Of a stretch of DNA of 53,076 bases, positions 1 to 53,076 are shown piece by piece (the first letter of the stretch is position 1; each line of letters opens with the position of its first letter). The stretch lies in the IMG/VR virus record IMGVR_UViG_3300048065_000485, positions 1-53,076 of that record; one strand, written 5' to 3'. The notes under the pieces were generated by a model. It was not told where the DNA came from, searched no databases, and was given only the letters and a program-made list of their open reading frames with translations. Position numbers and translations under genes: made by a program. This stretch comes from a virus (lineage: Duplodnaviria > Caudoviricetes).

Positions 1-11
1 GTTATATCTTA

Positions 12-830
12 TTGGGTATGTTTTTATTAATACCTATGTCAGCAAATGCAGATGATAACGAAGTATTTTTAGGTAACATAAGTGGTGACAATTTAGAACT
101 AGATATACTACAAGCAGGTACTGATAATACAGTCACAGGTATAACAGAGTCAAGTCAATTTACAGGAGACGACAATACCTTACATATTATGCAAATAGGT
201 ACTGGAAATTTGTTTGAAGGTAATTGGACTAGTGGCGGCCTTAATACTTTAAAAGTATTCCAAGGTGGTGGCGGTAATGATAATTTTGTTAGGTTAACAG
301 GGTTTGGAACAAACAATACTGGACTTGTACTACAAGGTATGCACTCGGACGGAACTATTGACGCAGATGAAACAGGCTCCCACGAAGCATATTGGACAGT
401 AACAGGCGACTACAATGAGTTTTCCAGTTTTCAAACAGACACTAACCGAGGCAATGGAAGTGGAGATAGTCATCACTTAGCACATATAATTGATGGTGAC
501 TACAATGATGTTTGGCATAGGCAAAGAGGCAAAGCAGGACACGACGGTTTTATAGAAATCACAGGCGATTACAACGATGTAATTTTAGACCAAAAAGGCA
601 GTGGTGGTAAAAAATGGGCAGATGTCGTTTTAGATGGCAATGGACATAATATTGATATAAATCAACGTGGTACAAATTATGCATCAGCGGCAGTTGATTT
701 AACATTTGGTACAGGTGCTTACACATTTGATTTATCACAGAATGTCTCATCAGCAACAGCAACATACTCACTTACCGGTATATGTAATAACTCAGGAGGC
801 TGTTCAGTTACAGTGAATCAGAATAACTAA
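12..830 (+). CDS. Secreted curlin-repeat (CsgA/CsgB-like) beta-solenoid protein; true start may lie upstream of the window edge
   Basis: Signal-peptide-like N-terminus (..SANA-DD) and about 23-aa periodic Q-x-G-x-x-N/H repeats (LQAGTDN, MQIGTGN, FQGGGGNDN, RQRGKAGH, DQKGSGG, NQRGTN); G/N/D/T-rich. Confidence 0.75.
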   Translation: MGMFLLIPMSANADDNEVFLGNISGDNLELDILQAGTDNTVTGITESSQFTGDDNTLHIMQIGTGNLFEGNWTSGGLNTLKVFQGGGGNDNFVRLTGFGTNNTGLVLQGMHSDGTIDADETGSHEAYWTVTGDYNEFSSFQTDTNRGNGSGDSHHLAHIIDGDYNDVWHRQRGKAGHDGFIEITGDYNDVILDQKGSGGKKWADVVLDGNGHNIDINQRGTNYASAAVDLTFGTGAYTFDLSQNVSSATATYSLTGICNNSGGCSVTVNQNN

Positions 831-1144
831 TGCAAAGTTTAGACAGTTTAGGAAATCCAATACCCATTGAAGTAGACTATTTTGAATGCCCTGAAACTAT
901 GGTGTGTCTTACTGAAGAGACATTTAATGAAATGCTGGAACCATACGATATGGAATACAGCACAGAAACACTTGCACTTGAACCCAAAGGCGATGCAGAA
1001 GCAGTATTAGACTTCACAACTACATTATTATTTTTAGATTTTTGGACTATTGCCTATCTGGCAATACCTCTCACTATATTTGCAGTATATGGATTAAGTA
1101 TATATGCAGGCTTTAAATGGATTCAAACTAAAATAAGCAAATAA
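830..1144 (+). CDS. Hypothetical membrane protein
   Basis: ORF coupled to the upstream stop (TAATG); acidic N-terminus with CPETMVC and a C-terminal hydrophobic helix. Confidence 0.7.
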   Translation: MQSLDSLGNPIPIEVDYFECPETMVCLTEETFNEMLEPYDMEYSTETLALEPKGDAEAVLDFTTTLLFLDFWTIAYLAIPLTIFAVYGLSIYAGFKWIQTKISK

Positions 1145-1148
1145 TTAG

Positions 1149-1177
1149 TTGACACGCCGCAGTTTTTTTGCTATAAT
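1149..1177 (+). promoter_or_regulatory. Sigma70-type (early) promoter
   Basis: TTGACA (1149-1154), 17-nt spacer, TATAAT (1172-1177). Confidence 0.85.
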
Positions 1178-1188
1178 ATTTTTGAACT

Positions 1189-1377
1189 ATGAAACATATG
1201 ATCAAATGGCTGAAGATAACAGCCGGTATAAACTTATATCTATCCGTTATAATGACGTTTGTGTTTTTAACACTACTGTTTGCAATAGTATCCGACTATA
1301 ATTTAACTAATGCAGACGAATATGTTAGGTTCTTAATAAAAGAAGAAATGCAAAAAGACCCTAATGGAAATAACTAA
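1189..1377 (+). CDS. Small membrane protein
   Basis: 62-aa ORF with one TM segment, directly after a consensus promoter. Confidence 0.65.
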   Translation: MKHMIKWLKITAGINLYLSVIMTFVFLTLLFAIVSDYNLTNADEYVRFLIKEEMQKDPNGNN

Positions 1378-1666
1378 TTACACAAACAGTCTTAAGATTT
1401 ATTTTCTTGCTTTTGTAAGTGTACACATAATTGCATTCGGTGTGTTCTTCCCATTAATAGCATTTTTAATATTTTGTATATTAATGCCTTTTCTTTGGAT
1501 TACTACAATCTATATGATAATGTATAATTATTGCAGACAAGAAGGTATAGACTGGCCCTATACAGAAGGTAACCCAGTTTTACTAGATGTACATTTAACT
1601 CCATTCTATTACTTAAATGATTACGACCCATTTATAGATTACTTTGATTATGACCCACGTTACTAA
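1364..1666 (+). CDS. Hypothetical membrane protein (paralog of the next gene)
   Basis: Two hydrophobic segments; N-terminus ITNYTNSLKIY..VSVH. Confidence 0.65.
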   Translation: MEITNYTNSLKIYFLAFVSVHIIAFGVFFPLIAFLIFCILMPFLWITTIYMIMYNYCRQEGIDWPYTEGNPVLLDVHLTPFYYLNDYDPFIDYFDYDPRY

Positions 1667-1964
1667 GTACACAAACAGTTTGAGAAACTATGCTATTGCT
1701 GTAGCAAGTGTTCACGCAGTAGCATTAGGTTGGTTATATCCAAATGTACTAATGCTTATAGTTGTTCCACCAATAATATTCTATTTGCTTTTCTTATATT
1801 GCGAATTAATGTATGAAATTGACGAAGGAACTAGATTAAGATTACTAAAAGCAATTCGTGAAGCAGACGACCCAATCACAAAAGATGTACTAACTTGGGA
1901 ACTGATATTACACGAAGAACATACTATATTTGGAAACAATTCAAATGATAGGTTAGGTTTTTAA
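1650..1964 (+). CDS. Hypothetical membrane protein (paralog of the previous gene)
   Basis: N-terminus VTKYTNSLRNY..ASVH; ATG at 1650 preferred over TTG at 1644. Confidence 0.65.
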   Translation: MTHVTKYTNSLRNYAIAVASVHAVALGWLYPNVLMLIVVPPIIFYLLFLYCELMYEIDEGTRLRLLKAIREADDPITKDVLTWELILHEEHTIFGNNSNDRLGF

Positions 1965-1970
1965 TTTAAT

Positions 1971-1978
1971 GATAAATA
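1971..1978 (+). promoter_or_regulatory. T4-late-type promoter box
   Basis: GATAAATA in the intergenic gap upstream of the lipoprotein gene. Confidence 0.65.
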
Positions 1979-2031
1979 TATTATGTTATAATAACAGATT
2001 GTTTTATAACACTTATATATAAGGAGAAAAT

Positions 2032-2355
2032 ATGAACAATTTAAAAAATGCGTTCTTAGGTATATTCTTTGTAATGTTTGCTCAAGGTTGTGCTACAGTT
2101 GGTACCGTAATCGATGGCGGACAAAAACTAGCCACAGATACACTTGATACTGTAACAGGTACAGCAAGTGGTATCGTTGGTTCAGTTGCAAATGATGTCG
2201 GTAGTGTAGTTCAAACTACAGCAGAAGTTGGAGTTGGATTAGTCCAAACTGCGGCTGATACCGGTGCAGGATTAGTACAAGTTGTTGCTGACGAAGTCAA
2301 CAATCAAACTGATGCTTTACAAGAAGAAGAACCAAAAGAAGAGCCAAAAAAGTAA
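2032..2355 (+). CDS. Lipoprotein with G/V/T/A-rich amphipathic repeats (short form)
   Basis: AAGGAG SD; signal peptide ending in a lipobox-like FAQG-C; about 11-aa G/V/T repeats; ends at A_AAA_AAG_TAA. Confidence 0.8.
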   Translation: MNNLKNAFLGIFFVMFAQGCATVGTVIDGGQKLATDTLDTVTGTASGIVGSVANDVGSVVQTTAEVGVGLVQTAADTGAGLVQVVADEVNNQTDALQEEEPKEEPKK

Positions 2356-2567
2356 CTAGCTCATTCTTTAAACCTTTTAAGTTTTTAAAACAGAACGAAA
2401 AACAAAAAGGTATAGACTCACCCTCGAAAGAGAGTGAGCAGGTAACTGAAGAGGATATTAAAGAACTTATATTGCAAAATAAAGTTCTAAAAGAGTTATT
2501 GAAAGATAAACTTTTAGAAGATGCAATTAAAGAATATTGCTCCAAGGTACCTGAAGACTGTGAATAG
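2346..2567 (+). other. Putative -1 programmed frameshift site plus 71-codon extension frame
   Basis: Heptamer A_AAA_AAG at 2346-2352; the -1 frame is open from 2352 to TAG 2565-2567 with no ATG; stem 2359-2369 pairs with 2429-2439. Confidence 0.7.
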
Positions 2568-3072
2568 ATTACTTTTCATCATAACATTAACATTTCCTCT
2601 GTTTTTAACGGCAGAGGAAATTGTTCTTAGTCCATCATACTTACCGGAAGGTAGTGTATTGGACCTTACCTATAATCCCCCACTAGATCCTTATTACTGT
2701 GATAATAATCCTGAACTTTGTAAAGTAATAGAAACTAGTGACATTCCAAAGTTTGATATGACTCCACGTGCTACTAATGGACAATGGATAGCATTTTGGA
2801 CGTTTCAGTTATTAGATGTATATTCAACATCACGAGCATTAAAGTACGATTGTGTAACAGAAATAAATCCGTTGTTTACAGAATCGCCTAGTGATGCTAG
2901 ATTGGTACTTACAAAAACACTTTTACTGGTACCTGGCTTAATGTACAACGATTACTGGAAAGAAGTCACACCTAACGAACTTAATGACACTAATATGGTG
3001 TACTCAATAGTTGTTGCAAATAACTTTAGATTACTTAACAAAGCCAAGCAGTATTGCAATAAAATACGATAA
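2560..3072 (+). CDS. Secreted or membrane hypothetical protein
   Basis: GTG at 2560 gives a clean signal peptide (MNRLLFIITLTFPLFLTA-EE) and overlaps the stop of the frameshift extension; C-terminal D-x-x-ST...E-x-NP pattern; the track start at 2521 is likely too long. Confidence 0.65.
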   Translation: MNRLLFIITLTFPLFLTAEEIVLSPSYLPEGSVLDLTYNPPLDPYYCDNNPELCKVIETSDIPKFDMTPRATNGQWIAFWTFQLLDVYSTSRALKYDCVTEINPLFTESPSDARLVLTKTLLLVPGLMYNDYWKEVTPNELNDTNMVYSIVVANNFRLLNKAKQYCNKIR

Positions 3073-3075
3073 ATA
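3068..3075 (+). promoter_or_regulatory. T4-late-type promoter box, 5 nt before ATG
   Basis: GATAAATA-TTGAT-ATG. Confidence 0.7.
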
Positions 3076-3080
3076 TTGAT

Positions 3081-5150
3081 ATGAAATGGTTATACAGCGG
3101 GTACGCAGTAGCAGTATCTATAGCATTGTTACTCGCATTAAGGGTATTCGATCCTACGCCTTTACAAAGCCTACGTGGTCAAGTATTTGACAGTTACCAA
3201 CAATTAGATGAAGTAGTACAAAGTGATGACGTTGTATTAATAAACATTGGCGAAAAAAGTTTAGCAAAATACGGACAGTATCCTTTCCCTAGACAATACT
3301 ATGCTCAAATGGTAGTAGACGTTGCTATGAAAAATGGCGGTGTTATGGGTTGGACAATAATGTTTCCAGAAGCAGATAGGTTTCAGGGAGATGAAAGTTT
3401 TGCAGGTATGATGAATCAGAACGTTATGAATGTTCCTGGTGCAAGAAAGAATCCTGTAAACTATAATGTATTAAGCCAAACACCAAGTGTAAAGGGTATA
3501 AAGTCAACAGGACCACATATAGGCACAGGCACAATAGGGCCTGTTCCAGCAAAAGATTATTTGCTTACTTGGCCCAACTTAGTTACTAATGTAGACAAGT
3601 TAGAATCAGCAAGTAATGGTAAAGGAGTAAATGCTTCAGCACCACAACCAGATAATCAAACAAGAACATATCCATTAGCAATTACAGTAGGTGATAAAAT
3701 ATATCCTAGTTTTGCTGTAGAAATGTTAAGGGTAAAAACAGGCAAACCTAGTTACATAATTAAAACATCAGAAATAGGAATACAGGAAGTTGCTGTTCCC
3801 CCATTTGACCCGATAGTAACGCAACCAAACGGAACAGCATATATAAGATTTAATAATGAATTTACTGAAATTGAATATGAGGGTGCAGAAAGCATTCCAG
3901 ACTTAGCAGGTAAATTTGTTATAGTAGGTGTTACAGCAGAAGGTATTGCTAACCCTGTGCCTACACCTAAAGGAAACTTATATCCTCAACAGATACAAGC
4001 ACACATGCTACAGAACTTTATAGATGGTAGTAATATAACAAGGAGTCAGTTAAGTGCTGTCATAGAGCTTCTAGTAGGGTTACTGACTATGGTTCTTGTT
4101 GCTTTAGCAGTATATAGATTACCATTGCTTTTAACAGCACCTATGGCTTTAGCAGTATTAGGTGGTATAGCATACTTTAGTGTTTACAAATATACTAGTA
4201 GTTTGGTATTATTAGATGCAACTTTCCCTGTATTAAGTGGATTTTTAGTATTTACACAGGCGGCATTTAATAACTTTTACAAGCAGTTTAAATTACGTGA
4301 ACAAATTAAGAAACAATTCGAACATTACCTTGCTCCAGCAATGGTTAAAAAATTACAGAAAGATCCAAGTTTATTACGTTTAGGTGGAGATACAAAAACA
4401 ATGACATATCTATTTTCAGATATTAGAGGTTTCACACCGATATCAGAACAGTTTAAAACAGATCCACAAGGTTTAGGTAAACTTATAAACAGATATATGA
4501 CACCAATGACTGACCTCGTTATGCAGAAAGAGGGAACAATAGACAAATACATAGGTGATGCCTTAATGGCAATTTGGGGAGCACCACTTGATATAGAAAA
4601 TCATGCTCAGTTGGCAATAGAAACAGCACAAGAAATGGAAGTAGAATTAGCAAAATTAAACAAAGAACTAAAAGCAGACGGACTTATGGAGTTAGGTGTT
4701 GGTATAGGCATAAACACAGGTGATGCAGTAGTAGGTAACATGGGCTCAGATCAACGATTCGATTATACAGTATTAGGCGATAGTGTAAATTTAGCGGCAC
4801 GTTTAGAAGCACAAACAAAAGAGTATGGTGTATTCTTTATGTTTACTGAACACACTCTTAAGGAAATTACAGCACCTGAAAATTTAGTGATGTTAGATAA
4901 AATTGCTGTAAAAGGACAAACAGCACCAGTTACAATTTATACTATTTTAAAAGATCATAAAGAAGCAAGAGTTATTAACAGAATGGTAGATGCATATCAA
5001 AACAGAGAATGGAGTACAGTTGCACATCAAATAGAAATTATTAATCAGCATAACTGGAATTCTGTATTAGCAGAATTATATGGTCAAAGAATTAAACAGC
5101 CTATGCCTAAAGGCGAATGGGACGGAGTTGAACGTAAAACAACTAAATAG
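3081..5150 (+). CDS. CHASE2-domain class III adenylate cyclase
   Basis: N-terminal TM, CHASE2-like region (GQYPFPR, FVIVG), three TMs, then cyclase motifs FSDIRGFT, IDKYIGDALM, GIGINTG, FDYTVLGDSVNLAARLE. Confidence 0.93.
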   Translation: MKWLYSGYAVAVSIALLLALRVFDPTPLQSLRGQVFDSYQQLDEVVQSDDVVLINIGEKSLAKYGQYPFPRQYYAQMVVDVAMKNGGVMGWTIMFPEADRFQGDESFAGMMNQNVMNVPGARKNPVNYNVLSQTPSVKGIKSTGPHIGTGTIGPVPAKDYLLTWPNLVTNVDKLESASNGKGVNASAPQPDNQTRTYPLAITVGDKIYPSFAVEMLRVKTGKPSYIIKTSEIGIQEVAVPPFDPIVTQPNGTAYIRFNNEFTEIEYEGAESIPDLAGKFVIVGVTAEGIANPVPTPKGNLYPQQIQAHMLQNFIDGSNITRSQLSAVIELLVGLLTMVLVALAVYRLPLLLTAPMALAVLGGIAYFSVYKYTSSLVLLDATFPVLSGFLVFTQAAFNNFYKQFKLREQIKKQFEHYLAPAMVKKLQKDPSLLRLGGDTKTMTYLFSDIRGFTPISEQFKTDPQGLGKLINRYMTPMTDLVMQKEGTIDKYIGDALMAIWGAPLDIENHAQLAIETAQEMEVELAKLNKELKADGLMELGVGIGINTGDAVVGNMGSDQRFDYTVLGDSVNLAARLEAQTKEYGVFFMFTEHTLKEITAPENLVMLDKIAVKGQTAPVTIYTILKDHKEARVINRMVDAYQNREWSTVAHQIEIINQHNWNSVLAELYGQRIKQPMPKGEWDGVERKTTK

Positions 5151-5154
5151 TAGT

Positions 5155-5481
5155 ATGAAAAACTTTTTACACAACATAGTACAGAAAGGCAAATCTGCTT
5201 TAATATGGTTAGGCCAATTGGCTTATAAAATCTATAAAGCAATAGTTAAATTTATTTTTAAACTCCTTTACGAAGAATACGAATTGACAGTTTGGTATCT
5301 TAAAGACTCAGTCAGAGATAAAGACGGTAACATAACAACTACAAGATCACATAAAAGATATCTTTTAAAGAAAATTTCTAAGAAAACTCCTAAACATATC
5401 AAAGGAAAAGATATGGAAGGAAGAGCATTTGAAATTAGAACTGTAGAACCTTTTGATTATCAGATAAGAAAAATTTATTAA
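5155..5481 (+). CDS. Hypothetical basic protein
   Basis: ACTAAATA-GTAGT-ATG at 5155 defines the start; the track start at 5080 overlaps the cyclase. Confidence 0.7.
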   Translation: MKNFLHNIVQKGKSALIWLGQLAYKIYKAIVKFIFKLLYEEYELTVWYLKDSVRDKDGNITTTRSHKRYLLKKISKKTPKHIKGKDMEGRAFEIRTVEPFDYQIRKIY

Positions 5482-6114
5482 TTATTCGTCTGGAGACCAA
5501 TCTTTTAAATTTCTAAAAAACATATAATAGTGTCTAAAATCTTTCAGTTGTTGTTTAGCATGGAATAGTTCTAAAGGCACACCTTCTCCATGATTAACTA
5601 ATGGGAAATAATATCTTTTAATTATTCTTTCTAAATTTCTTACATCTTTACCTAATGCATCTAGTATAATATTGTTGTATTCATAATCAGTTACCAAGTC
5701 TACTAACCAATAATGAAAAGGATGTTCTGGATTAAATCTTCTTATAACTTCTCTAGATTGATAATACATTGCTCTTACAGGATTCATGCCTGGTCTGTAT
5801 AGATTCATTATTTCCTTAAACCTAAAACTTTCATGTTCTGTAGCCTTATGATTAACAAATCTAGCATAATCATTTTTCATTGCTTTTTTTAGGGATTCGA
5901 AATTTTCTCCAATATTCTGGTGATACTCTTTATAGAGTTTATCAAATATTTTTTGGTATTTTGTCGGTAACTTCTCGTAGTATACATCTTGAATTTCTTG
6001 TAATTCAATAGCACCCTCTAATAATGTATGTGGAATAGTTGTAGTTCGTTGGAACTTGTCGAGTTCTGTAGTTATCCGCAAAACAACAAAATCGATAATT
6101 TCGCCTTTGCTCAT
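5482..6114 (-). CDS. Hypothetical protein
   Basis: 210-aa ORF preceded by AATAAATA-TAAGT-ATG. Confidence 0.75.
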   Translation of the reverse strand: MSKGEIIDFVVLRITTELDKFQRTTTIPHTLLEGAIELQEIQDVYYEKLPTKYQKIFDKLYKEYHQNIGENFESLKKAMKNDYARFVNHKATEHESFRFKEIMNLYRPGMNPVRAMYYQSREVIRRFNPEHPFHYWLVDLVTDYEYNNIILDALGKDVRNLERIIKRYYFPLVNHGEGVPLELFHAKQQLKDFRHYYMFFRNLKDWSPDE

Positions 6115-6122
6115 ACTTATAT

Positions 6123-6554
6123 TTATTCAGAATGAATTTTTAATATAGTATGCAGTTTTTCTGTACCTTTGTTATAAGATAATGTAACTTTGGCACCATT
6201 ATGTAGAGGTTTTGGCCACTGCCCAATATTGACCCAGGCATAACCGGCACTTTCACCATTTATTTTTGGGGGCATAAATTCTTCTTCTACTACATATACA
6301 AAACTATAGTAATAAAATTTTTTATCTTTGCTTTGGTAGACATCTAAAGGATTTAATTTTTGCAGTTCTGGAACGAACCCTATCTCTTCTTCAAGTTCTC
6401 GTTGTATACATTCGTAAGGAGTTTCTCCCCTTTCAATTATACCTCCCCAAAATCCCCAGGTATGATTGAATCGTTTGTTGCCTTCTCGTAATTGCAACAT
6501 ACATCTTCCTGTGTCTTTGGCAAGGAATAAAACTCCTGCCGCCGTTGTGTTCAT
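6123..6554 (-). CDS. NUDIX hydrolase
   Basis: Nudix box GGIIERGETPYECIQRELEEEIG. Confidence 0.92.
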   Translation of the reverse strand: MNTTAAGVLFLAKDTGRCMLQLREGNKRFNHTWGFWGGIIERGETPYECIQRELEEEIGFVPELQKLNPLDVYQSKDKKFYYYSFVYVVEEEFMPPKINGESAGYAWVNIGQWPKPLHNGAKVTLSYNKGTEKLHTILKIHSE

Positions 6555-7906
6555 TATAAACTAAGTCTCCAAAATCCTGGATTGTATTCTCCTTCATAAC
6601 TACTTATCCAGGCCTTGCCTGTCCATTTGTATTGTTTGGAAGTAAAAGAGTTATTTAGATAATGAATATCACTACTACTGGCACTAGCATCAAATACTAC
6701 AGTCCATGCAGAACCGTTGTATTGAATTATGTCGTTTGCCCCGGCATCTATGTCCCAATTAGGGTATCCTGATTTTGTAATTTCCTCTGTAATTAAATAT
6801 CTTTGTCCGTTAGAGGCGGCCGCTAGAGTACCGTCTCCAGGGAAGTTTGCTCTAGGATCTATAATTTTATCCACTGCAGAAAGTGTATTGGTAGGCAATG
6901 TATCTGTATCTAAATTAAAAATTAATGAAGCATCATTAGTTGGATTTTTAGTTACAGTACCATATACCAAATTTAATAAATTTTCTGAGTCACCGCTTAT
7001 ATTTAATTTTAATAAACTTGTAGATCTTATTTCTCCAAGTTGTTCTATAATACTAGACCACTTTACTTCAGTGCCATCTTGTTCTACTAATGTAGCAGTA
7101 GAACCTATTACTTGTACTTTGTAATCACCTGGTGTAGTAACAATCTCAAATGATTCTTCTATACTACCAAAGAAGTCTTGATAATCTTGGCTGTAACCTA
7201 ATTCTGAGATATCAGATACTGAATGTACATTGTTTATGATCTCTTGAATAATTGTTTGTCTTTTTACTTTAGCAGGAGGACTAATCCAAATAGGAAGTGC
7301 AAACGTTAAAGTTGAGATATCTAAGTTTTCATCTACACCTGCAGGAATACCTCTACTACTCCAAGCAATATCTGTTAGTTCTACTTCAAATACACTGGTC
7401 CAATCTAAAGGGTTACTATTGGATTGTAATTGTATGCTTGGATTAAACAATACAAATATTTGTTCTAATACTTGTAATTTAGTATCAGTATTAGTTGTCC
7501 AAAGATCTACATTAATTGTTAAATTATATGGTACAGGCATATACCTTTGTGTTGAGTATAAGTTGCCTTGTTCAGAAGAATAAGTTCCTGTTTCTTTATC
7601 AAATTCTCTTTCTGCTATCTGATTTGTATCTACAAAGAAAGGTTCTGCTATTCTATCTCTTGCTGGTTGTATACTTTGTATTGTAACACTTATAAAAGGA
7701 GCACTATTAATTACGTTTTCAGAATTATTACGCAATATATTTGCTACCATTCTACTAGCATCACCGTATCTTGCCGGTACACGATTATAACTTACGCCGT
7801 CTTTTGTAAATTCTCTAACTTTAAAGTTTGAAAAAATTCTAATAACTTGCAGTAAATAACGTTTTATCTGCTCGTCATACCAGTAATCTAAATTCTTACC
7901 TGCCAT
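6554..7906 (-). CDS. gp15: Tail sheath stabilizer/terminator (T4 gp15-like) with C-terminal extension
   Basis: Y.YD.QI.RY N-terminus, VPARYG, MPVPYNL..., EQI..LFNP; follows the neck gene. Confidence 0.75.
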   Translation of the reverse strand: MAGKNLDYWYDEQIKRYLLQVIRIFSNFKVREFTKDGVSYNRVPARYGDASRMVANILRNNSENVINSAPFISVTIQSIQPARDRIAEPFFVDTNQIAEREFDKETGTYSSEQGNLYSTQRYMPVPYNLTINVDLWTTNTDTKLQVLEQIFVLFNPSIQLQSNSNPLDWTSVFEVELTDIAWSSRGIPAGVDENLDISTLTFALPIWISPPAKVKRQTIIQEIINNVHSVSDISELGYSQDYQDFFGSIEESFEIVTTPGDYKVQVIGSTATLVEQDGTEVKWSSIIEQLGEIRSTSLLKLNISGDSENLLNLVYGTVTKNPTNDASLIFNLDTDTLPTNTLSAVDKIIDPRANFPGDGTLAAASNGQRYLITEEITKSGYPNWDIDAGANDIIQYNGSAWTVVFDASASSSDIHYLNNSFTSKQYKWTGKAWISSYEGEYNPGFWRLSL

Positions 7907-8967
7907 TAGTTGTCCGTCCTAGGTTTAATGACTTTACTTAAATTTGTTTTTTCGTTAGCATCAGTGCCATCACTTTCACTAGTTATATTGTCATTATTAA
8001 TAAACGTAGCAAGTATTCTGTTTGCCGCAGACCAAGCCTTTCTTCCGTCTGTGCCAACGTTTAACCAACGTGTTCCAGATTTTTTAAATAATCTATTTGG
8101 TGAGAAGTCTGTTCTTAAGAAATAATCACCATCTGTAGTTCCACTTGTTGGGAATGTTTCTCCACTACCAACTAAACTAAGTCCATTTACAGGTGTTCCA
8201 TCAGCACCACCAAAGTCTATACTTGGCTTATCAGGTACAGTTTCATCAAAATATAAATGTGTAGTATTTCTAAATTGAGGATCGAAAGGTACGTCTTTTT
8301 CTGCCTGTTCTAAAAGTTTATCATTTATATTAATATCATTTGCGTATGTACTAATTAAATTTCTTAAATCTTCTTCCTCTTCGCCAGTACCAAGAATATC
8401 TCTGTATTCTTGTGAGTCTGTAATTGGGCCTAATTTTACTCTCCAAAGATGTGGCCACCAACGTGGGTCATATCCTTCTGCAGGCCTACTAGCATCTGTA
8501 ACTACATAATATCTGTTGATTGCTTCTTCGCTACCTAATAATAAGTCGTCTCTTAAATGTGGTAATTCTAATACATCACCTGCCATTAATTTTCTACCAA
8601 CTGCTTCTACCATGCTTTCTATATGGAAATTCATAAACAAAGTATCGTTTGCTAAAAACATACCAAATTGTGTTAAGTCAAATGCATCGTTATCGCCAAT
8701 GTTGTATTGTCCACGTAATTCGTAAATGTCTTTATCGTACTTTCTATCTCTATTTTCTAAAAATAACAAATCTTGTATAAAAACTTCTGAATCATTTGCC
8801 GCACTACTAGGTCTTGTAGGGTCTCCTTCATCTGGAGTTGTATGTACACCTAAGTATTTGTGTATATGTACACCGGTACCACCGGCATAAAGGTGCTCTC
8901 CGACAATTCTGTCAGTGAAGTTGTAGTCATTTGTTTTGACTGGGTTCCATAAACTTAATTTAGGCAT
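7906..8967 (-). CDS. gp14: Neck/head closure protein (T4 gp14-like)
   Basis: LTQFGMFL..D.LF..FH and GDVLELPH motifs; adjacent to the gp15-like gene; late box 5 nt upstream. Confidence 0.7.
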   Translation of the reverse strand: MPKLSLWNPVKTNDYNFTDRIVGEHLYAGGTGVHIHKYLGVHTTPDEGDPTRPSSAANDSEVFIQDLLFLENRDRKYDKDIYELRGQYNIGDNDAFDLTQFGMFLANDTLFMNFHIESMVEAVGRKLMAGDVLELPHLRDDLLLGSEEAINRYYVVTDASRPAEGYDPRWWPHLWRVKLGPITDSQEYRDILGTGEEEEDLRNLISTYANDININDKLLEQAEKDVPFDPQFRNTTHLYFDETVPDKPSIDFGGADGTPVNGLSLVGSGETFPTSGTTDGDYFLRTDFSPNRLFKKSGTRWLNVGTDGRKAWSAANRILATFINNDNITSESDGTDANEKTNLSKVIKPRTDN

Positions 8968-8972
8968 ACTAC

Positions 8973-9035
8973 TATTTATCGCCTTTACAAATCCTATCGT
9001 AATACAATTAACTACATATTTAATTGCGATAAATA
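8973..9035. promoter_or_regulatory. Back-to-back divergent late promoter boxes
   Basis: GATAAATA on the minus strand at 8973-8980 (neck operon) and on the plus strand at 9028-9035 (tRNA operon). Confidence 0.7.
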
Positions 9036-9043
9036 TCTAAAAC

Positions 9044-9133
9044 GGAAAGGTGGCTGAGTGGCTTAAAGCACTTCCCTGCTAAGGAAGAGTACGGGTAACT
9101 GTACCGAGAGTTCGAATCTCTCCCTTTCCGCCA
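9044..9133 (+). tRNA. trnS: tRNA-Ser (anticodon GCT)
   Basis: Acceptor stem GGAAAGG/CCTTTCC, anticodon arm CTTCC-CTGCTAA-GGAAG, long variable arm, T arm GAGAG-TTCGAAT-CTCTC, discriminator G and encoded CCA. Confidence 0.97.
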
Positions 9134-9142
9134 GGAAAAATT

Positions 9143-10528
9143 ATGAGAAATATTAATATATTTTATTTAGAAGATGGGTTTCAGTTTACTAAAGAAACTA
9201 TAGAACAACATACGGCAAAAGGTTGGACAGGACGTGAGCCCTTGCCGTTGCATGTACTCACACAAATAGAATTAGAGCAGAACTATAATCCATTTAAGGA
9301 AATGTTTGACATAAACATTATTAATAATGGTGACATATCGAAATGTGATTCACAAGATATCACACTTGTTCCAATAGATATACAAAGTTTTCCTATAACA
9401 ATAGAAAATCGTAAGAATTATTACTTGTCTCCTTTTGGAGAAGAAGTAGATAAAGTAGTACAGAAAATTCTTTCTTTAAACTTACCAAATTTAGTTTTAT
9501 TGTTTTATTCTAGTACTGAGCCTTATTTCTTTGATGCAAATATATACCTTGCAGAGTTAGGTTCTAATAATCCAAATATAAAAATTATATTAAGTGGGTC
9601 AGGAGAGACTGAAGATTATTTTGGGCACTATACTAATTATACAGCAAAACTTCGTAATGTACATAAAATACACAAACTTTGGTATTTTGATCGAGTACAT
9701 TATATGACATTCTTATCACAAGATGAAGAATTTAATAAAGTCCATTTAGAAATGGATAGAAAAATGACTGATAGAGAAAAGAAACTGTACCACATAGTAC
9801 CTAATAAATTTTTGTGTACACTAAGAAATTGTCGTTCTCATAGATTGCTTTTTTCTACTCTATTAGAAAATAGTGCTATAGGATTAGATGATATAACATA
9901 TGGCAGATTCTATAGTTTAAGACCTACAGATTTAATGAAAATTGCCGGCAACGAAAACACTAAAGATGAATATCCATATCATATAGAACTTATTTCAACT
10001 AGTCTTAATCAATTATTAAACAAAGAAGATTTAGATGATAGTTTAACAAGAGATGTAATGGACAATCTTATGAGCCGCCCACATATAATCGATATGAAGA
10101 ATATAGACGATAGAGGTATTCCCGGCCCTTGGTTATATGAAGACTGTGATATTGTAATCACTCCAGGCGGAGAACCTTACGGATATGGTTATGTAGACGA
10201 AAAGCAATTAATACCTATGGCATTTAAAAAGCCTTTTATAACATTTGGCTGTAAGGGAATTTACGAAGAATTAAAAAATATAGATTTCAAAACTTTTGAT
10301 GATTGTTGGCCTGTAAATTTTAATGAAGCAGATACTTTATTAGAAAGAGTACAAGGCTTCTTTACTGTTTTTGAATATATAAGAAATTTAAGTCCTTCTG
10401 CATATCAAGAACTATTAGAAAAGACAAAGGATAGTGTAGAGTTTAATTATAACCATTTAGTAGATGGTACATTTAGAAGAAAAAGTAATGAAAACTTTTT
10501 TCAGGAGATTTATAATGCCTGCAGTTAG
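9143..10528 (+). CDS. Hypothetical protein, possibly glycosyltransferase-like; paralog of 33817..34989
   Basis: 461-aa ORF; KF.C..RN...HR and EK...P....PFI..G..G....L....FKTF pattern shared with 33817..34989; the function is a guess. Confidence 0.5.
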   Translation: MRNINIFYLEDGFQFTKETIEQHTAKGWTGREPLPLHVLTQIELEQNYNPFKEMFDINIINNGDISKCDSQDITLVPIDIQSFPITIENRKNYYLSPFGEEVDKVVQKILSLNLPNLVLLFYSSTEPYFFDANIYLAELGSNNPNIKIILSGSGETEDYFGHYTNYTAKLRNVHKIHKLWYFDRVHYMTFLSQDEEFNKVHLEMDRKMTDREKKLYHIVPNKFLCTLRNCRSHRLLFSTLLENSAIGLDDITYGRFYSLRPTDLMKIAGNENTKDEYPYHIELISTSLNQLLNKEDLDDSLTRDVMDNLMSRPHIIDMKNIDDRGIPGPWLYEDCDIVITPGGEPYGYGYVDEKQLIPMAFKKPFITFGCKGIYEELKNIDFKTFDDCWPVNFNEADTLLERVQGFFTVFEYIRNLSPSAYQELLEKTKDSVEFNYNHLVDGTFRRKSNENFFQEIYNACS

Positions 10529-11393
10529 AGGAGCAAGACCTGTTAGAAATAAAGAAATTCAGGATTTTCATTGGCACTTAGATAAAAATGATTTAAAAAA
10601 TGTAACACTTTCAGAATACGAAAAAGTTTGGAGAGAATGGATTAATTATTCTAATACAAAATCTCTACAAGGTTTAGAAAATTTTACTCATGTAGATTAT
10701 ACACAAGGAACAAGCCAAACATTTGATCAGTTTATTTTAAGGCATAGTAAAGACAGAGAAATAATTGTTTTAAGCGGAGACTTCCAATATCATGCTTGTT
10801 TAGGAAAGCACGTTGAATTTAAATATGTAGACTATCCTCACTATTTAGAAGGCACACTACAAGGTCCAGGCTTACATGCTTTACTTATAAGTGCACCATT
10901 TAGTGACTTTGGTGTTATACATCCTGACTTTGAAGAATTAATGAGAATATGTAATGTAATGGATATACCTGTATGTTTGGATTTAGCATATTGGGGTATT
11001 AGTAAGCATGTTCATATAAATTTAAATGATTTCCCTGCTATTAAAGAAGTCACATGTAGTCTAAGTAAGCCATTTTTTACACTGGAAAATCACAGAGTAG
11101 GCGTACGATTTACAAGAGATTATGTAGATGATGGTGTAAGTATGCTTAATGAAGTAAAAATGCAAAATAATTATAGTATGGCATTAGGTGTAGAATATAT
11201 GCGTAATTTTTCTCCTGATTATAATTGGGAAAAATATAGAGATTTATACGAAACAATATGTTCTAATGAAGAATTAGTTTGGACAGATACTATGATTTTT
11301 GGATTAGGAGATGATATAAGACATGCAGAATATAATAGAGGTGTGTCTGGTAACTATAGAGTCTGTATTTCGGACTGGCTAGGTGATTGTTAA
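10515..11393 (+). CDS. PLP-dependent enzyme (fold type I, aminotransferase-like)
   Basis: GTSQTF loop, DLAY (PLP Asp), SLSK (Schiff-base Lys), HRVG; AGGAG SD before ATG 10515. Confidence 0.75.
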   Translation: MPAVRGARPVRNKEIQDFHWHLDKNDLKNVTLSEYEKVWREWINYSNTKSLQGLENFTHVDYTQGTSQTFDQFILRHSKDREIIVLSGDFQYHACLGKHVEFKYVDYPHYLEGTLQGPGLHALLISAPFSDFGVIHPDFEELMRICNVMDIPVCLDLAYWGISKHVHINLNDFPAIKEVTCSLSKPFFTLENHRVGVRFTRDYVDDGVSMLNEVKMQNNYSMALGVEYMRNFSPDYNWEKYRDLYETICSNEELVWTDTMIFGLGDDIRHAEYNRGVSGNYRVCISDWLGDC

Positions 11394-11435
11394 ATAAATA
11401 GTAGCATATAATAACTACACCCAGGAGACACATAA

Positions 11436-12497
11436 ATGATAGTTAATTCTCACAACGATTGGGACCCATTGGAAGAGATCATCGTTGGACATGCTCACCA
11501 CAGCAGAATTGCAACTGATATATCCGCAAGAAGTTTCAGTTACGCAAACTTTCCAAAAGAAGACGTAGAAAAATTAGAAGGCACTTATCCGCAATGGGTA
11601 ATTGACGAAGCAAATGAAGATGCAGATGGACTTGCAAAAGCATTAGAAGATTTAGGTGTAATAGTACACCGTCCTAAAATTATAGATTGGGATAAAAAGA
11701 ATTACGACATAGGCCAAGGCTGGAATACAAAAGGCTGGTACAGTTGGTGTCCGAGAGATTTAATATTACCATTAGGCGATATGCTTATTGAAACTCCTAC
11801 TCCTGTAAGAGCAAGATATTTTGAAACAAGATTATACGAAGACATTATGTATGAAGCATTTGAAGATGGTGCTTTATGGATGTCAGCACCAAAACCTAAG
11901 TTACATGATGACATGTACACATTTGAAGACATTGAAGACAAGCCAACGTTGTTAAACCATGAAATTTGTTTTGATGCACCAAACATTGTGAGAGTTGGTA
12001 AAGACTTGTTGTATCAAGTTAGCAATAGTGGTAACATGAAAGGCTACCAGTGGTTAAAAAGATTAGTTGAACCTATGGGTTACAAAATGCATTATAGTGA
12101 ACTTTACAGTTTCGCACATTTTGATAGCACTATTGTTCCACTTAGACCAGGGCTAGTACTTATGAACAGCTCAAGGGTAACACCTGACAACTGTCCTGAA
12201 ATGTTTAAAAAGTGGGATAAGATTTGGTTTGATGATTGTGTTGTACAAGGTAGTAAATTAGCAGACGAAGGCTACATGCCACCATGCTCACCATACATTG
12301 GTATGAACTTACTAAGTGTAGATCAAAATACTGTAATCTTAGACTCAGCACAAGAACCTCTAATGAGGGAACTTGACAAGTACGGTATAGATAGTGTACC
12401 TGTACAGTTTAGGCATTCTATGACGCTCTCTGGCGGCATACATTGTGCTACTTTAGATCTAAGACGTAAAGGAACTTTAGAGAGTTATTGTGATTAA
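11436..12497 (+). CDS. Amidinotransferase (glycine/inosamine-phosphate amidinotransferase family)
   Basis: VNSHNDWDPLEEIIVG start, CPRD, and catalytic triad FDAPN / AHFDS / GGIHC. Confidence 0.93.
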   Translation: MIVNSHNDWDPLEEIIVGHAHHSRIATDISARSFSYANFPKEDVEKLEGTYPQWVIDEANEDADGLAKALEDLGVIVHRPKIIDWDKKNYDIGQGWNTKGWYSWCPRDLILPLGDMLIETPTPVRARYFETRLYEDIMYEAFEDGALWMSAPKPKLHDDMYTFEDIEDKPTLLNHEICFDAPNIVRVGKDLLYQVSNSGNMKGYQWLKRLVEPMGYKMHYSELYSFAHFDSTIVPLRPGLVLMNSSRVTPDNCPEMFKKWDKIWFDDCVVQGSKLADEGYMPPCSPYIGMNLLSVDQNTVILDSAQEPLMRELDKYGIDSVPVQFRHSMTLSGGIHCATLDLRRKGTLESYCD

Positions 12498-12984
12498 ATA
12501 CGGGCATATAGATAACTTCGGTATCACACATGATCAGATGAGTCAATTAAACTTTGAAGATTACTTCCAATGTTATCAGCAAACACCTGCTGTAGAAAAG
12601 TATTATACAAAACATAATAGTAGTATATGGCAGATGTTTGAAACTTCCCCTCAATGGGTACATGATTTATCATTAAAAATACCTCAAGACTTTGATCACC
12701 ATGTAGTAAGTGTAATTAATGTAGAGCCTGGGCAGACAATTCCACATCATGTTGATAAACATTTTAAATTAAAACAAGAACATGGTGAAGGCGAAAGTCA
12801 TCGCTATCTAATATTTTTAGAAGATTGGAAACGTGGACACTATTATGAAGTACATGATCAGCCTTTTGTAAAATGGAGAGCAGGTGATTGGGTAAAGTTT
12901 GGTATAGATGATTGGCATATTGCAGGAAACATGGGAGAGGAGCCTTTTTATTCAGCACAAATAACGGTACTAAAAAATGTATAA
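12490..12984 (+). CDS. 2OG-Fe(II)/cupin-fold oxygenase-like protein
   Basis: PGQTIPHHVD (HxD) and a distal WHIAGN His. Confidence 0.7.
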   Translation: MIKYGHIDNFGITHDQMSQLNFEDYFQCYQQTPAVEKYYTKHNSSIWQMFETSPQWVHDLSLKIPQDFDHHVVSVINVEPGQTIPHHVDKHFKLKQEHGEGESHRYLIFLEDWKRGHYYEVHDQPFVKWRAGDWVKFGIDDWHIAGNMGEEPFYSAQITVLKNV

Positions 12985-13519
12985 AGGACATAAAGATATT
13001 TCATTTGTTACAGATGAAATGATTTATAGAGTTAAATTTACAGAACATACTAATACAGTTTATAGTGCAGGTTTTTGGGATAGTATGGGAGTAGCAGTAC
13101 CTGATTATCCTTACGATGCACCTTGGGTACATCAAGTATTTGAAAGTGATTGTGATTATTGGGTGCATGAAGTTAAACACCAATTTGATGATGTATTAAA
13201 ATATAGTGTTGCTACAGTAAATTGTATTAAACCTGGGAGGTTTATTGCACCACATACAGATACACTTTATAAAATTAAAGAACGAGTAAAGAAAGAAAAA
13301 TTAAACATAAAAGGATTAGAACCTGTACGAATAAATTTATTTTTACAGGATAGGTTGATGGGTCATTATTTTGAAATGGAAAATGAATCTTGGATAGATT
13401 ACAAAAAAGGAGATTTTACAGTAATAAAACCTAATGCAGAACATCTTGTTGCAAATTTAGGATACCAAAATAGATACACATTACAAGTTACAGGATTTGC
13501 AGAAAAAGGAACATTTTAA
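12977..13519 (+). CDS. 2OG-Fe(II) oxygenase-like protein
   Basis: PGRFIAPHTD (HxD), EHLVAN, and a downstream R (NRYTLQVTG). Confidence 0.72.
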   Translation: MYKGHKDISFVTDEMIYRVKFTEHTNTVYSAGFWDSMGVAVPDYPYDAPWVHQVFESDCDYWVHEVKHQFDDVLKYSVATVNCIKPGRFIAPHTDTLYKIKERVKKEKLNIKGLEPVRINLFLQDRLMGHYFEMENESWIDYKKGDFTVIKPNAEHLVANLGYQNRYTLQVTGFAEKGTF

Positions 13520-13528
13520 GGAATAAAC

Positions 13529-14485
13529 ATGAGAATATTTATAACAGGAGCAGACGGTTTTATAGGTCAGCACATGGTTGAACGATTAAAAGACAAACAC
13601 GAACTAGAATTTTTAAAAGAAGATTTAAGAGACCATGCCAAGGTTGCCATGCAGATCTCAACTTTTGATCCTGAGATAATTGTTCATTTGGCGGCAAGAA
13701 CAGAAGTACAGGACAGTTTTTATGAACAAATAACTTTTAGCGAAGTAAATTACGTTGGTACTGTAAATTTAATTGAAATTGCGGCAACACTACCTAATTT
13801 GAAAAATTTTGTATTTGCAAGTACAATGGAAGTATATGGTTGGCAACCTATAAGTGATTTGATTAGAGACGGAAAAGAAGAAGGAATAATTGCATTTAAT
13901 GAAGCAACACCTCCGAATCCAAATGCCCCCTACGCCGTTGCAAAGTATGGCTGTGAAAAATACTTAGAGTATGCTCATAGAAGTTATGGATTACCTTTTA
14001 CTGCTATTAGACAAACAAATGCATACGGTAGAAAGGACAATGACTTTTTTGTAACAGAACAAATTATTACACAAATGTTAAAAAATCCAGATGAGATTAA
14101 CTTAGGATATGGCGAGCCATACAGAAACTTTATTTACATTGATGATTTATTAGATGCATGGGAAACAGTAATAACAAATCCTGATAAGTGTGCTGGTGAA
14201 ATATTCTGTATAGGACCAGACAATGCAATTAAAATAAAGGACTATGTGCAACTCATTGCAGATAAACTTGAATGGAAAGGTCATGTAAATTGGAATACTA
14301 AACCTCCAAGACCAGGTGAAATTTATTTACTTAATAGTACTAATCATAAAATTACAACAAGATTAGGTTGGTTCCCTAAAGTAGAATTAAGTGAAGGACT
14401 AGATAGAACTATTGCTGTCTGGAAAGATGTTTTAGAAAATAATTTGCCACATAATCAGGACAGAAGATTTTCTAAAGGAAAATAA
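13529..14485 (+). CDS. NAD-dependent NDP-sugar epimerase/dehydratase
   Basis: ITGADGFIG, HLAA, ST.EVYG, YAVAK (YxxxK), RNFIYIDD. Confidence 0.92.
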   Translation: MRIFITGADGFIGQHMVERLKDKHELEFLKEDLRDHAKVAMQISTFDPEIIVHLAARTEVQDSFYEQITFSEVNYVGTVNLIEIAATLPNLKNFVFASTMEVYGWQPISDLIRDGKEEGIIAFNEATPPNPNAPYAVAKYGCEKYLEYAHRSYGLPFTAIRQTNAYGRKDNDFFVTEQIITQMLKNPDEINLGYGEPYRNFIYIDDLLDAWETVITNPDKCAGEIFCIGPDNAIKIKDYVQLIADKLEWKGHVNWNTKPPRPGEIYLLNSTNHKITTRLGWFPKVELSEGLDRTIAVWKDVLENNLPHNQDRRFSKGK

Positions 14486-16341
14486 TGTTTAACATTACTT
14501 TAGTTCAGCCTAATTTTCAGACTGGGCCTAAGCATCTTAATAGTTATTATTTGCCTTATAGTGTTGGTTCCTTATGGAGTTATTTACTACAACATTCTCA
14601 AATAGAAGAAAATTATCAAGTAGATAATTGGATATTTAGACGAGAAACATTACAAGATGTAGTAGATAGATGTAAAAATACAGATATAGTTTTTATAAGT
14701 TTATACATTTGGAATAAAAATTATTGCCTTATGTTAGGTAAAATTTTAAAAGAAGCCTATCCAAATATTAAAATTATTTTAGGCGGCCCTGAAGTACCTC
14801 ATAGAAATCCAAATTTTTTAAAAGACAATGATTATATTGATTCTATAGTAATCGGAGAAGGCGAGTTAGCAGTATTAGATATACTTACTGCTTATTTAGA
14901 TGAAAAACCCTTAGAGCAAGTGTATGAATACGAGAGGATAAAGGATTTAAACTTACCTAGTCCTTATACACTAGGATTGTTTGACGATCTTTTAAAACAA
15001 CACCCAGATATAGAATGGGTTCCAACATTAGAAACAGATAGAGGATGCCCTTACAGTTGTACTTTTTGTGATTGGGGAAGTGCCACAGCAAGTAAAATGT
15101 ATAAATTATATGACGATAGAATACTTGCAGATCTTCAATGGGTAGCAGATAATAAATTACCTTACCTAGCATTAACATCTAGTAATTTTGGAATCTTTAA
15201 GGATAGAGATTTGATGATAACAGATATGATTGTTAAAACAACTAAAGAAACAGGTTACCCAAAAGGCATTAGTGTAAGTTATGCAAAAAACAGTAATGAT
15301 ACTGTATTAGAAATTGTTAAAAAATTTATAGATGTGAATATACAAACAGGAATAACTTTGAGTTTACAAACAACAACTGAAGAAGTTTTAGAGAATATTA
15401 AACGTAAAAATATGAAAATTAATTCTATTGATGAAATCATAGGATCTGCAAAAGAAAAAAATGTTCCTGCCCTAACAGAATTAATATTAGGCATGCCAGG
15501 TGAAACTGTGGAATCATGGAAGTCTACTTTAGAACAAATATTAATAAATGAAATACCAACATTAGATGTTTACTTTTTACAACTATTAGTAAACTCTCCA
15601 ATGTATGTAAAACAAATACAAGAATATGATTTAAAAACATTTTATGCATATGACTTTTTCTATGGTGTACAGAACGAAAAATTTGAATACGATAAAAAAC
15701 ATAAGATATCGGAATCTATAGAAGTTATAAAAAGCACAAATACAATATCAGAAAAAGAAATGGCAGATGTATCTTTGTTTACTGTTTTTGTATTAGGATT
15801 TCAAATGTTTGGATTATCAAATATTATGTCTACTCATTTAAATAAAACACAAGGATTGTCTTATATAAAGTTCTATGAAGGTCTATACGAATATCTTATT
15901 GAAAACGATACTAATATTAATATATGGCTAGAAAAGTTACAAAAGGGTTTTATAGATTGGAAAAAAACAGGTTATATGGATACAAACATAGATGGAGTAC
16001 ATATAGAAGGTTGGAAATTTTTCCATTCCTTAATGCCAATCATTCAACAGAATAATTTAGTATCACATTATATAGATCTTGTTGCAGATTATTCTAAACA
16101 ATTTACAACATCTGATATTATAGAAGATTTTGTAAAAGTATCAAATTTACAAATTAAACAATTTGACTCACAAATACACGAATCTCTCCAGGTTACAGTC
16201 AAAAGTAACCTTTTTCCTGCAAATTTAATTATTTCTGATAGATACGGAGACTACTTGGCAGAAAAAGAAGAACACTTAGATATGCTCTTTTTTGGAAGAC
16301 GTAGAGGATGGCACCTTAATAAAATAAGTCTTGACAAATAA
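14485..16341 (+). CDS. B12-binding radical SAM enzyme
   Basis: Cobalamin-binding domain (SLYIWN, ILGGPE, IGEGE) plus RGCPYSCTFCDW (CxxxCxxC) and LILGMPGET. Confidence 0.9.
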   Translation: MFNITLVQPNFQTGPKHLNSYYLPYSVGSLWSYLLQHSQIEENYQVDNWIFRRETLQDVVDRCKNTDIVFISLYIWNKNYCLMLGKILKEAYPNIKIILGGPEVPHRNPNFLKDNDYIDSIVIGEGELAVLDILTAYLDEKPLEQVYEYERIKDLNLPSPYTLGLFDDLLKQHPDIEWVPTLETDRGCPYSCTFCDWGSATASKMYKLYDDRILADLQWVADNKLPYLALTSSNFGIFKDRDLMITDMIVKTTKETGYPKGISVSYAKNSNDTVLEIVKKFIDVNIQTGITLSLQTTTEEVLENIKRKNMKINSIDEIIGSAKEKNVPALTELILGMPGETVESWKSTLEQILINEIPTLDVYFLQLLVNSPMYVKQIQEYDLKTFYAYDFFYGVQNEKFEYDKKHKISESIEVIKSTNTISEKEMADVSLFTVFVLGFQMFGLSNIMSTHLNKTQGLSYIKFYEGLYEYLIENDTNINIWLEKLQKGFIDWKKTGYMDTNIDGVHIEGWKFFHSLMPIIQQNNLVSHYIDLVADYSKQFTTSDIIEDFVKVSNLQIKQFDSQIHESLQVTVKSNLFPANLIISDRYGDYLAEKEEHLDMLFFGRRRGWHLNKISLDK

Positions 16342-16359
16342 TTAAAGTTCTGTTAGACT
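16331..16359 (+). promoter_or_regulatory. Sigma70-type promoter
   Basis: TTGACA, 17-nt spacer, TGn-TAGACT. Confidence 0.65.
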
Positions 16360-16379
16360 AGTTTTTTTCGAGGAGTATT

Positions 16380-16604
16380 ATGGAAACTTATATTTTATTT
16401 TTTATCTTTATTTTAATAAACTCATATTTTTCATTTAAAGCAGGTGAAAAATCAGGTAGGTTTATAGGAATGTTACATATTGTTCAGTTTTTTCAAACCA
16501 AAGGAGTATTAAAAGATAAAAAAGAAATAGTTGGGTTTAAAAATTGGCCAAGGGCTATACAGGTATTATACCTTGACCCAAGAGAAGAACTATTTGAGGA
16601 TTAG
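16380..16604 (+). CDS. Small membrane protein
   Basis: GAGGAG SD; N-terminal TM segment. Confidence 0.65.
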   Translation: METYILFFIFILINSYFSFKAGEKSGRFIGMLHIVQFFQTKGVLKDKKEIVGFKNWPRAIQVLYLDPREELFED

Positions 16605-16612
16605 ACACATAC

Positions 16613-17770
16613 ATGGCACGAAGAAAAGCAGTTAGAAGCATTTACGTTACTAAAGAACCTGAATGGAAAACTATTAAATTAATTACAGAACCTTCAGAAC
16701 AAGAAGAAGCATTTAAAAGTTGCGAGTATTTTGTTCGTACTGAAATAGCAAAAAAGAAATTAGTAGCCTCTTGTAAAAAATGGGTTAAAGATAATTCAGG
16801 TTGGACTAAAGAAGAAATTAAAACAGTATGCTCATGTCCAGACTGGAGTTTTTCTAGTGCTGGGATATCTACATATATATTTTATAAGATAGGCTTTATG
16901 CCAGAGCATGTAGAAAAACATTATCACGAAAGAAGAAAAGAAGAATGGTTAAAACGTGGCGAACAAACAATAGCAGAAAAACAAGTAAAAGCAGAAACAA
17001 GTCCTAAAAAAGTAATTAGCATTCAGGAAAGAATGAAAATGCAAGTAGAACATCTATGTGCTGATTGGGAATATAAATTAGACTGTTTTGTTGAGGGAAA
17101 TATTACACTTAAAGAATTTGATCCCTACAAAGATATGTTATCGTATCAGCCTGAGATAAAGGCCGCACATGCAACTTTAATAAAGCAAGATTTCGAACCT
17201 GCATATAAAGAATCACTAGAAGTAAAAGAATGGACTGACCCAGACATAAAAGAAGGTTATGCACACTTTACACCTAAAATGAGAAAAGAGTTTGTTGAGT
17301 TTTTTGTAAAGATTAATACTGCATGTGATACAATTATAGAAACAAAAAAGACTACTAGAAAGGCTCGTAAACCTAGAGCAAGATCAAAAGAGTCTATTAT
17401 AAAGAAATTAAAATTCCAATTAAATTGCCCAGACTTAGGTATTGCAAGTATACATCCTACAGACATAGTTCATGCAAATGAAATATGGATATACAATACT
17501 AAAACAAGGAAATTAGGTGTATACCATGCAATTAATAAAGATCCAAGAGGTATGGGTAGAGATGGATTAATGGTTAAAGGTACAACTATACAGGACTTTG
17601 ATGAAGATTCTAGTATACAAAAGACACTTAGAAAACCTAAAGAACAAATTAATAATTGGACTGGTAAAGCAAAAACTAAATTTGCTAAGGCATTTGATGA
17701 ATTAACAACTACAGGCATTAAAATGAACGGCAGAATGAACGATAATACTATAATACTACAAGCCTTTTAA
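16613..17770 (+). CDS. Hypothetical basic protein
   Basis: 385-aa Lys-rich ORF; GAGG SD. Confidence 0.75.
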   Translation: MARRKAVRSIYVTKEPEWKTIKLITEPSEQEEAFKSCEYFVRTEIAKKKLVASCKKWVKDNSGWTKEEIKTVCSCPDWSFSSAGISTYIFYKIGFMPEHVEKHYHERRKEEWLKRGEQTIAEKQVKAETSPKKVISIQERMKMQVEHLCADWEYKLDCFVEGNITLKEFDPYKDMLSYQPEIKAAHATLIKQDFEPAYKESLEVKEWTDPDIKEGYAHFTPKMRKEFVEFFVKINTACDTIIETKKTTRKARKPRARSKESIIKKLKFQLNCPDLGIASIHPTDIVHANEIWIYNTKTRKLGVYHAINKDPRGMGRDGLMVKGTTIQDFDEDSSIQKTLRKPKEQINNWTGKAKTKFAKAFDELTTTGIKMNGRMNDNTIILQAF

Positions 17771-17793
17771 TGTGAAAATTGATAAATAGTACT

Positions 17794-18555
17794 ATGCCAG
17801 TAGATCAAATAGGATATAACAACAGAGAAGAACTTGTAAACGAGTTACAATTACGTCTGGCAGACGGTATTGTAGACGTTGAATTAGATAGAGCACATTA
17901 TGATATTGCTATAGACAAGTCACTTGCTTTGTATAGACAACTTAGTGCAGGTGCCGTAGAAGAAAGTGCCCTGTTTTTAACAACACAAGAAGGTGTAACG
18001 GAGTATACATTACCAGATGAAGTAATGGAAGTGCGTAGATTATACAGAAAAGGTGTTGGTACTAATAGCGGTGGCGGTACAAACTTCGATCCTTTTGATG
18101 TAGCATTTAATAATATGTACTTATTACAGGCAGGCCAAATGGGCGGATTAGCAGTATTCGATGCATTTAGTCAATATAAAGAAGTTTTAGGTAGAATATT
18201 TGGTAGTGAATATAATTTCTTATGGAATAGGAATACCAAACAACTTAAAATTTTAAGAAATGTAAGACACGAAGAAGAAATTGCTGTAGGCATTTATAAT
18301 TTCATACCAGAAAGTATTTTGTTAAAAGACATATATGCCGCAAATTGGTTGGCCGCTTATGCTCTTGCTCAGTCTAAAATGATGTTAGGTGAGGCAAGAA
18401 GTAAATATGCTAGTGGACTTCCTGGTGCAGGCGGAAACATACAGTTAAATGGTGATGCATTGAAACAAGAAGCAATAGCAGAAATGGATAAAGGGCGAGA
18501 ATCGTTATTCCAGAAGGAAGAAGGTAATGCCCCATTAGGATTTGTAATAGGATAA
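17794..18555 (+). CDS. gp13: Neck protein (T4 gp13-like)
   Basis: LRL....VDVEL, W...YALA..K..LG..RSKY..LPG..G..LNG motif; GATAAATA-GTACT-ATG fixes the start at 17794. Confidence 0.8.
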   Translation: MPVDQIGYNNREELVNELQLRLADGIVDVELDRAHYDIAIDKSLALYRQLSAGAVEESALFLTTQEGVTEYTLPDEVMEVRRLYRKGVGTNSGGGTNFDPFDVAFNNMYLLQAGQMGGLAVFDAFSQYKEVLGRIFGSEYNFLWNRNTKQLKILRNVRHEEEIAVGIYNFIPESILLKDIYAANWLAAYALAQSKMMLGEARSKYASGLPGAGGNIQLNGDALKQEAIAEMDKGRESLFQKEEGNAPLGFVIG

Positions 18556-19217
18556 TGTTAATAGGAATAACCGGTTTTATAGGCAGTGGCAAAGATACAG
18601 TAGCCAATATGTTTGTAGAACGTGGGTGTGTCCATGACAGTTTCGCCGCTCCCCTAAAAGATGTTTGCTCCAGTATTTTTGGTTGGGAAAGATCTATGCT
18701 TGAAGGGGATACTGTAGAAAGTAGAGAGTACAGAGAAACACCTGATATGTTTTGGACTAAAAAATTAGGCGTACCAAACTTTACTCCAAGGTTAGCATTA
18801 CAACTATTAGGCACAGAAGTACTAAGAAATCATTTTGATCAAGATATTTGGTTAAATAGTTTAGAGTATAGAATAAGAAAACAGACACAAAACGCACCAT
18901 GTACAGTAATTAGTGATGCTCGTTTTAGAAATGAGTTAGATTTAATTAAAAATATGGGCGGTGTGGTTATTTGGGTACAACGTGGAGACTTACCGGAATG
19001 GTTTGAAACAGCAAAGACGGCACACGAAAACGTTGTTAGTAGAAAAATCATGCAAACAAAATACAGAGATGTTCATGAGAGTGAATGGAATTGGGCAGGT
19101 TACCCAGTTGATTACATTATAGATAATAATGGAACCCTCGAAGATCTAGCCAAACAAGTTGAAAGCATCAGAGATTGGAAAACTGGTGAATTTAAACAAC
19201 CTCTAAAATTAATATAA
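18555..19217 (+). CDS. Deoxynucleoside monophosphate kinase (T4 gp1-like)
   Basis: GFIGSGKDT P-loop, FAAPLK, R.ALQ.LGTE, ISD.RF.NE, HESE. Confidence 0.9.
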   Translation: MLIGITGFIGSGKDTVANMFVERGCVHDSFAAPLKDVCSSIFGWERSMLEGDTVESREYRETPDMFWTKKLGVPNFTPRLALQLLGTEVLRNHFDQDIWLNSLEYRIRKQTQNAPCTVISDARFRNELDLIKNMGGVVIWVQRGDLPEWFETAKTAHENVVSRKIMQTKYRDVHESEWNWAGYPVDYIIDNNGTLEDLAKQVESIRDWKTGEFKQPLKLI

Positions 19218-19311
19218 TACCACATAATACCTTTTAAATTCCGTAAATACACTAAAATATTGTATTCTGATAAATACATATAAGATTAGATCTTAATATT
19301 AGGAGAACAAT

Positions 19312-22092
19312 ATGGCAACTTTAGTAAGTCCTGGTGTAAGTGTAACGACTACAGACGAAAGTTTTTACGCCCCCGCCGGTGCCGGTTCAGTCCCTTTGAT
19401 TGTTATTGCAACAGCACAGGATAAGACAGCACCTGACGGTAGTGGTACAGCCGCTTTCACAACATCAGCAAACTCAAATAAACTTAAATTGATCACAAGT
19501 CAAAGAGAGTTATTACAGAACTATGGTAATCCAACATTCAAATCAAGTGGTTCTACACCTTTACATGGTGATGAACAAAATGAATATGGTTTACTTTCAG
19601 CCTATAGTTTCTTGGGCATAGCCAATAGAGCATACGTTTTAAGAGCAGATGTAGATTTAGGTGATTTATCATCAAGTGCAACAGCACCTACAAATAATCC
19701 TGCTAACGGTTCTTATTGGTTAGATACTTCAGCAACAAGTTGGGGTGTGTATGAATATGTTTCAAGTGCATGGGTAAAACAAACAGTAAAACAAACATCA
19801 GCATCAGATATAGATTCAGACGGTGTTACACCTAAATCAAGTTTTGGACAAGACGGCGAATACTGTGCCGTTTATCTAACAACTTCAGGTGGTACGCAAC
19901 CTAAAATTAGTTTCTTCCAGAAACTAAGCGGTACATGGAGAAATATTGGTTCATCTGCATGGTCAAGTGCAGTAAGTGGTTCAAATGGTAATTTCCAATT
20001 TGCAAGTCACTTAGCAATACCTACAACAAAAGCAGGTGGTGGTGCCTTAACAGCAGGTGATGTTCATATTAGAACAACATCAGCAAACAACGGTTCAAAC
20101 CTTGTTGTTAAATTATACAGTTCAACAACTAATCAATTTACAACAGAATCAATTGTTATAGATTCTAAGTCAGATTCAGTATATACAAACACTTATAGTT
20201 CACCAAAAGTTGGTGATTTATGGGCAAACACTGAAGGCGAAGATGGCGTAGCAAGTATTACTTTACAAAGACATAATGGTGAATCTACTTTAACAGTAGC
20301 AAGTTCATCAGCATTGACTGGTACACAAAATGTTTCCGGACATTCTGGTAAAATAAGTTTCAACCTTACAATTAATGAAGGAACAACTATTCCAGTTACT
20401 TTCTCAACAGGTGGCGGAAGTGCAACAGTTGATAATCTAGTAACTGATATTCAGTCAGCATTATCAAGTGCTAATCCGGCCACAACTTTTGCAAATACTG
20501 TAACAGCATCTAACGATGGTGGTAAAATTACTTTTACAACAAGTACAGGTAAAGATATTAAATTTGCGGCAGGTAATGTTTCTGGGTATGATTCATCAGA
20601 CCTTAACATAGCAGGTGGTACATATAGTAACTTTAAAGACCTAAGTTTTACAGCAAGTAGTACAACACTTACAGGTGTTGCTACAGAGGGTGACCTTTGG
20701 TATGATAATAATGTTTCTAATACAAACATTGATATTTTATATCAAAATGCTGGTTCATGGGCAACATATACTGGTGATGTACAATTTGCGGCTTCAGAAC
20801 CAAGTAAGCAATCAGATGGTACGACTTCTTTATCAACTAATGATCTTTGGATTGATAGTAGTGATTTAGAAAACTTCCCTAAAATTTATAAACGTAGTGC
20901 CGCAAGTGCTTGGGTATTAGTAGATAATACAGACCAAGTTTCTAGCGATGGTATATTGTTTGGGGACTTTAGATCAAGCAGTGATGCAAGTTTTATAAGT
21001 ACAGCAAATGGACTTCCAAATGCGGCATTATACCCAAGTGGTATGTTAGCATGGAACAAAATGGCTTCTGTTGGTAATATTAAAAAGTATGACGCAACAA
21101 ATAGTTTATGGAAAGATCATTCTGGTAATAAATCAGACGGTTCACCTTACATGATGCGTAAAGCTCAAAGACAAGTAATTGTTACAGCACTTCAAAGTGC
21201 CATTACAGCAAGTTCAGAAATCAGAAACGAAACAAATAGATTTAATCTAATTGCATGTCCTGGTTATGCAGAACTTATGGATGAGATGATTACTTTAAGT
21301 ACAGATAGAAAAAATACTGCATTCGTAGTTGGTGATGCACCACTAAGATTAGCGGCAGATTCTACAAGTACAGCGGCTTGGGCAAACAATACAGGTGTTG
21401 CAGATGTAAATGGAGAAGACGGACTAGTTAGTTCATCACCATATGCGGCTGTATACTACCCACATGGTTTAGCAACAAACTTAGACGGTACAAACGTTAT
21501 GGTTCCAGCAAGTTATATGGCTTTAAGAACTATTGCATTTAACGACCAAGTGGCTTTCCCATGGTTTGCACCAGCAGGATTCCAAAGAGGATTAGTAAAC
21601 AACGTTTCAAGTGTTGGATATTTAGATTCAACTACAAGTGAATTTGAAGCAGTTGCTTTAAGTGAAGGACAAAGAGATAGCCTTTACAGTAATAAAGTTA
21701 ATCCAATTGGAAACTTCCCTGGAAGAGGTATTGCTATATTTGGACAGAAAACTTTAAACCCAAATGCAAGTGCATTGGATAGAGTTAATGTTGCACGTTT
21801 AGTAGTTTATATAAGAGAAAGACTTGATGATATCGTTAAGCCATTCTTGTTTGAACCAAATGACGAAGTAACAAGAGCAAATGCCAAAACTGTAGTAGAT
21901 AGATTCCTTGGACAATTAGTTGCACAAAGAGGTTTATTTGACTTTATCACAGTTTGTGATACTACAAATAATACAGCGGCTAGAATAGATAACAATCAAT
22001 TGTATATAGATGTAGCAATACAACCTGTTAAAGCAGTTGAATTTATTTATATTCCAATTAGAATCCAAAATACATTGGGCTCAACAGCATAA
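19312..22092 (+). CDS. gp18: Tail sheath protein
   Basis: LVSPGV N-terminus; FPWFAPAG..RG, LY...VNPI, GQKTL, RVNVARL, FEPND C-terminal sheath motifs. Confidence 0.96.
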   Translation: MATLVSPGVSVTTTDESFYAPAGAGSVPLIVIATAQDKTAPDGSGTAAFTTSANSNKLKLITSQRELLQNYGNPTFKSSGSTPLHGDEQNEYGLLSAYSFLGIANRAYVLRADVDLGDLSSSATAPTNNPANGSYWLDTSATSWGVYEYVSSAWVKQTVKQTSASDIDSDGVTPKSSFGQDGEYCAVYLTTSGGTQPKISFFQKLSGTWRNIGSSAWSSAVSGSNGNFQFASHLAIPTTKAGGGALTAGDVHIRTTSANNGSNLVVKLYSSTTNQFTTESIVIDSKSDSVYTNTYSSPKVGDLWANTEGEDGVASITLQRHNGESTLTVASSSALTGTQNVSGHSGKISFNLTINEGTTIPVTFSTGGGSATVDNLVTDIQSALSSANPATTFANTVTASNDGGKITFTTSTGKDIKFAAGNVSGYDSSDLNIAGGTYSNFKDLSFTASSTTLTGVATEGDLWYDNNVSNTNIDILYQNAGSWATYTGDVQFAASEPSKQSDGTTSLSTNDLWIDSSDLENFPKIYKRSAASAWVLVDNTDQVSSDGILFGDFRSSSDASFISTANGLPNAALYPSGMLAWNKMASVGNIKKYDATNSLWKDHSGNKSDGSPYMMRKAQRQVIVTALQSAITASSEIRNETNRFNLIACPGYAELMDEMITLSTDRKNTAFVVGDAPLRLAADSTSTAAWANNTGVADVNGEDGLVSSSPYAAVYYPHGLATNLDGTNVMVPASYMALRTIAFNDQVAFPWFAPAGFQRGLVNNVSSVGYLDSTTSEFEAVALSEGQRDSLYSNKVNPIGNFPGRGIAIFGQKTLNPNASALDRVNVARLVVYIRERLDDIVKPFLFEPNDEVTRANAKTVVDRFLGQLVAQRGLFDFITVCDTTNNTAARIDNNQLYIDVAIQPVKAVEFIYIPIRIQNTLGSTA

Positions 22093-22112
22093 GTTTAACA
22101 ACTTAAACATTT

Positions 22113-22138
22113 AAAGGGCGGTTTTACTGCCCTTTTTT
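22113..22138 (+). terminator. Rho-independent terminator after the sheath gene
   Basis: AAAGGGCGGT-TTT-ACTGCCCTTTTTT hairpin with U tract. Confidence 0.8.
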
Positions 22139-22228
22139 GTGTCATAATTAAAACTAGAGTTAATTAAATTGACCCAAAGATGATAAATATTCGTATAATT
22201 AGTTCATAAAGAACAAATGGAGTAAAAA

Positions 22229-22870
22229 ATGGCAACATCATCAGCAACAACAGAAACAAAAAGTAAGTTTGGTGTACCTACAGGAACTGGTACTTCTGGC
22301 ATCTTAATGCCTAAATTAAAGTATAGATTCCGTGTAAGTTTTCTAAACAACTTTGGTGGTTCAACTAATACTGTTTCACTGACACAGAATGTTCAAAGTG
22401 TGGTAAGACCTAAAATTAATTATGAGGAAGTAATTATTGATAGTTACAACTCTCGTACTTATTTGCAAGGTAAACACAGTTGGGACCCAATTAGTGTAAC
22501 AATTAGGGATGATATACAGAATAAGGTTGCTAAGTTAGTAGGTGCACAGGTACAAAGACAACTTAACCATTTCCAACAAACAACACCAGCCGCAGGTTCC
22601 GACTATAAATTTGATATGCAAATTGAAGTATTAGACGGTGTAAATGCAGGTGCTAGTGAAGTTTGGTTCCTAGAAGGGTGTTTCTTAACACAATCAGATT
22701 ACAGTGAAGCAGACTATAGTTCTAACGATCAACAGACTGTTACTATGATGATACGTTATGATAACGCAACACACTTCCAAGGCGATAATGATGTTAATGG
22801 AAGAGTTGAAGCGGGTAATCCGTTCCCTGATGATAACACACTAGCAGATAATAGCGGCGTTATAGTATAA
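22229..22870 (+). CDS. gp19: Tail tube protein
   Basis: Follows the sheath; PKLKYRFRV, GKHSW..I.VT.RDD, W.LEGCF, I.YDNA; late box at 22182-22189. Confidence 0.85.
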   Translation: MATSSATTETKSKFGVPTGTGTSGILMPKLKYRFRVSFLNNFGGSTNTVSLTQNVQSVVRPKINYEEVIIDSYNSRTYLQGKHSWDPISVTIRDDIQNKVAKLVGAQVQRQLNHFQQTTPAAGSDYKFDMQIEVLDGVNAGASEVWFLEGCFLTQSDYSEADYSSNDQQTVTMMIRYDNATHFQGDNDVNGRVEAGNPFPDDNTLADNSGVIV

Positions 22871-22885
22871 TAACGGAGTACTCTA

Positions 22886-23977
22886 GTGAAATATACACGT
22901 TTTACTGGTAAAAATACAGTAGACAATTTTTATGCTAGAGACTTTAGGAATAACTATAGGTTTAGACCTGAAGTTAATCCTCCTAGACAGCAGTTTCAGG
23001 GATATGTAAATTTCATATTCAACAGAAACGTGTTACAGTTATTAGGTAATGAGAATCTAACATTTAAAACAAGTATGAGCAGTTTGGTAAGAACTGCTCA
23101 ACTTCCTGCGGTCGATTTCAACATAGTTGAAAAAAACAATTTTAATAAGAAAAGAAATGTTACTACAGGCGTAACTTATGCACCTGTAGATATCACAGTA
23201 TTTGATACAGTGAATAATGAATGGTTAACTGTATTAATGAAATATTTTTCTTACTTACACATGGACCCAAGAAATAAAAACTCTTTTGGGGATAGAGATA
23301 TTAATTTCTATAATTCAATGTCAGAAGAATTAGCAGGAAGTAATTTTGGAGCAGGTTCTAATTTTAATAGTAATGAAGCAGGTCTTAATTTACAAGTAGA
23401 TCAAAACTTTTTTGAACGAATAGATTATATTTTATATGCAGGTGGAAAAGGCGTACAATACAGTTTAATGAAACCTATGATAAAAAGTTTTGCACCAAAA
23501 ACTGTAGACTATTCATCTAGTGATTTTATGGACTTTAGTTTAAATCTAGTTTACGAAAACTTTACTACATTTGATATTGTGAATTTTGATTTAGGAGAAG
23601 TAGACTTAGATAGATTTGAAGACATTGGAGACTTTACTATTCCAGGCGAAGAAAATCTTAAACCAATATCACTAGAAGTTGAAACAGACTTTGCATTCTT
23701 AGGTAATAAATCTAATAATAATATACCTGGTGTAGGCACAAGGCCTAGATCAGCACAGCCTTTAAAAGGTCCTAGTGATCCTATAGGTGATTGGTTAACA
23801 GATAATTTAGGAGATACAGTAGGTGGATTCTTAGGTGATGCTTTATCTACAGCAGTAGGAGTAAAACCTACATACGGAGACTGGAAAGATAAAGTAGAGA
23901 ACGATTTAATAGATAGTGTTACTAGTGGCATAGCAAATGCTTTCACAAAGCCACCAAAAGATAGTGGAGGTTCTTAA
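22886..23977 (+). CDS. Tail-tube-fold baseplate/tube initiator-like protein
   Basis: AQLP..., Y.PV.IT.FD, tube-like C-terminal strand pattern; position after gp19. Confidence 0.55.
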   Translation: MKYTRFTGKNTVDNFYARDFRNNYRFRPEVNPPRQQFQGYVNFIFNRNVLQLLGNENLTFKTSMSSLVRTAQLPAVDFNIVEKNNFNKKRNVTTGVTYAPVDITVFDTVNNEWLTVLMKYFSYLHMDPRNKNSFGDRDINFYNSMSEELAGSNFGAGSNFNSNEAGLNLQVDQNFFERIDYILYAGGKGVQYSLMKPMIKSFAPKTVDYSSSDFMDFSLNLVYENFTTFDIVNFDLGEVDLDRFEDIGDFTIPGEENLKPISLEVETDFAFLGNKSNNNIPGVGTRPRSAQPLKGPSDPIGDWLTDNLGDTVGGFLGDALSTAVGVKPTYGDWKDKVENDLIDSVTSGIANAFTKPPKDSGGS

Positions 23978-24411
23978 TGAGCTCATCATTATACGAAACA
24001 TTTGGTAGTGAAATAAATTATAAATTTACAGCAGGTAAATTAGAAGCATATTTAGATAATGCTAGTGTTAAATTTCCCCTACCAGAAGCAAGTTCAGAAA
24101 TATTAGCAGAATTGGCTAAGGTTAAGGAAATTGCTATAGATCCTCAAAAATTAGATGTAATTAAAACTAAACTAGTTGCTATAGGATTCAGTCAATCTAA
24201 TGCTAATGCAATGGCAAAAGTTTTAATTCAAATAGCAAAAGTTCAGAATGTAGATCCTACAGCATACTTTGATATGAATGCAGACACTCTTAAATTAAGT
24301 GTAGATGCATTTGAAGCCATGAATGCTATACGACCAGCAGGTAATAAAGTAGATTTAAAAGAGCCATTAGATAATTCTAGAAGTAAAGTCGCCAAACTTA
24401 TCAAGGCCTAA
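23977..24411 (+). CDS. Hypothetical (virion module) protein
   Basis: Translationally coupled 144-aa ORF. Confidence 0.7.
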   Translation: MSSSLYETFGSEINYKFTAGKLEAYLDNASVKFPLPEASSEILAELAKVKEIAIDPQKLDVIKTKLVAIGFSQSNANAMAKVLIQIAKVQNVDPTAYFDMNADTLKLSVDAFEAMNAIRPAGNKVDLKEPLDNSRSKVAKLIKA

Positions 24412-24412
24412 C

Positions 24413-24883
24413 ATGGGCAAATTCGCCACAGGAAAATACGAAGTAGTCAACAAAGGTAAATTTGTTGGTAACAGAAATCCTACCTATAGAAGTAGTTGGG
24501 AATTAGCATTTATGCGAATGTGTGATGCACATCCTAACATTACTAAATGGGCCAGTGAAAATGTAAAAATTCCTTATAGAAATCCAGTATCAGGAAATTA
24601 TACAAATTATGTTCCTGATTTTATGATACAGTATATTGACAAAAATGAAACTCCACATGTAGAGTTAATAGAAATTAAACCTCGTAATCAAACAACAATG
24701 GAAAGTGCTAGATCGCAAGGACAAAAATTACAAACTGTTATAAATGCCGCTAAATGGACAGCCGCACAAGAATGGTGTAAACGTAAAGGCATACGTTTTA
24801 AAGTTATAAATGAAGATCAAATATTTTCTAATAAGAAACCTCGCAAGGCGAAAAAAAGAATTTCTAAGCCTAGAATCAAATAA
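24413..24883 (+). CDS. gp4: Head completion nuclease (T4 gp4-like, TnsA-type PD-(D/E)xK)
   Basis: YRSSWE..FM..CD, WASE...IPY, Y.PDF, IEIKP, N.AKW.AA. Confidence 0.9.
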   Translation: MGKFATGKYEVVNKGKFVGNRNPTYRSSWELAFMRMCDAHPNITKWASENVKIPYRNPVSGNYTNYVPDFMIQYIDKNETPHVELIEIKPRNQTTMESARSQGQKLQTVINAAKWTAAQEWCKRKGIRFKVINEDQIFSNKKPRKAKKRISKPRIK

Positions 24884-24891
24884 ATAGTAGT

Positions 24892-25371
24892 ATGACTAAG
24901 AAACTAGAAGAAGAATTTAATCTGCCTCCTATTGAAGAAGTTACTCAACAGGAAACATTGCCTACTGTAGAAGAATCTAAAGAAAGTATAGAAGAAGTGC
25001 AAGGTGCTTTAAGTGTAAGTGAAAAGATAAATTTAGCATTTAAAGAAATAAAAGGATTAGAAGATCACGAAGTTGAAATGAATGATATAGCCAAAAAGGC
25101 TATAGAAAGTTATGAGCAACTTATGAATCTAGGTATGAATGTCAGCGATATGGCGGCTGGTAAAGTATTTGCAGAAGCAAGTAATATGTTAAAAATAGCC
25201 TTAGATGCCAGTGATGCTAAAACAAAAGCAAAACTACAACAAATAGATTTAATGCTTAAAAAAGCAAGAATAGATAAGTTTGATAATAAGGGTACTGAAG
25301 CAGAGTCAGTTCAAGCAACTGTTTTTGATAGAAATGAACTATTAAAAATTATTAATACTAAAGAAGACTAG
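24892..25371 (+). CDS. Possible terminase small subunit
   Basis: Helical 159-aa protein ending VFDRNELLK, in the packaging neighbourhood; late box 5 nt upstream. Confidence 0.45.
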   Translation: MTKKLEEEFNLPPIEEVTQQETLPTVEESKESIEEVQGALSVSEKINLAFKEIKGLEDHEVEMNDIAKKAIESYEQLMNLGMNVSDMAAGKVFAEASNMLKIALDASDAKTKAKLQQIDLMLKKARIDKFDNKGTEAESVQATVFDRNELLKIINTKED

Positions 25372-25490
25372 TTAGATCTTTCAGGTCTTACCCACTCGCC
25401 GTTTCTAAATACTGCAAGTTCCCCTAAATTACATAATGTATACTCGCCTTCTTGAGGATGTTGTGGTTCTCTAACTTTAATTTTTTCCAT
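25368..25490 (-). CDS. 40-aa microprotein on the opposite strand
   Basis: TATAAATA-ATAGT-ATG at 25490; MEKIKVREPQHPQEGEYTLCNLGELAVFRNGEWVRPERSN. Confidence 0.6.
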   Translation of the reverse strand: MEKIKVREPQHPQEGEYTLCNLGELAVFRNGEWVRPERSN

Positions 25491-25568
25491 ACTATTATTT
25501 ATAACTTTATTTTTTTGATAAGTGATTTTATTAAAAATGATAAATAAGTATATCAACGGAGTTTAAGT

Positions 25569-26267
25569 ATGGAATTAAAAAATTATATAGCAGAATCATT
25601 TAATAAAGAATATGCTTATAGAGTCAAACTTGCACACGACTGTGGTGCAGAACAAATGGATATGATAGAAAAATGTTTAGCAAAATACAATTTTGTTAGT
25701 GCATCTCCATTTAAAAGGGCTCCGATTCAAGAGAATCCAGTAGAATTTCAAAGAGCAAAAAATGCCAACTTTACTTCAGAAGTATGTAGTACAGATGTTG
25801 TACTTAAATACCCAGTCAACGAAAGAATTTTAGAAGTATGGTTAGCAGTAAATTTAGGCATGGATCACGAAAGAGTTCTATGTTATGGTGTAGATGAGCC
25901 TAGACGTGTTGAAGCAGATATTCAAGCAGAAAGACTTGCTAATGATGAAGATAGGCAAGTTAGTGAAGAAGATGCTTTATTAAACGATGAAAATATGGAA
26001 CACTATGAAGCTCACCAAGATGGAATAGATGCTAAAGATTTTGGATTTGGTGAAGAATTCAACGAAGCATTTTTAAAAGAATTAGAAAAAATTAAAGCAG
26101 AAAAAGGTGCAGACTATTTCCGCAACTATCCTAGTAAGGACGAGTTAATGGGTGATAATTTAAGACCTATGTATGATACACTTACAGGACAACCTAATAT
26201 GGGTAGAGGTGCAGAACAAGCCAAACAAGTTGATAATATTGCACAACACGGTTCTAGAAGTAGATAA
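25569..26267 (+). CDS. Hypothetical (probable head-associated) protein
   Basis: GGAG SD; late box 25539-25546; N-terminal YIAE-S resembles a prohead-protease site. Confidence 0.7.
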   Translation: MELKNYIAESFNKEYAYRVKLAHDCGAEQMDMIEKCLAKYNFVSASPFKRAPIQENPVEFQRAKNANFTSEVCSTDVVLKYPVNERILEVWLAVNLGMDHERVLCYGVDEPRRVEADIQAERLANDEDRQVSEEDALLNDENMEHYEAHQDGIDAKDFGFGEEFNEAFLKELEKIKAEKGADYFRNYPSKDELMGDNLRPMYDTLTGQPNMGRGAEQAKQVDNIAQHGSRSR

Positions 26268-27103
26268 TGAAAATAAATCACATAGTAAATGAAAACGCGG
26301 CCTATTCTCCTGAAGAGGAGGCAAAGGCACGTGACTATTATGTTATTTTAAAGCAAGAAGATAAATTACGAGCAATAGCATTTGAAAAAATGTTTAGAAA
26401 GTATGGTGTTGCTGATATGGCAAGAAGGGCAACAGAAGAAGAATACGAAAGAATGTTAATGTCTATAGATGAAGATGGCGACTCTATTAAAGAAGCAGAA
26501 TATTCAGTTACAGTAAATGGTCAGACGCAACGTTATAAAGATATTAGAGGTGCAGATGTTAGAATTTGGAAACACATCCAAGGCCTAGAGCAAAAAACTA
26601 ATAAAGAAATTCTTAGTAAGTCTCCACAGGGAAAAGTAGATCCTAGTAAAATTATACTTAAAAGAAACGGTGTTGAAGTACCCCACAAATATACTGGTAA
26701 AGAAAAACAACCAATTACAGGACCTTTAATTAAAGAAGCAATGAGCGATGCATACGGTATTGTTAGTGCAGAACCTGAAGTAGAAGGTTCAGTAGAATTT
26801 AAACAACACAAGAATACTGATAAAGGTTCAGTAAGTATTGAAGCGGCAGGCGATACAATGCAGGATTTAGCAGATGTGCTTAAACTTGCAGGACTTACTT
26901 TACCAAAAGATATGCATAATGATCAAGAAGCATCAGCACATGATGATGAGCCAGAACAAGAAGATGTTTTATTATCACCTGATCACAAAGACGATGAAGA
27001 AAAATCTCCTTGTGATAGCCCAGATACAGACCCTTCATACGAAACAGATAAAGAAATCTTAATTAATTATATAAAAGATAAACTTAAAAAAAGCATTTCT
27101 TAA
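26267..27103 (+). CDS. Hypothetical acidic protein, possible internal head protein
   Basis: Coupled ORF with repeated (I/L/V)xE sites and an acidic C-terminus. Confidence 0.6.
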   Translation: MKINHIVNENAAYSPEEEAKARDYYVILKQEDKLRAIAFEKMFRKYGVADMARRATEEEYERMLMSIDEDGDSIKEAEYSVTVNGQTQRYKDIRGADVRIWKHIQGLEQKTNKEILSKSPQGKVDPSKIILKRNGVEVPHKYTGKEKQPITGPLIKEAMSDAYGIVSAEPEVEGSVEFKQHKNTDKGSVSIEAAGDTMQDLADVLKLAGLTLPKDMHNDQEASAHDDEPEQEDVLLSPDHKDDEEKSPCDSPDTDPSYETDKEILINYIKDKLKKSIS

Positions 27104-27127
27104 CATCATTACCACATAAATACTATT

Positions 27128-28723
27128 ATGGCAAGAGGAACAGCAGATACCAGTCTGGTTAAACAAGGCTATAGTAAAACCGCATATACACCAGATTCCC
27201 TACAAGATTTTAAGAATTGTGCAGATCCTGTGAACGGACCTCTGTATTTTATGGCAAATCATGTCAAAATTCAACATCCTACAAAAGGTGGTATAGACTT
27301 TGACCCTTTTGCATATCAGTTAGATCTAATAGAAAACTACAATAATTTTAGATATAGTATAAACATGCTGGGCAGACAGATGGGTAAAACTACTGTGGCG
27401 GCAGGATATTTGTTGTGGTATGCTATGTTTAAGCCTGACAGCACAATATTAGTTGCGGCTCATAAGGCGGCTGGTGCCTTTGAGATTATGCAACGTATTA
27501 GATATGCGTATGAAAGTGTACCAGATCATATAAGAGCAGGTGTGACAGAATACAATAAAGGCTCTATGGCATTTGATAATGGAAGTAGAATAGTTAGTGC
27601 AACAACTACAGAAAATACTGGTAGGGGTATGTCGTTAACGTTAGTTTACTTAGACGAGTTTGCATTTGTACCGCCCAGAATAGCAAGTGAGTTTTGGACA
27701 GCATTGTCTCCTACACTAGCAACAGGTGGTAAGTGTATAATTACATCAACGCCAAATAGTGATGAGGACACATTTGCTAGTATATGGAATTCTGCAAATA
27801 AAATGTTTGATGAACATGGTAATGAGCAAGAAGTAGGTGTAAATGGATTTAAACCTTTACTAGCAAAATGGGACGAACATCCAGATAGAGATGCCAATTG
27901 GGCAATAGAAGAAAGAGGTAGAATAGGTACAGAACGTTTTAAACGTGAACACGAATGTGAATTTGTTATATATGATGAAACACTTATTAACCAATTAAAA
28001 TTATTAGAACTTACAGGAAACGATCCTATTATGAAAATGGGTCATGTACGTTGGTTTAAATACCCAAGTCCAGAAAATATCTATGTTGTTACATTAGATC
28101 CAAGTACAGGAACAGGTGGTGACAATGCCGCCATACAAATTGTGGAACTCCCCTCAATGATTCAAGTAGGCGAATGGTGTCATAATAAAACACCTATAGA
28201 AGGGCAGATAAAGGTCATGTTAGAAGTAATGCATTTTATAAAGGAACAAGGTGCTCATACTATATATTGGACAGTTGAAAACAATGCAATTGGCGAGGCC
28301 GCACTTGTGGTGATCAGAGACACCGGAGAAGATGCTTTTCCTGGTGATTTCCTACACGAACCTAAAAGAATACAAGGTAAAACAGGCAGACGTGGCTTCC
28401 ATACAACACATAAAGTCAAAGTAGAATCATGTATAAACATGAAAAGACTAATTGAAAATGACAAACTTATTATTAATAGTAAGGCATGTTTATCAGAATT
28501 CAAAAATTTTGTTGCTAAGGGTAATAGTTTCGCGGCTAGACCAGGCGATTCAGACGACTTGGTAATGAGTATGATGATTGCTGTTAGAGTAATAGACTAT
28601 GTAAGTACATTTGAAGATGAAGTATATGACGCAGTTAATAATAGTTTAGGTGTAGACTCTCTTTATTCAACTGGTGGCGACGATGATGACTACGATGATC
28701 CGATGCCAATTGGCATAATCTGA
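27128..28723 (+). CDS. gp17: Terminase large subunit
   Basis: RQMGKTT Walker A, YLDEFAF Walker B, ITSTPN, nuclease DPSTG.GGD and DDLVM. Confidence 0.96.
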   Translation: MARGTADTSLVKQGYSKTAYTPDSLQDFKNCADPVNGPLYFMANHVKIQHPTKGGIDFDPFAYQLDLIENYNNFRYSINMLGRQMGKTTVAAGYLLWYAMFKPDSTILVAAHKAAGAFEIMQRIRYAYESVPDHIRAGVTEYNKGSMAFDNGSRIVSATTTENTGRGMSLTLVYLDEFAFVPPRIASEFWTALSPTLATGGKCIITSTPNSDEDTFASIWNSANKMFDEHGNEQEVGVNGFKPLLAKWDEHPDRDANWAIEERGRIGTERFKREHECEFVIYDETLINQLKLLELTGNDPIMKMGHVRWFKYPSPENIYVVTLDPSTGTGGDNAAIQIVELPSMIQVGEWCHNKTPIEGQIKVMLEVMHFIKEQGAHTIYWTVENNAIGEAALVVIRDTGEDAFPGDFLHEPKRIQGKTGRRGFHTTHKVKVESCINMKRLIENDKLIINSKACLSEFKNFVAKGNSFAARPGDSDDLVMSMMIAVRVIDYVSTFEDEVYDAVNNSLGVDSLYSTGGDDDDYDDPMPIGII

Positions 28724-28734
28724 TAAATACTTGT

Positions 28735-30903
28735 ATGGCAACAAATTTTAAAGATATTTCTGAAAAAGTATTTAACTTATTAAAAGGACATGGTTTTGAC
28801 CTTAAAACTTTTGATAAGGACGGTAAAATAGTTATTGACCCACAAGAAGGTACACGATTCGTATCAGATGAACCTAACATTTTAGTTAGAATAGATGACA
28901 TGGAAAAAGAGATATCATTGCAAACAAGTGAAGATTTTGCAGATCATAATTTAAGAAACCTATTAAAAGAATTAGCACAAGATAGTTTATTATCTTTTGA
29001 CTTTAGAGTATTTGACAAGCAGTTAAAACCTAAAGGAGAAGAAATAGACGTTGCTCGTAGACAAGAGATTGATATGAACGAAGAACTAAATTTATTAAGA
29101 CGCCTATCAGGCTTAGAAGAAAACACTAAAGACGACTGCACAGCATGTGATAAAGATATGTCAGATTGCAAATGTGAACTTTGCTCAGACTGTGATGCAA
29201 AAGGTTGTGAAAATTGTGATGATGGCAAAATTGTAACAGAAACAGAAGCACTTAAAGAAAATCCTTATCTAGTAGGTGCAAGATTGCTAGGAAAAGTTTT
29301 ACAACAAGGTGCAAAAAGGCCTATAACTACAACTATAGCAGTTGATGCCTTAGATGATGGCGAATTAGATACAACAGCCGGTGCAATTAAATGGTTAGGC
29401 AGTAAAGTTGGAAATGCTTTTACACCAGACTCCCTTAAACAAGCAGGTCCTATTATAGCAAAATATGGTATACCAGTGGCAGGTGTACTGGCCGCAATAT
29501 ACGGTGGTAAAAAATTAGCAGATTTTGTTGCAGGAAAAAGAGATCAAGGTTTGTCAGTATCACAAAATAATCAAACTGTAAATGCTAGTGTAGATCTAGA
29601 TGAAAAGAAAATAATTAATATTAAAACTAGTGTAGGTCAGATGCCTGGATATGATGATCATAAACCGTTATCTCTTGCAGATTATCATGATTGGACTATG
29701 CAAAACGATAAAAGTCAACCTAAGGCAAATATTGTTAGTCAGAGATATCCGGGATATTTACAAGACTTTGAAGATTATGCTCTGTCCGAAGCAGGTAATA
29801 AACCCACAGTACCTTATAGCAAGTCTACTCAAGCAGATTTAGATAAAAAAATGTCAGATGCAGAATTAGATAAAGAAGCAATGAGAGGAAGACCTTCACT
29901 TGATGATGAAGAAGCACCATTCGACAGATACATGAGACATATGGATCCTGTTAGAAAAGCACAAAAAGGAAATAAAATAAAAGGTGAGTCAGTTACAGAA
30001 GCAAGTTTAGGTAGAATGACAGGTAGTAGAAAGTCCAGTTATCAACCACTAGCAGATAATGTTAAAATTATTGTTAGGCACAACAAAGAAGTAAACGAAG
30101 AAGTTCGTGGTGCTAGAAGCAGAAACATTCACAGTATATTAATACAACGTGGAGAAGAGAAATTTAAAATGGCAGAAAATAATCTGTCAGCCGCAAGAGC
30201 AATGGCAAGACATTTGCACAATGGCGGAGAAACTTTTGACGAAATAGGTGAATCAATTACTGAAATGTCAAGAGAGTTTAAAAAATTAAAAGAATTTATA
30301 CAATATGTTAGAAAAGCAAAATTAGTAAATGAAGCAAACGAAGAGTTTGTTACTATGGCAATGGAAAACATAAACGATATTAAAACAAATCTAAAAAGAT
30401 TAAGTGGTGTCAAAACTTATGCTAATGCTGTTGAATCAGTATTAGGTTATAATAATGTTGAAATATTACAAGACAATTTAGATTTAGAAAGTAAATTTAC
30501 AGAAACACATTTTGATGATAAAGTTGCAAACGTTATGGATAGCCTAAAAGCAATGTCGAGTAGAAAGAAAAGTTTTGAAAATAAAATTGTTAAAGCAATA
30601 GAATCTGAAACTTTTGCAAACATTAAAGATTTATTAAGTGAAAATGATATTGTTGACTTTGAAACACCGCATGGTAAACTTGGTCATCAAGTTAGCCAAT
30701 TAGGTTACTCAGCACAAGACAATACATTATCTAATTATTTACATAGCATTAGTAGTAAAATTAGTGCTGGTGGACAACTTAACCAATTTGAATATGGTAC
30801 TATAAAGAGTTGTTTACTAGGTGCAGGTCAGCACAATGTACAAAGTGCTCCTATGAACGTTGAAGAATCATATGAAGCATTTATGGACCGCTTTGACGTA
30901 TAA
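28735..30903 (+). CDS. Large hypothetical late protein with a Cys-rich insert
   Basis: 722-aa ORF; late box 5 nt upstream; 8-Cys segment at about 29137-29217. Confidence 0.7.
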   Translation: MATNFKDISEKVFNLLKGHGFDLKTFDKDGKIVIDPQEGTRFVSDEPNILVRIDDMEKEISLQTSEDFADHNLRNLLKELAQDSLLSFDFRVFDKQLKPKGEEIDVARRQEIDMNEELNLLRRLSGLEENTKDDCTACDKDMSDCKCELCSDCDAKGCENCDDGKIVTETEALKENPYLVGARLLGKVLQQGAKRPITTTIAVDALDDGELDTTAGAIKWLGSKVGNAFTPDSLKQAGPIIAKYGIPVAGVLAAIYGGKKLADFVAGKRDQGLSVSQNNQTVNASVDLDEKKIINIKTSVGQMPGYDDHKPLSLADYHDWTMQNDKSQPKANIVSQRYPGYLQDFEDYALSEAGNKPTVPYSKSTQADLDKKMSDAELDKEAMRGRPSLDDEEAPFDRYMRHMDPVRKAQKGNKIKGESVTEASLGRMTGSRKSSYQPLADNVKIIVRHNKEVNEEVRGARSRNIHSILIQRGEEKFKMAENNLSAARAMARHLHNGGETFDEIGESITEMSREFKKLKEFIQYVRKAKLVNEANEEFVTMAMENINDIKTNLKRLSGVKTYANAVESVLGYNNVEILQDNLDLESKFTETHFDDKVANVMDSLKAMSSRKKSFENKIVKAIESETFANIKDLLSENDIVDFETPHGKLGHQVSQLGYSAQDNTLSNYLHSISSKISAGGQLNQFEYGTIKSCLLGAGQHNVQSAPMNVEESYEAFMDRFDV

Positions 30904-30967
30904 AATACGTTTATAAAGATAAATAAATTTGTTGGTAAAATAATTTACCAATAGTTGTAAAAAGGTG

Positions 30968-30996
30968 TTGACTTTTTTACATCTTGGCATTATAAT
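30968..30996 (+). promoter_or_regulatory. Sigma70-type promoter of the ssb/uvsX operon (late box also at 30918-30925)
   Basis: TTGACT, 17-nt spacer, TATAAT. Confidence 0.8.
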
Positions 30997-31059
30997 AAAA
31001 AACAGTAATACCCTAAACACAGAAGGTATTACGAACATGGCAAATATAGGAGAAATATC

Positions 31060-32076
31060 ATGGCCTCATTAGCAGAAATAAGAGCAAAGTTACAATCAAT
31101 GGAAAACAATTCCAAAGGTAATTCCCAAGCTCAAAGCGATAACGCAATATACCCATTTTGGAACATAGACGAAGGAAGTAGTACAGTACTACGATTCCTA
31201 CCTGACAGTGATCCAAATAACACGTTCTTTTGGGTAGAACGACAAATGATCAGACTTACATTCCCAGGAATAGTAGGTGGAGATCAAAAGCCAACAACTG
31301 TACAAGTTCCTTGTATGGAAATGTTTGGTGAAACTTGTCCAGTATTAACTGAGGTACGCCCTTGGTTTAAAGATCCTAGTCTCGAAGACATGGGTAGAAA
31401 GTACTGGAAAAAAAGAAGTTACATCTTCCAAGGGTTTGTAAATGAAAATCCTTTAGATGAAACTGCACCAGAGAATCCAATTAGAAGATTTGTAATTGGT
31501 CCTCAAATATTTAACATAATCAAATCAGCACTTATGGACCCAGAGATGGAAAACCTTCCAACAGACTATGTTGCAGGTACTGACTTTAGATTATCTAAAA
31601 CAACCAAAGGTCAATACGCAGACTATTCTACAAGTAAATGGGCACGAAAAGAAAGTGGTCTTACTGAAGAGAATTTAGCGGCAATTGATACACATGGTTT
31701 GTATAACTTAAACGACTTCCTTCCTGCTAAACCAACAGCAGAAGGTGTACAAGCGATAGCAGAGATGTTCCAAGCATCAGTAGATGGAGAACTGTATGAC
31801 CCAGAAAAATGGGGCAACTTTTTCAAACCCTATGGACTTGATACTGGAACAAAAACACAGGCAACTGTGGCTCCAGCTCAAACTGTACAAACAACTACAA
31901 CAGAGAGTGTGGCACCTGTAAGTGCTCCAGAACCTGTAGTAGCGGAAACAACTGCACCAGCGGTAGAGACTGCACCAGCACCAGCGGCTGAAACAGTAGC
32001 AACTGCTCCTGCAGGAGATACTGGTAAGAAATCAGCAGATGATATTCTTAACATGATCAGAAACAGACAGTCGTAA
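31060..32076 (+). CDS. gp32: Single-stranded DNA-binding protein (T4 gp32-like)
   Basis: LRFLPD, CPV, YWKKRSY, G.DF.L.K, YADYS.S.W; A/P/T-rich linker; precedes uvsX. Confidence 0.88.
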   Translation: MASLAEIRAKLQSMENNSKGNSQAQSDNAIYPFWNIDEGSSTVLRFLPDSDPNNTFFWVERQMIRLTFPGIVGGDQKPTTVQVPCMEMFGETCPVLTEVRPWFKDPSLEDMGRKYWKKRSYIFQGFVNENPLDETAPENPIRRFVIGPQIFNIIKSALMDPEMENLPTDYVAGTDFRLSKTTKGQYADYSTSKWARKESGLTEENLAAIDTHGLYNLNDFLPAKPTAEGVQAIAEMFQASVDGELYDPEKWGNFFKPYGLDTGTKTQATVAPAQTVQTTTTESVAPVSAPEPVVAETTAPAVETAPAPAAETVATAPAGDTGKKSADDILNMIRNRQS

Positions 32077-32085
32077 GGAGAGATT

Positions 32086-33192
32086 ATGCAAAAGCCATTT
32101 GACTTAACAAAGTTCAGAACCGGTTTAACCAAAAGCATAACTGGTATTAGTGCTGGATTCCATGACCCAAAGGATTGGATTAGTACTGGTAACAAAACAT
32201 TAGACTACCTAATAAGTGGGGACTTCAATGGAGGTATCCCACTAGGTAAAGTTAGTGTATTTGCAGGTGAATCAGGTTCTGGTAAATCGTTTATATGTTC
32301 TGGAAACATTGTTAAAAATGCACAAGATCAAGGATGTCAAGTAGTATTATTTGACTCTGAGAATGCATTGGATGAACAATGGTTACAGGCATTGGATGTT
32401 GATACGTCACCAGAAAAACTATTAAAAATTAGTGTTTCAATGATTGACGATGTTGCTAAAGCAATAAGTGAATTTATGAAAGACTACAAAAACAATTATG
32501 GCGATATGGCATATGAAGATATGCCTAAATTACTATTTGTTATAGATAGTTTAGGAATGTTATTAACTCCTACTGACGTAACTCAATTTGAGAAAGGTGA
32601 TATGAAAGGTGATATGGGTAGAAAACCAAAGGCATTGGCGTCTTTAGTTAGAAACACAGTTAACCAAATAGCACCCTTCCCAATTGGAATTGTAGCAACT
32701 AATCATACTTATGCATCACAAGACATGTTTGATCCTGATGATAAAATATCAGGCGGACAAGGCTTTATATATGCATCAAGTATTGTTGTAGCAATAAAGA
32801 AACTAAAATTAAAAGAAGATGCGGATGGAAATAAAGTATCTACAGTACAAGGTATAAGAGCCGCCTGTAAAGTTATGAAGTCAAGATACAGTAAACCTTT
32901 TGAAGGTGTGCAGATCAAGATTCCATATGAAACAGGAATGGACCCTTATAGTGGTATGTTAGAAATGTTAGAAGCAAAAGGCATTGTGGTTAAAGTCGGC
33001 AACAAACTTTCTTATGTATCGCCAGTTACTGGTGAAGAAATCAAAGAGTTCAGAAAAGGCTGGACTGATGATAAACTTCAAGTAATTTTAGATGAATGGG
33101 GTCAAAATCCTATAGCACAGGATGATGTAATAGAAGATATTGATCCAGAAGAACTAGAACCTAATATGGAGGATTATACAGATGAATCCTGA
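32086..33192 (+). CDS. uvsX: RecA-like recombinase UvsX
   Basis: GESGSGKS, DSENA, VIDSLGML, TNHTY, SGGQG..YASS. Confidence 0.93.
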   Translation: MQKPFDLTKFRTGLTKSITGISAGFHDPKDWISTGNKTLDYLISGDFNGGIPLGKVSVFAGESGSGKSFICSGNIVKNAQDQGCQVVLFDSENALDEQWLQALDVDTSPEKLLKISVSMIDDVAKAISEFMKDYKNNYGDMAYEDMPKLLFVIDSLGMLLTPTDVTQFEKGDMKGDMGRKPKALASLVRNTVNQIAPFPIGIVATNHTYASQDMFDPDDKISGGQGFIYASSIVVAIKKLKLKEDADGNKVSTVQGIRAACKVMKSRYSKPFEGVQIKIPYETGMDPYSGMLEMLEAKGIVVKVGNKLSYVSPVTGEEIKEFRKGWTDDKLQVILDEWGQNPIAQDDVIEDIDPEELEPNMEDYTDES

Positions 33193-33415
33193 TATAGAGT
33201 TACTTTATAATATATGGGATAGTGTTAAACCATATGTAGCAGTAAAGGAACGACTTCATGTTGCTGAAGAGATTGTAAGAGTTTTTGATGATCAATTGGA
33301 TATATCAGAAGTAGAAGACAATCTTAATCAATTTGATTCAGTAATGAAGGCGGCACTAATTAGTCATTATGAATTCGGATTAGACGATGATGATGACGAA
33401 GAGGATTGGGAATAA
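33182..33415 (+). CDS. Hypothetical acidic protein
   Basis: 77-aa ORF coupled to uvsX; GGAGG SD. Confidence 0.7.
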   Translation: MNPDIELLYNIWDSVKPYVAVKERLHVAEEIVRVFDDQLDISEVEDNLNQFDSVMKAALISHYEFGLDDDDDEEDWE

Positions 33416-33418
33416 TAT

Positions 33419-33880
33419 ATGGCTACCCATTATAATAATATTGTTCAAGACTTAGGTAATATAGTTCCGGCAATCGAGTATTACGAAAAAGAATTGAACG
33501 AAGCAAGATGGGAAGTAAAGATCAAAGGGAGTTTGGAGAAAGCCTCCTCCTCCCTACCCGGTCTGACAGAGTTTCGCTTCAATCAACTACAAGAGATTGA
33601 AGCAATTCTCGAACATCTAAATATAGAACTTCGCAAAGAACGTTCTAAAACATTCAGAAAATATTTGGAAAATTATAATAGAACTTTGAGCAGTAGAGAT
33701 GCAGATAAGTTTGTAGATGGTGAACAATCAGTTATAGATCTAACTCACCTTGTGAACCAATTTAGCCTTTTGAGAAATAAATACTTAGGCATAATGAAAG
33801 GATTGGATACAAAGCAATGGCAGATAGGACACATAACGAGATTGAGAACGGCAGGAATGGAAGACATAGTGATAGAATAG
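33419..33880 (+). CDS. uvsY: Recombination mediator UvsY-like
   Basis: Helical 153-aa protein with K.LD.KQWQI C-terminal pattern; near uvsX. Confidence 0.65.
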   Translation: MATHYNNIVQDLGNIVPAIEYYEKELNEARWEVKIKGSLEKASSSLPGLTEFRFNQLQEIEAILEHLNIELRKERSKTFRKYLENYNRTLSSRDADKFVDGEQSVIDLTHLVNQFSLLRNKYLGIMKGLDTKQWQIGHITRLRTAGMEDIVIE

Positions 33881-34989
33881 TCCATCACTTTAATTTACAA
33901 GACTGCGAAGAAAGAGCAAGAACTAATTTTGAAGATTTTTCAGTAACACTTACAAAAGATCTTGTAAACAAATTAGAAGCAGACCCAAGTTATTCAAAAC
34001 AAATAGATATAATTTTTAGGTATACTAGTGAAGGTACCTTATGGTTAGTCAATGGTGAATGGTGGGCAGGCACAATACACAAATTTGCAAAAAAATATAA
34101 TATACCATTAGAAAATATTACATTTCTATCAGCAAGTGCTACAGTAGAAAGTTCATATAATAAATGGCATTCTTTACATGCTCCAAATGACGGTAAAATA
34201 AATTGTGATTATGAACACTTTGGTTTTGAACTATATGGTAAGAATAAAAGATATTACGATTATTTAAAATTTACTACAGAAGCACCCACAGATATTAGAA
34301 AACATAAATTTAATTGTTTTAATAGAAATATGTTAGCACACAGACAGAGATTTATGCTGTCTATGTGGGAAAAGGGATTAATAGAGACAGATAAATTAAC
34401 TAGTTTTCATTACTATAAAGATGTAGATTTTATGCCACAGTTTTCTGTGCCAGAAGAATTACAAAAACTTTTACCTATACAATGCGATATTAAAGGTGAT
34501 TGGCAGACAGCATTTGATACATTATTTGAAATTGTAGAATGGACAGGAGATGATGGTGGAGACTGGAATAAAGTAGGTGATTACAGATATGTATATGAAA
34601 ATTCTTATTTTACTGTAACTACTGAAAGTTCAGAATGTTATACACTTGCAGATCAATTTGATGATGAAGAATTAAATAATTATCTCAAACCTTTTCATAC
34701 AGAAATGTTTATTACTGAAAAAACAACACGACCTATGTTAAATTTACATCCACAGGTAATCTATTGTTGTACAGGTACTTTAGACCATTTAAGAAGTATG
34801 GGATATAAAACATTTAGTAATTATTGGAACGAAGATTATGATAATGAAATAGACCCCATAAAGAAAGTAAATATGGTGACTGATGTTGTTAAAGAACTTA
34901 ATGACAAACCCATAGAAGAACTACATGAAATGTATTGGGATATGATGCCAATACTAAAACATAACCAATCCCTCCTAATAAATCAATAA
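33817..34989 (+). CDS. Hypothetical protein, paralog of 9143..10528; start uncertain
   Basis: KFNCFNRN..AHR, FITEKT.RP, LRSMGYKTFS..W.EDYD, LKHNQ. Confidence 0.6.
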   Translation: MADRTHNEIENGRNGRHSDRIVHHFNLQDCEERARTNFEDFSVTLTKDLVNKLEADPSYSKQIDIIFRYTSEGTLWLVNGEWWAGTIHKFAKKYNIPLENITFLSASATVESSYNKWHSLHAPNDGKINCDYEHFGFELYGKNKRYYDYLKFTTEAPTDIRKHKFNCFNRNMLAHRQRFMLSMWEKGLIETDKLTSFHYYKDVDFMPQFSVPEELQKLLPIQCDIKGDWQTAFDTLFEIVEWTGDDGGDWNKVGDYRYVYENSYFTVTTESSECYTLADQFDDEELNNYLKPFHTEMFITEKTTRPMLNLHPQVIYCCTGTLDHLRSMGYKTFSNYWNEDYDNEIDPIKKVNMVTDVVKELNDKPIEELHEMYWDMMPILKHNQSLLINQ

Positions 34990-34996
34990 AAAAAGG

Positions 34997-35024
34997 TTGA
35001 CAATACTCCAAAAAATGCTATACT
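34997..35024 (+). promoter_or_regulatory. Sigma70-type promoter
   Basis: TTGACA, 16-nt spacer, TGn-TATACT. Confidence 0.75.
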
Positions 35025-35056
35025 ATATATAGTTAGTTAGGAAATAGGAGTAATAT

Positions 35057-35212
35057 ATGTTATCATTTATAGGCGGATTAGGCATTATAGGTTCAATTAT
35101 TTGGACTATTAATATGTTGCTTGATAATGCATCTGGTGGCTTAGAAGAAGTCATTGGTACTATAATTGGTATTTGGATATTCTTTTCTGTTTTATCTAAC
35201 ATTATAGGTTGA
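35057..35212 (+). CDS. 51-aa two-TM membrane microprotein (absent from the ORF track)
   Basis: AGGAG SD, ATG 35057, MLSFIGGLGIIGSIIWTINMLLDNASGGLEEVIGTIIGIWIFFSVLSNIIG*, own promoter. Confidence 0.7.
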   Translation: MLSFIGGLGIIGSIIWTINMLLDNASGGLEEVIGTIIGIWIFFSVLSNIIG

Positions 35213-35236
35213 CAAATATAGAAAATTTGTTATACT
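35209..35236 (+). promoter_or_regulatory. Sigma70-type promoter
   Basis: TTGACA, 16-nt spacer, TGn-TATACT. Confidence 0.75.
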
Positions 35237-35271
35237 TATATAGTAAGTTTAATTAATCCGTGGGAGGAAAT

Positions 35272-36303
35272 ATGCAAAACTTTGTAAAAATTAAAAAAGG
35301 TACTTACCGTAATGCACCTATTAAAGATGCGGTATTCCCAGTAGTAAAACAATTAACCTTTGGAAAGAAAGGTGCTTTTGTTACTGTTGATGGTAGTTCT
35401 TTAATGGGACCAAATGCTAAAAGAGTTAGAATTTTAGTTGACTCACCACTTAGTGTTGAACCTGCTAGTAAAGAAGATTATCAATCTACAATGCCAGTCA
35501 AGAAGACTAAAAAGAAAAAAGAAACGCAACAACAGGCAATGGATAGAATTGCTGGAAGGTTTGCTGTTTTAGATCAAATGACTGATGCAGTTGCAAATGG
35601 TACAGTAAGAGGACTTATAGTAAGTGGCCCTCCAGGAGTTGGTAAAAGTTTTGGTGTAGAGACTATACTTGATGAATACGACTCAATGACAAAACTGTCA
35701 GGACAACCTCCAAGAACAGAAGTTGTAAAAGGTTCAATGACACCAATTGGACTCTACCAGACTCTATACAATAATTCAAACAAAGGTGACATACTTGTAT
35801 TTGATGACTGTGATAGCATTTTGTTTGATGAGGTATGTTTGAACATGTTGAAGGCTGTTTTGGACTCTGGTAAAAAGAGAACAATTAGTTGGAAAGCAGA
35901 ATCACAGGCTTTAAGAAGAGAAGGCATTCCTGATAGGTTTGAATTCTCAGGTGGTGTAATTTTTATTACTAATGTAAACTTTGAAAATGTTAGAAGTAAG
36001 AAAATACAAGATCACTTAGAAGCATTAATGAGTAGATGTCATTACATTGATCTTGGAATGGATACTACTAGTGATAAGTTTATTAGAATTAATCAAATTA
36101 TTAGAGACGGTATGTTGAAATCATATGGCTTTAGTAAAGAGTTTGAAAAGGAAATAGTAGACTTTATGGTTTTGAAAAGTGCTAGACTTAGGGAACTTAG
36201 TTTAAGAATGGTACTTAAAATTGCTGACTTGGCCAAGATGGATTTCGATAATTGGAAACAATTGGCAGAGTCAACTTGCATGAGGAGACTGATCGATAAG
36301 TAG
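35272..36303 (+). CDS. AAA+ ATPase
   Basis: GPPGVGKS Walker A, LVFDDCD Walker B, IFITN sensor, SRC Arg finger; GGGAGG SD before ATG 35272. Confidence 0.85.
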   Translation: MQNFVKIKKGTYRNAPIKDAVFPVVKQLTFGKKGAFVTVDGSSLMGPNAKRVRILVDSPLSVEPASKEDYQSTMPVKKTKKKKETQQQAMDRIAGRFAVLDQMTDAVANGTVRGLIVSGPPGVGKSFGVETILDEYDSMTKLSGQPPRTEVVKGSMTPIGLYQTLYNNSNKGDILVFDDCDSILFDEVCLNMLKAVLDSGKKRTISWKAESQALRREGIPDRFEFSGGVIFITNVNFENVRSKKIQDHLEALMSRCHYIDLGMDTTSDKFIRINQIIRDGMLKSYGFSKEFEKEIVDFMVLKSARLRELSLRMVLKIADLAKMDFDNWKQLAESTCMRRLIDK

Positions 36304-36354
36304 GTCTCCCATGTTCCCCCTAGTGTTCAAAACCCTCCCACTTTGAACACTTTT

Positions 36355-36390
36355 AGAAACCCTCAATTAGTTGGGGGTTTCTTCTTTTTT
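36355..36390 (+). terminator. Rho-independent terminator
   Basis: AGAAACCCTCAA-TTAG-TTGGGGGTTTCT stem followed by a U-rich tract. Confidence 0.8.
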
Positions 36391-36394
36391 ATGC

Positions 36395-36422
36395 TTGACA
36401 AAACATATTGTTCGTGTATAAT
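36395..36422 (+). promoter_or_regulatory. Sigma70-type promoter of the TonB-dependent receptor gene
   Basis: TTGACA, 16-nt spacer, TATAAT. Confidence 0.7.
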
Positions 36423-36467
36423 TAATACTAAAACTATTATGACTAAATGGTCACGGAGAATTTAAAA

Positions 36468-38153
36468 ATGGAAAGATTCCTTTATGAGAATATAATTAAA
36501 ATTGCAATCGTTATTACTTTACCACTTTGGACAGCCTATGCACTTGCTGAAGATGTAGAAGAAGTAATTGTTATTGCACAAGAAGTTAAGGCAACAGAAA
36601 CAGATTCACTTACTGATACAAAATTAATTACCAGTATTATGCCTGATGTTACTTACATAGCAGGAGGCTATGGAGGCAATGTTTTATTCAGAGAGCGAGG
36701 TACACAATCTGTACATACAGCAGTTTACAGAAATGGTATACCGCAAAATACACCTGGTTCAGGTTGGTATGACTTTGCACATGATATTGTATCAGGGGAA
36801 GATGTTAAAGTAATTAGCGGAGCCAATAGTGTAATGTATGGCTCAGGAAGTATTGGTGGTACAGTTTTAATAAAAGACTTAATTAAGAAAGGTGTAACAG
36901 GCAGACTTGGTAATCAGTCACATAGATATATTTCAGTAGCACCTACAAACTGGATGCAAATTACAGATTTTTCTGTAAAACAAAATGCTAGAAATGATAA
37001 CGAAGAAGAAGACACTTATGAAAATACCAGTGCAAAAATTATTGCAGATGCAGGTGACTTTACATTGTATGTTACTTCAACTGATTATGCTTATGATTAT
37101 GATAATTGCTTCACAGCAGAGTTTACACAAAGTAATGATTGCTTACAGGACGGTGAAAGATTTACAGTAAGTATTAGAAATGAATACTTTACTATAGGTA
37201 GATCAGAAGATAAAGCAGAATATTTTACTGAGGGTGTTAGTACATATCAAAATGAAAGTAGCAGAGACTTTTTTAGAGTAGGCGATACAGTAAAGTTATC
37301 TAACTTATTGGATGTTACTTATGGTGTTGATGGTAGCAAAGATCAATACATGGAACAAGAACAAGACAACTACGGTGCCTTTTTAAGTGTAAATGCCAAG
37401 TTCGCCTTAGAATATAACTTTGGTATTAGATACGGAAACAATGATCAAAATGCTGTAAGATTAGGTATTGCAAAAGATCAGTTCTTTTTTAATGTAGGAA
37501 CTAGTTATAGGAGACCTAACTTATATGAACTTTATGGTGATGCCTTTGTAGATCCTAATGAAGAATTACTTCCAGAGGAAGGAGTTGGATATGAAATAGG
37601 ATTTGGTGCCATCAGTATTTTTAAATACGAATTTGAAGAAGCAATAGAATATACTGCACCATATTCAGAAACAGTATTGGTTGCACCTGCTACATTTGAT
37701 GCAGAAGGAAATCTTTTAACTGAACAAATAAATGAAGAAATTTATTATAATGCAAAATATAATAATTCAGGTGCTTATGATACTCAGGGTATTAGATTTG
37801 CTAATACATGGGGACCTTTTAGTATAAATCTAAAAGTAAATGACACAGATCAAACTAGAATACCAGAGTATGTTGGTGTTATTACATGGGATCAGATGTT
37901 TAAAGATATAAATTATAAAGTACAATATTCAGGGCAGTTTGATAGAGCACCTGGACCTTATGATGTTCTTTCAGAAGAGCAAGAATTTTTAGAAGATCTC
38001 ACAAAACTTAGTGTGTATATTACAAAAAGATTTACTAATGGAATGAATTTAAACTTTGCAATAGACAACATTACTGATGAGGAAGTTGAAGTGTTACCAT
38101 ACTACAATAACCAAGGCAGACAAATTAACTTGACAATACAATACAATTGGTAG
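36468..38153 (+). CDS. TonB-dependent outer-membrane receptor (compact, BtuB-like architecture)
   Basis: Signal peptide, TonB-box-like EEVIV, plug motifs RG..S.HT.V..NG.P and VISGANSVMYGSGSIGG, barrel motifs SYRRPNL.ELYG, L.PE, IDNITD..., GR, terminal YNW. Confidence 0.88.
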   Translation: MERFLYENIIKIAIVITLPLWTAYALAEDVEEVIVIAQEVKATETDSLTDTKLITSIMPDVTYIAGGYGGNVLFRERGTQSVHTAVYRNGIPQNTPGSGWYDFAHDIVSGEDVKVISGANSVMYGSGSIGGTVLIKDLIKKGVTGRLGNQSHRYISVAPTNWMQITDFSVKQNARNDNEEEDTYENTSAKIIADAGDFTLYVTSTDYAYDYDNCFTAEFTQSNDCLQDGERFTVSIRNEYFTIGRSEDKAEYFTEGVSTYQNESSRDFFRVGDTVKLSNLLDVTYGVDGSKDQYMEQEQDNYGAFLSVNAKFALEYNFGIRYGNNDQNAVRLGIAKDQFFFNVGTSYRRPNLYELYGDAFVDPNEELLPEEGVGYEIGFGAISIFKYEFEEAIEYTAPYSETVLVAPATFDAEGNLLTEQINEEIYYNAKYNNSGAYDTQGIRFANTWGPFSINLKVNDTDQTRIPEYVGVITWDQMFKDINYKVQYSGQFDRAPGPYDVLSEEQEFLEDLTKLSVYITKRFTNGMNLNFAIDNITDEEVEVLPYYNNQGRQINLTIQYNW

Positions 38154-38159
38154 TATAAT
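38130..38159 (+). promoter_or_regulatory. Sigma70-type promoter overlapping the end of the receptor gene
   Basis: TTGACA, 18-nt spacer, TATAAT, 5 nt before the uvsW ATG. Confidence 0.6.
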
Positions 38160-38164
38160 AACTT

Positions 38165-39622
38165 ATGGCAAAATGTGTTTTAGAAATTAGAGACGAAGTA
38201 AATGTTCGTTTCACAGGACTTGATGTAAAAGCAAGACGTAAAATTTCTGATGCTTGTAAATATTTCCTTCCTTACGCATATCATATGCCTGCTTACAAAT
38301 TAGGTAGATGGGACGGTTGTGTTAGGTACTGTGATATAGGTGGCAGAACATATTTTCATTTATTAGATAAACTTGTTCCTATTATTACTGAAGAAGGTTA
38401 TGATATTGAAATAAAAGATATGCGTAAAGCATGGGAATTTAAGTTTGATCAAGTAACGCAATCAAGTTATGAGCATGTTGCTTGGCCTAAGAAACATCCT
38501 GCAGAAGGACAACCTGTAATATTAAGGGATTATCAAGTAGATATTGTTAATAGATTTTTAGAAAATACACAATGTTTACAAGAGATTGCCACAGGTGCAG
38601 GTAAAACAATTATAACTGCTGTATTAAGTCACAAGTGTGAGCCCTATGGTAGAACAATAGTTATAGTTCCTAATAAAGATTTGGTTGTACAAACAGAAAA
38701 AGACTATAAGAATTTAGGATTAGATGTGGGTGTTTTATATGGTGATAGAAAAGAATATGATAAAACGCATACAATTTGTACTTGGCAAAGTTTAAGTATA
38801 TTAGAAAAGAAAAGTAAAAACTATGAAGCAGACTTTCCTATAGATGAATTCTTGGAAGACGTTGCGTGTATTATGGTAGACGAAGTACATAAGGCTAAAG
38901 CAGACGTTTTAAGAAATTTACTTAGTGGAGTATTTGCTCATGTTCCAATTAGATGGGGATTAACAGGAACCATTCCTAAAGATGAATATGAAGCAGTAGG
39001 TTGTACTTGTAGTTTAGGTCCTGTAATTGGAAAAATGAGTAGTAAAGAATTACAAGATATGGGTGTATTAGCAGATTTAGATATCAGTATTTTACAATTA
39101 CAAGATGGTATGATTGAATTTGGGGGATATGCACAAGAACTTAAATGGCTCGTAACAGACCCTAAAAGAATTGAACAGTTATCTAAAATAATTAATGGAT
39201 TTGCAGAAAATGGAAATACATTAGTTCTTATAGATAGAATTAAAACAGGAGAAATGTTAGCAGAAGATAATCCAGATTGGGTATTTGTATCAGGTTCTAT
39301 GAAGCAAAAAGATAGACAAGATAATTATGATGACGTTTCAGAAATGGACAATAAAGTTATTGTTGCTACATATGGCGTAGCGGCGGTAGGAATAAACATT
39401 CCTAGGATCTTTAATTTAATATTAATAGAGCCAGGAAAAAGTTTTGTGAGAGTAATACAAAGTATTGGAAGAGGTATTAGAAAGGCACAGGACAAAGATT
39501 ACGTTAATGTTGTAGACATTACTAGTAATTTAAAATATAGTAAAAGGCATTTAACAAAAAGAAAGGCCTTTTATCGAGAGCAGAATTTTAGACATTCAGT
39601 AACTAAGGTGGAATATAAATGA
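38165..39622 (+). CDS. uvsW: SF2 DNA helicase UvsW-like
   Basis: LRDYQ, ATGAGKT, DEVH, GLTGT, GINIP, QSIGRGIR. Confidence 0.9.
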   Translation: MAKCVLEIRDEVNVRFTGLDVKARRKISDACKYFLPYAYHMPAYKLGRWDGCVRYCDIGGRTYFHLLDKLVPIITEEGYDIEIKDMRKAWEFKFDQVTQSSYEHVAWPKKHPAEGQPVILRDYQVDIVNRFLENTQCLQEIATGAGKTIITAVLSHKCEPYGRTIVIVPNKDLVVQTEKDYKNLGLDVGVLYGDRKEYDKTHTICTWQSLSILEKKSKNYEADFPIDEFLEDVACIMVDEVHKAKADVLRNLLSGVFAHVPIRWGLTGTIPKDEYEAVGCTCSLGPVIGKMSSKELQDMGVLADLDISILQLQDGMIEFGGYAQELKWLVTDPKRIEQLSKIINGFAENGNTLVLIDRIKTGEMLAEDNPDWVFVSGSMKQKDRQDNYDDVSEMDNKVIVATYGVAAVGINIPRIFNLILIEPGKSFVRVIQSIGRGIRKAQDKDYVNVVDITSNLKYSKRHLTKRKAFYREQNFRHSVTKVEYK

Positions 39623-40119
39623 AAATACTTACAGTAGAAAATAATACATACGATATAGATTGCGTACCTGATGAAATAGATGATATCAGGTATTGTGTTT
39701 TAGATGGAGCAGACCCAGAGTGGGTAGACTTCTATTTCTTACCTTTAATTTTTTTAGAGAGTTTTCATGCTCCTGCTATTTGTTTGCAGATTGGAGAGTT
39801 TAATATCCAAATGCCAATGGATTGGAGTGTGTTGTTATGTGATGAAGATTTTGATAGTGTAGAAACACTTCCATTAGCAAGTCTTAATAATAGAGAATTT
39901 AGAGCATTAGTTATGAATCCTCTTACAAGTAGACTGCCTAACAGTGAACCTATACAAATTACAAATGTTTATCAAGATGTAAAATGGTTTTTTCCTAAAC
40001 TTAAAAATGGACACTTATTATCAGTTCCATTAGAGTCAGGAGACAATCCACAATGTGCTTTGTTTGTTAAAGATGCAAATAAGGTAAAAGATATTGAAGT
40101 TGCTGATTTAATTAGTTAG
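39619..40119 (+). CDS. Hypothetical protein
   Basis: ATGA-coupled 166-aa ORF. Confidence 0.75.
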   Translation: MKILTVENNTYDIDCVPDEIDDIRYCVLDGADPEWVDFYFLPLIFLESFHAPAICLQIGEFNIQMPMDWSVLLCDEDFDSVETLPLASLNNREFRALVMNPLTSRLPNSEPIQITNVYQDVKWFFPKLKNGHLLSVPLESGDNPQCALFVKDANKVKDIEVADLIS

Positions 40120-40128
40120 GAGGATAAC

Positions 40129-40899
40129 ATGGCAAAACATAGATATAGAATAGAAGGTGGCAGATATGGAGGCGAACTTGTCTTAGGAGAAGTTAATCCT
40201 GCATTTGCTAGTTATTATGCAGATAAACAAGATGAACTTGTAGATGCAGTATTAGAATCAGAAGATTGGGAACCAGAAGAAGAGGTAGATTCTGATGCAT
40301 TATTAGACCCAGAAGGTATTCCACACCCTGCAATGCCAGGTGAAGATTTTTATATGTGGGAAAATGATGAATTTGAACACATTAATAGTGCCTATGCAGA
40401 TGGAGGTTTTACAGTATACGAAGTTCCAGCGGATGGTTCTGATGATTGGGACTATGATAAAGAAGTATATGAAGGAGAAGCCATTCATGTATATGGCAGA
40501 GAAGGTGGGTATTTTAGCACAGAAGATGAGCCAGAAGTCTTAAACGAAGAAGATGCAGACGGTAACAAGTATGTGCCTGTATTAGCATTTCATAGTTCAG
40601 AGAAAGGCGGCTTTGGTGCTTGGTTTGTGGAAACAGATGAACCTTTTGATGAATTTAAATTAGGATATGGTGTTGTAGAAACAAATTTAGCCGAATTTGT
40701 TGATGCTGTATATTATGATAAGGTAGAATTAGATTGTGATTACGATTATAATGATACAACCGGTAAAAGTTATGATGCACAAGTAGGTTGGTTAAATACT
40801 AAGTGGCATGACAGTATGGAAAACATACAAGAGAACTTAGATGAATATCTTGCAGAGTTTGAAGAAAATGCAGAATGGGAACGTGAAAATAGGGAATAA
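40129..40899 (+). CDS. Highly acidic hypothetical protein
   Basis: AGGAGG SD; D/E-rich throughout. Confidence 0.75.
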   Translation: MAKHRYRIEGGRYGGELVLGEVNPAFASYYADKQDELVDAVLESEDWEPEEEVDSDALLDPEGIPHPAMPGEDFYMWENDEFEHINSAYADGGFTVYEVPADGSDDWDYDKEVYEGEAIHVYGREGGYFSTEDEPEVLNEEDADGNKYVPVLAFHSSEKGGFGAWFVETDEPFDEFKLGYGVVETNLAEFVDAVYYDKVELDCDYDYNDTTGKSYDAQVGWLNTKWHDSMENIQENLDEYLAEFEENAEWERENRE

Positions 40900-41706
40900 A
40901 TGAGACGAGTATTAATATGCGGCCTGCCAGGTTCAGGCAAAACGACATTGGCAAAAAGACTATGTGAAATTATAGATAATGCTGATTGGTATAATGCTGA
41001 TGATATCAGAGAAAAATTTAATGATTGGGACTTCTCACCTGAAGGTAGAGAGCGTCAAATGAAACGTATGCAGGACTATGTAAGAAAAAGTTGTGCAAAG
41101 GGTAGATATGGAATTGCAGATTTTGTTTGCCCAACACATGAATTACAAGAAGCATTTATGCCTGAGTATGTAATCTTTATGGATACTATTAAAGAAGGTA
41201 GATTCGAGGATACTAACAAGATATTTGAAAGTCCTATCGATCAAGCATCTTATGAAGTTGATGCACATATTACTGAAGACGAATGGTGGACAGAGGAATC
41301 TATAGATCAGTGGGCTAGATTAATTGCTGTTGATTTAAAGGATTGGGAGTTTCAACCTAAACAGCCTGTTACACAAATGCTTGGAAGATTTCAACCTTGG
41401 CATGAAGGACATCAAAAATTATTTGAAAGAGCATTGGCAAAACATGGCCAAGTTGCGGTGATGGTTAGAGATATGCCTATTACACAAGACAACCCATGGC
41501 AAGTAGATGATATTTGTAAAAATATAGAAATAGAACTGGCTGAATTTGCTGGTAAGTTTAGAGTTTATAGTGTTCCTAACATTATGAATATTACTTATGG
41601 TAGAGGAGTAGGCTATAAAATTGAAGAAGAAGTTTTAGATGAGGAAACACAAAAAATTAGTGCAACCAAAATCAGAGAACAAATGAGAAAGGATGGAGAA
41701 CTATAA
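40900..41706 (+). CDS. APS-kinase-like P-loop kinase fused to an HxGH nucleotidyltransferase
   Basis: GLPGSGKT, NAD.IR...NDWDFS.EGR, FE.P; then GRFQPWHEGH and ISATKIR. Confidence 0.85.
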   Translation: MRRVLICGLPGSGKTTLAKRLCEIIDNADWYNADDIREKFNDWDFSPEGRERQMKRMQDYVRKSCAKGRYGIADFVCPTHELQEAFMPEYVIFMDTIKEGRFEDTNKIFESPIDQASYEVDAHITEDEWWTEESIDQWARLIAVDLKDWEFQPKQPVTQMLGRFQPWHEGHQKLFERALAKHGQVAVMVRDMPITQDNPWQVDDICKNIEIELAEFAGKFRVYSVPNIMNITYGRGVGYKIEEEVLDEETQKISATKIREQMRKDGEL

Positions 41707-41947
41707 CCATCCTGCTTATTCGAGGTACCCACATTTGAAGAACCCTACCGAGGCAGAACATACACCTTGGAAAAAATGGTTTGCTTGGAAGCCTGTAACA
41801 TTACTATCTGGAAAGATAGTGTGGTTACAAAATGTGTATAAAAGAGAAAGGACGGTGCAATGGGTACCTCCTGCTTTCCCTGAAGGAGCATTCGATGGTA
41901 TTGAATATTCTACTTGGGAAGACATAATGGAAAACAAATTTAAATAA
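41693..41947 (+). CDS. Hypothetical protein
   Basis: 84-aa ORF with a W..WFAW.PV motif. Confidence 0.65.
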   Translation: MENYNHPAYSRYPHLKNPTEAEHTPWKKWFAWKPVTLLSGKIVWLQNVYKRERTVQWVPPAFPEGAFDGIEYSTWEDIMENKFK

Positions 41948-41959
41948 GGAAAACAAAAT

Positions 41960-43078
41960 ATGTATCAATTTACAAGTGAAAGTGTCAGCGAAGGACATCC
42001 AGATAAAGTTGCTGATTTAATATCAGATCACATAGCACAATGGTTAATTAATCATAATTCTAATAATAGAGCCGCAGTAGAAACATTAGTTACTACAAAT
42101 ACTGTAATAATAGCAGGAGAATATAAAACTGATAGAGAAGAAGATGTAGAGGAATCAGTTAGAGGTATTGTAATTGATACTGTCAAGCAACTAGGTTATG
42201 AACAAGAAGGATTTCATTGGGACAAATTAAATATAGAATATTACTTACATGGGCAAAGTTCAGATATAGCATTAGGTACTGATAACTTTGGTGCAGGTGA
42301 TCAAGGTATTATGTTTGGATATGCAAATAGGGAAACAGAAAATTACATGCCTTTTGCAATATCGTATTCGCATAAGATATTACAAGAACTATCTAATAGG
42401 AGAAAATCTAATTCAAAATATAAAGGTATAATTTTACCTGACAGTAAGTGTCAGTTGACAGTAAATTATGGAGCACCAAATACACCTTTAGATATTAACA
42501 ATGTCGTAGTCAGTACTCAACATCATGCAGAAGCGACACAACAGCAGGTCGAAGATTTAGTAAGGGAAGTTGTAAAAGATGTTGTTCCTAAAGAGTTTTT
42601 AACAGAAAAAACAAATTACCAAATTAATCCTACAGGCAGATTTGTTATTGGTGGACCTGACGGAGATACAGGTTTAACAGGAAGAAAAATTGTTGTAGAT
42701 ACTTATGGTGGATATGCTCCGCATGGCGGTGGTGCTTTTTCAGGTAAGGATTTTACAAAAGTAGATAGAAGTGCGGCATATATGGCTAGATGGATAGCAA
42801 AGAATATTGTTCATAAATATGATTTACAAGAATGTTTAGTACAATTAAGTTATGTGATAGGAATAGAGGAACCGTCATCATTGTTAATATATGCAAATGG
42901 TGAACTTAGATTAGATTTAATGAACTTAATTAGAAAGGAAGTTGATTTAACACCTAAAGGAATTATAGAATGGTTAGGATTATTAAATGTAATATTACCT
43001 GACACCACAAATTACGGACATTTTGGTAAAGAACCTACTGGCAATAGTTTAATAACCTGGGAAGAATATACATTATGA
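41960..43078 (+). CDS. metK: S-adenosylmethionine synthetase
   Basis: FTSESVSEGHPDK, GAGDQG, GGPDGDTGLTGRK, GGGAFSGKD. Confidence 0.97.
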   Translation: MYQFTSESVSEGHPDKVADLISDHIAQWLINHNSNNRAAVETLVTTNTVIIAGEYKTDREEDVEESVRGIVIDTVKQLGYEQEGFHWDKLNIEYYLHGQSSDIALGTDNFGAGDQGIMFGYANRETENYMPFAISYSHKILQELSNRRKSNSKYKGIILPDSKCQLTVNYGAPNTPLDINNVVVSTQHHAEATQQQVEDLVREVVKDVVPKEFLTEKTNYQINPTGRFVIGGPDGDTGLTGRKIVVDTYGGYAPHGGGAFSGKDFTKVDRSAAYMARWIAKNIVHKYDLQECLVQLSYVIGIEEPSSLLIYANGELRLDLMNLIRKEVDLTPKGIIEWLGLLNVILPDTTNYGHFGKEPTGNSLITWEEYTL

Positions 43079-43620
43079 TTTTAAATTTTAAAGACTCAAT
43101 AAGAACAGTACCAGACTTTCCTATAGAAGGAATACAGTTCAGGGACATTACAAGCATGTTAGAAAGCCCACATGCGTTCAACAAAGCATGTGTTGACCTT
43201 ACTAAAGTATGTATGCAATTTGATGCTACTAAAATTGTTGCAATAGAAAGTAGAGGATTTATTTTTGGCTCTCCTATAGCAAGAGATATGGAATTACCCT
43301 TAATATTAGCAAGGAAACCAGGTAAGTTACCCAACCCCACCTATCAAAGAAGTTATAAACTAGAGTATGGAGAATCAACTTTACATATTCAACGAAATTC
43401 TGATATAAACTCTAAAGATAAAATTGTTATAGTAGATGACTTAATTGCTACAGGCGGAACAGCAAAGGCATTAGCAAGTTTGATAGCACAATGTTGGAAA
43501 GTACCTAAAGAAAATATTTTAATTTTAGCCGTTATAGACTTGCCCGATTTAGAAGGAAGTGCTATAATAGAGAAAGAAGGATATAATGTTGAGACACTAA
43601 TTGAATTTGAAGGAAAATAA
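43075..43620 (+). CDS. apt: Adenine phosphoribosyltransferase
   Basis: PDFP..GI.FRDI, IESRGF, RKPGKLP, LEYG, VDDLIATGGT. Confidence 0.95.
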   Translation: MILNFKDSIRTVPDFPIEGIQFRDITSMLESPHAFNKACVDLTKVCMQFDATKIVAIESRGFIFGSPIARDMELPLILARKPGKLPNPTYQRSYKLEYGESTLHIQRNSDINSKDKIVIVDDLIATGGTAKALASLIAQCWKVPKENILILAVIDLPDLEGSAIIEKEGYNVETLIEFEGK

Positions 43621-44102
43621 TGTCACCTAAAAAGAATCCAGCCCTACCTTTAAAAGATGTAATGGCGGCAATAGATAAAAAAGATAGAAATTTTTATACT
43701 AATCTTAGTGCTGAACAAAAGAAGGCATTTAGTGCCTGGATGATGATGAGATATTGCAGTAGTGTACAAGGTAGAGATGCCGCAAATTATATCTATATGA
43801 CAAATGAATTACTTAATAGATATCATAAAGTTGAATATAAGGTCCCACAACATCCTGAATTACAATGGTTATTATTTACTGCATGTGGAGTAGGTAAGGT
43901 ACAATTTCATCCTTTTTTAAAACCGCCTAATGCAAAGAAGAAAAATAATAAAGTATTTGACTTTATATACAGTATATATCCACATATGAAATCAGAGGAT
44001 ATTAATAATTTAATAGAAATAAACAGTAAAGAAGAACTTAAAGAATTAGCAGAAGCACACGGATACGATGACAAATCAATTAGAGAAATCTTTGGAAAAT
44101 AA
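43620..44102 (+). CDS. Possible clamp-loader small subunit (T4 gp62-like)
   Basis: FSAWMMMRY.S, HP.LQW, helical, in the replication block. Confidence 0.5.
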   Translation: MSPKKNPALPLKDVMAAIDKKDRNFYTNLSAEQKKAFSAWMMMRYCSSVQGRDAANYIYMTNELLNRYHKVEYKVPQHPELQWLLFTACGVGKVQFHPFLKPPNAKKKNNKVFDFIYSIYPHMKSEDINNLIEINSKEELKELAEAHGYDDKSIREIFGK

Positions 44103-44772
44103 TTTCACATGTAAATGGTGTGGAAAAAGTTTTAAGAGTGAACGAACTCTTAGTGTTCATATGTGTGTTAAGAAAAGACGTATGGCAGATAAGGATTTAA
44201 CACATACAAGATTAGGTTATAGAGTTTTTCAAATGTTTTATGAAATGAACACAGCGGCCACTAAATCAAAAACTTATGAAGATTTTGTAAAAAGCCAATA
44301 TTATGAAGGGTTTGTAAAGTTTGGTAGAAGTTGTGTAACAAACGAATATTTAAATCCAGAACAATTTGCAGAATGGCTTATAAAGGAAGGTAAAAAATTA
44401 GCAGATTGGCATAAGGATAGTCTTTATGACGAATTTTTATTAGTATATGTAAAAAAAGAACCTGGAATGAAGGCATTAGAAAGAACAATCATTTATCTTG
44501 ACAGTTGGGGTAAAGAAAATAATAAACCTTGGCAGGATTATTTTAAAGAGGTTACATCAGCAAGAGCAGTACATGATATAAGAAGTGCTAAAATATCTCC
44601 CTGGATGATATATCTTTGTAGATCTGGTGATGACTTATTAGTAAAATTTAGTGACGAACAGGTTAAAATGATAGAACATATTATAGATGCAACATTTTGG
44701 ATGAAACAGTTTGCAAATAATAAAGAAGAAGTAGCGGAAGTTAAAAATGCATGTGAGGTTGCAGGAATATGA
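44068..44772 (+). CDS. Hypothetical protein with an N-terminal zinc finger
   Basis: CKWCGKSF..ERTL..HMC. Confidence 0.7.
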   Translation: MTNQLEKSLENNFTCKWCGKSFKSERTLSVHMCVKKRRMADKDLTHTRLGYRVFQMFYEMNTAATKSKTYEDFVKSQYYEGFVKFGRSCVTNEYLNPEQFAEWLIKEGKKLADWHKDSLYDEFLLVYVKKEPGMKALERTIIYLDSWGKENNKPWQDYFKEVTSARAVHDIRSAKISPWMIYLCRSGDDLLVKFSDEQVKMIEHIIDATFWMKQFANNKEEVAEVKNACEVAGI

Positions 44773-45089
44773 AGGAGAATAGAATGGAAATGTGGGATAT
44801 GCCCGAATTAATTGAATTGACAGAAAAATGGCACGTTGATAGAAATCTTATTGATGGTGCAACTAGTAAAGATCAAGTATTAAAATTAATACAGGAAGTT
44901 GGAGAATTATCTGATAGTGTTTGTAAAGGTACAGACGTAAAAGATGATATTGGAGATTGTTTGGTAATATTAATCAATATTGCTAAAAGAGAAGGCACAA
45001 CATTAGAAGAATGTTTAAATGTTGCATATAATGATATCAAGGACAGAAAAGGTCGTATGGTAGATGGTATATTTGTTAAGGAAGAGTAA
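44769..45089 (+). CDS. MazG-like NTP pyrophosphohydrolase
   Basis: KL.QEVGEL, DDIGD, AYNDIKDRKG..VDG.FVKE. Confidence 0.85.
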   Translation: MKENRMEMWDMPELIELTEKWHVDRNLIDGATSKDQVLKLIQEVGELSDSVCKGTDVKDDIGDCLVILINIAKREGTTLEECLNVAYNDIKDRKGRMVDGIFVKEE

Positions 45090-45349
45090 TGAATAAAAAA
45101 CAAGAAATGTTAGTAATAACAATGGAAGAATGTGCTGAACTTAGTCAGGCATGTAGTAAACTAATTCGTTTTGAAGATGATCGCAGTGAACAAGACCTTG
45201 TAAACTTGCAAGATGAGATAGGTGATGTGATGTGTATGATTGATATTATGAAACATAGCGGACTTGTCAGTGAAGAACAAATTGAAGAACGCAAGAAAGT
45301 TAAAAAAGAAAAACTAATGAAGTGGAGTTTATTGTTCAGTGAAGATTGA
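45089..45349 (+). CDS. MazG-like NTP pyrophosphohydrolase
   Basis: MEECAEL.QA.SK..R, DEIGDV. Confidence 0.8.
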   Translation: MNKKQEMLVITMEECAELSQACSKLIRFEDDRSEQDLVNLQDEIGDVMCMIDIMKHSGLVSEEQIEERKKVKKEKLMKWSLLFSED

Positions 45350-45908
45350 TTTTGATGTAGATATCGATATGGCTAATAGAGATGACTTTCTCAAGTTAGT
45401 TAATCATACACCTGCAAGTATTGAAAAAGATAGTAACTTTACTAAACATAATACTGGTGTCTACTTTCAAAATATTCCTAAGTTTCCTTTAGAAGGTTAC
45501 AGTACAATAGATCATAAACAAGCAGAAGAAGATGGATGGTTTAAAGTAGACTTTCTTAATAATCATATATACGAAAATATTATAGATGAAACACATCTTG
45601 ATAAACTAATAGCAACTGAGCCTATGTGGGAATTGTTTACACACAAGGAAGTTGTTGAAAAATTATTTCATATAAGCAATCATTGGGATATTGTTAAACA
45701 ACATCCTCCTAAAAGTCTTGAACAACTAGCAATGATACTTGCTATGATACGCCCAGGTAAAAGGCATTTGGTGGGAAAGGACTGGAAGGTTATTGAGGAA
45801 GATGTTTGGGTAAAACCAAATGATGATACTTACTTTTTCAAGAAGTCACATAGTTATGGATATGCTTTGGCTATAATTGTACAATTAAATTTATTGTGTG
45901 AAGATTAG
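45339..45908 (+). CDS. Miniature DNA polymerase III alpha (DnaE)-like protein
   Basis: DFDVDID, H.TGVY, FKVDFL, LAMIRPG, Y.FKKSHS.GYA in only 189 aa. Confidence 0.75.
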   Translation: MKIDFDVDIDMANRDDFLKLVNHTPASIEKDSNFTKHNTGVYFQNIPKFPLEGYSTIDHKQAEEDGWFKVDFLNNHIYENIIDETHLDKLIATEPMWELFTHKEVVEKLFHISNHWDIVKQHPPKSLEQLAMILAMIRPGKRHLVGKDWKVIEEDVWVKPNDDTYFFKKSHSYGYALAIIVQLNLLCED

Positions 45909-46285
45909 TCTATTTTTCTTACTAGTTGAATACCACGTCTTTTTATTCTCTTTTTAATTAAATTTTGTAAAGATGTCATAGGTCCAAATATAATTTCTAT
46001 ATCTTTCATTACAAAAGTTCTCAAAAGATTTTTATAAGGTTTCATTTCATGAAATAAAAATATATCTATTGGTAATTGTCTATTTGATTCCCACCACCAA
46101 GTCTCACCTAATTCTAAGAAATCTTTTTTTAATTCGTTATTAGGAATTTTATCTAAATCGTAGAATGTAAGTATACTGTTATCATGATTGATAACAATAC
46201 CTATGTATTCATTGTCACCATATTTGATGCCGGTCAAGAACGGATAACGTTCTTCTGTTTGTTTGATAAGTTCTTCTTTCTCCAC
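45905..46285 (-). CDS. Hypothetical protein
   Basis: ACTAAATA-GTTTT-GTG at 46285 gives MEKEELIKQ...; WWWESNR..PI motif; the track start at 46354 overlaps the divergent gene. Confidence 0.7.
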   Translation of the reverse strand: MEKEELIKQTEERYPFLTGIKYGDNEYIGIVINHDNSILTFYDLDKIPNNELKKDFLELGETWWWESNRQLPIDIFLFHEMKPYKNLLRTFVMKDIEIIFGPMTSLQNLIKKRIKRRGIQLVRKID

Positions 46286-46336
46286 AAAACTATTTAGTAT
46301 AAATATTGATAAATAGTACAATATAAAGAGTTTATT

Positions 46337-47140
46337 ATGAGCCAAAACGACCACAAATTATACTTATATGATAATAATATCGATTTAGTAATTGGTACGG
46401 ATGGACTATACGTGGATAACAGACCTATGAATAATAGAAAATTAATTGCCCATAAAGGGTTAACAAACGAATTGCTGTTCAGTATTAGGAACAGAGATAG
46501 AAAATTACAAAATGTTTTTAGTGATACCTTAAGTGCGTATCTTATAAATCCTACAACTAAAAGACGTTTGTTCTATAAACTTTTAGAGCATACTAGTAAT
46601 GTAGGTCAAGTTAAATTGGTCTTAGATGAGGGCGATTTAAGAAATGTCACAGCAGGATTATATAGAATTTACATAGCAAAACAGGATTCTTCAGGTACAG
46701 ACAAGCCTGTATATTCAGACCAGAATAACGGATTAGTTTTTGATATACAGATTACAGAACAAATAGATCAATCTCCAACACCAACTCAGAGTGCAAACAC
46801 ATTTTTACAAGTAGCATCTACTACAGATGGTGATCCAGCAAATGTTTTTACAACAAGTGCTTTTTCAGGTAATCAAGACAGAAACTTTCCAAATGCATTA
46901 CATACAATAGCAATCTACCCAGATGCATATACTGGAAATATTGATGTACAGGCAAGTCTAGTTGAAAGTGTACCCGATACGAATAATTTAAGTACAGATT
47001 GGGTAACACTTGAAAGTAATATTCCTGTAACAAGTAGTAGCAAAATAGTATCGAGAAACTATAACGTAAATGCAAACTGGATTAGAATTTTACATACTCC
47101 AACATCAGGTAATATAAGCCAAGTACAAGTCAGAAACTAG
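46337..47140 (+). CDS. Probable virion structural (beta-sandwich) protein
   Basis: Two late boxes upstream (46298-46305, 46308-46315); beta-rich S/T/N composition. Confidence 0.55.
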   Translation: MSQNDHKLYLYDNNIDLVIGTDGLYVDNRPMNNRKLIAHKGLTNELLFSIRNRDRKLQNVFSDTLSAYLINPTTKRRLFYKLLEHTSNVGQVKLVLDEGDLRNVTAGLYRIYIAKQDSSGTDKPVYSDQNNGLVFDIQITEQIDQSPTPTQSANTFLQVASTTDGDPANVFTTSAFSGNQDRNFPNALHTIAIYPDAYTGNIDVQASLVESVPDTNNLSTDWVTLESNIPVTSSSKIVSRNYNVNANWIRILHTPTSGNISQVQVRN

Positions 47141-47169
47141 TTGACTTTTAACATTATATCCTGTATAAT
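47141..47169 (+). promoter_or_regulatory. Sigma70-type promoter of the primase operon
   Basis: TTGACT, 17-nt spacer, TATAAT, 6 nt before ATG. Confidence 0.75.
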
Positions 47170-47175
47170 AATACT

Positions 47176-48153
47176 ATGGATATAGACTTTTTAGTTGAGA
47201 GTGTACACCGCCTCCTTTTAGATAATTTACCAGTTAGAACAGGTAAAACACCTAGTGGCTGGAACACAATGGATTGTCCAATGTGTAGTGATAAAAGAAA
47301 ACGAGGCGGATTAATAACTACCGGCGCAAAAATATCCTATAACTGTTTTAATTGTGGCTTTACTACTGGTTGGGAACCTAACCCTACCTTAGGCAAAAAG
47401 TATAAAGACTTAGCAACCAGATTAGGTGCAACAGACGAAGATGTACATAAAGTCACAATTGAACTTTTAAAATATACAGAAGAATTAGAAACAGAAAATA
47501 CATCAGACTATGTATATTCTATAGCAAAATTTAATACAATAGATTTACCAGACAATGTTGTTACTGTAGATGATTTAAATGATGATCATACTATTAAACA
47601 ATATGCAGAACAAAGAGGACTACTTGGTCTATATCCACTGCTATACTTTAATGAAAAGTTGTACAAGCAGAGATTAGTAGTCCCCTTTACCTATAACGGT
47701 GAACTAGTTGGCTGGACAGCAAGGCATATTAATCCGCCTGATAAAACAACGCCTAAATATTTACATAATATGCAATCAGGATATGTTTTTAATGTAGATA
47801 AGTTCGCAGATACAGAAAGAGAAATTGTTATAGTGACAGAAGGTGTATTTGATGCTATAATGATTGATGGAATAGCAATACAGGGTAATAGTGTTGGTCC
47901 TGAGCAGGCACATCTAATAGAAAAATTAGGTAAAAGAATAATTGTATGTCCTGATAGAGATGAAGCAGGTAAAGATTTGATTATGCAGGCCGCTGAACTA
48001 GGGTGGGAAGTAAGTTTCCCGCCTTGGCATGTGGATTGTAAAGATGCCGCAGATGCAGTTAATATGTATGGAAGATTAGCAACAGTGAGCAGTATAATAA
48101 AACATGCAACTAACAATAAACTTAAAATAGAAGTAAAGGCAAAAATGTTATGA
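47176..48153 (+). CDS. gp61: DNA primase (T4 gp61-like)
   Basis: CPMC...YNCFNCG zinc domain; TOPRIM EGVFDA, PDRDEAG, KDAAD. Confidence 0.9.
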   Translation: MDIDFLVESVHRLLLDNLPVRTGKTPSGWNTMDCPMCSDKRKRGGLITTGAKISYNCFNCGFTTGWEPNPTLGKKYKDLATRLGATDEDVHKVTIELLKYTEELETENTSDYVYSIAKFNTIDLPDNVVTVDDLNDDHTIKQYAEQRGLLGLYPLLYFNEKLYKQRLVVPFTYNGELVGWTARHINPPDKTTPKYLHNMQSGYVFNVDKFADTEREIVIVTEGVFDAIMIDGIAIQGNSVGPEQAHLIEKLGKRIIVCPDRDEAGKDLIMQAAELGWEVSFPPWHVDCKDAADAVNMYGRLATVSSIIKHATNNKLKIEVKAKML

Positions 48154-48308
48154 ACAAAAAGTTTAATCATTGGAAAAAAGTTTGCAAGTTACATTGGAAG
48201 GAAATTGTCACTATGTCTATAGCATTACATTGGATTGTAGACTTGTTAATTTTAGGACCAATAGTTTTCTTTTTAGGGTATATGTTTGGAGTACATGTAG
48301 GACATTAA
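48150..48308 (+). CDS. 52-aa His-rich membrane microprotein (absent from the ORF track)
   Basis: ATGA overlap with the primase stop; MNKKFNHWKKVCKLHWKEIVTMSIALHWIVDLLILGPIVFFLGYMFGVHVGH*; ends 1 nt before the next ATG. Confidence 0.7.
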   Translation: MNKKFNHWKKVCKLHWKEIVTMSIALHWIVDLLILGPIVFFLGYMFGVHVGH

Positions 48309-48309
48309 T

Positions 48310-49062
48310 ATGAAATTAATAGCAAATGGTTGTAGTTTTACTTTTGGGCATAAGGACTCTGAAAATAGTATGGCTCCAGATTGGGTATGGCCTAGTCGTT
48401 TTAACGGCACAAAAGGATTTACTGATGTTACTAATTTAGCAGTTGAAGGAGGCTCTAACGATAGAGTTGTTAGAACTACTATTGAATATTTTGAAAAAAA
48501 TAAAGGAATAGATTTGAACAATGTAGTATTAGTAGTACAACATCCTACGCCTAATAGGGGAGAATGGTTTAATATAGCAAATAAATTGTGGATAGGATAT
48601 GTAACAACAATGGAAGATGTATTATATGATATTAGTATTACAGATTATACAAAAAATGATTTAGATAAAATTCAAAATGATACTAAAACAGAACGAAAAG
48701 TATTTGAGCAGTATAAGTCGTTTGTAGAATCTGATATAACTGAAGTTATAAAATACTTTAAAAATATTATTTTATTGCAAACATATTGCAAACAAAAAGG
48801 AATTAAACTTTTACAAGTAGGATTATCAGCAAGATGCTTACCTAGATTTTACTTTAAAGAATCTAGGCAAAGTGTATCCAATAATATTTTTTGTAAAGAA
48901 TTATATAAAATGATAGACGAATCTATAATATGTGATAGATTTTTAACAGAAATAGTTAAAGGTAATGAAGAAAGTCCTGACGACGGTCATCCAAACGAAG
49001 TAGGACATGACATAATTTTTAGATATATATACAATGAGATAAAGAAAAGATGGCAGATATAA
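48310..49062 (+). CDS. SGNH/GDSL-like hydrolase or acyltransferase
   Basis: ANGCSFT.G, NLA..GGSN, DGHPN..GH. Confidence 0.7.
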   Translation: MKLIANGCSFTFGHKDSENSMAPDWVWPSRFNGTKGFTDVTNLAVEGGSNDRVVRTTIEYFEKNKGIDLNNVVLVVQHPTPNRGEWFNIANKLWIGYVTTMEDVLYDISITDYTKNDLDKIQNDTKTERKVFEQYKSFVESDITEVIKYFKNIILLQTYCKQKGIKLLQVGLSARCLPRFYFKESRQSVSNNIFCKELYKMIDESIICDRFLTEIVKGNEESPDDGHPNEVGHDIIFRYIYNEIKKRWQI

Positions 49063-50432
49063 AACAATATAACGAAGAAACACAAGAATTATTTTTAAGA
49101 TTCTTATTAAGTGACCCTGATCTATTTGCAAGGTGTCAAAATATTGTAAATCCTGTGTATTTTAATATGAAGTACAGGAAAGCAGTTGAATTATTTGTTT
49201 CTCATAGTACTGAATTTAATGCGATTCCTACACCAGAGCAAGTTAGTGCCGTATCTGGTGTGACTTTAGAGCCAATACCTAATGTAACTCCTGATCATCA
49301 TGAATGGTTTATGAATGAATTTGAAACATTTTGTAGGCATAAGGCATTAGAAAAAGCAATTATAGAAAGTACTGACTTGTTAGAAAATCAAGACTATGGT
49401 ACTGTGGAAAATAAAATTAAAGATGCAAGTCAAGTTGGTTTAGTAAAAGACTTGGGATTAGAATATTTTGAAAATCCTAAAGAAAGACTACAATGGATAA
49501 AAGATCAAGCAGGTGCAATTAGTACAGGTTGGAAAGGTATAGATCATAAACTATATGGTGGCATGAACAGAGGAGAGATGACAATCTTTGCTGGTGGTTC
49601 TGGTGCAGGTAAAAGTTTATTTTTACAAAACTTTGCAGTGAATTGGTCCCTTGCAGGTATGAATACTGTTTATATTAGTTTAGAGCTCAGTGAGCAACTT
49701 ATTAGTATGAGATTAGATAGTATGGTATCTGGTTATGGTACAAAAGAAGTTATGCGTAATATGGATGATGTAGATTTGAAGGTGCGTATGAAAGCCAAAG
49801 GTGCTGGTAAACTTAGAGTCAAGCAGATGCCTAACGGTGTTAATGCAAATGACATAAGAGTATTTTTGCGTGAATATGAAATATCTTGTGGTGAAAAAGT
49901 AGACTGTTTACTAGTAGATTATTTAGATTTGATGATGCCTATTAGTGCAAAAGTAAGTGGTAGCGATTTGTTTATTAAAGACAAATATGTATCTGAGGAG
50001 TTGCGTAATTTAGCAGTAGAAAGAGATTTATTATTTGTTACAGCATCGCAGTTAAACAGAGGTGCAGTAGAAGAAATAGAATTTGATCATCATCATATTG
50101 CAGGTGGTATTAGTAAAATACAAACAGCAGATAATGTTGTAGGTATATTCACAAGTAATGCTATGCGAGAAAAGGGTAGATATCAAATACAGTTTATGAA
50201 AACAAGAAGTAGTAGTGGTGTAGGCACAAAGGTAGATTTAAGATTTGACCCTGATACATTGCGTATTGAAGATTTACAAGAAGGCGATGAAGATGCAGAT
50301 ACAATTACAACAACTAGTTTAGTTGATCAACTAAAAAGAGGTAATTCTATAAAAGCAGAAGAGCCTGAGCAAAAGGACACTATAGGACAAGCCATGAACA
50401 TGCGTGAGTTCCTCAAAAAGAATGACTTATAA
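49050..50432 (+). CDS. gp41: Replicative DnaB-like helicase (T4 gp41-like)
   Basis: GGSGAGKS, SLELSE, VDYLDL, TASQLNR, MKTR. Confidence 0.93.
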   Translation: MADIKQYNEETQELFLRFLLSDPDLFARCQNIVNPVYFNMKYRKAVELFVSHSTEFNAIPTPEQVSAVSGVTLEPIPNVTPDHHEWFMNEFETFCRHKALEKAIIESTDLLENQDYGTVENKIKDASQVGLVKDLGLEYFENPKERLQWIKDQAGAISTGWKGIDHKLYGGMNRGEMTIFAGGSGAGKSLFLQNFAVNWSLAGMNTVYISLELSEQLISMRLDSMVSGYGTKEVMRNMDDVDLKVRMKAKGAGKLRVKQMPNGVNANDIRVFLREYEISCGEKVDCLLVDYLDLMMPISAKVSGSDLFIKDKYVSEELRNLAVERDLLFVTASQLNRGAVEEIEFDHHHIAGGISKIQTADNVVGIFTSNAMREKGRYQIQFMKTRSSSGVGTKVDLRFDPDTLRIEDLQEGDEDADTITTTSLVDQLKRGNSIKAEEPEQKDTIGQAMNMREFLKKNDL

Positions 50433-50468
50433 TGATAAATAGCATTATACAATATTTTTGGAGACATC

Positions 50469-50735
50469 ATGCCTAAGGCTAGAAGTATATTAGAAGAACT
50501 TAATCAAATTTCTGTTGATAGAGATAGAAATCATGTGACATCTAATAGAGGCGAACATGTAATTACTAGTGCAATTAATCTAATTGAACAAATAGAATTA
50601 CATTATGATGAAAAAACAGCAAAGGATTTGACTAATAGACTTATTAATAGTATAAGAGGCAAAGACGTTAAAAAATTCTCCAGAGGTATAAAGAAAGTTA
50701 TAAAAGAATCTCAAAGAGAAGACAATGCTGATTAA
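50469..50735 (+). CDS. Hypothetical late protein
   Basis: GGAG SD; GATAAATA at 50434-50441. Confidence 0.7.
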   Translation: MPKARSILEELNQISVDRDRNHVTSNRGEHVITSAINLIEQIELHYDEKTAKDLTNRLINSIRGKDVKKFSRGIKKVIKESQREDNAD

Positions 50736-51399
50736 AGAAGTAATTAATAATACTGCATATCCGTTAATAGAAGCAGACCTTTTAAAGGACAAACAAAAAG
50801 TTAACCATAACAATGTAGCATATGAATGGGACGAGACAAATCAAGTTTTTCTTGCGACAATTGATGGTGTAAAAACAGAAATTGAGCAAGGCTCAAGACT
50901 AGAATATGAGATACTTAAAACAGCAGGAGTTATAAGGTCTGGCGGCAAATTAGAACCAACATTGCTAACAAGATTTAAAGGTATGTTTAATAAAGGCCCA
51001 CTTGCAACTAAAAAGAAAGCACCTGGATTTTTAGGTAAACTGGGACAGGATATGGACTCTCAAACTGGTATAGGCAGAAAGTTTGGAGCGGGTATTGGAT
51101 CGGCGATAGGTCAAGGTATAGATAAAATGATGGGTACTCCCACAGAAAGGTATCCTAAAGGATTTTCAATGCATTTTATATCTAAAAAAGGCGAACCTGT
51201 TGATGTTTCACTAGAGCAAGAATATACAGATGTAGATTTTAAAAAAATGGCTAAGAAAAAAGAATTAGTTAAAGTTAGAACAGTCGATAGTAATAGAGTG
51301 TTTGGTGTAAGTGTTGAAAAACTACAAAAAGGATTTGCAACTCCTGATTCTCTTCAAAATAAAGACAATAATAAAAATAGTTCTGGCCTACTAAAATAA
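50725..51399 (+). CDS. Hypothetical basic protein, possible internal head protein
   Basis: LIKE and LIEA N-terminal sites; Gly-rich amphipathic segment. Confidence 0.6.
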   Translation: MLIKEVINNTAYPLIEADLLKDKQKVNHNNVAYEWDETNQVFLATIDGVKTEIEQGSRLEYEILKTAGVIRSGGKLEPTLLTRFKGMFNKGPLATKKKAPGFLGKLGQDMDSQTGIGRKFGAGIGSAIGQGIDKMMGTPTERYPKGFSMHFISKKGEPVDVSLEQEYTDVDFKKMAKKKELVKVRTVDSNRVFGVSVEKLQKGFATPDSLQNKDNNKNSSGLLK

Positions 51400-51403
51400 G
51401 GCA

Positions 51404-52660
51404 ATGAAATTTTTAGATATTTCAAGTAGTTTCGTAAAAGAAATTATATTAGAAGCAGAAAATAAAAATACTCACTTAGAGCATCTGGAAGACAATATTT
51501 TTAATAGAGGTTATCAGGGTGCCAAAGAAGCAATTAATTATCTATATAGTCTACACGAAATGCTAGAAGGAAATTCTGAAAGTCCAGTTAGTATGACGAC
51601 TAAGTGGGACGGAGCACCCGCCGTAATTGCTGGTAAAGATCCAGAAACAGGTAAATTTTTTGTGGGTACCAAGGGTGTATTTGCACAAAAACCTAAAATA
51701 AATTTCACAGATAAAGACATAGAAGAAAATCATCCTGCAGAAGGCTTACAGGAAAAATTAAAATTAGCATTAAGAACATTAAAAAATTTAAATTGGAATA
51801 CTGTAGCACAGGGCGATATGTTATTTTCCAAAGAAGATTTACAACAAACTAATATAGACGGAGAACAAGTATTAGTATTTAAGCCAAATACTATTGTTTA
51901 CGCAGTACCCACAAATAGTAATTTAGCAAAAGAAATTGCTAATGCTGATATAGGTATTGTTTGGCATACAGAGTATGTAGGAGGCCCTACACTAGCCGAT
52001 ACAAGAGCCAAATACGGTTTTGATAGTAGTGTACTAGGACAAAGTTCTAAAGTTTGGCATAGAGACGCCTTAATAAAAGACTTTTCAGGCGTAGTAACTT
52101 TAACAAATAATGAAAGCGAAGAAGTTATGGGTGCTATTAAAGAGGCAGATGCATATTTAAAAACAATAGATTCTGCAACATTTAGTTGGTTAGAGAAAGG
52201 TAACGATGTCATAGGTAAAGATTTCCTACAACAATTAAAAGCACATGTAAATAATAATATTAGAGCAGGGGCATTTGATGAGCCTACAAAATTTGCACAA
52301 GGATTTGTACAAAAATATATTACATTTATGCAGAAGAAAATAGACGGATATAAGACTCAGGCTAAGCAAGACGAAATGAATGATAAGTTAGTACAAGGCG
52401 TTAAGTTTATAAAAGAACATGTACCAAGTATTGTAAGTGTATATGATCTATATTTAAAAATTATACATTCAAAAGTTCTTATTGTTAAAAAATTAGAAAC
52501 AATTAGACAGTTACCTACATTTAAAGAAACTGAAAATGGATATGAGGTAACAGGCGAAGAAGGATTTGTTGCTGTAGACAGAATGGGCAACGCATTAAAA
52601 TTAGTAGATAGATTAGAGTTTAGTAGATTAAACTTTGGAACAGGAATGCCAGGAAAATGA
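51404..52660 (+). CDS. Protein with ATP-dependent ligase/nucleotidyltransferase-like motifs
   Basis: HLEHLED, TTKWDG (KxDG), QGD.LF, EGFV, KLVDR.EFS..NF. Confidence 0.55.
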   Translation: MKFLDISSSFVKEIILEAENKNTHLEHLEDNIFNRGYQGAKEAINYLYSLHEMLEGNSESPVSMTTKWDGAPAVIAGKDPETGKFFVGTKGVFAQKPKINFTDKDIEENHPAEGLQEKLKLALRTLKNLNWNTVAQGDMLFSKEDLQQTNIDGEQVLVFKPNTIVYAVPTNSNLAKEIANADIGIVWHTEYVGGPTLADTRAKYGFDSSVLGQSSKVWHRDALIKDFSGVVTLTNNESEEVMGAIKEADAYLKTIDSATFSWLEKGNDVIGKDFLQQLKAHVNNNIRAGAFDEPTKFAQGFVQKYITFMQKKIDGYKTQAKQDEMNDKLVQGVKFIKEHVPSIVSVYDLYLKIIHSKVLIVKKLETIRQLPTFKETENGYEVTGEEGFVAVDRMGNALKLVDRLEFSRLNFGTGMPGK

Positions 52661-53076
52661 AAGATATGACTACTAATGAAATGATAGCATACTTAGAAAA
52701 GGCTATGAAAGAGAAGCATCATCCAGATTGGCTTGGATGGGTAAGACAAAATAAAGTTTTTAAATTAAAAACCATTCCTATAAACTCTGTAGCACCAGCA
52801 GATGGTTGGGAGGGAGATCAAAATAATATAGATAATATGGTTAAAAGTGATTTAAGTAATGCTCCTACTATTGTGGTTCATAAAGATGGCACTATGATTG
52901 ATGGCAATCATAGACATCAAGCATTAAAGAAACAAGGTGCTCAAACAGTTAAAGCCTATGTAGGCGAAAGTAAAATGGACTTAAAATTAGTTAATCAAGA
53001 AATATCAGAAGCAAGGTTATACAGAACGACCAGAAACTTCGGTAATCTCACAGGGCAGGATGTAGCATCTTTATTT
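52657..53076 (+). CDS. ParB/Sulfiredoxin-like domain protein (runs off the window end)
   Basis: ATGA overlap; open frame to the window end; PTIVVHKDGTMIDGNHRHQAL motif. Confidence 0.7.
   Translation, partial: MKDMTTNEMIAYLEKAMKEKHHPDWLGWVRQNKVFKLKTIPINSVAPADGWEGDQNNIDNMVKSDLSNAPTIVVHKDGTMIDGNHRHQALKKQGAQTVKAYVGESKMDLKLVNQEISEARLYRTTRNFGNLTGQDVASLF

Follow-up and report, generated by a model that had tools for sequence, protein, structure and literature searches.

How is a reading frame translated that runs on past the stop of a short phage gene into what looks like an intergenic gap? This is the question raised by a locus in a virus record of 53,076 bases (estimated to be 14% complete; G+C content of 29–37% in 2-kb windows), which was analysed over its whole length and is referred to here as the window. 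Automated gene calling yields a 107-aa hypothetical protein here and leaves what looks like a gap behind it; the sequence in that gap is never annotated as belonging to this gene. Comparison with relatives leads us to conclude that the site is very probably one of programmed −1 ribosomal frameshifting, located where a phage lipoprotein gene ends and giving two isoforms of the product. This reading, proposed by the initial annotation, is strongly supported by the comparison, with 11 of 78 junctions, in which the downstream frame is +1, left unexplained by it.

The source is an uncultured marine giant phage. Genes for a tail sheath protein, for a tail sheath stabiliser resembling gp15 of T4 and for a NUDIX hydrolase lie in the window, with the gp15-like protein most closely matching that of Pseudomonas jumbo phage PA5oct (38.5%), followed by those of other jumbo phages, and one relative contig (L040) measures 250,519 bases. 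The lipoprotein gene is part of a block composed of a curlin-repeat protein gene (3–830), genes for small membrane proteins, the lipoprotein gene itself, a membrane protein gene and a CHASE2 adenylate/guanylate cyclase gene (3081–5150). The cyclase shares 36.6% identity with that of Pelagibacter phage HTVC008M and 34.7% with those of Methylophilales Melnitz phages, where it comes after csgG and curlin-repeat genes and, in Melnitz, also FecR; a FecR protein is likewise encoded upstream in L040. No CsgG turned up in the 53-kb record, which carries little weight in a record that is 14% complete. Curli-related clusters have been published for pelagimyophages, with their function called a mystery in a paper whose main text contains neither ‘lipoprotein’ nor ‘frameshift’ (PMC7029224). 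Searches of cultured phage records detected nothing related to the region (blastn) or to the lipoprotein and the downstream frame (tblastn), and representative bacterial and archaeal genomes yielded no close relative.

The zero-frame ORF (2032..2355, + strand) starts at ATG 2032, 5 nt after a Shine-Dalgarno-like AAGGAG read from the sequence (2021..2026, + strand), and encodes 107 aa including a signal peptide, beginning with MNNLKNAFLGIFFVMFAQGC. Lipoprotein signals comprise an N-terminal basic residue, a hydrophobic stretch and a lipobox ending in cysteine. By this rule, with the lipobox judged by eye, we read the product as a predicted lipoprotein, its candidate lipidation residue being Cys20 (codon 2089–2091) in a conserved F-A-Q-G-C-A-T context. 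The cysteine is invariant in 14 of 14 aligned sequences, with divergent members showing LLPSC, MTSC or ITSC. The mature protein consists of hendecad (11-residue) repeats, seen as a self-similarity peak at lag 11 (z of 4.4) with more peaks at 22, 7 and 18 and as an 11-residue indel between relatives, followed by an acidic and lysine-rich tail that is variable among relatives in both sequence and length. The 38 database homologues, all unnamed, span 84–124 aa, and those of 121 and 124 aa have an unrelated tail or an N-terminal extension; no homologue of 189 aa or more was detected, and none of the 38 protein clusters has the length of the fused form. Neither the lipoprotein nor the product of the downstream frame matched a family in Pfam, PHROGs or NCBIfam, matches in the ESM Atlas were to viral hypothetical clusters only, and the AlphaFold model of the lipoprotein is unreliable (pLDDT of 45.6). 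A NAP match (E of 0.0034), lying below its cut-off, was dropped.

The ORF closes with GAG CCA AAA AAG TAA (2340–2355, in the frame of ATG 2032). Its slippery heptamer A_AAA_AAG (2346..2352, + strand), for which the X_XXY_YYZ phase was read from the sequence and from relatives, directly adjoins the stop TAA (2353..2355, + strand), as the initial annotation had stated, and the stop forms the first half of a 6-nt spacer (2353–2358). Starting at the last base of the heptamer is the −1 frame, here called the extension (2352..2567, + strand; VTSSFFKPFKFLKQNEKQKGIDSPSKESEQVTEEDIKELILQNKVLKELLKDKLLEDAIKEYCSKVPEDCE), which runs for 71 codons to TAG 2565–2567, begins with VTSSFFKPFKF, ends with EYCSKVPEDCE and is made up of a variable linker, a helix and a C-terminal loop. 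The frame is open from stop to stop over 2313..2567, and its first ATG, GTG or TTG is a TTG at 2472, the 41st codon past the junction; the absence of ATG reported earlier thus holds and applies to GTG and TTG before codon 41 as well. By eye, no motif resembling a Shine-Dalgarno sequence is apparent upstream of the extension in the window. The overlap with the next gene is likewise real: GTG 2560–2562, in frame with the ORF 2521..3072, covers the last codons of the extension. That next gene (2521..3072, + strand), which starts at ATG 2521 or GTG 2560 and thereby overlaps the end of the extension, encodes a protein with a weak DUF5658 match.

The heptamer by itself is at chance level, AAAAAAG occurring 33 times in the A-rich window against 35.2 expected; what exceeds chance is conservation across relatives, not the window sequence alone. 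We compared a pool of 177 sequences, comprising the window, 96 viral-contig loci (16 found via the lipoprotein and 80 kept of 244 found via the cyclase) and 80 metagenome loci, the best of 468 relatives found with a lipoprotein alignment. Sequences in which the lipoprotein matched on the + strand were retained and identical 260-nt junction regions collapsed, giving 78 distinct junctions; outside this set are five loci with too little downstream sequence and the loci with no lipoprotein match, which are mostly truncated upstream of the cyclase. An in-phase slippery heptamer followed by an extension in the −1 frame was found in 67 of the 78 junctions (65 with A_AAA_AAG and two with G_GGA_AAG), although the loci are related to each other and their counts are not counts of independent events. 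The largest class has N-NA AAA AAG followed by the stop (48 of 78, extension frame −1), a second has A_AAA_AAG, one sense codon (GAC, GAT or GGA) and then the stop (17 of 78, frame −1), two junctions have GAG GGA AAG and the stop, with the heptamer G_GGA_AAG (frame −1), and the remaining 11 have GAA AAG AAG TAA/TAG with the extension in frame +1. The stop thus follows the heptamer after zero codons in 50 of the 67 and after one codon in 17. In every one of the 78, no stop interrupts the extension frame between the junction and a [YF]CxxxPxxC motif, and in none are lipoprotein and extension fused in frame. Of the 78, 67 retain the features that the initial annotation wanted to see in homologues (heptamer, stop close by and open −1 frame), and each comparative check it named turned out in its favour.

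Within the 67 −1 junctions, the heptamer has an information content of 2.0 bits at each of the last four bases and 1.81 at the first three. The codon supplying the first heptamer base (CCA in 36, GAA in 14, GCA in 7, TCA in 6, ACA in 2 and GAG in 2) can specify proline, glutamate, alanine, serine or threonine, and always ends in A, or in G where GGA AAG follows. All 67 have AAG as their final lysine codon, whereas in 11 large window ORFs lysine is specified by AAA 324 times and by AAG, the minor codon, 80 times. As AAG is held against this codon bias in a protein tail that is itself variable, selection appears to act on slippage and not on the protein tail. Upstream of the heptamer there is only a purine-rich GAAGAG, with positions −12 to −10 conserved at 88–91% and no clear GGAGG by eye, and an Rfam search over 2200–2700 returned four chance-level matches (E of 4.8–8), none of them a frameshift element.

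Downstream of the spacer is a predicted RNA structure (2359..2439, + strand) in which an outer stem encloses a hairpin (2372–2378/2405–2411) and a further 3′ hairpin. The outer stem is as originally described: GCTCATTCTTT (2359–2369), 6 nt past the heptamer and so inside the spacing of about 5–9 nt usual for such sites, pairs with AGAGAGTGAGC (2429–2439) over 11 bp including two G-U pairs. In a 93-nt context it is the closing stem of the minimum free energy (MFE) fold, together with the inner helix 2372–2378/2405–2411. In a 128-nt context, for the window sequence alone, its pair probability is about 0.03 and an alternative fold is favoured (−24.8 versus −21.4 kcal/mol); this alternative, which joins the 5′ arm to the codons for EDIKEL, was rejected as a conserved structure, those codons being different in relatives. 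For an alignment of 25 window-type sequences, RNAalifold returned exactly the 11 proposed pairs (columns 14–24 with 96–106), which bears out the stem as a conserved feature. Across the stem, 99.2% of alignment cells are paired, against 50–64% when the 3′ partners are slid by 1–3 columns, and none of 500 shuffles matched the observed paired percentage or covariation score. Compensatory changes occur at two pairs (C-G to U-A in L053/L061 and U-A to A-U in L040/L043) in a stem that is mostly invariant, with 6 of the 11 pairs never varying and covariation resting on few pairs. Nucleotide-level conservation is seen in the 5′ arm, GCTCATTCT, which in one locus (L110) is degraded.

Stronger evidence than this covariation comes from other clades, which have unrelated hairpins at the same 6-nt spacing after the heptamer. 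These include CCTTCTTA/TAAGAAGG in L046, L051 and L057, GCCATTC/GAATGGC in L069, GCCT-GTTCTCC/GGAGAG-AAGGC in L072, CCTTTTCTCT/AGAGAAAAGG behind G_GGA_AAG in L086 and L088, and GATCACTCTT/GGGTGATC in the L029 type, in which group GATCGCTCT pairs with GGGCGGTC and an A-U to G-C exchange is seen.

The pattern of variation in the extension points to a coding sequence. Variable sites at the first, second and third codon positions number 40/27/52 overall, 22/12/33 in the C-terminal half and 18/15/19 in the first 30 columns, and residues Y62, C63, P67 and C70 are invariant in 19 of 19 extensions. The same counts suggest that the N-terminal third is a linker under loose constraint, with an RNA that also forms the stem. 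AlphaFold predicts a single helix (residues 33–65), with the rest devoid of secondary structure (mean pLDDT of 70.3, and 76–85 over residues 31–70); of the coiled-coil previously proposed here, a helix is thus retained as a prediction, but a coiled coil is no more than possible. The extension has no signal peptide of its own. A profile search of the PDB gave nothing better than an E of 0.27, with no CP12 chain among matches with E up to 10, and the window extension had no match to the CP12 family PF02672.

At the C terminus of the extension is the loop YCSKVPEDC (2535–2561, + strand). A second copy of the motif, of the form YCxxNPxxC, is found in the product of the next gene (nt 2698), where YYCDNNPELC comes after an N-terminal hydrophobic segment; these are the only two copies of C-x-x-[N/H/V]-P-x-x-C in the six-frame translation of the window, and the next-gene copy is kept in 12 of 21 relatives examined.

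Searching 1.84 billion representative proteins with a profile of 19 extensions yielded 13 matches (29–144 aa), which are fragments, contig-edge calls or internal-start calls, and among them no lipoprotein plus extension of about 178 aa. One (P0042, 88 aa) has the first 56 lipoprotein residues joined in frame to the last 32 residues of the extension, consistent with the two belonging together; we place little weight on it because three others (P0040, P0043 and P0045) carry the C-terminal part of the extension on unrelated N termini. Another, bacterial-looking match of 144 aa (P0050) has three motif copies behind an apparent signal peptide, as judged by eye. Hints of CP12 (PF02672, E of 0.16) and of a hemophore for this protein were not significant and were dropped.

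From these features we infer the following mechanism. A ribosome with lysine tRNAs on the AAA and AAG of CCA AAA AAG would meet the stop codon and, 6 nt downstream of the heptamer, the stem. A fraction of ribosomes would re-pair one base back on A_AAA_AAG and resume at GTA (Val) in the −1 frame, with the adjacent stop and the stem increasing the yield of the shift. The short product would be a 107-aa precursor ending at TAA, and the long product a 178-aa precursor with the junction EEPKK-VTSSFFK, which adds a flexible linker, a long helix and a YCxxxPxxC loop; both would carry one signal peptide, the lipid-anchor cysteine and the hendecad-repeat body. Owing to the lack of a start codon and a signal peptide in the extension, the frameshift would be its sole route to translation and to the cell envelope. 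A_AAA_AAG is described in the recoding review of Atkins et al. 2016 as the most shift-prone heptamer in Escherichia coli and as the dnaX site, and, by the same source (PMC5009743), one lysine tRNA serves both codons in about half of bacteria. The two isoforms would be made in a set ratio, as the initial annotation put it; this, like slippage by the ribosome itself, its efficiency, lipidation, export and any role with the products of the curlin-repeat, membrane-protein and CHASE2-cyclase genes, is what we infer from sequence comparison.

The 11 junctions of the +1 class share an invariant GAAAAGAAGTAR and have the same stem at a 5-nt spacer. With their extension in the +1 frame, they are unable to use a −1 shift, and in the four loci inspected the −1 frame closes after 6 codons. 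Ten of the 11 have an ATG, GTG or TTG in the upstream overlap (17–34 codons), at non-homologous positions, and one (L039) has no start codon; inspection of those four loci revealed no Shine-Dalgarno sequence. Expression of the extension in this clade may involve a −2 shift, a +1 shift at the stop or internal initiation. The −2 route would take the P-site tRNA off AAG and onto AAA, while the A-site tRNA would exchange AAG for AGA and form a central G-U pair. The 5-nt spacer fits a −2 shift, as −2 frameshifting is reported in PMC3458567 to be optimal at spacers 1–2 nt shorter than those for −1. A quick tree places the +1 class at two positions or more, with apparent recombination between lipoprotein and extension types. 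We raise as a tentative possibility, which we hold to be somewhat less probable than its negation, that the family has by common descent retained one stem and flipped the direction of recoding, between −1 (A_AAA_AAG, 6-nt spacer) and −2/+1 (GAA AAG AAG TAR), with both modes loading a signal-less periplasmic helix and Cys loop onto a lipid anchor at a fixed sub-stoichiometric ratio in a block for the envelope and cyclic-nucleotide signalling.

Other explanations of the junction deserve consideration. The same fusion would result from transcriptional slippage if RNA polymerase added one A in the six-A run, with a product indistinguishable from that of a ribosomal shift, and poly-A sites are prone to both processes according to PMC3711429. 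The realignment cited there is for more than 7 A or more than 8 T, however, against which six is short, and two relatives with G_GGA_AAG have three A only and still present a perfect tandem-slippage heptamer; the conserved codon phase, the stop within one codon and the 6-nt spacing to the stem are, moreover, ribosomal features. We consider transcriptional slippage unlikely. The extension could instead be a separate small gene with its own non-canonical or internal start, merely abutting the lipoprotein gene, as might be suggested by the candidate starts in 10 of 11 loci of the +1 class, from one of which a 79-aa protein was called (P0039), and by a 49-aa database protein (P0041) that begins with M at the SFFK position. 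Yet in 63 of the 67 −1 junctions there is no ATG, GTG or TTG from the upstream stop to codon +10, the four exceptions being two loci with GTG at +9 and two with TTG at +4, and a stop closes the frame 2–19 codons upstream of the junction throughout the −1 class. The candidate starts of the +1 class are, as described above, non-homologous, missing in L039 and devoid of a Shine-Dalgarno sequence in the loci inspected, and an independent start leaves the invariant in-phase heptamer and the fixed frame offset unexplained. Such a product would also lack a signal peptide, whereas elsewhere the same Cys motif follows apparent signal or membrane segments. An independent start is ruled out in most loci and is, in our estimation, quite improbable overall.

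Two further readings dispense with recoding altogether. Under one, the downstream frame is untranslated and is conserved on account of an RNA element between the genes, for instance a terminator or a regulatory hairpin; the nucleotide-level conservation of the 5′ arm and the small third-position excess in the first 30 codons of the extension would agree with this. Against it, the frame after the junction stays open for 33–74 codons in all 67 −1 junctions, in DNA of 33% G+C, and the C-terminal half shows the coding pattern and the invariant Y-C-P-C given above; a terminator scan reported nothing on the + strand at the stem, no T-run follows it and Rfam has no match, which leaves an untranslated element only a very small chance. 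Under the other, the frame break is a homopolymer indel of assembly or sequencing, to which such runs are prone, and the true gene is a continuous ORF of 178 codons. This explanation, which the initial annotation had named as a hazard, is excluded by independent assemblies that all show the break: the 78 distinct junctions come from many such assemblies with none in frame, the 38 homologous protein clusters include none of fused length, and variants with another heptamer or an added codon before the stop retain the offset, such that its probability is close to nil. A programmed −1 shift on the ribosome remains the preferred reading for the 67 junctions.

The mechanism is already known, being of the type used by dnaX, IS3 and T7 gene 10; the gene family is new, and neither its lipoprotein setting nor its set of junction variants appears in the papers searched. 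Capsid gene 10A/10B of T7 makes a minor form with a C-terminal extension through a −1 shift close to the end of the ORF. The lipoprotein site resembles it in that slippage would take place in the final codons of a phage ORF and that the longer, minor isoform would share the whole body of the shorter one; it differs in heptamer, in encoding an envelope lipoprotein instead of a capsid protein and in phage group. In orfA-orfB of the IS3 family, a heptamer of the A_AAA_AAG type and a 3′ structure produce a fusion protein, but this is a transposase with a long frame overlap, whereas the −1 frame of the lipoprotein gene is open for only 2–19 codons upstream. The G/GT frameshift of tail chaperones was reportedly found by Xu and colleagues in 2004 to be conserved despite diverged sequence, with some members shifting otherwise. 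Similar here are the conservation of a frameshift across a diverging phage gene family and the occasional other direction of shift; on the other hand, the lipoprotein gene does not lie between the genes for tail tube and tape measure, matches no chaperone in PHROGs or Pfam, and encodes a lipoprotein signal in a block of envelope and signalling genes (membrane proteins and the CHASE2 cyclase). Both the tail assembly chaperone frameshift and IS3 are among the frameshifted genes covered in the PRFect paper (PMC10885494). Closest in signal is E. coli dnaX (tau/gamma), with the same A_AAA_AAG, a stem-loop a few nucleotides downstream and two products sharing an N terminus, as set out in PMC5009743 and PMC3711429. 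There the shift truncates the product at a stop soon reached in the −1 frame, whereas in the phage lipoprotein it would add 71 residues; dnaX also uses a Shine-Dalgarno-like stimulator about 10 nt upstream of the heptamer, none being clear by eye at the lipoprotein site, and the two sites have no sequence or Rfam relationship. Among the papers listed by full-text searches there was no frameshifted phage lipoprotein, and the word ‘lipoprotein’ does not occur in the available text of the 2016 recoding review (PMC5009743).

With this site, an envelope lipoprotein joins the few classes of phage gene in which recoding is conserved. The junctions form a compact natural series for relating spacing and structure to the direction of the shift: two different heptamers, stops at two positions, five or more unrelated stems that share one spacing, and perhaps a −2/+1 derivative. 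Recognition of the frameshift recovers a conserved module that is invisible in the annotation of abundant uncultured marine phages, and the YCxxNPxxC motif common to the lipoprotein extension and the next gene provides an entry point to the function of the curlin-repeat/cyclase block.

At the end of the −1-frame extension of the lipoprotein (extension, 2352–2567, the proposed frameshift product) is a cysteine motif, Y-C-x-x-N/V-P-x-x-C, that occurs only twice in a six-frame translation of the 53-kb window. One copy lies in the extension (2538–2561) and the other in the product of the next gene (2698–2724; gene, 2521–3072), so that the two products bearing it are neighbours. Among the 21 relatives examined, 12 also have the copy in the next gene's product, and P0050, a bacterial-looking database protein of 144 residues, carries the motif three times. 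Attached to unrelated N-termini in three other database proteins (P0040, P0043 and P0045) is the C-terminal half of the extension; these N-termini are RibF-like, protein-kinase-like or the start of a homologue of the window ORF 830–1144, a pattern pointing to a hypervariable region in which deletions have occurred or assemblies are chimeric.

Upstream of the heptamer A_AAA_AAG (2346–2352), GAGC (2341–2344) can pair with GCTC (2359–2362) on the plus strand, placing the heptamer within a 14-nt loop in long-context folds. This GAGC arm is not kept in relatives with GAA preceding the heptamer. As the 53-kb window contains no lysine tRNA gene, the lysine tRNA acting at the slip site is presumably host-encoded; a tRNA-Ser (GCU) gene (9044–9133, plus strand) is present as a sole copy. 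The part of the next gene that encodes its signal peptide contains a 12-bp hairpin, ATTTCCTCTG...CAGAGGAAAT, followed by TGTTCTTAGT (2592–2621, plus strand), which was scored as terminator-like in a terminator scan (3 observed in the region versus 0.4 expected).

Two overlapping plus-strand ORFs encoding hydrophobic products of 100 (1364–1666) and 106 residues (1644–1964) both start ...YTNSL(K/R)xY..A.(A/V)SVH..A.G and look like tandem paralogues; neither had a family match. Located amid structural genes are NAD-dependent epimerase/dehydratase and B12-binding radical SAM genes (13529–16341, plus strand).

The lipoprotein gene (2032–2355) is located between genes for a curlin-repeat protein (3–830) and a CHASE2 adenylate/guanylate cyclase (3081–5150). 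Loci cited for a curli-type context are L097, L098 and L040:668–1837, the last from a relative with a FecR protein upstream. In Pelagibacter phage HTVC008M and in the Melnitz phages, cyclases related to this one come after csgG, curlin-repeat and FecR genes; the jumbo-type phage of the window thus has, from its gene content, its own version of the curli cluster that is unexplained in pelagimyophages.
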